Below are positions 1-58,418 of a stretch of 58,418 nucleotides of DNA, piece after piece. Below the pieces are notes generated by a model. It was not told the DNA's origin, made no database searches, and was given only the letters and a program-made list of their open reading frames with translations. The number at the start of each line of letters is the position of its first letter. Positions within the stretch are counted from its first letter, which is position 1. Both the position numbers and the translations under genes were made by a program. This DNA is from Escherichia phage KS_A3: the sequence record PP627278.1; one strand, given 5' to 3'.

Positions 1-558
1 ATGAACGGGGCAAGTCAAGAGCAATATGATCGTGACTGGACGAATTACATCCAGTATGCAAATAGCTTGTCCGCTGAAGAGATGGCAATACGTGACAAAG
101 TTGTTGCTGAGTACATGTTCGACTACAATTGGACTAACGCTTGCATGAGATGCGGGTTCAATGCTATGTTTGCACAGGAGCTTGGCCAACGCTTTGCCAC
201 GGACTGTTATGTTCGATGGAAGCTCAAGGAGATTGAAAGATCCCGTGTTCAACGTACTTCTGAGCAAGCTAACATTGAAGCAGACCTTGAGCGTCAGCAT
301 ATCATTGAAGCATTAAAACGTGAAGCTCATTATACAGGACCGGGATCTTCTCAAGCTGCTAGAGTCGCCGCATTGGGCAAGCTTGCACAAATTTATGATT
401 TGGATGCTCCCAAGAAGGCTAAGATTGATGTTACTAACAGAGGCGGCGTAATGATAGTCCCTGCTGTAGCAAATATTGACGAATGGGAAAAAACTGCATC
501 CGAGTCTCAACAACGACTAGTTAAAGAGACTGAAGATGGAGCTAAACCGACAACCTGA
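1..558 (+). CDS. putative terminase small subunit
   Basis: 185-aa ORF beginning at window position 1, immediately upstream of and overlapping the terminase large subunit gene by 23 nt; assigned by position only. Confidence 0.4.
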   Translation: MNGASQEQYDRDWTNYIQYANSLSAEEMAIRDKVVAEYMFDYNWTNACMRCGFNAMFAQELGQRFATDCYVRWKLKEIERSRVQRTSEQANIEADLERQHIIEALKREAHYTGPGSSQAARVAALGKLAQIYDLDAPKKAKIDVTNRGGVMIVPAVANIDEWEKTASESQQRLVKETEDGAKPTT

Positions 559-2095
559 TAACATGCCGCGAGTCGTCTGGAAACCACATCCAGGTTCACA
601 GACACTCGCTCTATCCTGCCCCGCTGATATTATCCTATACCACGGAACTCGCGGTCCTGGAAAAACGGACTGCCAGCTTATGCGTTTCCGTAAGAATGTT
701 GGTGTAGGGTACGGTAAATTTTGGAAGGGTATTATATTCGACCGTGAATATAAAAACCTTGATGACCTTGTAACTAAATCCCAGCGTTGGTTTCCTGAAT
801 TTAAAGACGGGGCTAAATTCCTTAGCTCTAAGTCTGATTATAAATGGGTTTGGCCTACAGGTGAAGAGCTACTGTTCCGCGTTGCTTGTAAAGAAAAGGA
901 TTACTGGTCTTATCACGGTCACGAATACCCATTTATCGGATGGAACGAATTAACAAAATATCCGGACGGGCGTTTGTTTGAAGCTATGATGTCCTGTAAC
1001 CGTTCATCTTTCTTACCAGAAGATAACCCAATTATCAATCCAGATGGTACGGTCACATATTTACCGGATATCCCTCTTGAAGTGTTTGCTACCAGTAACC
1101 CGTTTGGTGCGGGACATAACTGGGTTAAGAAACGCTTCATTGACGCTGCACCGATGGGTAAAATACTCAGGAAGACTACGCGAGTGTTTAACCCGAGGAC
1201 GCAGAAAGACGAAGATGTGGTTACGACGCAATGCCATATCTTTGGTTCGTACCGTGAAAACAAAAACCTAAGTCCAAAATATATTGCAGAACTTATGTCT
1301 ATCACAGACCCGAACAAGCGTGCTGCATGGTTGGGCGGGAGCTGGGATATTACATCCGGTGGTATGTTCGATGACCTGTGGCGTAGCACTGTTCACAAAG
1401 TACGACCATTCCCAATTCCAGCAAGTTGGAAGGTTACACGTTCTTTCGACTGGGGTTCTTCAAAACCTTTCTCTGTCGGTTGGTGGGCTATTAGTGATGG
1501 TTCGGATGTTGTGCGTGAAGACGGCACTACATTCTCCACGGTCCGCGGTGACCTGTTTAGGATTAACGAATGGTATGGGACCAACGGTAAAACAAACGAA
1601 GGTCTACATTTGCTGGACTCAGAAATTGCAAGCGGTATACTGGAGCGGGAATTGGCCTGGGGTATACACGATCGTGTAGTTCCTGGTCCTGCGGATAACT
1701 CCATTTGGGATCTGGAGAACAATAACTCCACCGCTGCAACAATGGCGAAGAAAATTCGTCTTAACGGGAAGTTATACAACGGTATACATTGGAAGCGCAG
1801 TGATAAGTCTGCTGGGTCACGTAAACGAGGCTGGCAGAAAATGCGTGAGTTCCTTAAAGCTGCACTGCGGGAAGATGCGAACGGTAAACCTTTGCCCGGT
1901 CCGCGCGAGAATCCAGCAATGTACATTTTTGATAACTGCAACTATTTCTTTGAGCTGGTTCCAAGTCTACCTCGCGATGAAGTAGATCAGGACGACGTTG
2001 ATACGGAATGTGAAGACCATATGGGTGATGAAGTTCGTTATATGGTTCTGGATCAAGCTGTTTATACAGGTGTTGGCAAAACTATCGGTATTTAA
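536..2095 (+). CDS. terL: terminase large subunit
   Basis: 519 aa; N-terminal Walker A-like ATPase motif GTRGPGKTD; size and position ahead of portal gene. Confidence 0.8.
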   Translation: MELNRQPDNMPRVVWKPHPGSQTLALSCPADIILYHGTRGPGKTDCQLMRFRKNVGVGYGKFWKGIIFDREYKNLDDLVTKSQRWFPEFKDGAKFLSSKSDYKWVWPTGEELLFRVACKEKDYWSYHGHEYPFIGWNELTKYPDGRLFEAMMSCNRSSFLPEDNPIINPDGTVTYLPDIPLEVFATSNPFGAGHNWVKKRFIDAAPMGKILRKTTRVFNPRTQKDEDVVTTQCHIFGSYRENKNLSPKYIAELMSITDPNKRAAWLGGSWDITSGGMFDDLWRSTVHKVRPFPIPASWKVTRSFDWGSSKPFSVGWWAISDGSDVVREDGTTFSTVRGDLFRINEWYGTNGKTNEGLHLLDSEIASGILERELAWGIHDRVVPGPADNSIWDLENNNSTAATMAKKIRLNGKLYNGIHWKRSDKSAGSRKRGWQKMREFLKAALREDANGKPLPGPRENPAMYIFDNCNYFFELVPSLPRDEVDQDDVDTECEDHMGDEVRYMVLDQAVYTGVGKTIGI

Positions 2096-2106
2096 CTGGA
2101 GGGTAT

Positions 2107-3603
2107 ATGGGTATTGATGCAACTCACCCGCTATATAACAAGTGGAAGGACGCATGGGTTAAGTGCAACGACTGCTATGAGGGTGAAGATAAAATTAAGG
2201 AAGAAGGTGTTAAATATCTACCACCTTTAGCTTCCATGATTATTGATGGGATGAATAATCCTAATGATTTGGGCTTTCAACGTTGGCTTGCCTATCGTCT
2301 GCGTGCTAACTTCCCTGACGATTATTCAAGTGCGGTTACAAACAATCTAGGTCTGCTGCACCAGAAGCCTCCTACAATCCAGCTCCCCCCTGAAATGGAA
2401 TACATGCGGGATCTGTGTACTGCGGACGGTGAAGACATTATTGCTCTGCTACGTCGCATCAACGAAATGCAGTTAAAAAATGGACGTTTGGGGCTGCTGC
2501 TGGACTTGCCTAAAGGTGAGGATGTAAATAACAGACCTTATATTAGTGTTTATGATGCTTTATCCATTATCAACTGGGATGATGGTAAAGATGAATTGGG
2601 CAATATCAACTTGAACATGGTTGTTCTGGATGAAAGCGGCCCTGTACGTGTCAATCAGTTTGACTGGAAAGAAGAGAAGCGTTATCGTGTACTACAATTA
2701 GGTCCAATGGACACAGATGAAGTTGCAGGTGGAGCTGTCTACTCCCAACATCTGTTTATTAACAATACCAATTATGATGAAGGGCAAATGATTGCTCCTT
2801 ATTATAAAGGTAATACGCTGGATGAAATTCCTTTCCAGTTTGTCAATACAACAGATATTACCCCAGCACCGGAAGCGCCGCCATTGTTGGGTCTTGCTAA
2901 CATTTGTCTAAGCATGTACCGAAGTGACGCGGATTACCGCCAAAGCTTGCATATGCAGGGTCAGGACACCTTAGTCGTTGTTGGTGGTACTGGGGAGAAT
3001 GGGGATAAAGCCCCTCAACGCATCGGTCCTGGCGCTGTCATTAACGTTGCTATTGGTGGTGACGCTAAATATGTAGGTGTTAGCGGTGACGGTTTGTCCG
3101 AGCAACGTCTCGCACTTGCAGCGGATAAGCAAGAAGCACAAATTAAAGCCGGGCAAATGGTAAACAATACCAAGAGTACGCAGGAATCGGGTGAAGCCAT
3201 GAAAACGCGTATTGCTGCGCGTACAGCTAGTCTGATTCGAATTGCGTATACTGGTGCGGCTGGTCTGGAAAACTTGCTGAAGGTTTGCGCTAAGTGGATG
3301 GGCGCTGATCCCGAGAAAGTTGTGGTTAAGCCTAATCTTGAATTCACCAAGAGCATGTTTAACGGTCAAGACTTTGTTCAAATTATCACTGCACGCAACC
3401 TTAAAGCTCCGATTAGCTTGCAGTCTATTCATGGCTGGCTTGTTGATCAGGGCTTAACCACACTAAGCTTTGAAGAAGAAATGGCAATTCTTGAAGAAGA
3501 GCTTAAGAAGTGGCCTCTGCCTGATGATGCTAAAGCTGATTTAAACGCAGAGCAGCAAGTAAGCAAAGATCCTAAGGAAGACAACGCTTCCGATAAAGAA
3601 TAG
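2107..3603 (+). CDS. portal protein
   Basis: 498 aa ORF directly after terL with SD (GGAGGG) before ATG; acidic C-terminus; assigned by synteny. Confidence 0.6.
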   Translation: MGIDATHPLYNKWKDAWVKCNDCYEGEDKIKEEGVKYLPPLASMIIDGMNNPNDLGFQRWLAYRLRANFPDDYSSAVTNNLGLLHQKPPTIQLPPEMEYMRDLCTADGEDIIALLRRINEMQLKNGRLGLLLDLPKGEDVNNRPYISVYDALSIINWDDGKDELGNINLNMVVLDESGPVRVNQFDWKEEKRYRVLQLGPMDTDEVAGGAVYSQHLFINNTNYDEGQMIAPYYKGNTLDEIPFQFVNTTDITPAPEAPPLLGLANICLSMYRSDADYRQSLHMQGQDTLVVVGGTGENGDKAPQRIGPGAVINVAIGGDAKYVGVSGDGLSEQRLALAADKQEAQIKAGQMVNNTKSTQESGEAMKTRIAARTASLIRIAYTGAAGLENLLKVCAKWMGADPEKVVVKPNLEFTKSMFNGQDFVQIITARNLKAPISLQSIHGWLVDQGLTTLSFEEEMAILEEELKKWPLPDDAKADLNAEQQVSKDPKEDNASDKE

Positions 3604-3698
3604 TTGCAACTTCCAAGTTGATTGGTTTATATTAACGAACACGGGGCTGGGACGGCTCAGCCCCAAAAACGTCACACGGGTGACAACGGAGATAAGAA

Positions 3699-4571
3699 AT
3701 GAAAAAGAGTTCTGTAGCTATTAGTGTTGGTATGGCTTTAATTAATCCACGCGCTCGCGGTGAAGGTGATGTGGAACTGGAATACGAATATGCATCTGCG
3801 GAAGAAATCCCGGCAGAGTTTGCAACTCTTTACGCAGAGCAGGGCGGTAAATACGTTCTTGCAAAAGTTAAAGGTGTAGCCCCTGCTGATAGCGTTCGTC
3901 GTCTGGAAAGTGCATTAGCAAAAGAACGTAACGACCATCGTCAGGTGAAGCAACAGATTAGCGCACTTGGGCGTCCGGTTGAAGAAGTCCTTGCGGACCT
4001 TGATCGTATCCCTCAACTGGAAGCTGCCGCTAACGGTAAAGGTACTCCGGAAGACATCGAAAAGATGGTTAAAGCTCGTCTTGCTCCGCTCGAGCGTCAA
4101 TTGCAAACTGTAGCAGCTGAACGCGATTCCGTTAAGCAGGAAATTGAAGGCTACCGCACTCGCGAAACTAAAGCGAAAATTAAAGACGCAGTTATTGCCG
4201 CTGCATCCGGTGCTAAGCTGCGTCCGTCTGCTATCGAAGATGCGGTGACTTATGCACAGTTGCAAATGACCGTCGACGAGAACGGCAATGTGGTTACGAA
4301 AGATGGGGCGGGTGTAACTCCATACCTAACCCCGGCGGATTGGCTTAACGAGATCCTCCCGAAACGTCCTCACTGGGTTGAGGGTTCTGCTGGTGGCGGT
4401 GCATCTGGTCCGGGTGCTGGCGGTCATCACGGTGAAGACCCATACAGTCACGACGGTTGGAACATCTCTAAGCAGATGAATCTCTGGAAAACTAATCAAT
4501 CTTTAGCTAAACGCTTAGCTGAAAAGAATGGCGTAGATCCGCTGAAGCCTGTACGTCCTGCTAAGAAATAA
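3699..4571 (+). CDS. putative scaffolding protein
   Basis: 290 aa, charged and predicted helical, located between portal and major capsid genes. Confidence 0.45.
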   Translation: MKKSSVAISVGMALINPRARGEGDVELEYEYASAEEIPAEFATLYAEQGGKYVLAKVKGVAPADSVRRLESALAKERNDHRQVKQQISALGRPVEEVLADLDRIPQLEAAANGKGTPEDIEKMVKARLAPLERQLQTVAAERDSVKQEIEGYRTRETKAKIKDAVIAAASGAKLRPSAIEDAVTYAQLQMTVDENGNVVTKDGAGVTPYLTPADWLNEILPKRPHWVEGSAGGGASGPGAGGHHGEDPYSHDGWNISKQMNLWKTNQSLAKRLAEKNGVDPLKPVRPAKK

Positions 4572-4572
4572 G

Positions 4573-4601
4573 TTGACATCCCGACGTCCCTGATGTTAAG
4601 T
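4573..4601 (+). promoter_or_regulatory. candidate sigma70-like promoter upstream of capsid gene
   Basis: TTGACA (4573-4578), 17-nt spacer, TTAAGT; overlaps a 10-bp perfect-stem hairpin (4586-4618). Confidence 0.3.
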
Positions 4602-4693
4602 TTCAACACATCAGGGACACGGGTTCCTAAACAGCCTTCCACGGGGAAAGGCTACCAACAGTAAACAAATCAATCCTTTTCCTGGAGACAAGT

Positions 4694-5755
4694 ATGTCTA
4701 AATCTAAAATTATTCTGCCATTTGGTCGTGGTGAAACTGACCTAACTCGTTTGACGGATGTCATTGTCCCTGAGATCTTCACTGGTTATGTGCAGACGCA
4801 GACCGCTGAACTTTCTGCCCTGATCCAATCCGGTGCGGTTGTGATGGACGAGCGTTTATCAGCTAACCTTGCTGGTGCAGGTCTGACTTTTAACGAGCCG
4901 TTCTATAACGACCTGAAAGATGAAGACGAAGATATCGCGGTTGATAAAGGTGATCCGTCCAAACCGTCTAACATCACTACCGGATCTGAAGTTCAGGTTC
5001 GTATGAGTCGTTCAAAATCCTGGGGTTCTGCGGATCTGGTATCAGCTTTGATTGGTAACGACCCAATGACCGCTATCGGTAACCGCGTATCTGCGTGGTG
5101 GGTTCGCCGTCTGCAAGCTGCATACATCGCAACCTGGAAAGGTGTATTTGCTAATGCGAAGAAATCTCATAAGGACGATTTGACTTTCGACATCTCTGGT
5201 CCTTCTTTTGTAAATAACCAGACCAACTTTACCGCGTCTAACTTCATCAACGCAACCGCAACGATGGGTGATGCTGCCCGCGGTCTGACTATGATTATGG
5301 TACACTCTACCGTTCGTAACCGTATGCGTCAGTTGAACATGATCGACTTCATTCCAGATGCTCGCGGTGAAACTCAGTTTGAGTATTATCAGGGTCTGCG
5401 TATTATTGAAGACGACTCCATGCCACACGATCCGTCTACTGGTGTGTTTGAAAGCTGGCTGTTCGGCCCGGGCGCAACTGCAATGGGTGCTGGATCACCG
5501 AAAGTTCCGACCGCTGTGGTGCGTGACGAAGCCGCTAACCAAGGCGCTGGTGAAGAAGTTCTTCACAACCGTGTTGAATGGATTCTGCATCCGGTTGGCC
5601 ATGCTTGGGCTGCTGCTCAAACTGCTAAAGGTGGTCCGTCTAACGCTGCTACCACTAACAACCTGGCCCATGAAGATTCCTGGCGTCGTGCGTTCCCTGA
5701 GCGCAAGCAGCTTAAAGTTGCACGCCTGATCACTCGTGAGTATCAGGGTTCCTAA
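4694..5755 (+). CDS. major capsid protein
   Basis: 353 aa ORF after scaffold gene, strong SD (GGAGA), followed by a terminator; assigned by synteny. Confidence 0.6.
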   Translation: MSKSKIILPFGRGETDLTRLTDVIVPEIFTGYVQTQTAELSALIQSGAVVMDERLSANLAGAGLTFNEPFYNDLKDEDEDIAVDKGDPSKPSNITTGSEVQVRMSRSKSWGSADLVSALIGNDPMTAIGNRVSAWWVRRLQAAYIATWKGVFANAKKSHKDDLTFDISGPSFVNNQTNFTASNFINATATMGDAARGLTMIMVHSTVRNRMRQLNMIDFIPDARGETQFEYYQGLRIIEDDSMPHDPSTGVFESWLFGPGATAMGAGSPKVPTAVVRDEAANQGAGEEVLHNRVEWILHPVGHAWAAAQTAKGGPSNAATTNNLAHEDSWRRAFPERKQLKVARLITREYQGS

Positions 5756-5786
5756 GGCTTCACTCAACGCCGCGCTGTAGTATTTT

Positions 5787-5812
5787 GGGGACATTTATGT
5801 CCCCTCTTTTTT
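5787..5812 (+). terminator. rho-independent terminator after capsid gene
   Basis: GGGGACAT..ATGTCCCC stem followed by TCTTTTTT. Confidence 0.5.
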
Positions 5813-5824
5813 AGGAGAACAACC

Positions 5825-6148
5825 ATGCGTTATCAACGTTATGAACGACATGACTTGATGGAAAAATCGTTGCAGGTGGAGCCAATTTCGATTACTCTCG
5901 ATCCTGCTACGATTGACACCACAACTTCAGAAGTAAAAACGGTTACTGTTAAAATAAACTTTGTCCCAGGCGGAACTACAAACAAAGCGTATAGCGCGTC
6001 AGTTGACGGTTCCTCTGCTACAATTAAAGACAACGGGGACGGTACAATTACTGTGACCACAACCGAAAGCAGTGGTACTTCAAACTTGACAGTAACGTCC
6101 AAGGCAAAGGATAGTGTTACTGGTACATGTGTTATTAATGTGACCTAA
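5825..6148 (+). CDS. Ig-like (Big_2-type) domain protein, possible head decoration protein
   Basis: 107 aa, Thr/Val-rich beta-strand pattern (TVTVKINF...TITVTTTESSGTSNLTVTS) typical of bacterial Ig-like domains. Confidence 0.45.
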   Translation: MRYQRYERHDLMEKSLQVEPISITLDPATIDTTTSEVKTVTVKINFVPGGTTNKAYSASVDGSSATIKDNGDGTITVTTTESSGTSNLTVTSKAKDSVTGTCVINVT

Positions 6149-6164
6149 AAATAAGGATTAAACA

Positions 6165-6818
6165 ATGAAGACATTAATTGAAGCATTGTTAGAACTTGAT
6201 CCGGATAACCCGAATCATTGGACTAGCGACGGTCTACCTAAAGTTGACGCTCTGCGTTTCGCTACCGCTAACCCGTCTTTAACCCGCGACGATATTACAA
6301 CTGCTGCCCCTCTATTCACCCGCGACAACCGCGTGCTGGAAGAGCCTGAGCCTGTGGAACCCGTTAAATCTGCTGATCCAGTTTTACATGAAGCAGTTAA
6401 ACAGGAGAAAGCTCATGAAGAACAAAAGAAAGTCGCGGTTACAACGATGCAAATCGAAGTTAAGATTAGCGAAGCACTGCGTGCTCTTCTGGAGCCGGAA
6501 AAAATCGGTGACGCTTCCAGCTTAACCGATGAAGAACTGAAAGCGAAGCGCGAAAAGCTTAGCAATGTGGTTAAAGAGATTGCCCACACTAAGCACGCGT
6601 TGGAGCTCGCTATCGCAGACGTTCAAGCGGATCTGGATAAGATTATCGTTGAGCAGGAGCGTCGTCGTCCTAAGTCCGGTCTTACTGCAACTCAGATGTA
6701 TCTTGAAGCGCAGAAAAAACGTAAACCGGAAGACATGCTTTCTGACCATCGCTTCCAGAACCCTATTGACGATCCGGTCGCCCGTATGGTTGCACGTAAT
6801 ATGATGCGTCGAGGTTAA
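6165..6818 (+). CDS. hypothetical protein (head module)
   Basis: 217 aa ORF with SD, in structural block. Confidence 0.45.
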   Translation: MKTLIEALLELDPDNPNHWTSDGLPKVDALRFATANPSLTRDDITTAAPLFTRDNRVLEEPEPVEPVKSADPVLHEAVKQEKAHEEQKKVAVTTMQIEVKISEALRALLEPEKIGDASSLTDEELKAKREKLSNVVKEIAHTKHALELAIADVQADLDKIIVEQERRRPKSGLTATQMYLEAQKKRKPEDMLSDHRFQNPIDDPVARMVARNMMRRG

Positions 6819-6956
6819 CCATGGAAATGAGCCATAGACAATATGTGTTGTGGCTCCTCCGACGTAATAGAAAACGGCGTCAAGAAGACGCCGTTTCTGT
6901 TCCTGAAGAAGAGCTCCCGCCGCTTATCCCTACAACCATCGCAATGAGGAAGAAAG

Positions 6957-7463
6957 ATGGAGATTCCACTGATAGTTGAAGATGGTACTGGTGTACCGGA
7001 CGCCAACAGTTATGTCACCATTGAACAAGTCCGCATGTATGCAGCAATGCGAGGTATTGTACTTCCAAGTGAAGACGAAGATCTAAAGACAAAGATCTTT
7101 GACGCTATGGATTTTGTGGAAGGGTACAGCCAACGCTTTAAAGGTTATAAAATTAACCCACAGCAACCGCTAAATTGGCCACGCTACGGGGTGTTTGTGG
7201 ACGGGTTCGAGCTACCCCAAAGCCCCTTACCAAAGGCGCTTATAAACGCTGTTTGCCAGCTTACAGCGGACTCAGCTACTGGCGGTCCTCTTAATGGGAA
7301 AACTACTGCATATGCAGTCAAAAGAACTAAAGTAGAAGGTCTTGAGATTGAATACGCAACTGGTAGCACAGCACAGTCAGGTCCAGCAAAAACATATGAT
7401 AAAGCTATGACGTTTTTATCACCTTTGCTGGGTTATCAAATGGGTAATAGACTGATACGGTGA
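6957..7463 (+). CDS. putative head-tail connector protein
   Basis: 168 aa ORF with SD (GAGGAAG); position between head and tail genes. Confidence 0.35.
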   Translation: MEIPLIVEDGTGVPDANSYVTIEQVRMYAAMRGIVLPSEDEDLKTKIFDAMDFVEGYSQRFKGYKINPQQPLNWPRYGVFVDGFELPQSPLPKALINAVCQLTADSATGGPLNGKTTAYAVKRTKVEGLEIEYATGSTAQSGPAKTYDKAMTFLSPLLGYQMGNRLIR

Positions 7464-7466
7464 TTT

Positions 7467-7847
7467 ATGAGCTTTCCTTACGAGCAGCTAGTTGAAGCTG
7501 CAAAGCAAATGATCAACGATGCAGGTGTTAACTGTACCCTTGTTGTTATGGAGCAAGGGGAAGGTCAAGATGAATGGGACGATCCGAGCGTTGAAAAACG
7601 ATACCCATTCATTGGAGCTTTCCTTTCACCGAAGGAAAAGATGATTGGCGGCAGTCTTGTTTCTGCTGGTGAACTGAAAGTGTTGACTTACCCAATGACA
7701 CCTCCATTGACTCGCGATAAAGCAATGACTGCACGCATTGAGCGTGTGTCGCCGGATGGGGAACTGGAAGTGTGGACAATAAATGAGTTTGTTGATACAC
7801 GACCAGCTAACGTTTCTGTTCTTTACACTTTTAAGGTGACGCGATAA
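7467..7847 (+). CDS. putative head-tail joining protein
   Basis: 126 aa ORF tightly packed in connector region. Confidence 0.35.
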   Translation: MSFPYEQLVEAAKQMINDAGVNCTLVVMEQGEGQDEWDDPSVEKRYPFIGAFLSPKEKMIGGSLVSAGELKVLTYPMTPPLTRDKAMTARIERVSPDGELEVWTINEFVDTRPANVSVLYTFKVTR

Positions 7848-8254
7848 TGGGATTCGGGGCGGATATTCGACGTGCAAGTCAGAAGGTACTTGTTCAGACA
7901 AGCGAACAGGCCAAAAAAGTCGTTGTCAAGTTCACAGAGAACGTGATACAGGATACTCCTGTTAAGACCGGACGTACAAAAGGTGGTTGGCGGTCATCCA
8001 TTGGTGCGCCGTATGCAACGGAAACTATCCGCCTCGATCCTACTGGAGAGATGGCTAAAGCTGAAGCCCGAGTTGTTGCACGCCAACTACCTAATGATAA
8101 AGACTGGACTTTCTATTTTAGCAACCTGACACCATATGCTGGCAAACTGGAGTTCTTAGGTTGGTCGCAGCAAGCTCCGAACGGTATGGTTCGTATTAAC
8201 GTAGCGAAGCTTCCAATGTTGATACGTCAAGCTATAGCAGAAGGAAAACTATAA
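7847..8254 (+). CDS. putative head-tail joining / neck protein
   Basis: 135 aa; start overlaps upstream stop (TAATG coupling). Confidence 0.35.
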   Translation: MGFGADIRRASQKVLVQTSEQAKKVVVKFTENVIQDTPVKTGRTKGGWRSSIGAPYATETIRLDPTGEMAKAEARVVARQLPNDKDWTFYFSNLTPYAGKLEFLGWSQQAPNGMVRINVAKLPMLIRQAIAEGKL

Positions 8255-8703
8255 TGCTTGGATACGATTTCATTAATGATGCATTTAATAAGATGCTACG
8301 CGAAGCAGTTGGACCGGATATTGGTATAGCGTGGAAGAATAAGAAGTTCACACCTAAAGCCAACCAGATGTGGTTAAAGGCAATCAATGCTCCCGCTTCC
8401 ACTTACGCTGCAACGCTAGGTGATAACGGTCTGAATGAAATTCCAGGCTTCTACCAAATCACAGTATATAGCCCTTTAAACACTGGAACGTCTAAGCAGA
8501 ATCAAATCTTGGATTCTATTCGGAAAAAGTTTAAACTGGGCTTGCGTATCCCGTGCCCGGATGACCACACGTTACGGATCGTCAGTTTAGACTTTTCGCA
8601 AGGTGGACAAACTTCGCTAAACGATTTTACCAAAGGCGGGGTTGAAGATAACTGGGACGTTAACTTTATCACAATCTATTGGTCGGCTCGTGAGCCGAGG
8701 TAA
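8254..8703 (+). CDS. putative tail completion protein
   Basis: 149 aa; TAATG coupling to upstream gene; position before major tail protein. Confidence 0.35.
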   Translation: MLGYDFINDAFNKMLREAVGPDIGIAWKNKKFTPKANQMWLKAINAPASTYAATLGDNGLNEIPGFYQITVYSPLNTGTSKQNQILDSIRKKFKLGLRIPCPDDHTLRIVSLDFSQGGQTSLNDFTKGGVEDNWDVNFITIYWSAREPR

Positions 8704-8717
8704 GAGAGGATCTAAAT

Positions 8718-9641
8718 ATGGCTACAGGTTCACGTTATTCATGTTACTACGTCAAAGAAGATGTAAGCAACACTACGCCAGCGAGTGCGAAGTTTACTCC
8801 GTTCCGTGTGACCAGCTCCGGTCTGGACATTAATATTGCAACGCTGGAATCTGAAGAACTGCGCGATGACGCTGAAACTGCGGACTTCCGCCTCGGTGCT
8901 CGCAGTGTTGAAGGTACAGTAACGGGCGAAATGTCCTTCGGCACCTTCGATGATCTTATTGCTGCTGCACTTCGTGGGGAGTGGCAAGACAACGTCCTTA
9001 AAGGCGGTATTATCCGTCAGTCATTTACTTTCGTAGACTATAACGCAGATCTACCGTCAGGTAAATATACAATTTATCGCGGTTGCGAAGTTAATAGCAT
9101 GACTTTCTCATTGTCTGCGGAAAACATGACCACAGTGGAATTCGGTATTGTTGGTCGCTCAATGGAAATTGCGGAATCGCTCCCATCTGGTGCAACTATC
9201 AAAGAGCGTACGACTACTTCACCGATGGATGGTTTCTCCGGTCGCTTGCTGGAAAACGACGAAGAAATCAGCGTTATTACGGAAATCGGTCTTACCGTTG
9301 AAAACGATATTGCACCGCGCTTTGTTGTTGGTTCTAAGTTCTCCATTGAACCGTCCGCTGGCCGCCGTGCGGTAACTGGTACAGCTAACGTGTACTTCCT
9401 GGATAACAAGCTGCGTATGAAGTATCTGGATGAAGTGGAAACTTCAATCAAGTTTGATCTGATTGACCCAAGCAATCCGGAACAAAAATACACTGTGGAA
9501 ATCCCTCGCGTGAAATTCACTGAAGCTCCGCGTCCTATTGACGGTGAAGGGGATATCATGCTTAATATGGGCTACCGCGGATTGCTGGACCCAACAACCG
9601 CAAGTTCCATCAAAATTACCCGCGTTGTAGCGGGAGCCTAA
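8718..9641 (+). CDS. major tail protein
   Basis: 307 aa ORF with SD, immediately upstream of tail chaperone/frameshift/tape measure genes. Confidence 0.55.
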   Translation: MATGSRYSCYYVKEDVSNTTPASAKFTPFRVTSSGLDINIATLESEELRDDAETADFRLGARSVEGTVTGEMSFGTFDDLIAAALRGEWQDNVLKGGIIRQSFTFVDYNADLPSGKYTIYRGCEVNSMTFSLSAENMTTVEFGIVGRSMEIAESLPSGATIKERTTTSPMDGFSGRLLENDEEISVITEIGLTVENDIAPRFVVGSKFSIEPSAGRRAVTGTANVYFLDNKLRMKYLDEVETSIKFDLIDPSNPEQKYTVEIPRVKFTEAPRPIDGEGDIMLNMGYRGLLDPTTASSIKITRVVAGA

Positions 9642-9650
9642 GGATAAGAA

Positions 9651-10058
9651 ATGACCGACACCAAAAAAGCCAAAGTTGCAGTAGCTAAAAGCTTCCGTGA
9701 TTTTAAAACTGTGAGCCGGGCTAACGACCCGGCAAACACTAAGCCAATGAATGTGGTTATTCCTGGTGTAGGCGACACTGGCGAAAAACTCTACATTCGT
9801 AGCCGCTACTGCACAGAGTACCGTGATGCTGAACTGAAAGCACAGCGTCAACTGTTGGCGCTTATGCAGGGTAAAGACGGTGAAGTAACGGATGCTATGA
9901 AGGAAGATATCCTTACCCGTTCACTGTGTAACCTTGTAGCAGGTTGGACTTTTGACGAGCCTCCGACTGTTGACAACGTATTTGAGTTCTTAACGGAGAA
10001 CCCAACTGTTCGAGAAGATCTTAACGTATTTGCCGCCAAAGATAGTAATTTTTTCTAA
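9651..10058 (+). CDS. tail assembly chaperone (G-like)
   Basis: 135 aa ORF immediately upstream of tape measure gene; ends with slippery site. Confidence 0.6.
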   Translation: MTDTKKAKVAVAKSFRDFKTVSRANDPANTKPMNVVIPGVGDTGEKLYIRSRYCTEYRDAELKAQRQLLALMQGKDGEVTDAMKEDILTRSLCNLVAGWTFDEPPTVDNVFEFLTENPTVREDLNVFAAKDSNFF

Positions 10059-10456
10059 AAGCGCGCAGACAGTTAATTGATAAGAAGATCCTCCAATGGG
10101 AACTAAATAGCAAAGTCCCCGGCGGGGGATCTTCTTTATTATCGCAACTGCAAAAGGTTGAGGAACAGTCTGGTAAGACGCCACCTAAGCTTAAAGAATA
10201 TCGGGAAAAGGAAATACCGGTTTGCTTTGAATACCTGTCTACTTTATTTGATGACATTTACACTGGAGGGGATTTTAGTTATACAGAATTGCACAGCTAT
10301 CAGGTAACAATGGGCTTACATCTTCAACCGTACGAATGCGAAATACTGCGACAGCTATGGCTTGAAAAGCGCGTGTCTGAAGCTGAACAAAATGCTAAAC
10401 TCATGGAAAGTCAAATGCAGAATCTGAATAAAGGTAGAAGGAAAAGGAGAAGGTAA
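9651..10456 (+). CDS. tail assembly chaperone frameshift product (GT-like), made by -1 programmed ribosomal frameshift
   Basis: -1 frame is open from 10049 to the TAA at 10454-10456 with no start codon of its own and is not in the ORF track; T_TTT_TTC heptamer at 10049-10055 in X_XXY_YYZ register. Confidence 0.5.
10049..10055 (+). other. slippery heptamer TTTTTTC for -1 frameshift
   Basis: zero-frame codons TTT TTC just before stop of the chaperone ORF; hairpin AAGAAGATCC..GGATCTTCTT at 10082-10135 downstream. Confidence 0.5.
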
Positions 10457-13400
10457 TGGCCGAAACTGCTTCGCTAGTAATCAGGGTTGACGCGAAAGGG
10501 ATTAGCACAGCGGACTCCATGCTGCGTAACCTTGCGCGTACAGGTGACACAGCGGAGCGTTCCGCTCAACGTGTCACATCCAGCTATAAGACATTGTCTA
10601 ACGCATCTAACGAACTTGCAACTGTCACAAGTCGTTTAGATGCTGCAATTGTAGGAATGATTAGCGTCGACACCATTAACCGTGTTATTTCGCTATCGGA
10701 CTCCTGGACTATCCTCACCAACAAGCTTGAACTGGCTCGTACGGGTAATGAAACCGTTGCGGATGCGCAACAACGTGTATTTGATATTGCCCAGCGTTCG
10801 CGTACAAGCTTGGAAGCGACTGCAACTCTGTACTCCCGTCTCCAGCGTGCGATGAAGAATACTGGTATGACGGGTATGGAGCTTGGACGTATCACGGAAA
10901 CAATCAACAAAGCAATGATCGTTTCTGGTGCAACGTCCCATGAAGCAAGTGCTGCCCTTATTCAGTTTTCGCAAGCAATGGCGTCCGGTGTTCTGCGTGG
11001 GGACGAATTCCGATCCGTTGCAGAACAAGCGCCCCGCTTAACTCAAATCATGTCCGATGCGTTAGGCGTTACCATTGGACAATTGCGTGAAATGGCTCAC
11101 AGCGGCAAGTTGAGCGCCGATGTGGTTATCAAATCGTTGTCTGGTGCTGCGGATACAATTGATAAAGAATTTAGCCGCACTATGCCAACGTTTAACCAGC
11201 AATGGACGGTTGCAACAAACAACTTGACTAAGTTCATGGGCGAATCCCAAAAGACTCAAGGTGCGGTTGCTGCATTGGGACAGACGTTTGTTGCGTTATC
11301 CAAAAACTTAGGAACGGTTGTAACAGTTGGTTCAGCTTTAGCCACAGTAATTACCGCCCGTATCATTACGGCAATGCTTGCTAAGACTAAAGCGTCTATA
11401 GCTGCTGCAAAAGCATCGCAGATGGAAGCTGCACAAACGGCGGCAACTACTGCGGTGATGCAAAGCTCTATTGGCGTTACCGCGCAGAAAGCGGCTGCGG
11501 ATCGTGCTGCTTCTCTTGCAGCGTTACAGGTTGCTCGCGGGTCATTAGCGGTTGCTAAAGGTACGGCAGCGGAAGCAGGCGCACGTCTTGCGCTTATTAA
11601 CGCTACCCGTGCGCATTCTGCGGCAATTATGGCGGACGTACAAGCGCGGCAAGCGCTCAATGCTGCGCTTAATGCAACTGTACCAGCCGCAAGCCGAGCA
11701 GCTACAGCAATGAGCGTGCTGCGCGGTGCTATGGGGTTAATTGGCGGTCCTGTTGGTGTAGCAATGCTGGCAGCGGGTGCAATTTACTCCTATAAAGCGT
11801 CGTTGGAAGCTGGTCGTGCGGAAAACAATCAATTTGCGGATAGTGTTGATTCTGTACGCGAGAAACTGATGCAGATGACAGAAGCTCAGTTGGCAGCTAA
11901 CGCAGTTAAAGCTCGCGCAATCCTCCCTGAACTTGAAGAGCAAATGAAGCGGGAGCAAACTGCTCTTAAATCTGCAACGGAAACGCAGAAGTTCTATGAA
12001 GCACAATTAAAACGTCGTGCTGCGTCCGGTCGTGATACGGCCAGTGCTGAAAAGAATTTACAAATTGCAACGGATAACGTCAAGCTTGCTGCGGAACGTG
12101 CTGAAGAAGCTCAACGTCGTTACAACAATGTGCTTGAAATGACAAGTCCCGCTATAGAGAAAATAATCCCTCTAGCGCGTCAGCTTGCTGCGGATATGAA
12201 GGCTGTCCTTAACATTAAATCCGGTCCGTTGATTGACGAAAAAGTATTGGACCGCTTTAAAGGTCAACTAGGGGACGTTAACCGTGAGATTGATGTTAAC
12301 ACGGTTAAGGGTGCTGGCAATGCTCGCCAAGCTGCAATCCTTAGTGGACTGTATCAGACGCTGGGCAAGGATGCGGATACATACGGAAGTCTTATTCGCA
12401 AAGTAGCTATGGGTCAGGACGTTAGCTCAGAGGCAACAAGCGAGTCCGCTAAAGAGCTTGTTAAATATGCTCAAGATTTAGCCCAAGCTCTTGGCAAAAA
12501 CTACGATCTTGAAGAAGCAGAGAGAAACCGGACTAAAGCTATAAAAGACGGTATTAAAGCAGAACAACAGAACGCCAAAGTTATTGACAATTTACGCAAC
12601 AAGCTTAACGAAGTAACCACAGGAGTTAAGGAAAACGCCAAAGCAAAAGCTCAAGCTGTGGCTTTAAACAAGCTCAATACGTCTGCAACTGCCGCGGAAA
12701 AAGCAGAAGTTATGAGTCTTGCTGCTGCGATTTATGAAGCGGAAGAAGCTCAAAAGAAACTGGACGAGCGTAAAAAGAATCGTAAAGTTGCTCAAGGTCT
12801 GTTAGATGAAGGTATGACGGACTATGAAAAAATCGCGTATGAGCAAAATACTAAGATTGCAGAGCTTAATGCAAAACAGCGAGCCGATGATTTAGCTTAC
12901 TATCAGCTTTACGAAGACGCTAAGACGCAAGTCCTGAAGAAAGCGAGTATGGAAAGAGAAAATCTGGATAAAGTTCTTATGAACCGAATGATATCCTTTT
13001 CTCAGGAATCCTTAGGCATTATAATGGATGGCCTGTCACAGGCTGTAAGCCAGCAGAACTTCTTTTATAAAGCTATGTTTGCAGCACAGAAAGCAATGCA
13101 AATCCCATCAATCCTTGCCAACACGGAAACGGCAGCATCTGCGGCGCTTGCATGGGGTACACAGCAAGGAGGTGCTACGATGGGTGCAACAATGGCAGCT
13201 ATAGTGAAAACTATGGGTTATGCGTCCGCTGCCACTGTGGGTGGCTTAGCGATTGCTGGTATGGCTCACGACGGTATTGATAACGTTCCGCGTGAAGGTA
13301 CATGGTTGCTGGATAAGGGTGAACGTGTACTTAATGCTCCGTCTAATGACAAGTTAAACCGCTTCCTGGATAGCCAAGCTTCACAACAAGGTGGCGTGAA

Positions 13401-13572
13401 TATGTCCGGTGGTGTTAGCATTGTTCAGTATATCACGGTGCAAGGAAATGGCGATGCAGCACTCACACAAGCCATGCAAAAAGCGGCCCGTGATGGCGCT
13501 GAGCAGGGATATAATAAAGTTCTTAATGACTTTGCATCCCGAGGAACAATTCGTAGAACTGCAATGGGGTAA
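10456..13572 (+). CDS. tail tape measure protein
   Basis: 1038 aa, Ala/Gln-rich helical protein, longest tail-module ORF directly after the frameshifted chaperone. Confidence 0.85.
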   Translation: MAETASLVIRVDAKGISTADSMLRNLARTGDTAERSAQRVTSSYKTLSNASNELATVTSRLDAAIVGMISVDTINRVISLSDSWTILTNKLELARTGNETVADAQQRVFDIAQRSRTSLEATATLYSRLQRAMKNTGMTGMELGRITETINKAMIVSGATSHEASAALIQFSQAMASGVLRGDEFRSVAEQAPRLTQIMSDALGVTIGQLREMAHSGKLSADVVIKSLSGAADTIDKEFSRTMPTFNQQWTVATNNLTKFMGESQKTQGAVAALGQTFVALSKNLGTVVTVGSALATVITARIITAMLAKTKASIAAAKASQMEAAQTAATTAVMQSSIGVTAQKAAADRAASLAALQVARGSLAVAKGTAAEAGARLALINATRAHSAAIMADVQARQALNAALNATVPAASRAATAMSVLRGAMGLIGGPVGVAMLAAGAIYSYKASLEAGRAENNQFADSVDSVREKLMQMTEAQLAANAVKARAILPELEEQMKREQTALKSATETQKFYEAQLKRRAASGRDTASAEKNLQIATDNVKLAAERAEEAQRRYNNVLEMTSPAIEKIIPLARQLAADMKAVLNIKSGPLIDEKVLDRFKGQLGDVNREIDVNTVKGAGNARQAAILSGLYQTLGKDADTYGSLIRKVAMGQDVSSEATSESAKELVKYAQDLAQALGKNYDLEEAERNRTKAIKDGIKAEQQNAKVIDNLRNKLNEVTTGVKENAKAKAQAVALNKLNTSATAAEKAEVMSLAAAIYEAEEAQKKLDERKKNRKVAQGLLDEGMTDYEKIAYEQNTKIAELNAKQRADDLAYYQLYEDAKTQVLKKASMERENLDKVLMNRMISFSQESLGIIMDGLSQAVSQQNFFYKAMFAAQKAMQIPSILANTETAASAALAWGTQQGGATMGATMAAIVKTMGYASAATVGGLAIAGMAHDGIDNVPREGTWLLDKGERVLNAPSNDKLNRFLDSQASQQGGVNMSGGVSIVQYITVQGNGDAALTQAMQKAARDGAEQGYNKVLNDFASRGTIRRTAMG

Positions 13573-13575
13573 TAT

Positions 13576-14160
13576 ATGCTCACTTGGCCCGAAGAAATTA
13601 GACCGTCTGAGATGGAATGGTATCTAGTTTCAAACTCTGTAGAATTTACAAGCCCCTTCAATGGGGCTTCCCAAACTGTGTCCTATCCTGGATCACGATG
13701 GGAAGCAACGTTGACATTTAGTAATTTAAATGACTGGCAATCCAGAAAGCTCGAATCGACATTAGCTAAGCTTGATGGTAAAGCTGGTCGAATTATGCTT
13801 CAAGATTTTGGTCGTTGGGGACGTGCACCGATTGGATCACCTGTGGTTAACGGTGCAAACAATACAGGGACAACTTTATCAACTAAAGGTTGGACGCCTA
13901 ATAGAAAGGTTTTATGGGAAGGGGATTACATCGCAGTAAACGATGAATTAAAATTAATAACCGAGGATGCTTGGAGCGATTCTTCTGGTAACGTGATATT
14001 AAATATCGCCCCGATGCTAAGGACTATTCCACCGAATGGGGCTAAAATCGAAACTCAAAAGCCACAAGGGGCTTTCCGGTTAGCGGAAAATACTAACGGG
14101 GTTAAGCGTCAGCCCGCTTTTAATAATTCATTCACTCTAAAATTCTCGGAGGCGTTCTAA
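13576..14160 (+). CDS. minor tail protein (lambda M-like position)
   Basis: 194 aa ORF directly after tape measure. Confidence 0.45.
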   Translation: MLTWPEEIRPSEMEWYLVSNSVEFTSPFNGASQTVSYPGSRWEATLTFSNLNDWQSRKLESTLAKLDGKAGRIMLQDFGRWGRAPIGSPVVNGANNTGTTLSTKGWTPNRKVLWEGDYIAVNDELKLITEDAWSDSSGNVILNIAPMLRTIPPNGAKIETQKPQGAFRLAENTNGVKRQPAFNNSFTLKFSEAF

Positions 14161-14744
14161 TGCTATTCAGTCCTTTCAGCGATACGCTTCTTGACGCAAT
14201 GGAGCAAACAAATGTTAGCCTGGTTCTTGCTGCGGAGATTGACTTTCCTTCTGGTGTAACGCGTGTGCATACTGGGACAGGGGTTGTTGTTATTAATGGT
14301 CAGACTTTCCTTGGCGTTGGTACTCTTGGGGACGTTGGGTCAGTGACTGAGGAAAACAGCACTAGCTCCAGCACAATGTCCATGGCGCTTAGCGGTCTGG
14401 ACATGAGTCTTGTTGGGGAGACATTAAACGAAGAAGTTATCGGGCGTAATGTTGTTTGCTATATTGCAGTGATGAACGATCAAGGTAATGTCATTGCTGC
14501 TAATATTTTATTTGAAGGTTTTATTACAGACACCGCATTACAAGCAGGTCAACAGAATGCCTTGAGTTATGTTATTTCCAACGTGTTTGAGCGTTGGTCA
14601 CAAGGTTTACCGGATCGCTATACAGATGAAAGTCAACAGCGTTTATATCCAGGCGACCGTTTCTTTAGATACATTGCACAAATGGCTGAACGTTCAATCT
14701 TTTGGGGGAGTAAGAAAGATGCGCCAGGGTTCTCCTATGAGTAA
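14160..14744 (+). CDS. minor tail protein (lambda L-like position)
   Basis: 194 aa ORF, coupled start. Confidence 0.45.
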   Translation: MLFSPFSDTLLDAMEQTNVSLVLAAEIDFPSGVTRVHTGTGVVVINGQTFLGVGTLGDVGSVTEENSTSSSTMSMALSGLDMSLVGETLNEEVIGRNVVCYIAVMNDQGNVIAANILFEGFITDTALQAGQQNALSYVISNVFERWSQGLPDRYTDESQQRLYPGDRFFRYIAQMAERSIFWGSKKDAPGFSYE

Positions 14745-15153
14745 GTTGCCGGGCTGGCAGACACGTTTATTAACCACAGTAAAGGAGTTGTCATCGACTC
14801 CTTTTTCTTGGGGTGAAAATGATTGCTGCACCTTCGCGGCTAAATGTGTTGATGCGCAATACGGCACAAATATCTACGAACAAGTTGCTGGAAAATATAG
14901 TACCGAGCTTGGAAGTAAAAAGTTCACTATTGAAAGAGTTGGAACCGCTTACCTTCCATTGTTATTGGATACTTACCTCAGCGAACGAGTTGACAAGAAC
15001 TATGCGCAAAGAGGCGATGTGGTTACATTTGAGGGAGCATTGGGCTTAACTGCTGGCATATTATGGACTGGATATGTATGGGCTATGGGTCCGAACGGTG
15101 TGGAAACATTCCCGCTTAATAAGATCAAAATTACGGATATTTGGAGGGTCTAA
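14719..15153 (+). CDS. tail assembly protein (lambda K-like, possible NlpC/P60-type)
   Basis: track ORF from 14569 overlaps upstream gene; ATG at 14719 has SD (GGGGGAG); contains NDCCTF motif resembling the Cys-containing NlpC/P60 motif. Confidence 0.4.
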   Translation: MRQGSPMSKLPGWQTRLLTTVKELSSTPFSWGENDCCTFAAKCVDAQYGTNIYEQVAGKYSTELGSKKFTIERVGTAYLPLLLDTYLSERVDKNYAQRGDVVTFEGALGLTAGILWTGYVWAMGPNGVETFPLNKIKITDIWRV

Positions 15154-18100
15154 TGCCACCAGCAATAATTGGAGCAGCGATAGCTTTAGGTGCGTCGGCT
15201 GCTGCTGCGGCTAGTATTATTTCGGCTACTACCGCTCTCGTTATCGGTATTGCTGCAACCGCGGCAGGTGCTCTTTTGACTAAGACACCAAATATGAACT
15301 TTGATGCTTACAAGGGGCAGCAAGAGCGTAAACAGGTTCTGCGTGCAGCTACAGCGTCACGTTCTGTTGTATATGGCACGACTGTAGCGTCCGGACTATT
15401 AGCATTTGCGGAGGAAGAAGCTGGAGATCAAGATGAAGGTGAATGGATGCATCTTGTTGTCGTTCTTGCCAGTCATAAATTGGAAGGTATTGAAACGATT
15501 TGGTTGGGTGATGACGGAATTGATTGGTTTGGTGAAAACGCTACTTGGGAGTTTCATAACGACCGTCAGACTGTTGACCCATTCATGTTAAAACATTGTC
15601 CTTCCTGGAAGGAGGATATGATTGGCAAGGGTATTGCATGGCTACGTTTAAGCTTAAAGTTTGATGCTGAAAAATTCCCATCCGGTTTGCCAAACGTCAA
15701 GGTGTTGAAAAAGGGACGTAGAATTTATGACCCACGTTCCGGTCAAACTGTCTTTAGCGATAACGCTGCTCTTGTTATTCTTGATTATTTCCGCACGTAT
15801 TTAAAGCGCAAGGACGAGAATATTAACTGGGACCAATTCAAGGAAGCTGCTAACATCTGCGACGAGTTTGTAACTAATGCGGATAACACTACGGAAAGAC
15901 GCTACCGCATTAACGGTGAGTTTGAAGTGGACGAAGCACCTGCTAAGATCCTTGATGCTATGCTTGAAGCTTGCGGCGGGGAACTAACCTATATTGGCGG
16001 TAAGCATGGTCTGTTAGTTGGTGCGTATTACGGTCCAGCCACCATGACTTTGGATGAAAGCTGCATTGCTGGGGATATCAAAATAATCCCTGAGACGTCT
16101 TATAAAGAGCGTACCAATACCATTACAGGTACATTCGTCGACCCGAAGCAAACATACGCTGAAGCAGATTTCCCTCCAGTTGTGGTTAAGGAATGGGTGG
16201 AAAAAGATGGCGGTGAAATAACGCAAGACATGGATTTCCGCTTTGTTACAAGTGAATATCAAGCTCAACGTCTTGCTAATATTATTTTACGTCGTAAGCG
16301 TGTTGGTCGAACAATTGAAGTGCCGTGTAACATGAAGGGGTATAAATTCCGCCCCGGCATGTATGTCAACGTAACCATTTCAAATATCGGAATGAAAAAC
16401 GTTGAGATGCGCGTTACTAAATGGTCATTCGATCCTAAAGGTGGGATTAATCTTGTTCTTCGTCAAGACTTCCTGGAAATGTGGGACGACGCTATTGGTA
16501 AACCAATGGAGCGCCCGGATCTGGTAGACCTTCCGTCTGGTGCTATTGCTCAACCGCAGAACCTTCAGTATCAGGTATTGCAGATTAGCGATGTTGTGCA
16601 GGGTGTTTTAACGTGGAGCAATATTGGACAGGTAGCATATAACCGCGTAGCCGTGCGACAGGGAGGTACAACGGTTTGGACCGCACAAGTCCCTGGCCAA
16701 AACGTTCGCGTTACTGGGTTGCTGCGGGGCGCGTATACAGCGCATGTTCAAGCGGTAGCTTATAGCGGGGCAATATCGCCGGAAGCATATCTGGAATTTA
16801 ATATTCAGGCTCCGCCGCCACCAACATCTATTGAAGTACAACAGGGTTACTTTGCTATAAGCCTGATCCCTAGATCTGCGGACCTTGCAAACGTTAGCAC
16901 GCAGTATGATTTCTGGACTTCCGGTGAAACAAGATTGTCATCTGTGTCTACAGACGTTGTTGAGCGTGAAGCAACTCGTAAAGGTATGGGTACAACCTGG
17001 ACTTCGGAAGGTTTGAAGAATGACCACACTTATTACTGGTATGTCCGCACCATTAACGCTTTCGGATCATCTGCATTTGTAGAAGTAGCTGCATTGTGCT
17101 TTACAACAGCTACAGATTTGATGCCACAAATTGATTCTGAATTCAAGAAGACGGAGACTTACAAAGAGCTTACTACTGAAATCACAGGTGTTAAAGACGG
17201 TGTTACTCAGCTTAGCCAAACTGTAGTGGAAACTGAACAGCGTTTAAGTCAAAGCGTTAGCAATGTTCAACAAAGCGTTATCACTTTGGATGGTGTTGTT
17301 CAGGATCAGGGCGTTACCATTAATGAACAAGGACAGCTTATCGACGCACAGGGTAAGTTGATTGACACTCAAGGTAAGACTATTGAAACGGTTAGCGCGA
17401 CCGTGCAGGAGACAAGTAAAGCAGTTGTAGATCTGGAAGGTAATGTTAACGCTCAATGGGGTGCTAAAGTACAGGTAGATAGTAAAGGGCAAAAATACGT
17501 TGCTGGTATCCAGTTAGGTATGGAAGGGTCCGGTGGCGCTGTTCAGTCTTACTTTATGGTAAGTGCTAACAACTTTGCTATCTATAACCCGACAAACAGC
17601 GCCGCTGAATTAGCATTTGCCGTTAAAAACGGTCAAGTGTTTATGAAGGCTACATTTATTGAAAATGGTACTATCGACAGTGCTAAGATAGCAAACCAAA
17701 TTCAGTCAACAAACTACGCTAACAATAGCGCGGGTTGGATGATTAACAAGAATGGTAGCGCTCAGTTTAACAACGTAACGATAAGAGGTACTGTATACGC
17801 TAGCAACGGATCTTTCACAGGCACAGTGAACGCAACAAGCGGTAAATTCAAGGGTACTGTGGAAGCTACCAGTTTTGTGGGTGATGTTGCGAATATGTGT
17901 GTCATTGCTGAGTCTGCAATACCAAACACACAAACTACAAGTTCAAGAACCTGGACAAAAACTTTCAAAGACTCATCCGGTTCAGCATTATCTAAAGACT
18001 TTGTGTTGCTATTAAGTTATAGTTTAACTGCATATACATCAAATCAGGCAAGTCGTATAATTGTGACTGCTAACATAGGGGGGACATCAATTACAAGGAG

Positions 18101-18275
18101 GATTGAGCGAGCTGCTAATGGTCCTGCCATGGATGTAACCATACCTTTAGCAGTGAAAGGAAAGACAGCGTCGAGCGTAACAATAAGCGTTAAGGAGGAG
18201 TATACGAACGTCTATGGGAGCTACTTGCGCCCGTCTGTAATATTAATGACTCGCGGAACTGGTAGTTGGTCGTAA
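15141..18275 (+). CDS. tail tip / host specificity protein (lambda J-like)
   Basis: 1044 aa; N-terminal Gly/Ala-rich hydrophobic segment reminiscent of the lambda gpI C-terminus; fibronectin-III-like region; position after M/L/K-like genes. Confidence 0.7.
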   Translation: MEGLMPPAIIGAAIALGASAAAAASIISATTALVIGIAATAAGALLTKTPNMNFDAYKGQQERKQVLRAATASRSVVYGTTVASGLLAFAEEEAGDQDEGEWMHLVVVLASHKLEGIETIWLGDDGIDWFGENATWEFHNDRQTVDPFMLKHCPSWKEDMIGKGIAWLRLSLKFDAEKFPSGLPNVKVLKKGRRIYDPRSGQTVFSDNAALVILDYFRTYLKRKDENINWDQFKEAANICDEFVTNADNTTERRYRINGEFEVDEAPAKILDAMLEACGGELTYIGGKHGLLVGAYYGPATMTLDESCIAGDIKIIPETSYKERTNTITGTFVDPKQTYAEADFPPVVVKEWVEKDGGEITQDMDFRFVTSEYQAQRLANIILRRKRVGRTIEVPCNMKGYKFRPGMYVNVTISNIGMKNVEMRVTKWSFDPKGGINLVLRQDFLEMWDDAIGKPMERPDLVDLPSGAIAQPQNLQYQVLQISDVVQGVLTWSNIGQVAYNRVAVRQGGTTVWTAQVPGQNVRVTGLLRGAYTAHVQAVAYSGAISPEAYLEFNIQAPPPPTSIEVQQGYFAISLIPRSADLANVSTQYDFWTSGETRLSSVSTDVVEREATRKGMGTTWTSEGLKNDHTYYWYVRTINAFGSSAFVEVAALCFTTATDLMPQIDSEFKKTETYKELTTEITGVKDGVTQLSQTVVETEQRLSQSVSNVQQSVITLDGVVQDQGVTINEQGQLIDAQGKLIDTQGKTIETVSATVQETSKAVVDLEGNVNAQWGAKVQVDSKGQKYVAGIQLGMEGSGGAVQSYFMVSANNFAIYNPTNSAAELAFAVKNGQVFMKATFIENGTIDSAKIANQIQSTNYANNSAGWMINKNGSAQFNNVTIRGTVYASNGSFTGTVNATSGKFKGTVEATSFVGDVANMCVIAESAIPNTQTTSSRTWTKTFKDSSGSALSKDFVLLLSYSLTAYTSNQASRIIVTANIGGTSITRRIERAANGPAMDVTIPLAVKGKTASSVTISVKEEYTNVYGSYLRPSVILMTRGTGSWS

Positions 18276-18282
18276 TAAATAA

Positions 18283-18310
18283 TTAACCCCTCAAACGAGG
18301 GGTTAATTTT
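18283..18310. terminator. bidirectional hairpin terminator
   Basis: TTAACCCCTC-AAAC-GAGGGGTTAA followed by TTTT on + and by a U-rich run on -; sits between convergent genes. Confidence 0.5.
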
Positions 18311-18543
18311 CAATAATCAATCACACAGTTTGAAGGTGAGCCAATTCGTCGGTATTCGTGATCAATTTCATGGCACCATTGCCCAGTCATTGGAAGCTTT
18401 TCGGTATCATAAATTAAAGAACCGTTACCATCGCGATCCAAAGGTTTTGGAATGACACCGGAATTAGGTTTACCAGTATTTAAACCATTACCACATGCAG
18501 TAAGGGACAAACATAATGCCAGCATAATTAGGGCGTGTTTCAT
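18310..18543 (-). CDS. small lipoprotein, candidate receptor-blocking superinfection exclusion protein (Llp/Cor-like)
   Basis: 77 aa, signal peptide with lipobox (LSLTAC), SD AAGGAG; opposite strand, wedged between J-like and tail fibre genes. Confidence 0.55.
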   Translation of the reverse strand: MKHALIMLALCLSLTACGNGLNTGKPNSGVIPKPLDRDGNGSLIYDTEKLPMTGQWCHEIDHEYRRIGSPSNCVIDY

Positions 18544-18625
18544 CGGGACTCCTTTGTGTTGTTGTTAAGGTTCAATTTTAATATACTTGTTGTGTTGAGT
18601 AAGTCAAATAAATGTGGGAGATATT

Positions 18626-21600
18626 ATGGCAACTCGTTTACGTGGTACTTTAGTTGATGGTTTGAACAAGCCTATTATCAACGCTACAGTTGCGCTTTTA
18701 GCTAAAGGAAACAGTCTTACCGTATTATCCGGCAGCGAAGCTATCTTTAAAACAAGTGCAACCGGAACATATGACATCACCGTCCAAACAGGTTATTACA
18801 AGGTTATTATCGGTCCGCAGGGCGTAGAGCCATATAAAGCTGGTGAAATTGCTATTTACGCGGATAGTAAAGAAGGTACGCTGAATAACTATTTAACTTC
18901 CTGGGCACCGGAAGAATTAACTCCGGAAGTTATTGCTCAGGTAAAAGATTTGGTTGCACAAGCTGAGACAGCTAAGAATGCTTCAGCTTCGTCTGCTACT
19001 AAATCCGAGCAAGAACGCGTTAAAGCAGAAGCTGCTGCTAAAAAGGCAGAAGACACCGCTAATGGTATGAAAGCCTCTATTGGTCTTAGCAATGTTCCAA
19101 GACATGTAGCAGATATTAGTGGAAACCCTTCTGAGTTCTTAGGGTTTATACGCATATTAAGGACAACTACTGTCGGTTATCCTTCAATTGCTTCTGGTGA
19201 AACAGTATTAGCCGGTTTTGTGTCACCGATGGATGGAACTCCAGGATATACTGGTGTATTTGTTGGGGATGTGACTGGGACTTTATATACTTACCGTTGG
19301 ACTTCAGTTACTGGCGCTATATGGTGGAAACATGTAAAATCAGAAACAATAGACAGATATACACAATTATCAGATTCCACTGCTATTTATAATGCGTCAA
19401 AGAGCGGCACCCTTGTCATAAAAGATACTAAAACTTGGGGAGCTTGGGACAATCAAAGCTCCAAATACATACCTCTCGCAATAGCACAGGGTGGCACTGG
19501 AGGGGTTACTGACGCGGACGCTCGTACAAACTTAAAGCTTGGCGCTAACGATACCCCGCAATTCAGAAACCTTAATCTTGTTACCGTATTGGACACGGCG
19601 CAAGCCCCTTCCGGTATTGTAAGCGGTTATTTAAATAATAGCTCTGGAGTTCAAAGATGCCGCTACCGCATATATTCTGAAATACGCGGTGACAATAAAG
19701 CGTGGTTAACCTTACACCTTCAATCAGACACAGCAACAAATAAATATGCTGGTTTAAGCGTTGATGGTAATTTTCAAATCAATGGAAATTTTATCGGTAA
19801 CGCTTTAAGTCTTAGCGATGTCCCTACTTCTAAAGTAAATCTTCAAATTAATAGATTTGTTCAGAACACTGGTGAAACCGATGTGGTTAACCATGCAGGG
19901 ACAGCTCAAATTTTTATCACTGATAATAAAAATTGGGGCGCTTACGATAAAGAATCAAAGCGACATATTCCTTTGCCCATTTCACAAGGAGGTACTGGAG
20001 CGGTTACTATTGCTGATGCTAAAACCAATCTTCAAATTCCATCTGTAGGTGGGGGTGATTGGTTAACTTATAACGCCCCTCCTGGCGTGGAAGCTGGAAA
20101 GTATTATCCTGTTATTATTGATATGGCATATAGTTCTTTATATGCTTCTGGCGCTTTTATAGATATAAAAACAAGATCCGCCTCTGGCGATGATCCAATG
20201 AACTGCTGCACTTTTAACGGTTTTATCCGATGTGGTGGTTGGAGCGATCGTAAAGACGGTGGTTATGGTTACTTCAATAACTATGCAAAAAATGAAATTG
20301 CAATAAAATGTATTCTTTCTTCTTCTAAAGATGCAGAAAGGTACGTTGCTATATACGTTGAAGGTCGTGGTTTCCCACTCCAGTTACGTGTTCCCGCATT
20401 CTGTGAAGTAACAGTACCAACATCCAATTTCACGTATAAGAATACTACATATGCTTGGGGCACTGCTAATCCTGCCACGGATTCGACTGCTGTTCTTACT
20501 ATGTTTGATTTTTCTTTAAACCGCATAGGATTCTATCAAGCAACAACGGAAGGTAACTATTATATAGGGAATGGAGAACGTATTGTTTTATCACACGGGA
20601 TGTCCGTAGGGGATGAATTAAGCTTAACCACACCTAAGGTTACTTTCAGCGGTACAGTAGCAGCGGGTAACGGTTTTATTGCGCATGGAACGTCTCTATC
20701 CAACGCTACTTTTTATAGCCGTTATCGTGTTGGTGACGTACTATACGGCAGCGAATTTCGCGCGAGCGAAAACGCGGCCCAGATTATTGTCAGAGATCCG
20801 GCGGGTACTAACCATCAATTCTTTAACTTTAATCTTAATGGAACGTTTAGTCCTCCAAACGGCTTGTTGACTTCCACTGGTAATGATTGGAACGGTCAAA
20901 TTAATACCGTCAATAAATTCTATGCGATTGCTGGAGGGACTAACGGACCAGAACATGAAGGGAACATGGTTTATGGCGGTATCCATGTAGGATTCAGCGG
21001 AAACTATGGATTTCAGCTAAGTGGTCGAAATGGTAAATTTTTTGCAAGAACGTTTGAAGCAGGTAAACCAACTACATGGGACCGGATTATTGTTGCAGGT
21101 TTATATGGTATAGGTAGACAGTCTATGCTTCTACCAGAAGGAGGACAAGCTGGATTCTATTCGGATAGTCGGGGAGACACTCAATGGGCCCCTGTTAATG
21201 GTGCAGGTTTTCAGTCTTCATATGATCCGTATAGGATTTTCCAGTTTTGGATGAATACTTCTGGAGGTGCATATGTCCGATTCAATGATAGTGGTAACGC
21301 TCAAGCCACTAAAACAGATAAGCCTTGGGCAACACTTCAAGTCGCTGGTACATCGGATATTAATTTCAAACGTGTTCACGGTGAAATGGACACAGACGTT
21401 GCGTTAGATAATATTAGCAAGCTTGAATTTGTTTATTTCAACTACTTGTCCGACGGTCCGGAGCGTGACATTCGCAGAGGTATCATAGCGCAACAGGCTC
21501 AGGAAGTTGATCCTGAATATGTGCATAGCGCTGAAACATCCGGAAAAATGACTTTGGATTCTAACCCATTGTTATTGGATGCATTAGCCGCAATACAATC

Positions 21601-21712
21601 CCTCAAGAAAAAGGACCAAGATAATAAAGACCGCATTAGCAAGCTTGAAACTGAAGTTGAGGAACTCAAAAAGTTAGTTGCAACACTTGTCAATAAAGAA
21701 CCTCTACCGTAA
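18626..21712 (+). CDS. tail fibre protein with C-terminal intramolecular chaperone (S74-like) domain
   Basis: track start 18614 is GTG; ATG at 18626 follows SD GGGAG; C-terminal region (DTDVALDNISKLEFVYFNYLSD...) resembles the auto-cleaving chaperone domain of T5 L-shaped fibre/endosialidases, followed by coiled coil. Confidence 0.6.
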   Translation: MATRLRGTLVDGLNKPIINATVALLAKGNSLTVLSGSEAIFKTSATGTYDITVQTGYYKVIIGPQGVEPYKAGEIAIYADSKEGTLNNYLTSWAPEELTPEVIAQVKDLVAQAETAKNASASSATKSEQERVKAEAAAKKAEDTANGMKASIGLSNVPRHVADISGNPSEFLGFIRILRTTTVGYPSIASGETVLAGFVSPMDGTPGYTGVFVGDVTGTLYTYRWTSVTGAIWWKHVKSETIDRYTQLSDSTAIYNASKSGTLVIKDTKTWGAWDNQSSKYIPLAIAQGGTGGVTDADARTNLKLGANDTPQFRNLNLVTVLDTAQAPSGIVSGYLNNSSGVQRCRYRIYSEIRGDNKAWLTLHLQSDTATNKYAGLSVDGNFQINGNFIGNALSLSDVPTSKVNLQINRFVQNTGETDVVNHAGTAQIFITDNKNWGAYDKESKRHIPLPISQGGTGAVTIADAKTNLQIPSVGGGDWLTYNAPPGVEAGKYYPVIIDMAYSSLYASGAFIDIKTRSASGDDPMNCCTFNGFIRCGGWSDRKDGGYGYFNNYAKNEIAIKCILSSSKDAERYVAIYVEGRGFPLQLRVPAFCEVTVPTSNFTYKNTTYAWGTANPATDSTAVLTMFDFSLNRIGFYQATTEGNYYIGNGERIVLSHGMSVGDELSLTTPKVTFSGTVAAGNGFIAHGTSLSNATFYSRYRVGDVLYGSEFRASENAAQIIVRDPAGTNHQFFNFNLNGTFSPPNGLLTSTGNDWNGQINTVNKFYAIAGGTNGPEHEGNMVYGGIHVGFSGNYGFQLSGRNGKFFARTFEAGKPTTWDRIIVAGLYGIGRQSMLLPEGGQAGFYSDSRGDTQWAPVNGAGFQSSYDPYRIFQFWMNTSGGAYVRFNDSGNAQATKTDKPWATLQVAGTSDINFKRVHGEMDTDVALDNISKLEFVYFNYLSDGPERDIRRGIIAQQAQEVDPEYVHSAETSGKMTLDSNPLLLDALAAIQSLKKKDQDNKDRISKLETEVEELKKLVATLVNKEPLP

Positions 21713-21729
21713 CCACATCTAACTTCCAC

Positions 21730-21757
21730 AGCGCGTCTTCGGGCGCGCTTTTTATTG
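21730..21757 (+). terminator. rho-independent terminator after tail fibre gene
   Basis: AGCGCG..CGCGCT stem followed by TTTTTATT. Confidence 0.55.
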
Positions 21758-21896
21758 ACTGTCAATCCCAATTTACAAAATCTTTACATTTGGATCATTG
21801 TAAAAAGCATGTTAAGGGGTATGCTTTTGCACCGCCTGTTTTCAATACTTTTGGCGTATACCCATACGGTGCTTTCTTTCGTATATTCTAAGAAGA

Positions 21897-21924
21897 GAAA
21901 AGGGGGCAAACGCCCCCTTTCTTT
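21897..21924. terminator. bidirectional terminator at end of - strand early block
   Basis: AGGGGGC-AAAC-GCCCCCT hairpin flanked by A-run and T-run. Confidence 0.5.
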
Positions 21925-22204
21925 AACGCTTATGAAAAGCTGACAGGATTGCAAGTGTTACAGCACCCAATCCAACGACGGTAGCATAAGTGAGTTGGTG
22001 TTGAACTTTAACAAAGCCATAATAGGTGCTAGGGATGTCTACAATCCCAAACGCCATAGCAAAGCTGGTCCCAAGTAGTGCTACAGCAAGGGCGCGTAAT
22101 AACGCCCTGCTCATTGCTGTAAAGCCCTTCTCATTACTATCTCCGGTCATTATAACAACAATGATTAGAAATAGCGAAACGTCAACTAATAGATATTCCA
22201 TCAT
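21923..22204 (-). CDS. hypothetical membrane protein
   Basis: 93 aa, two predicted hydrophobic helices. Confidence 0.45.
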   Translation of the reverse strand: MMEYLLVDVSLFLIIVVIMTGDSNEKGFTAMSRALLRALAVALLGTSFAMAFGIVDIPSTYYGFVKVQHQLTYATVVGLGAVTLAILSAFHKR

Positions 22205-22407
22205 TTGCGCCTCCTGTACATGTATTGATCATACGCAGTCGCAATAATAGTGACTGGCCAGCAAGCGAGTATACATAGAAGACTTACAATCTTCTCCCAA
22301 CGTTTCTTATGGGCTAGCGCATAATCATAGTTATTCCAACAAAAGAAATAAGTCATTGTTGCAATAACTGCACCAATTACAAAATACATAACCACATATT
22401 CATGCAT
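22201..22407 (-). CDS. hypothetical membrane protein
   Basis: 68 aa, two hydrophobic segments; overlapping start/stop with neighbours. Confidence 0.45.
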   Translation of the reverse strand: MHEYVVMYFVIGAVIATMTYFFCWNNYDYALAHKKRWEKIVSLLCILACWPVTIIATAYDQYMYRRRK

Positions 22408-22588
22408 CGGTAAACTCCCAAATCAGATTATAATTATTTCCCGCTGGTACATAGCGCCCTGGACGTGGATCGAAGCTTTTCACTGAAAACTCCAGCGTTC
22501 CAGCGCTATATAGTTGCACCTTTTGTCCGTCCCACGGTCCACCTATCAATTTAAAAGTCTGTCGATAACCTTTTGCAGCTTTAGCCAT
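22400..22588 (-). CDS. hypothetical protein
   Basis: 62 aa ORF with SD AAGGAG. Confidence 0.4.
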   Translation of the reverse strand: MAKAAKGYRQTFKLIGGPWDGQKVQLYSAGTLEFSVKSFDPRPGRYVPAGNNYNLIWEFTDA

Positions 22589-22630
22589 GCTCGCTCCTTA
22601 AATACCCGCGCGAACGCGGGTATTTCTTTG

Positions 22631-22837
22631 TTACGCTTCCGGTGTTTCCGGTGATGGTTCATCAGGAACAACAATAACGTCAGCTAAAACTTTCAACGCT
22701 TCTTGTTGCTCCGCTGTCATATTATTCCAGTAATAGACGTGAATGTAAACTACTGGTTTGTCACCATGTTGCCACGGTTCGCGACTTACTACATCCGCAG
22801 CTAAATCGCTTGCTACGCTCTTTTCTTTACCAGCCAT
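22631..22837 (-). CDS. hypothetical protein
   Basis: 68 aa acidic ORF. Confidence 0.4.
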   Translation of the reverse strand: MAGKEKSVASDLAADVVSREPWQHGDKPVVYIHVYYWNNMTAEQQEALKVLADVIVVPDEPSPETPEA

Positions 22838-22869
22838 GCTAATGTACCCCTTTAAGGTTTTACACGCTG

Positions 22870-23163
22870 CTAGCCCCCAAAAGTACCCCTATGATCAAGG
22901 GTTCTAATGCGCTGCTCCAGCCAACGTGCGTTCTTTTCAAAATGTTCATTGGTACGCGCTGCTTTGCACGCATCAATAATACCTAACTCACATCCAAGCT
23001 GCGTTTGTCCCATCACGTAAGAATGGGTTAACATGCTGGATACAAGCTCTTCACATTGTAACTTAATAGGATGGTCTTGGCATAGTTTCTTTGCTGCATC
23101 TTTTAAATCCACAGCTTGGACACCAGGCGCTATCAGCAAAGTTACGAGTAATAAACGTTTCAT
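22870..23163 (-). CDS. hypothetical secreted protein
   Basis: 97 aa, N-terminal signal peptide (MKRLLLVTLLIAPGVQA), several Cys. Confidence 0.45.
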   Translation of the reverse strand: MKRLLLVTLLIAPGVQAVDLKDAAKKLCQDHPIKLQCEELVSSMLTHSYVMGQTQLGCELGIIDACKAARTNEHFEKNARWLEQRIRTLDHRGTFGG

Positions 23164-23504
23164 TATGCTTTCCCTTTACGACATAAGGCTTGAAGTTCCA
23201 GAAGCGCATCAATGTCTTCCTGTGGAGTTACACCAACGTGAATTGGATATTTAGCGCAACATTCGTTGCTGACTTCAACAGTGTGGTTAATGTAGCCGTA
23301 AACACATCCACCAATAACAGTGAAGATAAGCGCAACAATCATTGTAAGGTACTTACCTTGTTTGCGTTCTTCATTTTGTTTATTAAGCTGACGGTTAAGT
23401 TCCACCGCGTCAATTTTACCTTTATTGTAATCGTCTACTAAGCTCATTTTGTATCTCCTCTTGTTGTATGCATATATTAAAACAGACCCGCGAAGGGTCT
23501 GCAA
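23163..23504 (-). CDS. hypothetical membrane-anchored protein
   Basis: 113 aa with central transmembrane helix. Confidence 0.4.
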   Translation of the reverse strand: MQTLRGSVLIYAYNKRRYKMSLVDDYNKGKIDAVELNRQLNKQNEERKQGKYLTMIVALIFTVIGGCVYGYINHTVEVSNECCAKYPIHVGVTPQEDIDALLELQALCRKGKA

Positions 23505-23511
23505 GTAGAAT

Positions 23512-25497
23512 TTAGGCGTATCCCATGTCTTCGAGATACTTCTCTGCTTTAGCTATATAAGCATCATAATCTATGTCGTCCGGTATTTTATCCGGTAGCG
23601 TCATGATCGGGACGCCTCCCGCGCTACCAGCTACACGGTTGCCCGAGTTAACATAGATTATTTCAGGTGTTTCTTCATTAGTGCTTAAGTACCAGCGTAC
23701 AACCTTACCCAAAAATTCGCCATTCCATACCGCGCCGCCTTTTACCGCACGTAAGATAATGAATTTTCTAATATCGTTGCAATTGCGTATAGTACGAGAA
23801 ACAGGCGTACCGTGGGCCAAACATTCACATACAGCTTCCATAATAATCTCACCAGTACAGTTCTTTTGAAGACCTGTCTTTGCGAACCACCCTTTACGCT
23901 TAATTTCAACATTTCCTTCCTCGTCAGGTTCTTTTACTGCAACATAGTTATTGACGTTAGCACTGTACAGCTTGTCATAGTAGTTGGATTCCATTTCAAA
24001 ACCTGTTACGGATTCCCACCACTTGATCATATTATCAACGAAGTCCTGCATATGGTCCGGATACTTAACCACAATACCATCCGTGTTGGCTGAAATTACT
24101 TTAACACCGTTCAGCTCAAACGCTTCAATAAGCATCAACAGTGAAAGCTGTCCGGTTAATGTAACTTGTATCAATAATTGGGGCGCGTACAGTACAGACC
24201 ACATGGACCCCAACTTACCGAACGATCCGTTGATAACGATCTTCAGCGTGTTGGCTGTGTTCTTATCCCCTGAGTGCTTAGCTGCAATACGACGATCTAC
24301 AATACTCTTATAAACACGAAGGAACGCTGGTCCCAACTGTTCTGGATATAAGCCCTGATTAAGAATGATTGAAGGATAATAAGACGTTACGTCAATGTCC
24401 CGCTTTTTGATACCAGGCTCTTTACCGTGGCCAGCGCACTCTTCGGAGCTATGCAAACCACCAATACCCATACGGTAGACACCGTCCGCAATCTTGATCT
24501 CAAGACCTGTTAATGCAGGAGGTAAGCTAACACCACCGTTATCGCTAACAATAAAGCGACAGTCCCGAACAATATCCAAAACACTATTCATCAAAGGTGT
24601 TTGAAAACGAATAAAGCCCGGTATGTTGTATGCATACTTTGTTCCAGGATAAACTTGCGGACGATGTGGGCGCACGCCCGTTAACGCTTGAATTTCGTGC
24701 TTAATCACGTCTTCTGCAATCTGTGCATCGGAGCGTGAACGCAGGTCCACACCGTATTCTTTCGACATGATTTCACGCAAGTGGATAGGCTCTTGCAATG
24801 CAATAAAACATTCTTCCGTCTGTACAAGGTCGTTAATACAGTACCATCGCACAATTAACATCTGGTCCTGCGTCAACATGGTATTTGGTTTGAACGGTAA
24901 ATCCTGCATACGGCGAGTATGTACACGTCCGCCATATTGTTTCAAACCACCGGACCCAGGCAGAACTTCCATAATATCAATGTGGTTAACGTTCTGCATA
25001 CGCTTAAGACGGTAACTCTTCAATACATCAGAAGGACGCCAGTCTTCAACGATTATTTTATCGGTCGCGTCTTTAAGCTGTGCATTAGAACAGCCATTAA
25101 GCGCAAGCGTAGCAATGGGCATATCGTACCCATTACCGTTAAAGCTCACGATAAGGAAGTTTGTCATTACCCAGTTAAGTAGCAAGCAATTCAAACTACA
25201 ACCGTGATACATTTCGAAGTAGACAACTTTCTTAGTCCTTACTCCGCGGAATGCGATCAAGAAGTAGTTTGGATAACATTCAATATCATATACAAGCGGT
25301 TCGCGATTAATCCATGCTTGAATAAGTTCGTCCTGTGTGTACAGGTTGTATTGGAAGTTCCGCGCTTCCTCAAGGTTAGGCAAATAATCCGGGCGCTCCC
25401 AAGTGCGCTCCGGCGGTAAACGTTTAACCTTTTCTTTCTTTGCTTTTGGCTCAGGCGGTAAGTCCTGCCAAAAGAAACCAATAGCATCTGTCCGCAT
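23512..25497 (-). CDS. DNA polymerase, family B, with 3'-5' exonuclease domain
   Basis: Exo motifs DIECY, NGNGYD, YCIND; polymerase motifs DVTSYYPS (motif A), KIVINGSFGK (motif B), NTDGIV (motif C); start set to ATG at 25497 overlapping upstream stop rather than track start 25551. Confidence 0.75.
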   Translation of the reverse strand: MRTDAIGFFWQDLPPEPKAKKEKVKRLPPERTWERPDYLPNLEEARNFQYNLYTQDELIQAWINREPLVYDIECYPNYFLIAFRGVRTKKVVYFEMYHGCSLNCLLLNWVMTNFLIVSFNGNGYDMPIATLALNGCSNAQLKDATDKIIVEDWRPSDVLKSYRLKRMQNVNHIDIMEVLPGSGGLKQYGGRVHTRRMQDLPFKPNTMLTQDQMLIVRWYCINDLVQTEECFIALQEPIHLREIMSKEYGVDLRSRSDAQIAEDVIKHEIQALTGVRPHRPQVYPGTKYAYNIPGFIRFQTPLMNSVLDIVRDCRFIVSDNGGVSLPPALTGLEIKIADGVYRMGIGGLHSSEECAGHGKEPGIKKRDIDVTSYYPSIILNQGLYPEQLGPAFLRVYKSIVDRRIAAKHSGDKNTANTLKIVINGSFGKLGSMWSVLYAPQLLIQVTLTGQLSLLMLIEAFELNGVKVISANTDGIVVKYPDHMQDFVDNMIKWWESVTGFEMESNYYDKLYSANVNNYVAVKEPDEEGNVEIKRKGWFAKTGLQKNCTGEIIMEAVCECLAHGTPVSRTIRNCNDIRKFIILRAVKGGAVWNGEFLGKVVRWYLSTNEETPEIIYVNSGNRVAGSAGGVPIMTLPDKIPDDIDYDAYIAKAEKYLEDMGYA

Positions 25498-26450
25498 TAG
25501 ACACGTTCTCCAATTAACACACCGCGAAGATTTTCCCCAAAGAATGCGCAAGGTTGCGGATATAAACTAAAGTCCGCAGTCTTAACCACATTTTCGAGTA
25601 ATAACAGGATGTCGATATTGTAAACTCCCGTTATTGATCTGTCCTGCAATACGAAGCTTGCACCTTCTGCATCATCGTAATGAGTACGCGCTAGACCGTT
25701 TTCAATATATACGCGAGGACGATCTTCCGCAAAAGGTTTGATTTTATGCAATCCCTCAAAAAGACCTGGATCAACAGGATGTGCATTGCATTGAACATTT
25801 AAAATACGACGTATATCGGGCCACTCCGCATCAATAAGCTGTGTTCGCAACCAGCGACCTTCCGGATAATGAAATGTGACATTGTTCTTGCTAACCTGAA
25901 TATGTGTCGGGTTAGCTTTAATGCGCAGTATTTCTTTGATAGCAACAGACGGTATTATGCAGTCAATAGGGAATTGATTACCGAACCAATATTCCGCAAT
26001 AGTGACGTTATTTGTAGCAAACAAGCTACCGTTATTGATCAGAATACCGCAAGCCCACGGACGGGAAGCATCGGACCCAACAAATGGAGCAACGGACTTT
26101 ACACCATGCACGAAGCGAGCGCCGTCTATTTCGTACAAATCGCCTTCAGGGAATACGTGCGGCGTTTCTTTATCAATGCAGCGTATAGCAACACGAAACG
26201 GACCGGACTTGATATTTAACTTACCGTTAGCCATCATTGTTAGCTGCACTGTTTCATCGCAGTTCGAAATAGCTTTAATCATAGGCCCAGCTTCGGGCTT
26301 GCAATCAATATCCAGCTCAATAGGGCTACCCAGTGCAATAACACCGTTAAAGCCCTGTACCTGTCCGTCACGAATAAGAAAACTGGTAAGCCCTTCTACC
26401 AGTTCCTTCTTCGCTACGGAGCCTTGAACAAATTTAAGAGCGTCTAACAT
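25497..26450 (-). CDS. hypothetical protein, translationally coupled to DNA polymerase (possible processivity factor)
   Basis: 317 aa; TAATG overlap with polymerase start; function not established from sequence. Confidence 0.4.
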   Translation of the reverse strand: MLDALKFVQGSVAKKELVEGLTSFLIRDGQVQGFNGVIALGSPIELDIDCKPEAGPMIKAISNCDETVQLTMMANGKLNIKSGPFRVAIRCIDKETPHVFPEGDLYEIDGARFVHGVKSVAPFVGSDASRPWACGILINNGSLFATNNVTIAEYWFGNQFPIDCIIPSVAIKEILRIKANPTHIQVSKNNVTFHYPEGRWLRTQLIDAEWPDIRRILNVQCNAHPVDPGLFEGLHKIKPFAEDRPRVYIENGLARTHYDDAEGASFVLQDRSITGVYNIDILLLLENVVKTADFSLYPQPCAFFGENLRGVLIGERV

Positions 26451-26677
26451 TAGCGGTCCTCGATTGCTCTAATTGTGGTTAAATCTAATTCACAGGTTGG
26501 AGGGTATCCATAAAGTCCCATTTGTTTTCCTTGTGCATTAAACCATGTACCTGACGGATCCTGCCACTGCTTAGGTGTCTTGTGGAGAAATACTACTCTG
26601 TTTTCACCGTAATAATTAATTCTTACTCCTGTGTGAGTATATTTACGTTTACCTTTTGGTCTTCTTAAGTTAGCCAT
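26450..26677 (-). CDS. hypothetical protein
   Basis: 75 aa basic ORF, ATGA-type overlap with neighbours. Confidence 0.4.
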   Translation of the reverse strand: MANLRRPKGKRKYTHTGVRINYYGENRVVFLHKTPKQWQDPSGTWFNAQGKQMGLYGYPPTCELDLTTIRAIEDR

Positions 26678-27597
26678 CAGAACAACTCCATTACACGATC
26701 ACGGAATGTGCCGTCATGGGTAGCGTTAATGTTTGCAGCAATTACACCATACGCCCATAAGTTGAAGGCAGCACGTGATTCATAGATTGTTGATAAACGT
26801 TCGTAAGTGAAACCGTTTTGCTCAAGGTATTTAAGGACAGCGTCTTGTTCAATTTCAGTTAATGTTGAAACATGCTTACCAAAATGATGGCGGTCCGGTG
26901 ACTTATCTGATACGCGCATTGGTCCCCACGGAGGGGTAACCACACTTCCAAACGCTGCCGCTTGAATCCAGGAGGATGAGTCACAGCTATACCACGGATA
27001 ACGCTCCATAATGGTTGTGGACGTAATACCAAACGCATGAAGTTTAATTTTAGCACGTCCGCTACCGTCGCAAATATATTTGTCCCACATGCGGTCCAGC
27101 CAAGTTTTAAGCGTGTCCGTTGAACGTCCTACCATGCCCCCAATGGTGATATATTCGTAGTTCTTCATGTAGTATTCAAGATAGCGGAAGTCCTCCCCAA
27201 AGTGAAAGCAAGGTAACGGTTTAGCACCGCGTGCTTCCATTTCAAGCTGGTTACGGTAGGTTTGCAACGGGTCACCAATACCGTCGAGCACCGACGCCAT
27301 TACAGCACCATCTTCTACGCGAAGGATGTCTTTGTTACGCTTGATGTATTCGCAGTATTCAACAATATCAATGTGAGCACCCAAAGAGTGCGCGGAGAAT
27401 GCACCTGAGTCGAGAAACACTTTAGCCCCATCCGCACGCATTTGATCAACATACTTCTGACGTCCAACGTAGTGGTATGATTCCAAAATATTTGGAAGGC
27501 TATTAACAATGTCTTTTTCCCGATCGTTTAACTTTTCATATCGTTGTTGACCAGCTTTATAGCCGTTGGTATATACCGCAGCGACAAACAGATGCAT
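26677..27597 (-). CDS. dpdA: DNA-guanine transglycosylase (tRNA-guanine transglycosylase-like, DpdA family)
   Basis: 306 aa; FLDSGAFS motif resembling the catalytic DSGG(F/Y)Q region of TGT enzymes; sits in operon with queC/D/E and folE. Confidence 0.65.
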   Translation of the reverse strand: MHLFVAAVYTNGYKAGQQRYEKLNDREKDIVNSLPNILESYHYVGRQKYVDQMRADGAKVFLDSGAFSAHSLGAHIDIVEYCEYIKRNKDILRVEDGAVMASVLDGIGDPLQTYRNQLEMEARGAKPLPCFHFGEDFRYLEYYMKNYEYITIGGMVGRSTDTLKTWLDRMWDKYICDGSGRAKIKLHAFGITSTTIMERYPWYSCDSSSWIQAAAFGSVVTPPWGPMRVSDKSPDRHHFGKHVSTLTEIEQDAVLKYLEQNGFTYERLSTIYESRAAFNLWAYGVIAANINATHDGTFRDRVMELF

Positions 27598-28154
27598 TAT
27601 TCCACCTCAAATTTATTACGCTTAGATCTGTTTTCTTCAATAGATAAGTATTGTAGGTTACTAAGGACGTGAAGTCCACTGACTCTTTTACCGCAAAGAG
27701 GTATAATATGATCAACCTCCATCCCATCCGGGCAGTTAGCGTAGAACAATTCAATTTGTTCTTTTTCAGACCACGCAGGGATTCTTAAAGACCTTTTCTT
27801 ATGCACTTCAAGGGAATGTAACCTTGATCTAGCTTTACCGTAATCTGTCTTAGCCCAGCGTTTCAGCCTTTCTTTATTTTGTTCTTTACCTTTCTCAGTA
27901 GAATTATAAGCAGCTTTTGAACGTTGAAGGGCTTCTTTTCCTTTCTGTGACTTATGGTATCTCTTAATAGCATTCCTTGCAGCTTCTGTTTTATTGTAAA
28001 TACGCATTCTTTTCTTTCGTGCTTCTCTGTCACAAGTAATACAATAGCCATCTACAGTCTTTCTTTCAGAAACATGACCTTTCGCACAAGGCTTACCAGT
28101 AAAATAATATTTCAAACCTCTTTCTTTTGCTTCAGCTCTTGTGATAATTTCCAT
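27597..28154 (-). CDS. HNH homing endonuclease
   Basis: 185 aa; Cys-rich zinc-binding N-terminus, DHIIPL...N HNH motif; inserted between dpdA and folE. Confidence 0.7.
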   Translation of the reverse strand: MEIITRAEAKERGLKYYFTGKPCAKGHVSERKTVDGYCITCDREARKKRMRIYNKTEAARNAIKRYHKSQKGKEALQRSKAAYNSTEKGKEQNKERLKRWAKTDYGKARSRLHSLEVHKKRSLRIPAWSEKEQIELFYANCPDGMEVDHIIPLCGKRVSGLHVLSNLQYLSIEENRSKRNKFEVE

Positions 28155-28224
28155 TGTCTTATACCAACTAAAAAGCCCATACCAGTATTATGACCGATAT
28201 GGGCTTGATCTGTAAAGCTATCTA

Positions 28225-28866
28225 TTATTTACAAGCTTCAAGGAACTCCCGGCGCCATTCTTTACCAATATCGCTACCATGCTCCAGTTCTGTAGCGCCC
28301 CGGAACGCTTTGGTAATAGTAGAGCTGCCACATACCTGCTTAACTCCGCGCGACTCCATGCACATATGCTTGGCGTCAACATAAACACATACAGCTTTCG
28401 GGTTTAAATGCTCCTGAATAGCGTCTGCAATCTGGTTAGTAAGACGTTCCTGAACTTGCAGTCGACGACTAAAAGCATCCACAACGCGAGACAGCTTACT
28501 AAGCCCAACAATCTTCCCATTGGGGACATAACCCACGACAGCATGACCGATGATAGGAGCCATGTGATGCTCACAATGACTATACACAGGGATATCACGG
28601 ACAATGACCATTTCATTGGTGTTTTCCGCCCCATCCTCAAAGGTTTTAAACAGACCAGCGATATCTACATCGTAACCGCTAAACCACGTTGCATAAGCTT
28701 TCGCTACACGCTCCGGAGTTTCCTCCAGCCCTGGGCGCAGAACCGCGCTAACTTCAATTTGGGATAGTAAAGTACGCACAGCGTTAGCAATACGGAATTG
28801 AACACCTTCACTATTAATACTATATTTAGACATGGTTTGCAGTTTCCTTGTTGTTAATGTGGTCAT
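28225..28866 (-). CDS. folE: GTP cyclohydrolase I
   Basis: 213 aa; SHCEHHM and GLSKL/QVQERLT motifs of FolE. Confidence 0.85.
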   Translation of the reverse strand: MTTLTTRKLQTMSKYSINSEGVQFRIANAVRTLLSQIEVSAVLRPGLEETPERVAKAYATWFSGYDVDIAGLFKTFEDGAENTNEMVIVRDIPVYSHCEHHMAPIIGHAVVGYVPNGKIVGLSKLSRVVDAFSRRLQVQERLTNQIADAIQEHLNPKAVCVYVDAKHMCMESRGVKQVCGSSTITKAFRGATELEHGSDIGKEWRREFLEACK

Positions 28867-28868
28867 AC

Positions 28869-29378
28869 TTACAGACTATAGTTTACGTGGCACTTCGAAG
28901 TTTCTTCGATGGTGCATTCTACAAGTTGAACACCATGTTCGTCAAGTAGCAGTGGCCCAATTACGTTGACCATATATGCAGCTAAGTTTTCCGCAGTAGG
29001 ATTGAATGGTAAAGATACCAGTGAATGAAAAAACGCATCACCATCAAGCTCACTTATACTCGGTCTGGAAGACATCTTCCAATCCTGGCTTACTAAATTT
29101 TTCAACCCGTCAATTAGCAAGTCTTTTTCCCAGTGCAGGAACTTATGATCCCAATTATCTTCCAACCACTGGCAGAGCGTAGTTTTAACCACACTAAAGT
29201 CGATAACTCGCCCAACTTCGTCCAGCAAAATACTATTCATTTCTTGCGACCCTTTTTTCGGCGCAACCTTAAAGTGAAACTTATAGTTATGACCGTGAAG
29301 GTGACGACACTTACTTTCATGACCCACAACACGGTGACCAGCGCAAATTTCATGTGAACGAATTACTGTATAGCTCAT
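28869..29378 (-). CDS. queD: 6-carboxy-5,6,7,8-tetrahydropterin synthase
   Basis: 169 aa; CAGHR and CRHLHGH zinc-binding motifs of QueD/PTPS. Confidence 0.8.
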   Translation of the reverse strand: MSYTVIRSHEICAGHRVVGHESKCRHLHGHNYKFHFKVAPKKGSQEMNSILLDEVGRVIDFSVVKTTLCQWLEDNWDHKFLHWEKDLLIDGLKNLVSQDWKMSSRPSISELDGDAFFHSLVSLPFNPTAENLAAYMVNVIGPLLLDEHGVQLVECTIEETSKCHVNYSL

Positions 29379-29379
29379 T

Positions 29380-29649
29380 TTAATCCTCTTCTACTCTATT
29401 CATAAATTCCAAATGACGACGCATAGTTTCTTCTTTTGTGGAAGAATTAAAATGTGACCAACCGTTATCTAAGAAGTATGCCCAGTAATATTCGCCATAT
29501 TTCTTCCGCATAGCTGGGATGGGGCATTTCCTTCTTTCAAGCTTAGGATTCTGCGATTTTATATAAGCTTGTTTTTCTTTAAGACTTAATGCTTCAAACC
29601 AATCAGCTAGCTCGTGAAACTTTAAATGACTTGGAGGTACAGGAATCAT
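29380..29649 (-). CDS. hypothetical protein within 7-deazaguanine cluster
   Basis: 89 aa ORF, coupled to neighbours. Confidence 0.4.
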   Translation of the reverse strand: MIPVPPSHLKFHELADWFEALSLKEKQAYIKSQNPKLERRKCPIPAMRKKYGEYYWAYFLDNGWSHFNSSTKEETMRRHLEFMNRVEED

Positions 29650-30263
29650 TTTAACACCTCTTTAGATTGTTCAATTTCTAACGCACGCTGTGCGGATGCA
29701 ATAATGTCTTTCAAATCTTCTACCACATGCTTATGACCGCGTTCGCCAGGCTGCAACGCCTTTTTAATCAAATGTTGTAAAGCTGGGTTAGTTGTCTTCC
29801 AAGCTTCCAAGACATCATACACGTCCACGATGCATTTTACAACATTGCCGTTTTCATCTTTACCATAAATAACTTTCTGGTATTTGTTTAGATTGTCGTC
29901 TTTATTCATAGCAGATCGTATATCCCAATCCTTTCCGTATACGCCCAGTCCATCAATAGCGAAACTTTCAGAAGTCACTTTAAATCCATTTTCACCGGCT
30001 TGTCTAACGTAATCTTCTGCGACAATATAACGCCAAGATATAACCGAATCCCTTTCTAACGGTATTACGTTATCACAGGATTTTTTATACCAGTCCCATC
30101 CTTGCCTATGATTTTTCTTAAGAGAACCGTCAGCTAATTGAACTTCAAACTGTTCGTTTTGAAGAAAAATGGGCATTCCTTTCCCATCGTGCTTGTGCCA
30201 AATTTTATTAAGATTATCTTTCATTTTACGCTCTCGCTGTACGTGAATGAACTTCGTAAACAA
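29646..30263 (-). CDS. hypothetical protein within 7-deazaguanine cluster
   Basis: 205 aa soluble protein; no motif recognised. Confidence 0.45.
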   Translation of the reverse strand: MFTKFIHVQRERKMKDNLNKIWHKHDGKGMPIFLQNEQFEVQLADGSLKKNHRQGWDWYKKSCDNVIPLERDSVISWRYIVAEDYVRQAGENGFKVTSESFAIDGLGVYGKDWDIRSAMNKDDNLNKYQKVIYGKDENGNVVKCIVDVYDVLEAWKTTNPALQHLIKKALQPGERGHKHVVEDLKDIIASAQRALEIEQSKEVLK

Positions 30264-30705
30264 CCCAAAGGATGGCAGATGCTGTGAACTTACTTAAGCT
30301 CATTGCTACCATTGATCCCGGATTAATAATACCTATAATACTTAAGAACACAATGGAGTCAATCGGTACAGCTACTAAAGAGCTGATAAATACGCGTTGA
30401 TGGAAAGGCTTCTTGGTGACCGTGTATACTACATAGTCCGCAAACTCACTAAGCGCAAAAGACGCAACGGATGCAACTACAACCGCAGGATCACCGAACA
30501 CCCAGCTAAGGATGCAACCAACAATCATTGCAGGGATGACGCCTTTGCCAGCGTTACGCTGTGCGTAATCACGCAGAACAAAGATAATGCCTACAAAGAA
30601 AGCCATCATGGGGACTACGCCAAGTGGCGTATTAAGCATCGGAAGATAGGAAAAGCCCAGGTTTACGAATGTAATTGCAGCCAGATAAGCAACGATAAAT
30701 TTCAT
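30226..30705 (-). CDS. small polytopic membrane protein, candidate 7-deazaguanine precursor transporter (YhhQ/QueT-like)
   Basis: 159 aa with about five hydrophobic helices, SD GGAG; located between queC and queD; family assignment from context and loose resemblance only. Confidence 0.35.
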   Translation of the reverse strand: MKFIVAYLAAITFVNLGFSYLPMLNTPLGVVPMMAFFVGIIFVLRDYAQRNAGKGVIPAMIVGCILSWVFGDPAVVVASVASFALSEFADYVVYTVTKKPFHQRVFISSLVAVPIDSIVFLSIIGIINPGSMVAMSLSKFTASAILWVVYEVHSRTARA

Positions 30706-30825
30706 ACTTTTGTTCTCCAGTTTTAACAGCGCTATTCGCTGGTTGTTGGGTTTAAAAGCTTTAGTAGTATAGTTGGGTTACCGCACCCTAAACAATGCGC
30801 TAGCGGTGCGGTTTTCGCGGTAAGA

Positions 30826-31548
30826 TCAAACGTGTTTGCTGTAAGCGTTATCCATAAATTCGCTGTACCCTTTAGCACGCAATTTGCACGCAGGACATTC
30901 ACCGCAACCATATCCCCAGTCATGCAGAGTGCGACGGACGCCATTATAGCAACTATGGGACTGTTCAATTACTGTGGTTAAGAAACCAACCTTATCCGCC
31001 AGCTCAAACGTTTCTGCTTTATTTAAACGCATAAGCGGAGTAACAAAATGGATATCTGTTTCATATCCAACGTTTAACGTAGCTTCAAGCAAATCTACAA
31101 ACTGCTGACGGCAATCCGGATAACCGCTATAGTCCGTCTCACAAACGCCTGTAACCACATATCGGGCTCCAACCTTCTGCGCATAGGCGTGCGCGGTAGT
31201 CAGGAAAAGAGCATTACGGTTGGGCACAAAGCTTGCCGGAAGGTTGTTGTGCTGTTCGTGATGTTCGTTAACATCACCTTCGTTCCCGATTAAAGCGCTA
31301 TTGCCAATTTGTTTCAAAGCAGGTAATTCAAAGACAACAAACGGGACATCGTGCTCTTTACAAATTTGATTAGCACAAGCCAGCTCAATGTTATGACGTT
31401 GACCGTATGCAAAACCAATAGCGTAGACCTTATCATAGTTATTCAGTGCAAGACCCAAACAGGTCACGCTGTCCTGGCCGCCAGACAGGACAACAACGGC
31501 GGAGTTATGATTTTTTACAGGGAATACCAGTTTATCTAATTTATTCAT
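30826..31548 (-). CDS. queC: 7-cyano-7-deazaguanine synthase
   Basis: 240 aa; PP-loop VVLSGGQDS; C-terminal Cys cluster CYNG...CGECPAC. Confidence 0.85.
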   Translation of the reverse strand: MNKLDKLVFPVKNHNSAVVVLSGGQDSVTCLGLALNNYDKVYAIGFAYGQRHNIELACANQICKEHDVPFVVFELPALKQIGNSALIGNEGDVNEHHEQHNNLPASFVPNRNALFLTTAHAYAQKVGARYVVTGVCETDYSGYPDCRQQFVDLLEATLNVGYETDIHFVTPLMRLNKAETFELADKVGFLTTVIEQSHSCYNGVRRTLHDWGYGCGECPACKLRAKGYSEFMDNAYSKHV

Positions 31549-31753
31549 TTACTTCACCTTCAATATCACAAGGGTTGATTGTTACGTTAGACATTACAAT
31601 TGGATGATTGCGCGCTCCAATTGTACTAACGTGATTAATATCTAATTCTACATGCACACCTTGCATAGTAGCATGGGCAATTGAAGAATTAAGTTTTTCT
31701 ACCAGCTCAGTGATCATTTCCTGATGCTGTTTCGCTTCTTCCAAAGTGATCAT
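31541..31753 (-). CDS. hypothetical protein
   Basis: 70 aa ORF. Confidence 0.35.
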   Translation of the reverse strand: MITLEEAKQHQEMITELVEKLNSSIAHATMQGVHVELDINHVSTIGARNHPIVMSNVTINPCDIEGEVNE

Positions 31754-32008
31754 TTAAACCTCCGTTAATGTTTGAGTCCAGTCTAAGCCTTCAAGATCTA
31801 CATCAGCTATTTCATCGTACTCGTAAGCTTCCGGATCTGCTGGCAACCATCTATCAAAGCGATGGCTAAGTTCTGGAGGAATTGCTTCATATCCCCAAAC
31901 CTTCCCATCCTTGTCGGCTGCCAGATAATCAACTCGACTTGGAACGGTTAAAGCGACACCACAAAAATTAACATCTTTAGTATGCACAACCTGGCTTAAC
32001 ACACGCAT
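31754..32008 (-). CDS. hypothetical protein, member of three-copy paralogous family
   Basis: 84 aa; shares AxDxDGKV...Y and W..TL.E motifs with ORFs 52708-52950 and 53292-53588. Confidence 0.45.
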   Translation of the reverse strand: MRVLSQVVHTKDVNFCGVALTVPSRVDYLAADKDGKVWGYEAIPPELSHRFDRWLPADPEAYEYDEIADVDLEGLDWTQTLTEV

Positions 32009-32715
32009 TATTCCACCCCGATATATTTGTGAACCTGAAGCTGCAACGTGTAACCGTGTTTCATACAGCTTTGGACAACGGCTTGGATATTACTGTGGTT
32101 AAGGTCTTCATCCTGCTCGTCCATTGGCTGTAAATATATCTTACCCTTGAAACCCTTCGGAGGTCTAGCGATAAATGGCGTAGCTTGATGATCTAATGCC
32201 TGAAGCGGCAAACCATCTTCCACGTTTACACAGCACGCTTTAAGTACATATTTAAATGCATTAGCGCGGCGCAGCACAGAAGGATGAATCTTTGAGGTCT
32301 TGGGACTACATACAATTACAGGTAACTGGGAAAAGTTCTTAGGTAAAGGCATAGACCCATTAGTTTCAATTTGCACCAAATACCCGCGCGATAACAGTTG
32401 TTCAATAAACGGGTTAATTTGCTGACGGAACGGTTCACCCCCAGTGATAACCACAAGTGAGGTGCTATTACCTGATTCCAGCTTACGGCTTTCGATTAAA
32501 CGCATAATATCGACAATGTGATAAAGACTACGACCAACAGTATAATCTGTATCACAGCCAGGACATTGCAGATTACACCCAGCAAGACGCACAAATACAG
32601 CAGGTTGGCCGCAGAATGGACCTTCACCTTGAATGGTAGAGAATACCGAATGCACGTCTAAATACATATCGTTTTCTTTAGAACGGGACTCGGGAGCTTG
32701 TTGATTAATATTCAT
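32008..32715 (-). CDS. queE: 7-carboxy-7-deazaguanine synthase (radical SAM)
   Basis: 235 aa; radical-SAM Cys triad CNLQCPGC; ITGGEP motif. Confidence 0.85.
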   Translation of the reverse strand: MNINQQAPESRSKENDMYLDVHSVFSTIQGEGPFCGQPAVFVRLAGCNLQCPGCDTDYTVGRSLYHIVDIMRLIESRKLESGNSTSLVVITGGEPFRQQINPFIEQLLSRGYLVQIETNGSMPLPKNFSQLPVIVCSPKTSKIHPSVLRRANAFKYVLKACCVNVEDGLPLQALDHQATPFIARPPKGFKGKIYLQPMDEQDEDLNHSNIQAVVQSCMKHGYTLQLQVHKYIGVE

Positions 32716-32730
32716 CTTAAATCCTCTAGT

Positions 32731-32760
32731 GAAAAAGAAAGCGCCTCATTGGGCGCTTTC
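32731..32760 (-). terminator. hairpin terminator/attenuator upstream of queE
   Basis: AAAGCGCC-TCATTG-GGCGCTTT followed by a U-run on the - strand; only about 16 nt before the queE start codon. Confidence 0.35.
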
Positions 32761-32784
32761 ATTATAACGTGATATGTTTTGATA

Positions 32785-33591
32785 TTACAAGCCGTTCAGG
32801 GCTTCCGGTACTGGTACAGGTACGCGACCAGTCACACCATTAAATTTCTTCCAGCGTGCATACTGGGTTTTAACGGTATCTTCGTTCAGACCATGTCGAC
32901 CAGCCAGGTTCAGAACATAAGAGATCGGAGCAGGCTGACCCAGCGTAGCGCTAATCTGGTCCATCAGAGCCCAGGCACGACCGCAGGAAGTTTCAGGTTG
33001 TGGACGACGAACACCATTCTGTTCAGGCATACGGTTCGCTTCTTTCGCTTTTTCACGTTCAGCTTTTTCGCGGGCTTTTTCAGCAGCCTTTTCAGCCTGT
33101 TTAGCAGCGCGGATCTTGTCTTTGAAGCCTTTGATAAACGAATCCAGTTCGTCAACCATGCTCTGAGCAGCACTTACTGCACCGGACAGATCTTCATCTT
33201 TGGATTTTTTAACAACTGCTTTCAGCTCTTTCAGTTTATTCTTAAAAAGCTTCAGCTGTTCAGAACCCTGAAATTCAGCTACCGTAATCTCTTCAATAGT
33301 GCCTTTATCGGCAACATCGGATAAAACAGACCTCACGGTTTCAACTCCGCGGGAAAGAGCGGTAAATTTATTTTCCGCTACAGCACGAATTTCAGCTTGT
33401 TTCTTTTCAGCGGCAGCTTTTTTCTCTGCTTCTTTTTTCTCTTTTGCTACGCGTGCAGCTTCAGCGGCAGCGGCTTTTTTAGCTTCTTTCTTTGCAGGCT
33501 TAGCAGATTTTTCAGCGGCAGCAGCGGCTGCGGCAGCAGCGGCTGCGGCAGCAGCGGCTTTCTTATCTTCAATATTACTCATTTTCTTCAC
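32785..33591 (-). CDS. lysine/alanine-rich histone H1-like protein with poly-Ala tract
   Basis: 268 aa; N-terminal run of 15 Ala then KAAK/EKKA repeats, globular C-terminal domain. Confidence 0.55.
   Translation of the reverse strand: MKKMSNIEDKKAAAAAAAAAAAAAAAEKSAKPAKKEAKKAAAAEAARVAKEKKEAEKKAAAEKKQAEIRAVAENKFTALSRGVETVRSVLSDVADKGTIEEITVAEFQGSEQLKLFKNKLKELKAVVKKSKDEDLSGAVSAAQSMVDELDSFIKGFKDKIRAAKQAEKAAEKAREKAEREKAKEANRMPEQNGVRRPQPETSCGRAWALMDQISATLGQPAPISYVLNLAGRHGLNEDTVKTQYARWKKFNGVTGRVPVPVPEALNGL
33515..33559. repeat. perfect 3x tandem 15-mer (GCGGCAGCAGCGGCT) encoding poly-Ala
   Basis: three identical 15-nt units read directly in the sequence. Confidence 0.9.
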
Positions 33592-33709
33592 TCCGAATTA
33601 TTATGGGTTCGTTTGTTACCAACGGGGTTAAATGTACCAAAGGATTTTGTGACACGCAACCCCTTACATAAACATTTTTAAAAATATTTTTGATCAGGGT
33701 TAGAACTTA

Positions 33710-34204
33710 TTAGCTCTTCGCACCTCTGCCCGGTGTCCATGCTGCTTGCAATGCGGGTTGCTCACAAATGACCCTGGCACCGGAAATAATACCACCCTCC
33801 CGTTCAGCATCGTATTTGACACGGGCAGGTTTCCAAAGTCCTTCATCCATTGACGGTACATATTGCCCAAGTTGAGGCGAGCAAAAGCCCTGGATATCAT
33901 ATTCCACACAGAATTCGGCTTGTGCGCTAATTTGGGCGTGATCCAGGAGTGTTTCTGGAAGTTGCGTAAAGTAATCAGACAAAATGCGCTCAACGATTTC
34001 CCGTTCATAAGGTGCAGCTCCTAAATTTTCTGTCAAGTTAATATAAAGCATTTGTAGATCAACATCTTCAAGATCGTGTAAATCGTCTACTGGTGTTACC
34101 AGTGTTGACTCCGGACAACAAATAATTCCAAGTTGGTGTAGTGTCAGCCAATTGGGATGCTTTGCCAAGAGTTCAAATTTATCTGTATCAATTAGGACGT
34201 ACAT
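33710..34204 (-). CDS. hypothetical protein
   Basis: 164 aa acidic ORF. Confidence 0.4.
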   Translation of the reverse strand: MYVLIDTDKFELLAKHPNWLTLHQLGIICCPESTLVTPVDDLHDLEDVDLQMLYINLTENLGAAPYEREIVERILSDYFTQLPETLLDHAQISAQAEFCVEYDIQGFCSPQLGQYVPSMDEGLWKPARVKYDAEREGGIISGARVICEQPALQAAWTPGRGAKS

Positions 34205-34263
34205 TGCAATCCCCTATAAATAAGTAATGCCCCAATAGTAGGAGCATTAGATGTCGAAGTCAA

Positions 34264-36249
34264 TTAGAACGGAACGTAATCCGGATCTTCTACTTGTACA
34301 GGGTTAACCACATTGTTCACCGTTATACCTTGCGTATTCTGTGAAACAATATCATCCCAGCTCACATCATCATTATAGCTTGGCCCTTCTGTTGTTCCAT
34401 CCTGCCCGTATACTTTAACCTGAATAGCTTCGTCGTCGTCCTGTGGTGCTTCAAACTTACCGAAACACGTACCATCATAATCATAGTTCAATATCTCAGG
34501 CCATTTCTTATTGGTATGAACTTTGATGTATTTCGGCGTTTTGAGCATTGCAGCAACATCAAGAGCTTCTTCAATGGTTTGTGGTAAAGGAAGATGCGTC
34601 CTTTTCTTCCACCATGCAACCGCTATACGACCTGCCCAGTCACCGTGAAGTAGAGCTACCCATTCGCTGAATATTTTACTACCGCAATAATAAGTCACCT
34701 TCATTGTTGGAGGTTTGGAGCTATCATTGCGTTTAGTGTGCTTCGCATAAGTCACATGCGTAACTTTGAAGTCTTCAACTACCGGAATGTCCTGTTTGAT
34801 CAGTGCTTCGGTACTTGCTGCCTTTTTAAGTTTCGTCTGGAACTTAAACTCATGACCGCAAAATCCTTCTTTAACATAATCCGTTCCACGTAGTCTGAAT
34901 CCCTTCAAATATAATTGTTGAGCTTGTTCCTGTGTAACGCTGTCCATAGGAATTGGTGCAAAGCCACCGCAATAGCGAGCAGATGCATGATTATACGACC
35001 CGCACACATCGCATTCTTTAACCGGAGCAGTACCAGCACCTTTTTTGCCCGGACGCTTGGGTTTAACAGGGTCGTTAATAGGGCCCAAACGGCGCGTATT
35101 ACCGCTGAAATCCAGTACAAGGCAGTTCTGCTTAGGACTTGCTGCAATAGCTTGCAAGCGGCCTTCCTGCGTGGAAAGATCAAAGCCTTCCGCGTATACC
35201 GGACGCGTACCGCGACCTAGCATCTGAACCCATAGCACCGCCGACGCAGTGGGGCGAAGCATGATAATCAGATCAAGCATTGGATGGTCAAAACCTGTGG
35301 TTAAGACGTTGTTGTTCGTCAGCGCTCGAAACTCTCCACGCTTGAACTTTTCAATAATTTCGTCACGCTCTTTTGCATCAAGCTTTGAGTGAATACATCC
35401 GCAACTAATACCCATATCGTTCAGCATATCGCACGCATCTTTAGCGTGTTCAATACCCGAACAAAATATAAGCCAACTTTGACGGTCTTCACCACATTCA
35501 ATGGCTTCCTCAAGTGCGCGAAGTGTTGCATCGTCGCGGTTCACCGCACTTTGCAGCTCACTCTGAATAAACTCACCACCGCGTTTGCCCACCCCATTGA
35601 GGTCCAGTTCCATCTTTGTACGCTTTGGCACAACCGGAAGCAAATAGCCTTGCTCCAGGAACCAGTTAAAGGCTTCAGGGGTAGTTGCATCAAACGTTAC
35701 TTTATCAAATAAAGCATCATCGTCTTTGTTTTCCTTAACAATTGAGCCGTAACCCAGTCGGTAAGGTGTAGCGGTAAGACCGATAATTTTTAAATACGGG
35801 TTAACTTCACGCAATGCTGCAAAGAACTTCTTATACATTGTTGCATCACGCGGACTAATAAGGTGCGCTTCATCCACAAAGATTAGATCAACCTTGCCAA
35901 ACTTTTTAGGATGCTTAGCAACAGATGCAATCCCCGCAAATGTGATAAGATTATAAACTTCTTTACGCTTCAAACCTGCGCTGTAAATACCTGCTGGCGC
36001 TTCAGGCCAGACTTTCATTAATTTATCATAGTTTTGCGCGATCAACTCTTTGACGTGAGTTAACATCATTACGCGCTGGTTTGGATACCATTTATAAAGC
36101 AGATCGAGGAACCCCGCGATAACGAGCGATTTTCCTGTCCCTGTTGGTAACAGGATCAAAGGGTTCCCCGCGTTACCCTTTTCAGCATCAAAATAGCGGA
36201 ATACGCTATAAACTGCTTCCTGTTGATAATCGCGGAGCTGCATAATCAA
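34264..36249 (-). CDS. SF2 DEAD/DEAH-box DNA helicase
   Basis: 661 aa; Walker A LLPTGTGKS, DEAH box FVDEAH; C-terminal Cys-containing segment. Confidence 0.75.
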   Translation of the reverse strand: MIMQLRDYQQEAVYSVFRYFDAEKGNAGNPLILLPTGTGKSLVIAGFLDLLYKWYPNQRVMMLTHVKELIAQNYDKLMKVWPEAPAGIYSAGLKRKEVYNLITFAGIASVAKHPKKFGKVDLIFVDEAHLISPRDATMYKKFFAALREVNPYLKIIGLTATPYRLGYGSIVKENKDDDALFDKVTFDATTPEAFNWFLEQGYLLPVVPKRTKMELDLNGVGKRGGEFIQSELQSAVNRDDATLRALEEAIECGEDRQSWLIFCSGIEHAKDACDMLNDMGISCGCIHSKLDAKERDEIIEKFKRGEFRALTNNNVLTTGFDHPMLDLIIMLRPTASAVLWVQMLGRGTRPVYAEGFDLSTQEGRLQAIAASPKQNCLVLDFSGNTRRLGPINDPVKPKRPGKKGAGTAPVKECDVCGSYNHASARYCGGFAPIPMDSVTQEQAQQLYLKGFRLRGTDYVKEGFCGHEFKFQTKLKKAASTEALIKQDIPVVEDFKVTHVTYAKHTKRNDSSKPPTMKVTYYCGSKIFSEWVALLHGDWAGRIAVAWWKKRTHLPLPQTIEEALDVAAMLKTPKYIKVHTNKKWPEILNYDYDGTCFGKFEAPQDDDEAIQVKVYGQDGTTEGPSYNDDVSWDDIVSQNTQGITVNNVVNPVQVEDPDYVPF

Positions 36250-37154
36250 TCTTTCCCGTAATAGTTAGCTACTTGATAGTTTTGACAACCCACTTTTTGA
36301 CCCTGAGTATCTACTGCAACGGAATGGAAATTGCAATACCATGTTCCATCATCTTTTGGCTCAAGAAATTGACATGTGCGACAGTTTACTTCCGGCATAG
36401 TTTTACGCCAGCACAATGAGGAGTGGTCACACCATTTACATTCGAAGAATGTAGAGTCTTTAAAAGCACGGTCAGGAATATCCGTAGCAATAGCAATCTG
36501 CACACCACGATCAATATACATGTCCGCAGTGACCGGATCAAATGGAATAATTTCTGCGTAAACTTCATCATCGTTCTTGTTTACAGCAAGATATAACGCT
36601 GCGCCAAGTCCAAGCTTTCGCATATACACGTTCATCTGCACATAGTGCTCAGGTTTAGCTTCTTTGACACCTTTAGCTTTCAGCTTCTTGAAAGACTTAT
36701 CATTATGGGTCTTCATTTCAGTAAGCACAGGCATTCCAGGCTGCACGTCCGGACAACCTATAACCACACCATCACAGGAACCGCCAAAGTGTCCACCCGC
36801 TTCACTGATACGGAACTGGTGTCCGTTTTCATCCTGCTGGTAGACTTGCATACCTGCCGCAAGAAGCATAGCAATGAAACGCGCTTCTTCCAGATGTCCG
36901 CGGTTAAATAAGCGGAGCTGGCGTCCATCGAACTCTTTACGCGTAGCCCAGCGATATCCGTAGAACAGCTTGCGAGCACATTGCTGTCCAATAAGGGAAG
37001 CGCCTAAGTGACTGCGATTTCCGCTTTCAGGACGATATGCGTCTTCAATTGTGGGAATGACTACGCCGAGATATTTACGGTAAGTCCCACCCTGATCTTT
37101 TTGCACACCGTCATTGATTGCTTGAAGTGTTTTTTCTGCAATATAAATAGCCAT
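36246..37154 (-). CDS. PD-(D/E)XK family nuclease (RecB/Cas4-like exonuclease)
   Basis: 302 aa; EMK and YVQMNVYM motifs plus C-terminal Cys cluster. Confidence 0.45.
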   Translation of the reverse strand: MAIYIAEKTLQAINDGVQKDQGGTYRKYLGVVIPTIEDAYRPESGNRSHLGASLIGQQCARKLFYGYRWATRKEFDGRQLRLFNRGHLEEARFIAMLLAAGMQVYQQDENGHQFRISEAGGHFGGSCDGVVIGCPDVQPGMPVLTEMKTHNDKSFKKLKAKGVKEAKPEHYVQMNVYMRKLGLGAALYLAVNKNDDEVYAEIIPFDPVTADMYIDRGVQIAIATDIPDRAFKDSTFFECKWCDHSSLCWRKTMPEVNCRTCQFLEPKDDGTWYCNFHSVAVDTQGQKVGCQNYQVANYYGKD

Positions 37155-37176
37155 TGGAGTACCTTAGAAAAATAAG

Positions 37177-37203
37177 CCGTCTTTCGACGGCTTAGGGACA
37201 CTA
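37177..37203 (-). terminator. hairpin terminator
   Basis: AGCCGTC-TTTC-GACGGCT followed by a U-run on the - strand. Confidence 0.4.
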
Positions 37204-37219
37204 CAGAGGGAGGGTTAAC

Positions 37220-38104
37220 TTACTGCTGCCACGGCGGGACTGCTGCTTGTGCCGGATGGGGTTCAGCTTGCTGCTGTGGCTGCGCTTGCTGTTGCGGTGC
37301 CGCTGCCTGGCCCGGCTGCGCTACCTGCTGCGCCCACGGTTGCTGAGCTGCTTCCGGTGCTACTGGCTGTTGTACCGGAGCTTGCTGAACTGGCTGCTGT
37401 GGCGCTGCGTTTTGAGCAGGGTTATCCCACGGCTGCGGTGCTGCGTTCTGCCACGGTTGAGCTGCTGCGACCTGCTGCGGTGCTGGTTGCTGCTGCACAG
37501 GCTGCTGAACTGTCTGCTGTTGCTGTACCGGAGCTTGCTGCTGTACAGGCGCTTGCTGTTGCTGAGCAAACGGGTTAGCTGCTGGCTGCTGTGGCGCTGC
37601 GCCCGGGAAAGTCGGTTGCTGTGCTGGCGCACCTGCACCAAACGGGTTAGCTACTGCTGGAGCACCCATTGATGGAGCCTCTGCTGCTTTTTCTGCATAT
37701 TTAACCGGATCGTTGATGTTAGCGTAACCGTTAGGCTCGTTGCTGTCTTCATAACCTTCCTGAGAACGAACTTTCAGACGCAGGTTCAGCGGAATGTTAT
37801 GCAGCTGAGCAGGGGTATCCCAGCGAATTACACCAACCGCATGGGACAGAGCACCCAGTTGCTCGTAAGCGATGCGTACAGTATCTTCGTTGTCGTTAAT
37901 GACGTTATAACGAGCAAAGATTTTACGACCTTTAGCAAAACCGTCAATGATGCTAAACGTTACCTGGATCGCCATACCGCCATTTTTGGTCGGTTTAAAT
38001 TCAGATGCTTCAATTACTGCTTTATACCAACCTTTCGGCAATGCGCCGTAAGAAGGTGCTTGATAGCTGCTCGCGTCAAAGTGGAAATTAGTTGGCATAG
38101 TCAT
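37220..38104 (-). CDS. putative ssDNA-binding protein with Q/P/A-rich disordered C-terminal tail
   Basis: 294 aa; about 135-aa globular N-terminus then about 160 aa of PQQ/AQQ low complexity; directly downstream of the Sak4-like ATPase. Confidence 0.4.
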   Translation of the reverse strand: MTMPTNFHFDASSYQAPSYGALPKGWYKAVIEASEFKPTKNGGMAIQVTFSIIDGFAKGRKIFARYNVINDNEDTVRIAYEQLGALSHAVGVIRWDTPAQLHNIPLNLRLKVRSQEGYEDSNEPNGYANINDPVKYAEKAAEAPSMGAPAVANPFGAGAPAQQPTFPGAAPQQPAANPFAQQQQAPVQQQAPVQQQQTVQQPVQQQPAPQQVAAAQPWQNAAPQPWDNPAQNAAPQQPVQQAPVQQPVAPEAAQQPWAQQVAQPGQAAAPQQQAQPQQQAEPHPAQAAVPPWQQ

Positions 38105-38832
38105 TAGTTGATACCTTTCATTTTGTTGATAACAGAACCTAAGTGTGGGACTTCAACCGCATCTAAACGTCCCGAACGATCCTTAGCGATTGTATTAAAG
38201 TCCGGTTGAGTTTGCAAGTAACGATATGAGTTACCTTGCTGATCTTTATTTACATTCAGACGAAATACTTCGTCGAAGAAATAAGGGAGCATTTGTCCCA
38301 ATTTGGACCCAGGCATAGATGGAGCATACGCGGTAACACCGGAGACTTCATCTTTGTCTTTGCCCATTTTAGCAGACATATAAACATGTTTGCCAGGGAT
38401 ATCGCGAAATTTACGGATCAGATCTTGCATCTTTTCAAGCAAAGTACCATAAGCTTGACGAGGATCTTTTGTTCCTTTTTTCGCATTGTTTAAACATTGT
38501 TCAGCAATTTCGCTCAAGCTGTCAAGCGCAATAGAATCGAAATACTGCTGGTTAGCTGGAGTTACACACCACTGATAAGCAGCTTCAACGTCCTCCAGAC
38601 ATTTAACTTCGATAACAGGAATGTCATAAACGATCGGCAATCCCATGTTACCATAAACGCGATTAAGGTTTTCCGCTGCAATAGATAACAGACCGGACTC
38701 TGCGCTGATCAAAATTGGTTTAGGTAGTGTGGCTACAAGGCTGGTTTTACCCATACCCGCTTCACCGTAAACCAGAATTTTAACGCCTGTGTCTTGCACT
38801 ACTTGTGAAGACATTTTAATTTCAATGGCCAT
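38104..38832 (-). CDS. RecA-like ATPase (Sak4-type recombination protein)
   Basis: 242 aa; Walker A GEAGMGKTS. Confidence 0.6.
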   Translation of the reverse strand: MAIEIKMSSQVVQDTGVKILVYGEAGMGKTSLVATLPKPILISAESGLLSIAAENLNRVYGNMGLPIVYDIPVIEVKCLEDVEAAYQWCVTPANQQYFDSIALDSLSEIAEQCLNNAKKGTKDPRQAYGTLLEKMQDLIRKFRDIPGKHVYMSAKMGKDKDEVSGVTAYAPSMPGSKLGQMLPYFFDEVFRLNVNKDQQGNSYRYLQTQPDFNTIAKDRSGRLDAVEVPHLGSVINKMKGIN

Positions 38833-38897
38833 TTAACGCCTCTCTTTTAAGTTCGTGCTCATTGTAACGTAATATACTTTGAACCCTCAATTACTTT

Positions 38898-39818
38898 TTA
38901 ATCTAAAGCCTGATCAGTTTCATCGCGGAAATGCATAAAGTTAGCAAAACGCGGTTTATCTTTAACGCCATGAGGGAAGTGCTTATATGAAATAGTCCGA
39001 CCTTTAATCTTGTCAGGATTATTCCAATAATAGATCTTATCCTCTTGCGTTAGTTTACCAGGACTAACGTTGATTGTATTGCCCGTCTTAACGTCTTTAC
39101 AAACAAGCGTCCCGACCATACCGTTAGGAACTTTATTTTCCTGATGTGAAGATCGTGTAGTCCTGCCCAGCTCGTTAACAGTAGCTTCATTAAGGTTAGT
39201 TTCACCCTCAATAATATCGAGGACAATAGCGTCTTCCTGAATAAAGCGTTTAATACGAAGATATCCACCTTCTCGAACTGTACCGCGCCCATGCTTGTAA
39301 GGCTTGTTTGGATCACGGATAATAATACCTTCATAACCCATATCAAGCCAGATGTTTTCCCAGTAGAGTAACTCTTCTAAAGACTTAACCACATACATCG
39401 GCACAACTTGCAGGTCGAGCAGTTCACCTTTCGCGTGCTGTGTGGTTATAAAATCTTTCATCATGTTGTAGCGTGCTTCATAGCCCAGCTCTGCAACACT
39501 TTCCGCGCACAGATCAAAGATGTGCCATTTCAGGAACGGTTCGCCTTCAATTGTGTTTACCGCACTGGTTGTTTTACGGCACAGATCCGGGTCCGTTTCA
39601 ACTCCTGCTGCAAGCTCGCCGTCATAGCCCATGTATTGAGGACCGCTGAAAATTGCGCTTGTATGGCGGTTTTTAAACAGCTTTAAGCTGCGCCCTACTA
39701 TTTGCCCATCCGGATTTAAACCGCGTACACCGTCGATTTTAGGCAGTATGCAGCACGGAAACTTAATCTTTTCTTCAACCGCGTCAGTCGCTAAATGTGG
39801 TTTAAATACCATTTGCAC
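38898..39818 (-). CDS. ATP-dependent DNA ligase
   Basis: 306 aa; adenylation motif I KIDGVRG; EGIIIR motif. Confidence 0.75.
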   Translation of the reverse strand: MQMVFKPHLATDAVEEKIKFPCCILPKIDGVRGLNPDGQIVGRSLKLFKNRHTSAIFSGPQYMGYDGELAAGVETDPDLCRKTTSAVNTIEGEPFLKWHIFDLCAESVAELGYEARYNMMKDFITTQHAKGELLDLQVVPMYVVKSLEELLYWENIWLDMGYEGIIIRDPNKPYKHGRGTVREGGYLRIKRFIQEDAIVLDIIEGETNLNEATVNELGRTTRSSHQENKVPNGMVGTLVCKDVKTGNTINVSPGKLTQEDKIYYWNNPDKIKGRTISYKHFPHGVKDKPRFANFMHFRDETDQALD

Positions 39819-40464
39819 CTCTATTCATAAAAGAATGTACGAATTTTAATTTACGAATACGCTCATCGCGTTCTGCAACAGCTTTATCGTCTTCTGAACG
39901 AGCAGCCAAACAAACTTTCTCTTTCATACGGATATTACGACGTAAATGTCCGCTACCCTTTTTAGGTCTGTTTTCCTTTTTCTTTGCTTCGGAAATAAGC
40001 TCTTTGCACTCCTGCAAACGGATCTTGCTTCTTTCCAATCGCATAGCAGAACGCGCACGTTCATTACAAAATCTTTGAGCTTTGCTACGCTGGTCCTGAT
40101 TACTTGTATGACCTTTAACGTGGCGAAACTCAATAGTAAGGTTATATTTACGAAGTTGATCGTTCAACCATTTGAAAGCTGTACCTTCCTGTTCGCTTTT
40201 CCAGCTTGCCTCTTTATACACTTTAATAGCAGTTGAACAATCTGTTTGGACGATTAGATGATCACCCGATTGAATTAAATTAGCTTTCAATCCTTCCCAA
40301 ATGACATTACAAATTGCCATCGTTTCGGCTGCATTGTTATCCGGAGCACCGCGTAATGGACCACCGTTAGCATTATTTCCACGGTTACAAACTACCCATC
40401 CGCCATAGCCTGCGGCTTTTGTATTTGGGCAAAAACTTGCATCAGAAATAATTGTTACTCTCAT
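39802..40464 (-). CDS. ribonuclease H
   Basis: 220 aa; IISDASF, NAAE, QTDC, HVKGH...NERAR pattern resembling RNase HI; basic C-terminal tail. Confidence 0.6.
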   Translation of the reverse strand: MRVTIISDASFCPNTKAAGYGGWVVCNRGNNANGGPLRGAPDNNAAETMAICNVIWEGLKANLIQSGDHLIVQTDCSTAIKVYKEASWKSEQEGTAFKWLNDQLRKYNLTIEFRHVKGHTSNQDQRSKAQRFCNERARSAMRLERSKIRLQECKELISEAKKKENRPKKGSGHLRRNIRMKEKVCLAARSEDDKAVAERDERIRKLKFVHSFMNRGANGI

Positions 40465-40475
40465 TGTTTTTCCTT

Positions 40476-40502
40476 AATAAAAAGGGGTCGAAAGACCCCC
40501 TT
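40476..40502 (-). terminator. hairpin terminator
   Basis: GGGGTC-GAAA-GACCCC followed by a U-run on the - strand. Confidence 0.45.
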
Positions 40503-40507
40503 GTAAG

Positions 40508-40738
40508 TTATGCAGGAATAGATTCTTCCGGTTCTTCAGGGATCACGATTTCAATCTCTTCTTCATTTTGGAAGGTAAGACGGAAACCATCTCCTGGGCG
40601 CCCGAAAGCAAAAGTAAGGGCTATCGTATTGTCCTGCTCGTAATGACAGATACTTTCTACTTTCATTTCGTTACCGTAAAAGTCACGGTAAATCATTCCA
40701 GGAAGCGCATCGGTCGCTTTGATCTTTCTTACAGCCAT
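40508..40738 (-). CDS. hypothetical protein
   Basis: 76 aa ORF. Confidence 0.4.
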   Translation of the reverse strand: MAVRKIKATDALPGMIYRDFYGNEMKVESICHYEQDNTIALTFAFGRPGDGFRLTFQNEEEIEIVIPEEPEESIPA

Positions 40739-40749
40739 TATTCCCCCGT

Positions 40750-41541
40750 TTACAGTTTGTCTTTGAACTCTTCGATATATTGCTCGATCGGATACTGCTT
40801 ACGCTTGAAACGATCAAACAAGATTTTAGCAGCTTCTACCTCCTCTTTATTCTCCTTATTTGCGCCCGGTTCCATAAAGTCATGCCAGGTGAAACCGTTC
40901 AGAGTATACATGTTTGCAATGTGTTTAGTGTAACGGCTTTCCCAGTCAATACGCGGACCTTCCATCTTGCGTAAACCTCGCCCAAGCACCTGTACATATA
41001 AATCTTTCTGACGTTGTACAGCTTCGCCATTATAAGGTTCGGTTTTAAACTCAACAACACTACCGTTAAGATCTACACCATCCGCAAAGTTGTGTAGCAT
41101 AGTTTCAATAACGTCATTCAATGTCGGAACAGTCACTTTGCCCTGGGCAATACCTGCCAAATAACCGACATTTTCTTCACCGTACAACTCGATCAGTTCT
41201 TTCTTGGTCGCTTCTGCTTCTTTGTTTGCGGACAAAGCCAACATCTGTTGTTCGAACATGTGTTCCTGTTCCAGGAAGTGAGCATAGCGTTCTTCGTCCA
41301 CTTTACACACAATCCATTTATATTCAACATCCTTGCTGAAGTCCGGATACTGATCCACTTCTACTACTTCCGTAGTAAAGAACTTGCCGTTATATTGAAT
41401 AACAACAGTATCGCCCGGCTGCAATTCGTCACTTTCCAGAGCACGGTAGGTATAAAGACGACCACCTGCTTCAAACTTAACTTTGACAGTTACAACACCT
41501 TTTAACAGGGCATGATAAGCTTTCTGAAATTCTTTACGCAT
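40750..41541 (-). CDS. hypothetical protein
   Basis: 263 aa ORF. Confidence 0.45.
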   Translation of the reverse strand: MRKEFQKAYHALLKGVVTVKVKFEAGGRLYTYRALESDELQPGDTVVIQYNGKFFTTEVVEVDQYPDFSKDVEYKWIVCKVDEERYAHFLEQEHMFEQQMLALSANKEAEATKKELIELYGEENVGYLAGIAQGKVTVPTLNDVIETMLHNFADGVDLNGSVVEFKTEPYNGEAVQRQKDLYVQVLGRGLRKMEGPRIDWESRYTKHIANMYTLNGFTWHDFMEPGANKENKEEVEAAKILFDRFKRKQYPIEQYIEEFKDKL

Positions 41542-41582
41542 TTTAGTTTCCTCTTGGGCGGATCAACCGCCCGTTAATGTGG

Positions 41583-41993
41583 TTAGGCTTTATTTGGAAC
41601 GATTTCCAGCGACGCAGATCCAACTTTAGATTCAACGCACTGGTTGAAGACTGCGGCTTGCTCCGCTGTAAGTTTACGCCAAGCCGCAACTTTCAATACA
41701 GGTTTATTTTCTACAAGCTGATCAACGTTAACACCAACTTTAATCAGATCGCCCAGGATTCCGTTAAGACTTGGAAGATCAATCTTACGATCAATCTTGT
41801 GAGTCATTTTCATAACCCCGCCAGTAATTTCAACTTTATTAGTCCCTTCAGACGGCGCTGGGAAATATGACTTGATAATCTTATCACGGAGTGCTCGCTC
41901 ACGAGCTTGCAGCTTCTGCAATTCCGCTTTAGTTTTATACCACTCAATTACATCTGCTTCTGTTGCTTGTACTGCTTTATCTGCGTCGAACAT
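41583..41993 (-). CDS. hypothetical protein
   Basis: start moved to ATG at 41993 with SD GAGGA (track start 42053). Confidence 0.4.
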   Translation of the reverse strand: MFDADKAVQATEADVIEWYKTKAELQKLQARERALRDKIIKSYFPAPSEGTNKVEITGGVMKMTHKIDRKIDLPSLNGILGDLIKVGVNVDQLVENKPVLKVAAWRKLTAEQAAVFNQCVESKVGSASLEIVPNKA

Positions 41994-42234
41994 TTTTCTA
42001 TCCTCTGTTGTGTTTCGATGTATGTATAATAGCACATCCATGTGACAGGGCAAGACTCAATCTGTATCAATTAATCTTTTTAAACGGATTAGTAATCTAG
42101 CAACCTTCCTCCATTCAGCATCCTCCATTAATGGTGAAGGCTTATACGCTTCAGGTATCGGACAAGGTATATAGGGTTCCATGTCAGATATTACTTGCTT
42201 TGATAACTTTTTCTTCCGTTTACCCATAAATAAC

Positions 42235-42819
42235 CTATTTCAAATAGCGGGAAGTCATAATTGGATGCAAAGACACTTCTTCCTCAGATGTAACCACATT
42301 GGCAGACGTGCCTGTGGACCCAAAGCCATTAGCACCGCGCTCAGTAGTCTTAAGCTCGTCCACTTCTACAAGTTGCACGCTGGGCAACTTAATAAGCATA
42401 GCTTGCGCAACACGGCTACCGTGCTCAACAATGAAGCCTTCTTCATTATCAATGGTAAGCTTAATCTTAACTTCCCCAGTGTAATCGCTGTCAATAACGC
42501 CCACGCAGTTAGCTAGTCGCACGTCATTTTTAAATGCGTGCCCGCTGCGGGAATAGATCATAAGCGCGTAGCCTTCAGGGATATCAAATGCTAATCCTGT
42601 GCGAATAACTTCACTTTCTCTGAAGTACACCTGATTATACCCATCCGCACGTAAATCCGCGTGCAGGTCAAAACAAGCTGCCCCAGCAGTAGCGAACGCT
42701 GGTAGAATTGCCGTATCAGTTAACCGCTTGACACCGACAACAGGAGGTTCAAAGAACGTAGCTATTGCTTGTGCATCAATTTTAAAACAGCCTTCTGTGT
42801 TATTTAATACGTCAGTCAT
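42235..42819 (-). CDS. dut: dUTP diphosphatase
   Basis: 194 aa; dUTPase motifs AGAACFDL, RSG, GVIDSDYTGE, TERGANGFGSTG. Confidence 0.8.
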   Translation of the reverse strand: MTDVLNNTEGCFKIDAQAIATFFEPPVVGVKRLTDTAILPAFATAGAACFDLHADLRADGYNQVYFRESEVIRTGLAFDIPEGYALMIYSRSGHAFKNDVRLANCVGVIDSDYTGEVKIKLTIDNEEGFIVEHGSRVAQAMLIKLPSVQLVEVDELKTTERGANGFGSTGTSANVVTSEEEVSLHPIMTSRYLK

Positions 42820-42851
42820 AATTTCACCTTATTGAATTGAACCGCGATCAA

Positions 42852-43373
42852 TTAACCATTGTTGGAAAATTCACCGTGCAAAATTGCACGCATTTCCTTC
42901 AGCCATTGTGTCGCTTTATTTTTACCTTCATCATTAAATGGAAAATACCTATAATAGTTTTTACCATTCAGTCGAATTTGCGCTAACCAACTATTGCTGG
43001 TTTTAGATTTGTTATGTGTAAGACCTTTAACCCCGCTTGAATTGTTACTGTATTTAAATCTATTATGTGCGTTCTGACTAGAATTGCAAGCCCTCAAATT
43101 GTATTGAGCATTATTCAGTTTATTGCAGTCATCATGATCAATTTCTTCAGGTTCTTCATCATAGAGCATTTTCCAGATTATGCGGTGAACAAAATATGAA
43201 ATGCCATCAATCTTTGTTCTAAGATGACCAGTTGTATGAACCCATCCAACGCAAGATCCCTTTGGAGCTCTGTTGCTTCTATGAATCTTCCATGTTAATG
43301 CACCCGTCGACGGATCATAGTCAAATAGCTCCAGAAGCTGCTCTTGTGTAAGGTGTATAGGCTTCGCTTTCAT
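42852..43373 (-). CDS. HNH homing endonuclease
   Basis: 173 aa; IDHDDCNKLNN HNH motif. Confidence 0.65.
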   Translation of the reverse strand: MKAKPIHLTQEQLLELFDYDPSTGALTWKIHRSNRAPKGSCVGWVHTTGHLRTKIDGISYFVHRIIWKMLYDEEPEEIDHDDCNKLNNAQYNLRACNSSQNAHNRFKYSNNSSGVKGLTHNKSKTSNSWLAQIRLNGKNYYRYFPFNDEGKNKATQWLKEMRAILHGEFSNNG

Positions 43374-43840
43374 GACATGAGTGACCCCCTCTCAATCAAG
43401 TAGCATTTCGCGTGCGCTTTAAAAATAATGCGGTAGTCATCAAGACTAATTTCCGCGCGGATGGAATCTTTAACTTCATACCACTGCCATTCACCATTAC
43501 TGAAGACAACCGGATTAAGTGGTAGAACAACCTTCCATCCTTTACGTTCTATTTTATACATCAGAACTGGATATCTGCCAAGCTCTTTAGCAGATTGAAC
43601 AGTCTGCTTCCACCATGTGTTTACTTGTGGTGTAGCATGGTTTTTTACTTCAACTGCATGGTGACATGTATTGCTAATGTCGCAACCACCGACCGCACTT
43701 TGATTCTGGTTACGCTGCGCAATAGGTTTTTCCGGTAACTGCATCCCCAGCTCTGCGTAGATTTCGGCATAAATTGCATTAAAGAAATCACATACTTCCC
43801 GCTCACCGCGTTGACCTTTAGCGCGAATATTTACTGCCAT
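43370..43840 (-). CDS. putative Holliday-junction resolvase-like nuclease (Hjc/RecU-type)
   Basis: KGQRGEREV...D...EVK pattern; start set to ATG 43840 with SD GGAG (track start 43870). Confidence 0.35.
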   Translation of the reverse strand: MAVNIRAKGQRGEREVCDFFNAIYAEIYAELGMQLPEKPIAQRNQNQSAVGGCDISNTCHHAVEVKNHATPQVNTWWKQTVQSAKELGRYPVLMYKIERKGWKVVLPLNPVVFSNGEWQWYEVKDSIRAEISLDDYRIIFKAHAKCYLIERGSLMS

Positions 43841-43880
43841 GTTTGTCTCCATAACTTTAATGTAAAACACTTCATAAAGA

Positions 43881-43909
43881 ATTTTATATTGAAGTTATGT
43901 TGATCGCAA
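43881..43909 (-). promoter_or_regulatory. candidate sigma70-like promoter
   Basis: on - strand TTGCGA, 17-nt spacer, TAAAAT, immediately downstream of a terminator hairpin. Confidence 0.3.
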
Positions 43910-43913
43910 GGAA

Positions 43914-43946
43914 CAAAAAAGCCCAGGCATAAGGATTCCTGGGCTC
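43914..43946 (-). terminator. rho-independent terminator
   Basis: AGCCCAGG..CCTGGGCT stem followed by a U-run on the - strand. Confidence 0.5.
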
Positions 43947-44257
43947 TCTTGATTGTCGGATAGCTTACTTTGACTGCCGTCTTCGTCTATCCTGGCCTAC
44001 TTGTACAGCCTCGCCAAAGGCCGGTGACGGTTTGGTACATCTGGCGCCGTCTCGTTAAACATCGTTTACATCGTTCAGTAAGTTGCGGGTTTATCCTGTC
44101 CGCTCCAGGAAGCTCAGCGAAAGTAGTTGCTGTAAGGAGGTACAGCTACCGCTTTCAAGGGCTTGAGTTAAGCATCGTTCACTAAGTTAATGTTGTTAAA
44201 TTGTTAAACCTCGTTAACTGTGGTTATCTTAAAGGATGCAGTCTTGAATGGCAAGCT

Positions 44258-44572
44258 TCAATTTTGCGCGGTTCCCTTTGCCGCTTTTGGTGCTAAAGTA
44301 CCATCATTTAACATCAACTCAAAACCTGTTACTTGATCGGTTGGAACAATAGGGTAATTCATAATAGCCATGTGGATACGATGCCCTCCGTCACATTCAT
44401 CGATGTATTCATTGCCCCAATAGTATAAATGCCCATCTCTTCGAATATCCATTGCTGTTGGGAAATCAACAAGAATTCTTTTAATTTCTTTTCGTCCTTC
44501 TTTATGCAGATTAGTTTCAATACGAATAAGCTCCGCATAAATTGCTTCACAGATAGTGTTTACAATTCCCAT
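44258..44572 (-). CDS. hypothetical protein
   Basis: start at ATG 44572 with SD GAGGA; track ORF extends to 44644. Confidence 0.4.
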   Translation of the reverse strand: MGIVNTICEAIYAELIRIETNLHKEGRKEIKRILVDFPTAMDIRRDGHLYYWGNEYIDECDGGHRIHMAIMNYPIVPTDQVTGFELMLNDGTLAPKAAKGTAQN

Positions 44573-44576
44573 TTTT

Positions 44577-44792
44577 TCATTCCTCACAGTCTTTGATATT
44601 TTTAGGGATGAGAATATAACGATTGTGTTTTGGAAAATTATCACTGCAACAATTACAAAGACCTCCCATTACATTTTGATTACCTACAGCATGTAAAGAA
44701 CCGTCTAATCCGATAATGATTACATCATTATCAATGTAACCAAATTGATCAACCGGAGCCTGGCCTTCAATAACTTCTAATTCAATTTTCAT
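44577..44792 (-). CDS. hypothetical protein
   Basis: 71 aa (MKIELEV...), SD GAGGTG; track ORF over-extended to 44912. Confidence 0.4.
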   Translation of the reverse strand: MKIELEVIEGQAPVDQFGYIDNDVIIIGLDGSLHAVGNQNVMGGLCNCCSDNFPKHNRYILIPKNIKDCEE

Positions 44793-44800
44793 CTTACACC

Positions 44801-44875
44801 TCACAAAATATATGTAAACCAGAAATAACCAGCTACGAAAATAGCACCCGCAAATAATTTTAAAAGCTCGAACAT
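44801..44875 (-). CDS. 24-aa hydrophobic peptide (MFELLKLFAGAIFVAGYFWFTYIL)
   Basis: below the track's 60-aa cutoff; perfect SD GGAGG 5 nt before ATG; entirely hydrophobic. Confidence 0.35.
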   Translation of the reverse strand: MFELLKLFAGAIFVAGYFWFTYIL

Positions 44876-45033
44876 TGTTCCCTCCGTTAACTTTATGATG
44901 TAAGTATAGCAAGACTTACAATGTATGCAACAACTTTAGACTTGAAATACATCTATGAAATAGCACGATTTGCCTTTACCTCTGATCCGTCTAGCTGTAC
45001 TATTAACCCATAAACAGAGAGGAGGATTACAAA

Positions 45034-45258
45034 ATGGTCATGCTGAATAAAGTATATAGCACAATGGGCGCGGATTATAAAGTTGTACGTCATCCGCGTA
45101 CTGGTAAATTTGAAGCATACATCCGTCCAATGGGTGAAGGTTGGATGTATTACGGTACTTATGATGACGCTGAGCAAGCTTATAAAGAAGCGGAAAGTGT
45201 AGCGGAAGCATCCGAAATTATGGCAAGGTACGACGTCGATGATTACTACCTTAACTAA
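45034..45258 (+). CDS. hypothetical protein (lone + strand gene in early block)
   Basis: 74 aa, strong SD GAGAGGAGG, followed by bidirectional terminator. Confidence 0.5.
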   Translation: MVMLNKVYSTMGADYKVVRHPRTGKFEAYIRPMGEGWMYYGTYDDAEQAYKEAESVAEASEIMARYDVDDYYLN

Positions 45259-45290
45259 AAATAAAGGGCCTTTCGGCCCTTTATTTATTC
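45258..45290. terminator. bidirectional terminator
   Basis: AAAGGGCC-TTTC-GGCCCTTT hairpin flanked by A- and T-runs; between convergent genes. Confidence 0.55.
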
Positions 45291-47627
45291 CTCTTCTCCT
45301 AAGTTTGCCATAATACCTTCAACATCTTGCGTAATGCGCCAAGCTGCGCCAGTGAATCCCAGTTTGATAGTCTCCTCCCGTGTTACCGGAACAAGAGCAC
45401 CCATAGCAACCATTTCCTTGATCGTAGACTCGATCGCTGCGGACAATCCGTGGTGATAGTTTTTAAACGCGGACTTACTTGCAAGACGAGTAGTAATATC
45501 ACCCCGCGTGATAATGCCTTCCTTACGCAGATCTACACGTTTAACTTTCACCCAATCTTTAGTTAGATAATTCACACAAACCTGGCACATAGTACGGATA
45601 CGAGCTTCGTCATTAGTACCGATACCCCCACTATGCCATTCCTTCATAATGATATCCTGTCCATGACGCACAAAGTCCAAGGCCCATTGAACATGATAGG
45701 TCTGCACAACCGGATTGATCCAGTTTTCTCCCACAGCTAGCAGGGCGGATAGACGTAATACCTTCAGGTGCGCACGGTTCCAGGGCTGACGGATTGCTTC
45801 GTCTTTGGTTGCGTTAATATTACGGTCACATTCGTCGTTAAACTGATCACATAATGCTTCCGCATCCGGGCTAAACTGCACTTCAATACTTTGATGCTTT
45901 GCCATTGCGACTAAGGTGTGGTTAACAAGATGGCACACCATATCCCGCAAATGCTGATCCATTGTAGTCTGCTGGTTCTTGTTTAAAGGTGGTCGATCCC
46001 CTTCATAGCGGACAACATGGAAACGGGATAAGAAACCATCCTCCATCATTTCACGCGTCAACGCTTCAAAAAACGTGTCCGGTGTCGTTTCGCCCATGAT
46101 GCTATAGGCTACACCTTGTTGAGCTTCCGTATTATTAGCCTTATCAGAATAAGACATACCACCGACAATAGACATCTGACCGGACTTTTGATAAACATCG
46201 GTAAGGTCGTTCTTGAAGCTTTGCATCGGTGAACCTGCTGGCGCCGTTGCCATCGCTTTAATAATCTTACCAAACTCACCATTCAAGTTGATAAAAGATT
46301 GTTTGTCCGCAAAAGATTTACGCAGTGCGGAGCCGGAAGCACATCGGTCAAAAGATACAAAGCTATGAATCTGCGGAAACGGTTCCTGAAGCTGGCTAAC
46401 TATATTAGATAAGCCACTGTTCAACGTTTCTTTACCAACACCAGAACGGGCAATAAGGACGAAATATCCATTAAGACCGGATTGAGGAATCTGCCAAACC
46501 TTCCCGCATACGCCAGCCATAAATCCTAGTGCTGTCACAATAGAAATTTCTTTCACTGGCCGGACGGATGCTTTGTAGATGTACTTCGCAAGCTCCCCAG
46601 CAAGTCCCGGCGGCCAGTCAATAGCGGTTGCATCAATAGATGTACTTTCTGCAACTACTGTCTGCCCCTGTGTTGTTTCAACAGTTACGGGCATTTCCGC
46701 TACCTGCTGCATTGCACTGTGTGCCGCTTGCATACGGGCAGCATAATCCCGCGCCAGCGCCGCTACGTTTTCCTGGGCAATGCGCTCACGCTCCATACGA
46801 CCGCGGCACATGCGCAAACAACGGTCAATATGAACATTGTTCTTATTAGCCTTCTCACGTTTGCCCAGTGCACTGTAACGGAACAGACGGCGACATTGCT
46901 CATTACTTTCTGTGTAGAATGCATACATAGAAATAAGAGCAAGATCTGCTTCAGACTGGGAAGGGAATCCCATTTCAACCCATTCGCCATTGAATAGGCG
47001 TGCATACTTGTCCCCGTTGTCCGCTTCAAGTGCACGCTGGTGAATAGTTGCATCGTCTTCTACCGGATCTTTTTCTACCAGTTCAATTTCATATGTCTTG
47101 CGCTGAAGATCAATTTCATTCACAAGCATAGTAAGGTAATGATCACGTTCTGCAACTGGTTTGTTGTAGACGGGATTGCCCGTGCAGATAATAAAACGCT
47201 CCTGACTATAAACCTCGACACCATCACGTCGACGACCTTTACCGATGTTACCTCTTAACCACAGGTGAACACCCAAGCCTGAGCGGCTCACTTCGGTGTA
47301 AGTATCGAACGCAGTCATGATCTGTTCGAAGCGGCGCAACTGCTCCGGCGTCGTGTGCTTCTTGGGATCTGGTTCATTGGTTGCATTCTTCACATCCAGG
47401 TCGATGCAGGTGAACGGGTCTTGTGCAGTAAGCACAAAGCCAATATAAGGTTTATTGAAATGAGCGGCGCAACCTTTGGCAGCTTCAAACGTCATAAGCA
47501 TATCCGGATCGGTAACGTCCGCCGTCATCAAACGTCCAATATCGCTATCCCATACCAACGGCTTTTTATCCGCATCGGCGACCGCCCATTGTGGGAAAGC
47601 TTTAATTTCAGCGGGAAACAGTTCCAT
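45285..47627 (-). CDS. DNA primase (archaeo-eukaryotic primase / prim-pol type) with C-terminal NTPase-like domain
   Basis: 780 aa; AEP motifs CIDLDVK and SRSGLGVHLW; downstream P-loop-like ARSGVGKET. Confidence 0.6.
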   Translation of the reverse strand: MELFPAEIKAFPQWAVADADKKPLVWDSDIGRLMTADVTDPDMLMTFEAAKGCAAHFNKPYIGFVLTAQDPFTCIDLDVKNATNEPDPKKHTTPEQLRRFEQIMTAFDTYTEVSRSGLGVHLWLRGNIGKGRRRDGVEVYSQERFIICTGNPVYNKPVAERDHYLTMLVNEIDLQRKTYEIELVEKDPVEDDATIHQRALEADNGDKYARLFNGEWVEMGFPSQSEADLALISMYAFYTESNEQCRRLFRYSALGKREKANKNNVHIDRCLRMCRGRMERERIAQENVAALARDYAARMQAAHSAMQQVAEMPVTVETTQGQTVVAESTSIDATAIDWPPGLAGELAKYIYKASVRPVKEISIVTALGFMAGVCGKVWQIPQSGLNGYFVLIARSGVGKETLNSGLSNIVSQLQEPFPQIHSFVSFDRCASGSALRKSFADKQSFINLNGEFGKIIKAMATAPAGSPMQSFKNDLTDVYQKSGQMSIVGGMSYSDKANNTEAQQGVAYSIMGETTPDTFFEALTREMMEDGFLSRFHVVRYEGDRPPLNKNQQTTMDQHLRDMVCHLVNHTLVAMAKHQSIEVQFSPDAEALCDQFNDECDRNINATKDEAIRQPWNRAHLKVLRLSALLAVGENWINPVVQTYHVQWALDFVRHGQDIIMKEWHSGGIGTNDEARIRTMCQVCVNYLTKDWVKVKRVDLRKEGIITRGDITTRLASKSAFKNYHHGLSAAIESTIKEMVAMGALVPVTREETIKLGFTGAAWRITQDVEGIMANLGEEE

Positions 47628-47638
47628 GATTTATCCTT

Positions 47639-47854
47639 TTACTGAGAACTAACCATTGCACAACCGATGGCAGCAAATAAGTGCTTCTTAGTCTCGTTGA
47701 TCACTTTCTCTGCATCCAGATAGCTCTCATAATGTCCAAGGTAAATAATAGTCCCTGCAACCATAATATAAGCTGTGCGGTAATGCATATAATGCCCAAT
47801 GAACCATCCCTGCTCCCGAAGCTTATTTTGTCCAACTTCACTAAGTACCATCAT
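47639..47854 (-). CDS. hypothetical protein
   Basis: 71 aa ORF. Confidence 0.4.
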   Translation of the reverse strand: MMVLSEVGQNKLREQGWFIGHYMHYRTAYIMVAGTIIYLGHYESYLDAEKVINETKKHLFAAIGCAMVSSQ

Positions 47855-48054
47855 GACCTCCGACGCTTATCGCCTTGCATCTTTTCCAGGGCGGGCACTG
47901 CTAAGGAACGTTTGTAGATGTACTGGTTAGCAATTCTGATAGCGCCCGGAATGCTGTCACGTATGCGCGACATCTTAAACTTAGATATACCATAACGGTC
48001 TTCAATTTCCGCCGCCGTTATGTAGTTCAAATCAAATTCTGATTCGTGATCCAT
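47851..48054 (-). CDS. hypothetical protein
   Basis: start at ATG 48054 with strong SD GGAGGG (track start 48108). Confidence 0.4.
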   Translation of the reverse strand: MDHESEFDLNYITAAEIEDRYGISKFKMSRIRDSIPGAIRIANQYIYKRSLAVPALEKMQGDKRRRS

Positions 48055-48119
48055 AATACCCTCCGTTACAACCGTCCACACAATACACAGTAAAGTCTTA
48101 CTTTGCAACTATTTTTGCA

Positions 48120-48848
48120 TTATTGCGGAGTTGTGATAATATGGTTACCAACTTCTAACATAACGTCCTGCGGCTCCCTTCCCTGTCTTAAGCTAATGAG
48201 CCAATTATCAATATTAGGAAGAATATTTTTAGCCTGCTCAGAATCCCTGTAGAGTGCAAGGTCTACCCATTGAGCCCCAAGCTTCACACGGATAGCGGTA
48301 GCGGTTTCGTAATGGTGCAGGGAACACGTAGGCCAGCGACCACGATTATCCCAGTCCTGGATATCGCCGCTCCGGCGCATTCTGTACCAACGATGGGTTA
48401 GTTTATCCATTTCCTTATCCGTCAGAGCATCCCCTTTAAGTAACGCTTGGCGCTGTATCCAGGCCTTAAGCTCGGCGTTTTGCTTGCGCCCGGTTTTACC
48501 CTTATCTACTTTTACCTTAAGTGCTTCCTCATAGGGATCGTTACCCTTGCCCATGTGGTAATTGAATTTGCCCGTATAGCTGCGAAGCTCTTTGGCGTCC
48601 AGTTCATGTCCCAGCTTATCGCTCACCCATGCAAGAAAAGCCGCACGCTCTGCATCCAGCTTACCCGCTTTTTGTCTTACCGCTTTTTTAACTGGTTGCT
48701 CCACATCTTCGTTGAAGTAATCCTCCACCATAGCAAGCGCCTGAGCCTTAGTGGGCACGCCCCGTAACCGCGAGCACGCTTGCACGACCCAGGCAGCAAA
48801 GCACAAATCCTTAACCACAGTTTTAGATGTAATAGTTTCTTCGCTCAT
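48120..48848 (-). CDS. hypothetical protein (first gene downstream of AT-rich iteron region)
   Basis: 242 aa, SD AGGAGG. Confidence 0.5.
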   Translation of the reverse strand: MSEETITSKTVVKDLCFAAWVVQACSRLRGVPTKAQALAMVEDYFNEDVEQPVKKAVRQKAGKLDAERAAFLAWVSDKLGHELDAKELRSYTGKFNYHMGKGNDPYEEALKVKVDKGKTGRKQNAELKAWIQRQALLKGDALTDKEMDKLTHRWYRMRRSGDIQDWDNRGRWPTCSLHHYETATAIRVKLGAQWVDLALYRDSEQAKNILPNIDNWLISLRQGREPQDVMLEVGNHIITTPQ

Positions 48849-48859
48849 AAATCCTCCTA

Positions 48860-49150
48860 GTGAACTGGTAATGCCACTATAAAACAGCTATTAGCTATTT
48901 GCAAGAATTGTTTTAATATAGTGCTTAGTGGCGTACATAGTGGGCAAAGCGTGTATAGTACGCCGTTACTGGCTTTGTAAAAGTTTGCCACTATAAACCA
49001 CTATCCCACTATTCACTAATTTTTTATTTTTACACAGAGCAAAGTTTATAAGTTTACGGTTTTCCCCTTATTACCCCGTTTTCAAACAAAGAATTAGTAG
49101 TAGTAGTGAAAACGTGTAAATGCCACTATCACTACTATACTATTAATTAT
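48860..49150. repeat. iteron-like array of CCACTAT motifs in both orientations
   Basis: about ten copies of CCACTAT or its complement ATAGTGG clustered at 48872-49145. Confidence 0.6.
48876..48904 (-). promoter_or_regulatory. candidate sigma70-like promoter
   Basis: on - strand TTGCAA, 17-nt spacer, TATAGT; about 25 nt upstream of the 48848 start codon. Confidence 0.35.
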
Positions 49151-49517
49151 CTGAAAAAAGTTGGGAGTATACCCCTATAAACTTATAAACTTTCAGTCAA
49201 CTAACTAAAATAAACCTAATTAAACTAATATTAATAATAACTATAAATATATATAAAATAAGGATTTATTATTATTGTATATAGTACCTATTGGTATTAT
49301 GTGATGAGTTTATAGTCATTAAATAAACTCTATAAATTTTAATAAACCTGAACGGATGCAGATCAAAAACGAGAAGTCAAGTGCTTTTGAGGGAAATTTA
49401 TTGAACTATTGTAATCGGAAGGTATATCAAGCTATAATGCGCTTAATCGCGGGATATTGGAGGAGGACTTTATTGCGCGGTTAACCGGACCAGTAGGAGG
49501 GCTGGCCCGGAAGTAGT

Positions 49518-49844
49518 TTAGAGCTGTACAGGTGTGAAGTGGGCTAGCGTATCGTCGGACATAACACCCGACAGTTTTTCGCTTACCCATTCGGACCAAA
49601 TACTATCCGGTTCCTGGCGGTGTACAAACCAGATCTCGGATGTGCCTTCTTTGCGCATCGGTTGCACTTCTGCAAGGAACTTGTCCTGCATAAGGCGGGT
49701 GAAGCAGACGCTGGTCATTGGAACCGGCTTTTCGTCCTTATTGTAATAAGGGATTAATATTTTATTCCCGAAGTTGCCAACTTCATAAACTGTTCCTTTG
49801 CGAAGCCCTCTGATGTCTGTGTAAGAGCGGATGAACGTTTTCAT
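49518..49844 (-). CDS. hypothetical protein
   Basis: 108 aa ORF with SD AGGAG. Confidence 0.45.
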   Translation of the reverse strand: MKTFIRSYTDIRGLRKGTVYEVGNFGNKILIPYYNKDEKPVPMTSVCFTRLMQDKFLAEVQPMRKEGTSEIWFVHRQEPDSIWSEWVSEKLSGVMSDDTLAHFTPVQL

Positions 49845-49894
49845 GTTTACTCCTAGGGCTCCCGCAGAAGCCCGTTGGTTGATGTGGTTATAGA

Positions 49895-50377
49895 TTATGC
49901 GTCCAGTCCGTGGTTGGCGTGAAATTTGTAATGCTCTTCCGCTTGTTTACGGGCCTGTTTTGCGTCCTCTATAGTATCATATAAACCTAGATACTTTTTC
50001 AATCCGTTTATTTGAATGTAAGCCTGAAATTTACATGCCTTTTTATTAAAGTAAACTCCTGTTACTCCGGTAGAGTTATTTATTGCCCTGCTAAGATTTT
50101 TACTATTATCGCTTGGCAACACTAAGCGCAAATTCTCTATGCGGTCGTCCCATGTACAATGATTAATATGGTCTATTTGATGCCCTTCCGGTATCGGGCC
50201 TTTATGCAACTCCCATACTAACCTTGAACGACGATATAGTTTTCCCTTGTATCCTATCAGGATGTATCCGCGCTTATTTGGTACACCAGCTTTACTACCG
50301 ATAGAAATCTGTTTAGCTGGTTTTATTTTCCAAAATAATTCTCCGTTTTGATAGCTGAAGATATTATTTAAGTCCAT
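49895..50377 (-). CDS. HNH homing endonuclease with AP2-like DNA-binding domain
   Basis: 160 aa; IDHINHCTWDDRIENL HNH motif; GVTGVYFNKK...YLGLYDTIEDA AP2-like segment. Confidence 0.65.
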   Translation of the reverse strand: MDLNNIFSYQNGELFWKIKPAKQISIGSKAGVPNKRGYILIGYKGKLYRRSRLVWELHKGPIPEGHQIDHINHCTWDDRIENLRLVLPSDNSKNLSRAINNSTGVTGVYFNKKACKFQAYIQINGLKKYLGLYDTIEDAKQARKQAEEHYKFHANHGLDA

Positions 50378-50975
50378 GATAAGTTCTCCAAGCGTAGAAC
50401 TGAATGGCGACCGTTGTCCCGTTGTAAGAAGGCATTGCAGCTTTCATTTCTTTCAGCTCCGGCGTGCGGCCCAGTTCGGCTAAAAGTTTATCGCCCATTG
50501 CCCACACTTCGGCGGTTTTTCCTTTCAGAGGCTTGCGAGCGCCATTTTTGAAATCGCAGCGAGCAGCTTTTGCATCCTGTTTTGGCGCGGCAGCTTTTGG
50601 CTCTTCAATTTTGATCTCAGAAACCTGCGTGGCAGCTTTTGCGTGTTTCATATCTTTCTCTTCCTCCTGCTCCAGAGCTTCGAGGCAGCTTTTGACGATT
50701 TCCGGATTTACCATCGGGCGCAGTACCGAGACGCTGGCAGCTGGCGCGGCGGTTGGTGCTGGGACTTTCTGCTCCGGCTGTTGCGCTTTTTTATGGTCGC
50801 GCAGTACCTGAAGCACTTCCTTCTCGACGATGTAAAAACCAATCTCATCCTGATGGATTAACTGCTCGTGTGCGTCGCGTGCAACCTGGCCCCAGCGGGT
50901 CTTAAGGGCGCGGCGTGCATTCGTTTTCATGGTGTAACGCATTTTGTCCTGTTCGCGGTGAGTTACTTTAGACAT
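50364..50975 (-). CDS. hypothetical protein
   Basis: 203 aa, SD AAGGAG. Confidence 0.45.
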   Translation of the reverse strand: MSKVTHREQDKMRYTMKTNARRALKTRWGQVARDAHEQLIHQDEIGFYIVEKEVLQVLRDHKKAQQPEQKVPAPTAAPAASVSVLRPMVNPEIVKSCLEALEQEEEKDMKHAKAATQVSEIKIEEPKAAAPKQDAKAARCDFKNGARKPLKGKTAEVWAMGDKLLAELGRTPELKEMKAAMPSYNGTTVAIQFYAWRTYHGLK

Positions 50976-51054
50976 GGTATAGCTCCTTTAGTTATCTTGC
51001 TTAAGTAGGTTTATTATAACAGACTGTGTTTCAGTCTGTTAGATATAAATCAAC

Positions 51055-51279
51055 TTATTTAACCATCAAGGCCCATCTTTTATAGCCGTTCAGCTCCAGT
51101 CTATGACCGTGATCGTTGCAATAACGTTGGATATTATTAAAGTCGTTATCATTCATATCGCTAACATCAATATTAAAATAGTTGCGCTTTGCAGCTGTAA
51201 CGTATTGGGACAATTGTATTGAGTACAGATGTTCAATGTTGTCGATAATAGCTTGCTGAACTTTAGTGATAGTAGCCAT
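51055..51279 (-). CDS. hypothetical protein
   Basis: 74 aa; preceded on - strand by an A8-G9 homopolymer pair acting as SD. Confidence 0.4.
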   Translation of the reverse strand: MATITKVQQAIIDNIEHLYSIQLSQYVTAAKRNYFNIDVSDMNDNDFNNIQRYCNDHGHRLELNGYKRWALMVK

Positions 51280-51286
51280 GATGCAA

Positions 51287-51303
51287 CCCCCCCCCTTTTT
51301 TTT
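51287..51303. repeat. C9-T8 homopolymer tract
   Basis: CCCCCCCCCTTTTTTTT read directly; 7 nt upstream of the - strand ATG. Confidence 0.9.
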
Positions 51304-51532
51304 ATGTGGTTAAGCAGTATTTCTTTGTTGAAGTAATAATAGTCTTGCATCGTGATATTAAATAGGCCAAAAGTGCTCTTTTAGAATTGTTTTGCATCTA
51401 GTGAAAAATACGCTTGCCCTGCATGTTTAGCACTAAGGGCCTAACTAACATCACATCATCTGGAGTATTCGCGCAGGTGTACACATACATATAAAGCTGC
51501 CAAATATTTTTATAAAAAGATGCAAAAAGGTG

Positions 51533-51561
51533 TAGACACATGATCGGTCTAGCACTACTAT
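51533..51561 (+). promoter_or_regulatory. candidate promoter for + strand late/accessory block
   Basis: TAGACA, 17-nt spacer, TACTAT, about 45 nt upstream of the 51608 start. Confidence 0.3.
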
Positions 51562-51607
51562 ATACATACCGCAAGGTGCTACAAATTAACTTAAAGGGGT
51601 CTACATC

Positions 51608-51892
51608 ATGTCCATCGTCACTATGTCGTTCTTCGACCATTGCAATAACGAAAAACAAATTATCGTGAACCTGCAAAAAGGATCTGTTGTCGCACGCAAT
51701 GCTAACCGCCAATGCATCGCGCTAACCGATTTTGCTTTCCGCCTTAACGTGGACAACACTACCGCCAAAAATATCGTTCACGATACAGCGTTGGAAGCTG
51801 CTCACGCTGCGAAGGATAAAGGTATCCGCGACGCACGCAAAATCATGCACAAGGCGCTCGGCATCACGTTCTTCGTTGGGATTAAGGGGTAA
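51608..51892 (+). CDS. hypothetical protein
   Basis: 94 aa ORF with SD. Confidence 0.45.
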   Translation: MSIVTMSFFDHCNNEKQIIVNLQKGSVVARNANRQCIALTDFAFRLNVDNTTAKNIVHDTALEAAHAAKDKGIRDARKIMHKALGITFFVGIKG

Positions 51893-51897
51893 CTACT

Positions 51898-52038
51898 ATG
51901 TCACGCAAATACACGCTTACACGCGCACAGCACGCGTTATTATTGCAGGTTATGCGCGCAGAATATGCAGTTCATGGCTGGCATAGTGCCATGATGCGCG
52001 GTAAAAGCATATATGCGGACATGCGCTCGCAAGGATAA
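51898..52038 (+). CDS. hypothetical small protein (46 aa)
   Basis: below track cutoff; SD AAGGGG; basic (MSRKYTLTRAQHALLLQVMRAEYAVHGWHSAMMRGKSIYADMRSQG). Confidence 0.3.
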   Translation: MSRKYTLTRAQHALLLQVMRAEYAVHGWHSAMMRGKSIYADMRSQG

Positions 52039-52465
52039 CGCACACAGCAGCACCACAGCGAGCTAATGTACATAGGTAATGGTAATGCATTAGCTCGGGC
52101 GAAACAGGCGCACAGCGTCGCACACAGCTCGCACAGCGCACACAGACCCACGCAGGCCCAGCCGCGCGACCCGACCCACCCTTTTCCAGGTACTTGGATC
52201 GCTGGGGCGTGCCCTGTCTATCCTGATAGTAAGTCCTTGCCTAAATCTCACCTGTCACATCCCTGTCCGCCTACATCCATGACCCCACCTACCTTCTTTT
52301 TGAATATATTGCGCTCATCCTTTCTAAATATATGGATTTTGGTAGTAAATTCTGAGTCGTCAACGTATAATTCGTCTTGTAGCTGCTCCATAGCTATCAT
52401 CTTTAAGCGGATGCAACCAATTTCTATCAGTTCACACCTGTTTTTAGAGCATCGAGGAGGTATTT

Positions 52466-52717
52466 ATGTGCGACTCCAGTGCAAGCGCTGCACCCAGCAC
52501 CTCCAGCAATGTGGTTACAGAGGTAAATGCAATGCGATTAGGCCCATATCGCGGGTATTATGGTCGGGCAGCATGGAATGACGCTACTCAACGTTTTGAA
52601 GGCTGGATTATCTGTCCGGAACGTGTTAAATTTCACTCCGTAAAAGAGAAAAATATCGTTCTTAATTTTCAAAAATGTGTCACTAAATATGTAGAGGAGC
52701 AAGAAGAATGCGTGTAA
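52466..52717 (+). CDS. hypothetical protein
   Basis: 83 aa, strong SD GAGGAGG. Confidence 0.5.
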   Translation: MCDSSASAAPSTSSNVVTEVNAMRLGPYRGYYGRAAWNDATQRFEGWIICPERVKFHSVKEKNIVLNFQKCVTKYVEEQEECV

Positions 52718-52950
52718 AAGACGAGCAAAAGACAGTTGACTACTTCGGAATGCAAATTGTTGTTCCGGAATGGGTTAAATGGCTTGCTGTCGATGGTGAC
52801 GGTAAATTATTCGGTTATGAATGTGAGCCCGACATTTTAGTTAATGAAGATTGGGATGAATGGTACAGTGAAGAAGGTAAATGCCGCTGCATTACAGAAG
52901 TCATCCTTGAAGAAGAACATTGGTCACAAACCTTAGTGGAGCTTTTTTAA
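52708..52950 (+). CDS. hypothetical protein, paralogous family member
   Basis: 80 aa; VPEWVKWLAVDGDGKLFGYE...WSQTLVEL. Confidence 0.5.
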   Translation: MRVKDEQKTVDYFGMQIVVPEWVKWLAVDGDGKLFGYECEPDILVNEDWDEWYSEEGKCRCITEVILEEEHWSQTLVELF

Positions 52951-53240
52951 TGCACGTAGAAGATATTGTTGAAGGTAAAGAGTATCGTTTACTGACCGAT
53001 ATTGGTGGTGTCGGATATACTCCGGATGATGCAGCTTGTTTTAATGTCCTTCCGCAAGGTGCTATCGTGACAGTTAACAAGGTCGTTACCGATTTATACA
53101 GTGTTCATGACGGCAGATGGCCACATGCAGTTATTGTTACCTTCGGTAAAGATGGTTATGTGGACCTTGATGGCGAAGACGATACTTACGAAGTTGCTTA
53201 TACAGGTCTGGTAAGCCCCAATTTCCTGGAAGAAGTATAA
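52950..53240 (+). CDS. hypothetical protein
   Basis: ATG at 52950 overlaps upstream stop (TAATG); track start 52920 is over-extended. Confidence 0.45.
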   Translation: MHVEDIVEGKEYRLLTDIGGVGYTPDDAACFNVLPQGAIVTVNKVVTDLYSVHDGRWPHAVIVTFGKDGYVDLDGEDDTYEVAYTGLVSPNFLEEV

Positions 53241-53291
53241 TTATCAATCTATAATGGGCTCTACGGAGCCCTTAATTATCTGGAGATTGTT

Positions 53292-53588
53292 ATGCTGTAT
53301 TTAGGAATGGACGAAACTGGACACGCGATTCCTTCTGTTAACAAGGAGACGCAAGTATTTACCGACTATTACGGGTCTGCTATCCCTGTAGAGCCCTGGG
53401 CTAACTTTATCGCTGTAGATGCAGATGGTAAAGTTCATTGTTATGACGGCAAACCTTCTTGCTATCAATCTGGTAAGCAATGGATGCTTGGCGTATACGG
53501 TTTGCAGGTCCGCTACTGCGGCGAAGTTGACATTGAAGGTGTGGACTGGCGCGATACGTTGAAGGAGATTAAAGATGTCCGCGGCTGA
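53292..53588 (+). CDS. hypothetical protein, paralogous family member
   Basis: 98 aa; VEPWANFIAVDADGKVHCYD...WRDTLKEI. Confidence 0.5.
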   Translation: MLYLGMDETGHAIPSVNKETQVFTDYYGSAIPVEPWANFIAVDADGKVHCYDGKPSCYQSGKQWMLGVYGLQVRYCGEVDIEGVDWRDTLKEIKDVRG

Positions 53589-53661
53589 AGTTACGACATT
53601 TATAATAGCTTTTGCTGTTGCTTTATTCCTTATAGCTAAGTTAGATTTAATGATGGGATAG
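53575..53661 (+). CDS. 28-aa hydrophobic peptide (MSAAEVTTFIIAFAVALFLIAKLDLMMG)
   Basis: below track cutoff; SD AAGGAG 8 nt upstream; single predicted TM helix. Confidence 0.3.
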   Translation: MSAAEVTTFIIAFAVALFLIAKLDLMMG

Positions 53662-53664
53662 TTT

Positions 53665-53889
53665 ATGCGCTTACTCATGGTGTTAGGCGTTATACTTGCC
53701 GCTTTCGTTGTATTTGCAATTGTAGACTCTAAAGAAATGGAGCGGCAAAACTGCCAACGTACTGGTAACAGCCGGGATGATATCATTTGGCAATATATTT
53801 ACGATGCAAAAGGTAATGTTATGTCAATGTATCCTCAGGTTATTACTGAGTATGAATATAAATGTAATGACCGTAACAGGTGGAGATAA
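53665..53889 (+). CDS. hypothetical membrane protein
   Basis: 74 aa, N-terminal TM helix. Confidence 0.45.
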   Translation: MRLLMVLGVILAAFVVFAIVDSKEMERQNCQRTGNSRDDIIWQYIYDAKGNVMSMYPQVITEYEYKCNDRNRWR

Positions 53890-54083
53890 TAATGGATAGA
53901 CTATCCGATGAGCGCGTTGCTAAGCTTGCAGAATATGACTGTGCAAGCAATGAGGAGGTTATGTCTTTAGCACAAGAGGTGAAGGAACTTCGAGCTGTAG
54001 CAAAGGACTTCCTGCGTCGTAATAAATATGGTCCTTTGTTCTATCGTGATCTGTATAACCGTTTTAAGGAGATTGTGAAATGA
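53880..54083 (+). CDS. hypothetical protein
   Basis: 67 aa ORF. Confidence 0.4.
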   Translation: MEIIMDRLSDERVAKLAEYDCASNEEVMSLAQEVKELRAVAKDFLRRNKYGPLFYRDLYNRFKEIVK

Positions 54084-54349
54084 TTACCGCTCAAGAAGCT
54101 CGTGAATTAAGCGATAAGCTGGATATTAGCGAAGATATTGAATTTATCAGTAACAGCATTCGCGTAGCTGCTACAAAGGGATACAATAAAGTATCACTGG
54201 TAACAAAATACGGATCTGTTGGCAATCCCGACACTCAAGACCCAACCACTATGAAGATTGCTAAATGGTTAGCTGATTCTGGTTTTACGGTGTTATATTA
54301 TCCTTCAATGGACCAACGTGATAACGAGCGTACTGAGGTAGCATGGTGA
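54080..54349 (+). CDS. hypothetical protein
   Basis: 89 aa ORF. Confidence 0.4.
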   Translation: MITAQEARELSDKLDISEDIEFISNSIRVAATKGYNKVSLVTKYGSVGNPDTQDPTTMKIAKWLADSGFTVLYYPSMDQRDNERTEVAW

Positions 54350-54416
54350 TTGAAGAAAATATCAAATATTGGAAAGGCTTTATTGACGAAATGTTGAAAC
54401 CATTGGAGAAGAAATA

Positions 54417-54809
54417 ATGCTATTAGTCGTCACCGGAGGTCGAGATTTTAAGCATGTGGAGTATATTTACGCTCAATTGGATAAGCTGCATATGCAAAGA
54501 AGGATAACCACACTTCGCCACGGTGACGCTGACGGTGTTGACCGCATTTGCGCACATTGGGCAGAGCGCAACGGTATTAAGACAGAAGCGTTCCCTGCCC
54601 CGTGGGACAATCTTTCCTTACCAAATACCAAGATACGGTATAACGCCAAGGGTGCTTATAATGCACAAGCTGGCGCATACCGTAACCAATTAATGTTGGA
54701 TACTGATCCTAAACCAGATCACGCTATTGTGTTTCCTGGCGGAGCTGGTACTATGGATATGTACAGACGGATTAAAGCATCCGGTATTCCTTACACTTTA
54801 GCGGAGTAA
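54417..54809 (+). CDS. SLOG/DUF2493-like Rossmann-fold protein
   Basis: 130 aa; VTGGRDF...HGDADGVDRICAHWA...FPGGAGT pattern typical of SLOG (Smf/DprA-LOG) family. Confidence 0.4.
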   Translation: MLLVVTGGRDFKHVEYIYAQLDKLHMQRRITTLRHGDADGVDRICAHWAERNGIKTEAFPAPWDNLSLPNTKIRYNAKGAYNAQAGAYRNQLMLDTDPKPDHAIVFPGGAGTMDMYRRIKASGIPYTLAE

Positions 54810-54812
54810 ATA

Positions 54813-55283
54813 ATGGCTGACGTTAAAACTATTGTTGATGCAATGGACGAATCCAAAGACTGCCAACTGAAGAAGTCATTTGAAGTAAAACAGGTTACAG
54901 AGACTCAGTTGGTTTGCAATTTTGCGCGTTATTGTGGACTGGGGCGCGGGAAAGACTGGAACGGGCTTATTGTTATGCCCACATCGCAGATTCTCGTTTA
55001 CGTCCGCAATATTGTAGAAGATCTTTTGCGTCTTCAAATAGATATTGGTGACGTAGAAATTAACATGACCGCGAGCTCTACCATTGTGGTTAAATGGCAG
55101 TCGGGCGAGACACTGCGTTTGGAAGCGTGTCATTGTGCTAAGAGCTTGCACCACCTGCGCGGCTGTCATTACCAGTTCGTTGGGTTTGTACATCCGCAAG
55201 GGTTAAGCGAGCGTACGGCGCTTGTAGCTCGTTTGCTGCTGCGTCCTTATAATAACGAGCCGGAAGTCATATACGAGGCATAA
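54813..55283 (+). CDS. hypothetical protein
   Basis: 156 aa ORF. Confidence 0.45.
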   Translation: MADVKTIVDAMDESKDCQLKKSFEVKQVTETQLVCNFARYCGLGRGKDWNGLIVMPTSQILVYVRNIVEDLLRLQIDIGDVEINMTASSTIVVKWQSGETLRLEACHCAKSLHHLRGCHYQFVGFVHPQGLSERTALVARLLLRPYNNEPEVIYEA

Positions 55284-55284
55284 G

Positions 55285-55491
55285 ATGGAAACTCCATTAG
55301 CTAAACAAATGATAGAGCGTGCGGATCGGGACGGTTTACCGGAAGACCATGCTATGCGTCGAACTGCCCAAGTATTTGACGAAATTAGCGTTAAATATGC
55401 GATGGGTAAGAGCACGCCTAAAGGTTTATTGGGCGCCTGGGCTCGCGCTCGGCGCTGCTGGTGCAACTACACCGGAGAACCACTTGTATGA
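55285..55491 (+). CDS. hypothetical protein
   Basis: 68 aa ORF. Confidence 0.4.
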   Translation: METPLAKQMIERADRDGLPEDHAMRRTAQVFDEISVKYAMGKSTPKGLLGAWARARRCWCNYTGEPLV

Positions 55492-55910
55492 TTAAACACG
55501 TTAAACAGCCAACGTTGAATACATGCGTTTCTGCGTGTTTGGCAATGATCCTTAATAAACCTGTCGAAAAGGTCATTAAGGAATTTCACAGTCGTTATTA
55601 TAACAACTGGGAAATCACTATCAGCGAATATTTGACTAAAAACGGCGTCCCGCATCATTGTTCAGAAGGTGGTGGGCGTGAAACTTTGCATATGGGAGGT
55701 TTGTTCCTATGCACGGTGCCAAGTCTTAATATTCCTGGCGCATTGCACCAGATTGTGATTGATATGACGGATCACAAGTTTATTGTGCATGATCCAATTA
55801 AAGGATGGGAAGGTAAAAAGTTCTATGTTGGTCCGGATCAAGATCCTGAAGAGCCTGGAGCTTTTATCATTCATACTTGGGTCAAAGACGTTGAAATCCT
55901 GCCTTATTAA
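55488..55910 (+). CDS. putative C39-like papain-fold cysteine peptidase
   Basis: N-terminal QPTLNTCVSACLAMIL resembles the Q...C..A.L.M catalytic-Cys motif of C39 peptidases; ATG 55488 overlaps upstream stop. Confidence 0.3.
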   Translation: MIKHVKQPTLNTCVSACLAMILNKPVEKVIKEFHSRYYNNWEITISEYLTKNGVPHHCSEGGGRETLHMGGLFLCTVPSLNIPGALHQIVIDMTDHKFIVHDPIKGWEGKKFYVGPDQDPEEPGAFIIHTWVKDVEILPY

Positions 55911-55972
55911 TTTTCTTGCTATCACATAACCCTTCATTGTATTGTGTACCCATCGAATAAGAGGGGTACACA

Positions 55973-56158
55973 ATGACCAAACTATACGCCGGATTGTTTT
56001 TATTTGCGACGTTGATGTTCGCTGGGCTTTATACCTATACAGTAGTCGAACAACCTTCCACGGTTATCCGAATCTTTGCAAGTACAGGGCTTTGCATCTG
56101 TCTTATTCTATTTGTTTTATGCATTGTTATTATTCAAGACCAAAGGAAAGTTAAATGA
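55973..56158 (+). CDS. small two-TM membrane protein
   Basis: 61 aa, two hydrophobic helices. Confidence 0.4.
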   Translation: MTKLYAGLFLFATLMFAGLYTYTVVEQPSTVIRIFASTGLCICLILFVLCIVIIQDQRKVK

Positions 56159-56619
56159 CCACAATTGCGTTTGATGGAAAAGTATTAGCTGCGGACCGTG
56201 GCGTTATGCGCGGGGAAGCTGTGACTGCTTATAAGAAAGTTCATAGCGTGAATGGACATCGTGGACGGTTTTTACTGGGCTTGTGCGGTTTGACAGCATT
56301 TACCGATCAGGTGTTGCGTTATTTTAATAGCGCGGAACCTGTTAAGTTCCCTGATATTAAACTTTACAGCAAAGATGATGATTACGGGCAAACTTGCGGT
56401 CTTGCTGTCACTCCGGAAGGTACTTGCCATTTTATTTATAATGATGGTACTTTGAGCGAGCCCATGCTGGATGGATGGGGATCTGAGGGTAGCGGTTGTG
56501 TGTTTGCTGCTGGGGCGTTAGCTGCTGGTGCAAGTGCGAGCGAAGCTATTGAGTTGGCAATTAAACACACCACATGCGCATTCCTGGGAGTCGATACAAT
56601 ATCATTTGAGGGTTTTTAA
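56155..56619 (+). CDS. HslV/proteasome-like Ntn-hydrolase peptidase
   Basis: 154 aa; N-terminal MTTIAFDGKVLAADRG (Thr nucleophile after Met) and C-terminal GSEGSGCVFAAGALAAG...AIELAI parallel the HslV TTIV...AGDGQ and GSGG.YA..AA.AL pattern. Confidence 0.45.
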   Translation: MTTIAFDGKVLAADRGVMRGEAVTAYKKVHSVNGHRGRFLLGLCGLTAFTDQVLRYFNSAEPVKFPDIKLYSKDDDYGQTCGLAVTPEGTCHFIYNDGTLSEPMLDGWGSEGSGCVFAAGALAAGASASEAIELAIKHTTCAFLGVDTISFEGF

Positions 56620-56880
56620 ATGACTACATTCAGTCACCTGATCCCACCTGCTTATCATAGTAAGGTAGTTGACCACGGGACGCATGTTGTAATTGGTGGC
56701 GAAATCTTTATCACAGATAACGAGGAAATCGCCATTGCAATTATTGACAGCACTCAGCATGACTTTATGGTTATCCTGCAACACGAACCAGATAACTTCA
56801 CTTTTTACTCCAGCTACGGGGTCGATAAAGGTGGAAAAAGCCTTGTTAGCTGGTACATTAGTGAGTGGTTTGACGGGTAA
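56620..56880 (+). CDS. hypothetical protein
   Basis: 86 aa ORF. Confidence 0.4.
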   Translation: MTTFSHLIPPAYHSKVVDHGTHVVIGGEIFITDNEEIAIAIIDSTQHDFMVILQHEPDNFTFYSSYGVDKGGKSLVSWYISEWFDG

Positions 56881-56962
56881 TCTCCTTAGATCAATTCTCC
56901 TTGCGCCGTATCAAGTTTCTCTGTTACCCTTGAGTGGTTCATGTCAAGCGGAGGAACTCGAT

Positions 56963-57400
56963 ATGGCACTTCAACCTCGTGGTATTCGTAATAACAATCC
57001 AGGCAATATTCGCTGGGGTGATAATTGGCAGGGCTTAGTTCCTGTTGATAAGCGAACCGATAAATCTTTTGCGCAATTCACGCAACCGATTTACGGCATT
57101 CGCGCACTAGCGAAAATCCTGACAAACTACACCAAACGTGAAGGCTTACCCAATGTGGGTAAGAAAAACATCGACACTGTACGTGAAATCATCGCTCGCT
57201 GGGCACCGCCTAACGAAAACGATACGGAAGCGTATATTCGCTCTGTTGCCAAAGCAATTGGTGTTCAACCTAACGATCCAATTAATGTCTTCGACAAGGC
57301 AATTATGTCAGGATTGGTGAAAGCAATCATTCGTCATGAAAATGGCATGATGCCCTATACCGATGACGTAATTAACCGCGCTATTGCAATGGTACTTTAA
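56963..57400 (+). CDS. putative endolysin (peptidoglycan hydrolase; family not resolved)
   Basis: ATG at 56963 with SD GGAGGA (track ORF over-extended from 56693); immediately upstream of holin and spanin genes. Confidence 0.45.
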   Translation: MALQPRGIRNNNPGNIRWGDNWQGLVPVDKRTDKSFAQFTQPIYGIRALAKILTNYTKREGLPNVGKKNIDTVREIIARWAPPNENDTEAYIRSVAKAIGVQPNDPINVFDKAIMSGLVKAIIRHENGMMPYTDDVINRAIAMVL

Positions 57401-57436
57401 CTGACGGGGCGTTAGCCCCTTTTATTTGGAGGGAAC

Positions 57437-57781
57437 ATGTTCAATTCACCCAACGAACATTGGGCAGTTCTAGCGGGGTTTGCGTTTATCTCCCTCATTG
57501 GGGGAGCTCTCGGTTATGTCATGCGTACAATAGACGCTGGTAAGAAAGTACGGGCAAGCATTGCATTTCTTGAAGGCTTATCCGCCGCTTTCTTTGGCGT
57601 TATAATGTATGCGATCTACAGGGAGTTTAACATCAGCCTTTGGTTCGCTTTTGGCCTTGCTGGCCTATTTGCTTGGGTAGGTTCACGTGCTACGCTAAAA
57701 GCCCTAACGTCGCTTATAGCTTCACGGACAGGGATCAAACTCGATTCAGGGGACTGCAAACATGAAAACGATTCTAAATAA
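57437..57781 (+). CDS. holin
   Basis: 114 aa, three predicted TM helices, charged C-terminus, SD GGAGGG. Confidence 0.55.
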   Translation: MFNSPNEHWAVLAGFAFISLIGGALGYVMRTIDAGKKVRASIAFLEGLSAAFFGVIMYAIYREFNISLWFAFGLAGLFAWVGSRATLKALTSLIASRTGIKLDSGDCKHENDSK

Positions 57782-58235
57782 CTTCTTCGGTTTTATAAAA
57801 ACTAAACCGCGTCTGTTTATCGAGTATTTGATGATCGGCGCGGTTGTGTTTTTATGCGGGGTGGCTGCATACTTGTGGTCACAGAACGAGCTCAGCAAAA
57901 CTAATTTAAATCATGCTGAGCAAAGACTAACCGTTGTAGAACGGGACAATGCAAAGCTGGGCGAAGCTGTTGTATTTCTTGCATCCCAACGGGAGAAGGA
58001 TACTGAATCCTATCGAAAATTGGCTTCAGCGATTGAAAGTGAGCAACATAACCACAGGTTGCTTCAGGACAAATTAAAAGCACTGGAGAAAAGCAATGCC
58101 GACGTCAAAGCTTATCTTAATGAGCGTGTTCCTGATGATTTGCGCAGGCTGCTCGACGGAGATACAACCTCCACCGCCGCAGATAGTGAAAATAAAACTT
58201 CCAGCCCATCTGTTGGTAGAATGTCGGGAAGTTGA
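57762..58235 (+). CDS. i-spanin (Rz-like)
   Basis: 157 aa; N-terminal TM helix then coiled-coil periplasmic domain. Confidence 0.55.
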   Translation: MKTILNNFFGFIKTKPRLFIEYLMIGAVVFLCGVAAYLWSQNELSKTNLNHAEQRLTVVERDNAKLGEAVVFLASQREKDTESYRKLASAIESEQHNHRLLQDKLKALEKSNADVKAYLNERVPDDLRRLLDGDTTSTAADSENKTSSPSVGRMSGS

Positions 58236-58398
58236 TAAATATCCTTTGGTTTATACGAGGGATATTATCCAACGTTTGCAGGATACAGAAACAGCTCTGA
58301 CTGAATGTAAACTGAGGGTTAAGGAAATCATACGCTATGAAGCTGAAAATGTTTCGCTTGATTTTGTAGGATCAAGCAATTATATTCAGCCTAAATAG
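58096..58398 (+). CDS. o-spanin (Rz1-like lipoprotein), overlapped with i-spanin gene
   Basis: 100 aa in alternate frame starting inside the i-spanin gene; signal peptide with Cys (LMICAGCST), Pro-rich mature N-terminus, SD GGAG. Confidence 0.5.
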   Translation: MPTSKLILMSVFLMICAGCSTEIQPPPPQIVKIKLPAHLLVECREVDKYPLVYTRDIIQRLQDTETALTECKLRVKEIIRYEAENVSLDFVGSSNYIQPK

Positions 58399-58418
58399 CA
58401 ATACGAAAGGGGGCTTCC

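What the first reader, a model, noticed from the sequence alone, without database searches (positions are those of the whole stretch)
55488..56619. Two putative peptidases (C39-like and HslV-like) just upstream of the lysis cassette
One protein has an N-terminal QPTLNTCVSACLAMIL segment resembling the catalytic-Cys motif of C39 peptidases. The other begins MTTIAFDGKVLAADRG and ends GSEGSGCVFAAGALAAG...AIELAI, paralleling the HslV/proteasome N-terminal Thr nucleophile fold. A two-TM membrane protein lies between them. Phage-encoded HslV-like proteases are rare; targets could be host defence or regulatory proteins or phage maturation substrates.
Basis: partly seen in the sequence, partly recalled or inferred. 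Interest (0 to 1): 0.55.

Follow-up and report, generated by a model that had tools for sequence, protein, structure and literature searches.

The report
Two small phage peptidases before lysis genes
This E. coli phage carries two small genes that are very probably proteases, a minimal proteasome/HslV relative already catalogued as "PPH" and a stand-alone C39-like cysteine peptidase; both calls hold up, but nobody knows what either enzyme cuts.

Summary
The window is a Seuratvirus (Queuovirinae) genome. This stretch is 100% identical to Escherichia phage KS_S4.

- **ORF 56155-56619 (154 aa).** It is a minimal proteasome-beta/HslV homologue. The AlphaFold2 (AF2) model has pLDDT 95.6. The top PDB fold matches are all HslV or 20S beta subunits. 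A family profile hits HslV at E 2.5e-9. M1, T2, D14, G45 and the glycines of the G-S-G motif are invariant; K28 is nearly so. It has no propeptide and lacks helix H2. [quoted passage not shown] 2021). GenBank already labels this exact protein "peptidase HslV family".
- **Context.** The C39-like gene lies upstream of a PPH gene in four phage genera and in 15 of 80 viral-contig loci. Most PPH genes have no C39-like neighbour. Instead they sit just upstream of terminase and portal genes.

Substrates and biological role are unknown. The finding is solid but only modestly novel.

The parts
55488..55910 (+). gpA: stand-alone C39-like (clan CA, papain-fold) cysteine peptidase, 140 aa. Predicted catalytic set: Q7 (55506-55508, oxyanion), C13 (55524-55526, nucleophile), H87 (55746-55748), D102 (55791-55793).
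55973..56158 (+). 61-aa predicted two-TM protein between the two peptidase genes. Its stop overlaps the PPH start (ATGA). It is lineage-specific and not part of the conserved pair.
   Evidence: ORF. phrog_22841, unknown function. Hydropathy. No homologue next to the pair in JenP1, Vid5 or PSTCR7.
56155..56619 (+). gpB: PPH-type minimal proteasome-beta/HslV homologue (Ntn hydrolase), 154 aa. Predicted active site: T2 (56158-56160, N-terminal nucleophile after Met removal), D14 (56194-56196), K28 (56236-56238), G45 (56287-56289, oxyanion), G112-S113-G114 (56488-56496).
   Evidence: phrog_1040 'peptidase HslV family' E 5.4e-32. Pfam Proteasome 15.4 bits, below the 22.4-bit threshold. Conservation in 22 homologues. 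Profile versus PDB HslV E 2.5e-9. AF2 pLDDT 95.6 with a single helix (47-58) where HslV has H1+H2. Foldseek top hits are HslV and 20S beta, probability 1.0, TM 0.66. PPH description. Codons checked.
56620..56880 (+). 86-aa ORF of unknown function, starting at the base after the PPH stop codon. It lies between the PPH gene and the endolysin gene.
   Evidence: ORF. phrog_23528, unknown function. No match in Pfam, NCBIfam or PADLOC. Not conserved in other genera.
54417..54809 (+). Context: DUF2493/YAcAr SLOG-domain protein (130 aa). It is syntenic with the peptidase pair in three genera.
   Evidence: Pfam YAcAr E 4.9e-18. Homologues lie between the C39-like and PPH genes in Vid5 and directly upstream of the C39-like gene in PSTCR7.
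56963..58398 (+). Context: lysis cassette. Endolysin 56963-57400, LydA-type holin 57437-57781, Rz-like i-spanin 57762-58235, and an overlapping lipobox ORF 58096-58398 (candidate o-spanin). Terminase genes follow across the genome end, at 1-2095.

Best explanation
The interval encodes two separate, probably active, cytoplasmic peptidases. Both belong to the accessory gene set at the head of the rightward gene block (small genes, then lysis, then terminase and structural genes).

**gpB (56155-56619)** is a PPH, the smallest known proteasome-family subunit.
- Host methionine aminopeptidase is expected to remove Met1, as it does for E. coli HslV, whose gene also starts MTTI (my recollection of the HslV sequence, not retrieved here). 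This is an inference from established MetAP specificity.
- That exposes Thr2 as the N-terminal nucleophile. Thr2 would act with D14, K28, the G45 oxyanion hole and the G-S-G loop.
- By analogy with HslV and BPH it probably forms rings that degrade unfolded peptides. Oligomerisation was not tested here.

**gpA (55488-55910)** is a stand-alone C39-like papain-fold endopeptidase.
- Cys13 sits at the N-terminus of a helix and is activated by His87 and Asp102. Gln7 forms the oxyanion hole.
- By analogy with C39 enzymes it most likely makes a site-specific cut after a small-residue (Gly-Gly-type) motif in one or a few proteins. This is also inference.

**What is shown and what is inferred**
- Shown: fold, family placement, conservation of the catalytic residues, and genomic context.
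- Inferred: activity, oligomeric state, timing of expression, and that the enzymes are accessory. The accessory reading rests on the patchy occurrence of both genes among related phages.
- Unknown: substrates.

The two genes show a recurrent order (C39-like upstream, PPH downstream). Each family also occurs widely without the other, so I treat them as independent enzymes that may co-operate in this lineage.
For: **Identity of the window.** It is a Seuratvirus; this stretch is 100% identical to phage KS_S4.

**gpB**
- PHROG HslV family, E 5.4e-32.
- Invariant M1, T2, D14, G45, G112, G114; K28 at least 90% conserved.
- Profile hits more than 60 HslV, 20S-beta or BPH chains; best E 2.5e-9.
- AF2 pLDDT 95.6 with no H2 helix.
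- All top Foldseek PDB hits are HslV or proteasome beta subunits.
- It matches the published PPH description: about 140 aa, no propeptide, lacks H2, found in tailed phages.

**gpA**
- Q7/H87/D102 invariant and C13 in 133 of 134 sequences, across a family of at least 1063 clusters at 50% identity.
- Q-x5-C spacing and the C..AC.AM motif as in C39 domains.
- 10 of 134 relatives hit Pfam Peptidase_C39.
- AF2 pLDDT 96.3.

**Independent automated annotations agree.** Public names include 'Proteasome subunit alpha type-2', a name derived from the ComA peptidase-domain PDB entry, and 'cysteine protease'.

**Context**
- The order C39-like then PPH is found in Seuratvirus, Nonagvirus, Craquatrovirus and Vidquintavirus.
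- It is also found in 15 of 80 IMG/VR C39-like loci, or 7 of 33 groups at 80% identity.
Against: - No enzymology exists for any PPH or for this C39-like family.
- Both proteins score below their Pfam gathering thresholds.
- Sequence profiles of gpA do not reach significance against the PDB. Its placement therefore rests on predicted structure plus transitive Pfam hits.
- Foldseek E-values for gpA are weak (0.011).
- Some proteasome homologues are not proteases; connectase is a ligase.
- Some structural neighbours of gpA are peptidoglycan or pseudomurein peptidases or toxins rather than leader peptidases.
- Ring formation and Met removal are assumed, not tested.
Confidence: 0.72

Rival explanations
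1. The two genes form one functional two-protease module. The C39-like enzyme makes a specific cut, or removes a Gly-Gly-linked modifier. PPH then degrades or processes the product, possibly as a counter-defence or host-takeover device.
For: - Same-strand order, C39-like upstream of PPH, in four genera at only 28-38% identity.
- The two ORFs overlap in PSTCR7 and in 4 IMG/VR loci.
- PPH is the most recurrent neighbour of the C39-like gene: 15 of 80 loci, 7 of 33 groups. By comparison, PPH was detected in only 59 of 50,697 phage records.
- Josephin, UfSP and other bacterial deubiquitinase-type enzymes are among gpA's fold neighbours.
Against: - Only 2 of 80 PPH loci, both Seuratvirus, have a C39-like gene within 7 kb.
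- The C39-like gene occurs alone in Kuttervirus (between the topoisomerase II subunit genes), Samunavirus, Vibrio podophages, metagenomic phages and a Vibrio Queuovirinae member.
- The co-occurring phages are mostly about 57-61-kb siphoviruses, so the synteny may simply be inherited.
- No PADLOC hit and no literature support.
Confidence: 0.3
2. PPH is a morphogenesis-linked protease acting on scaffold, capsid or packaging proteins. It would be functionally tied to the terminase/head module rather than to lysis or host takeover.
For: - In diverse PPH loci the next one or two genes downstream are mostly terminase large or small subunit or portal genes.
- In this phage PPH precedes lysis genes, then terS, terL, portal, scaffold and major capsid protein (MCP).
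- No head-maturation protease is annotated or detected in the head module.
Against: - Canonical prohead proteases sit between portal and MCP, not upstream of terS.
- At least 2 PPH loci also carry a canonical head maturation protease.
- The Vid5 virion proteomics listed 11 proteins, and the paper's main text never mentions a protease, a peptidase, ORF93 or ORF95. This is weak evidence, and the list of 11 proteins itself was not read.
- No PPH gene was found in the two genome-end stretches examined of the Vibrio Queuovirinae phage ALK: about 5.7 kb containing its C39-like gene and the last 6.8 kb, which ends in terminase.
- Genes at the start of late operons are often unrelated to assembly.
Confidence: 0.15
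3. gpB works as a phage-encoded replacement core for host HslU, giving an HslV-like ATP-dependent protease with phage-altered specificity.
For: - HslV chains are the best sequence and fold matches.
- The N-terminus MTTI is identical to that of HslV-type subunits.
- The host is E. coli, which has HslU (established knowledge).
Against: - gpB lacks helix H2 and about 20 residues of the apical face that HslV presents to HslU. The role of that face is my knowledge of HslVU structures.
- PPH is classed as a family distinct from HslV.
Confidence: 0.1
4. gpA is a cell-wall (peptidoglycan) peptidase that assists lysis, not a protein-processing enzyme.
For: - It lies 1 kb upstream of the lysis cassette here and in three other genera.
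Against: - The top three fold matches are bona fide C39 leader peptidases.
- The invariant Gln six residues before the Cys is the papain/C39 oxyanion signature.
- A complete endolysin, holin and spanin set is already present.
- Homologues in Kuttervirus, Vibrio phage VP2 and metagenomic phages sit among replication and DNA-modification genes, far from lysis genes.
Confidence: 0.07

Closest known systems
[quoted passage not shown]
   Same: - About 140-150 aa.
- Starts Met-Thr with no propeptide.
- Thr/Asp/Lys/Gly active-site set.
- Lacks helix H2 and the C-terminal S12/H5 elements.
- Encoded by tailed phages and prophages of Proteobacteria.
   Different: Nothing found that sets gpB apart. Clustering with the paper's reference sequence could not be run. 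The family has only been described by bioinformatics and has no known function.
HslV (ClpQ), the proteolytic core of bacterial HslVU
   Same: - Best sequence and fold matches.
- Same N-terminal MTTI.
- Thr1 nucleophile and G-S-G loop.
   Different: - About 20 residues shorter and lacks H2.
- Below the Pfam Proteasome threshold.
- No adjacent hslU gene.
- About 17-20% identity.
C39 peptidase domains of peptidase-containing ABC transporters (PCAT1, ComA, LahT150)
   Same: - Papain-like fold.
- Gln-x5-Cys ... His ... Asp-Pro order and spacing.
- C(G)xAC/SLAM helix motif.
   Different: - gpA is a free-standing 140-aa protein with no transporter.
- It is phage-encoded.
- Below the PF03412 threshold, with 14-19% identity.
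- No double-glycine leader substrate identified.
Stand-alone C39-like proteins and papain-fold deconjugases (B. anthracis 3erv; Josephin/'clippase' deubiquitinases such as PaJOS; UfSP)
   Different: Lower structural scores than the transporter C39 domains (except 3erv). No sequence-level link was found. No ubiquitin-like substrate is known for this phage.

Membership tests
PPH (proteasome-like family, group I; Fuchs et al. 2021) | Proteasome-beta/HslV-type Ntn-hydrolase fold | tested here: met
   AF2 pLDDT 95.6. Foldseek top 50 PDB hits are all HslV, 20S beta or BPH, probability 1.0, TM up to 0.66. Profile E 2.5e-9 to HslV.
PPH (proteasome-like family, group I; Fuchs et al. 2021) | Thr directly after the initiator Met (no propeptide), plus equivalents of Asp17, Lys33 and Gly47 | tested here: met
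   M1, T2, D14 and G45 invariant; K28 at least 90% conserved in 22 homologues down to 30% identity.
PPH (proteasome-like family, group I; Fuchs et al. 2021) | About 140 residues; second helix (H2) and C-terminal S12/H5 absent | tested here: met
   154 aa. The model has one helix (47-58) followed by a loop to strand 80-85. HslV shows a 13-residue insertion relative to the family profile at that point. Definition.
PPH (proteasome-like family, group I; Fuchs et al. 2021) | Encoded by tailed phages or prophages | tested here: met
   Seuratvirus genome. Homologues found in 59 phage records and 144 IMG/VR contigs.
PPH (proteasome-like family, group I; Fuchs et al. 2021) | Clusters with the PPH reference set (e.g. 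WP_042125023.1) in sequence space | not tested
   The reference sequence is not retrievable with these tools, and the held supplement has no matching entries. The indirect evidence is the phrog_1040 hit.
HslV proper (HslVU protease core) | Passes the Pfam Proteasome (PF00227) threshold; about 175 aa with an H1+H2 helix pair | tested here: not met
   15.4 bits against a 22.4-bit cut-off. 154 aa with no H2.
HslV proper (HslVU protease core) | Partner AAA+ unfoldase HslU encoded alongside | tested here: not met
   No HslU or AAA+ unfoldase among the annotated genes of the KS_S4 record, positions 1-50000 and 52108-58526. Use of host HslU is not testable here.
Peptidase C39 (MEROPS C39, Pfam PF03412, clan CA) | Papain-like fold with the nucleophile Cys at the N-terminus of a helix | tested here: met
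Peptidase C39 (MEROPS C39, Pfam PF03412, clan CA) | Catalytic order Gln (oxyanion) - Cys - His - Asp, conserved | tested here: met
   Q7, H87 and D102 in 134 of 134 sequences; C13 in 133 of 134. Q-to-C spacing of 6.
Peptidase C39 (MEROPS C39, Pfam PF03412, clan CA) | Scores above the PF03412 gathering threshold | tested here: not met
   13.7 bits against 22, matching only residues 3-24. 10 of 134 relatives reach E <= 0.01, best 2.4e-6.
Peptidase C39 (MEROPS C39, Pfam PF03412, clan CA) | N-terminal domain of a bacteriocin/peptide ABC exporter | tested here: not met
   Free-standing 140-aa ORF with no transporter gene nearby. Most relatives are 135-160 aa.
Peptidase C39 (MEROPS C39, Pfam PF03412, clan CA) | Cleaves after a double-glycine leader | not testable with these tools
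   No substrate identified. No conserved small neighbouring ORF across 33 locus groups.

The most novel reading that the evidence does not exclude
The C39-like peptidase and PPH are a co-operating two-protease module switched on with the late genes. One version: gpA acts as a Gly-Gly-specific deconjugase or processing enzyme, for example stripping host ubiquitin-like (Bil- or CBASS-type) modifications from virion proteins. PPH then acts as a minimal unfoldase-independent, or HslU-hijacking, degradation chamber. That would give a phage its own miniature 'deubiquitinase + proteasome' system.
Probability: 0.08. Interest if true: 0.8.

Novelty: new member of a known kind. Interest (0 to 1): 0.35.

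Why it matters
PPH is the smallest known proteasome-family protein and the only clearly viral one, yet no member has been studied experimentally. This E. coli phage belongs to a group with lab-tractable members (CAjan, Seurat, several BASEL-collection phages). It therefore offers a practical system for asking what a viral proteasome homologue does.

The C39-like protein represents a large, unnamed family of small phage cysteine peptidases: at least 1063 clusters at 50% identity, spread over siphoviruses, Ackermannviridae and podoviruses. Its substrates could be host or phage proteins.

Two context results narrow the hypotheses. First, the order C39-like then PPH recurs in a subset of phages. 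Second, PPH genes generally sit immediately upstream of terminase and portal genes.

None of this changes current understanding until substrates are found.

Tried and rejected
- **Single-sequence searches against the PDB.** Nothing useful for either protein.
- **gpA profiles against the PDB.** Neither the 18-sequence nor the 134-sequence profile reached significance. The best relevant hits were LahT150 and PfhB2 at E about 0.9. hhalign against the LahT150 fragment aligned only the Cys-helix motif, probability 74%.
- **NCBIfam and PADLOC.** No meaningful hits, so neither protein is a known defence-system component.
- **Supplement of the PPH paper.** It does not list Seuratvirus proteins.
- **Literature searches.** No functional study of phage C39-like proteases, phage HslV/PPH, or phage counter-measures to Bil-type ubiquitin-like defence involving these families. 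The Avs2 paper that mentions Seuratvirus concerns the terminase only.
- **Promoter and terminator scan.** Counts are not above shuffled expectation. Two terminator-like hairpins (53256-53271 and 57406-57419) bracket the block, but this is weak evidence of a transcription unit.
- **Conserved partners.** I tested whether the 61-aa TM protein, the 86-aa ORF or the 68-aa upstream ORF travel with the pair. They do not. The 68-aa ORF is missing in CSP1C.
- **PPH as a substitute for a prohead protease.** Not supported as a general rule, because 2 PPH loci also have a canonical head maturation protease.
- **SLOG/DUF2493 linkage.** Real in three genera but not general: 3 of 80 PPH loci and 4 of 80 C39-like loci.
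- **Active-site geometry.** Model coordinates are not exposed, so it could not be measured.
Full report
**What the window is.** The 2.5-kb stretch around the finding is 100% identical to Escherichia phage KS_S4 (PP627282.1; Seuratvirus, Queuovirinae). It is 92-99% identical to about 30 other Seuratvirus genomes, including Seurat, CAjan, Greed and several BASEL phages. The window as a whole is a very close relative of KS_S4 rather than an identical copy (first difference at base 8741, 108 bp shorter). All genes from about 52 kb to the right end are on the + strand. They run into the lysis cassette and then, across the genome end, into terS, terL, portal, scaffold and major capsid protein at 1-5755.

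**Checking the observation.**
- gpA, 55488-55910, 140 aa.
- A 61-aa protein, 55973-56158, with two hydrophobic segments.
- gpB, 56155-56619, 154 aa.

Each has a Shine-Dalgarno-like motif. The 61-aa ORF overlaps gpB by ATGA, and an 86-aa ORF starts at the base after the gpB stop codon. Downstream lie the endolysin (phrog_873), a LydA-type holin (Pfam E 2.7e-10), an Rz-like spanin and an overlapping lipobox ORF. The quoted sequence motifs are present verbatim.

**gpB is a PPH-type proteasome homologue.**
- Single-sequence Pfam support is sub-threshold (Proteasome, 15.4 bits against 22.4). PHROGs gives 'peptidase HslV family' at E 5.4e-32.
- A database search found 22 homologues of 143-206 aa, down to about 30% identity.
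- In their alignment M1, T2, A5, A12, D14, G45, G112 and G114 are invariant, and K28 is at least 90% conserved. These correspond to Thr1, Asp17, Lys33, Gly47 and the G-S-G loop of HslV and the proteasome.
- The profile of this alignment hits 167 PDB sequences, led by HslV (E 2.5e-9), 20S beta subunits and BPH.
- The AlphaFold2 model is confident (pLDDT 95.6, pTM 0.90). All of its top 50 Foldseek PDB matches are HslV, proteasome beta or BPH chains, with probability 1.0.
- The model has a single helix (47-58) where HslV has the H1/H2 pair. HslV shows a 13-residue insertion relative to the family profile at that point.

[quoted passage not shown] The exact protein is already named 'peptidase HslV family [Escherichia phage Seurat]', 'putative protease', 'ATP-dependent protease' or 'Proteasome subunit alpha type-2' in public records. 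I found no experimental work on any PPH.

**gpA is a stand-alone C39-like cysteine peptidase.**
- Alone it gives only a 13.7-bit match to Pfam Peptidase_C39, over residues 3-24. PHROGs places it in phrog_4049, function unknown.
- The exhaustive profile search shows the family is large: 1063 cluster representatives at E <= 1e-3, of which 666 are at E <= 1e-10. Nearly all are 135-160 aa.
- In an alignment of 134 diverse members (about 30-45% identity to gpA), Q7, H87, D102 and P103 are invariant. C13 is present in 133 of 134 and C17 in 125 of 134.
- The order Gln-x5-Cys ... His ... Asp-Pro and the helix motif C-x-x-A-C-L-A-M are those of C39 domains.
- Ten of the 134 members individually hit Pfam Peptidase_C39, best E 2.4e-6.
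- The AlphaFold2 model built on this alignment has pLDDT 96.3 and puts C13 at the N-terminus of helix 13-22, the papain-fold hallmark.
- Foldseek ranks the PCAT1 C39 domain first (probability 1.0, TM 0.61, but E only 0.011).
- Sequence profiles alone do not reach significance against the PDB. The assignment therefore rests on predicted structure, the conserved catalytic residues and transitive Pfam hits.
- Automated pipelines reached the same call. A MAG record carries a name taken from the ComA peptidase-domain PDB entry. Phage CSP1C carries 'cysteine protease', although in that record the product names are displaced by one CDS.

**Family membership.**
- gpB meets every PPH feature I could test. 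It fails two HslV-proper features: the Pfam threshold and helix H2, and an adjacent hslU.
- gpA meets the structural and catalytic definition of C39. It is not a transporter domain and is below the Pfam threshold. 'C39-like, clan CA, stand-alone phage subfamily' is the defensible label.

**Context and linkage.** The order C39-like then PPH, on the same strand and upstream of the lysis and terminase genes, recurs in several genera.
- Nonagvirus JenP1: gp79 and gp82.
- Craquatrovirus PSTCR7: gp58 and gp59, which overlap.
- Vidquintavirus Vid5: ORF93 and ORF95.

Protein identities across these are only 28-38%, and local HMM searches confirm the assignments.

Among 80 C39-like loci fetched from IMG/VR, 15 carry a PPH ORF downstream on the same strand. 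That is 7 of 33 groups at 80% identity. The gaps are overlapping in 4 loci, 0.25-0.7 kb in 5, and 3-5 kb in 6. PPH is the most recurrent neighbour of the C39-like gene.

The relationship is not reciprocal.
- Only the 2 Seuratvirus loci among 80 PPH loci have a C39-like gene within 7 kb.
- The C39-like gene occurs alone in several settings: Kuttervirus (between the two topoisomerase II subunit genes), Samunavirus, Vibrio podophage VP2, metagenomic phages next to DNA-modification genes, and a Vibrio Queuovirinae member.

These retrievals are pattern-seeded and the ORF calling is crude, so the fractions are indicative only. Much of the synteny could be inherited among related siphoviruses of about 57-61 kb.

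**Where PPH genes usually sit.**
- In distant PPH loci the gene lies directly upstream of terS and terL, or between terL and the portal gene.
- Of the nearest 380-620-aa ORFs in 55 loci, most Pfam hits are terminase large subunit (12 Terminase_3, 9 Terminase_6N), portal or coat families. DnaB accounts for 5.
- Of the two genes immediately downstream in about 68 distinct loci, the commonest PHROGs are terminase large subunit (16, 10, 6 and 4 members in four families), portal, terminase small subunit, neck and major head. No lysis family is in the top 25.

The family's general association is therefore with the start of the packaging and head module. In Seuratvirus the lysis cassette happens to lie in between. 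This raises a morphogenesis-linked role as a rival explanation. Against it: at least two PPH loci also encode a canonical head maturation protease, the position differs from that of prohead proteases, and the Vid5 virion-proteomics paper never mentions a protease or peptidase in its main text (the protein list itself was not read).

**Most likely mechanism.**
- Shown: two intact, conserved active sites on confidently predicted protease folds, encoded by compact, ribosome-binding-site-preceded genes in the rightward gene block.
- Inferred for gpB: it loses Met1 to host methionine aminopeptidase, which accepts Thr at position 2 (established specificity; E. coli HslV likewise starts MTTI, from memory). 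It then uses Thr2 as an N-terminal nucleophile, probably in HslV-like rings.
- Inferred for gpA: it is a site-specific Cys endopeptidase, by analogy with C39 enzymes likely preferring small residues before the cut.
- Unknown: substrates, timing, oligomeric state, any dependence on host HslU, and whether the two enzymes co-operate.

I put about 0.7 on 'two active, independent accessory peptidases'. I put about 0.3 on a real functional coupling in this lineage. Head maturation, HslU hijacking and a muralytic role for gpA each get lower values.

**Verdict.** Novelty is limited. The HslV-like protein belongs to a published family and is already annotated as such. The C39-like protein is an unstudied but automatically recognisable member of a known clan. 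The new elements here are three: the size and strict catalytic conservation of the C39-like phage family, the recurrent order C39-like then PPH, and the positional link of PPH to terminase genes. Interest 0.35.

Noticed in passing
window 54417-54809 (+); L011 5465-5833; L009 2397-2912: A DUF2493/YAcAr SLOG-domain gene travels with the peptidase pair in three genera, in a different order in each. In Seuratvirus it lies two genes upstream of the C39-like gene. In Vid5 it lies between the two peptidase genes. In PSTCR7 it lies directly upstream of the C39-like gene and carries an extra N-terminal Cys-rich segment. It is not generally linked to either family: 3 of 80 PPH loci and 4 of 80 C39-like loci.
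   Followed up: partly
L177 (PQ202980.1, Escherichia phage CSP1C) 1834-4747: Product names in this public record appear shifted by one CDS. 'cysteine protease' sits on the 61-aa membrane ORF. 'ATP-dependent protease subunit HslV' sits on the 86-aa ORF. 'endolysin' sits on the holin, 'holin' on the spanin, and so on. The intended labels fit the gene immediately upstream in each case.
   Followed up: partly
L012 (Salmonella phage allotria, Kuttervirus) 4980-5429: In Ackermannviridae the C39-like homologue (43% identity) is wedged between the large and medium subunit genes of DNA topoisomerase II. This is an early/middle replication context, quite unlike the pre-lysis position in Seuratvirus.
   Followed up: no
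window 56620-57400 (+): There are competing gene models for the endolysin. The KS_S4 record annotates a 213-aa CDS that overlaps the 86-aa ORF. Other Seuratvirus records annotate a 145-aa endolysin starting at the ATG at 56963, plus the separate 86-aa ORF. A 235-aa TTG-initiated ORF (56693-57400) also exists.
   Followed up: no
window 55285-55491 (+): The 68-aa ORF, whose stop overlaps the gpA start (ATGA), is variable. It is absent in CSP1C. It probably accounts for the missing part of the 92%-coverage, two-piece matches to CAjan, Seurat and others.
   Followed up: partly
window 8741 and whole window: The window is not identical to PP627282.1 outside the region studied. The first mismatch is at base 8741, and the window is 108 bp shorter than the record (58418 against 58526). 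The position of the length difference was not located.
   Followed up: partly
window 2107-5755 (+): The head module reads portal, scaffolding protein (phrog_206), then major head protein. No recognisable head-maturation protease lies between portal and capsid genes, which suggests a protease-independent (P22/T7-like) assembly route or an unrecognised protease.
   Followed up: partly
window 53256-53271 and 57406-57419 (+): Two GC-rich hairpins followed by T-rich tracts bracket the block from 53292 to the end of the endolysin gene. The first coincides with a terminator annotated in phage SA80RD. Counts in the region are not above shuffled expectation.
   Followed up: no
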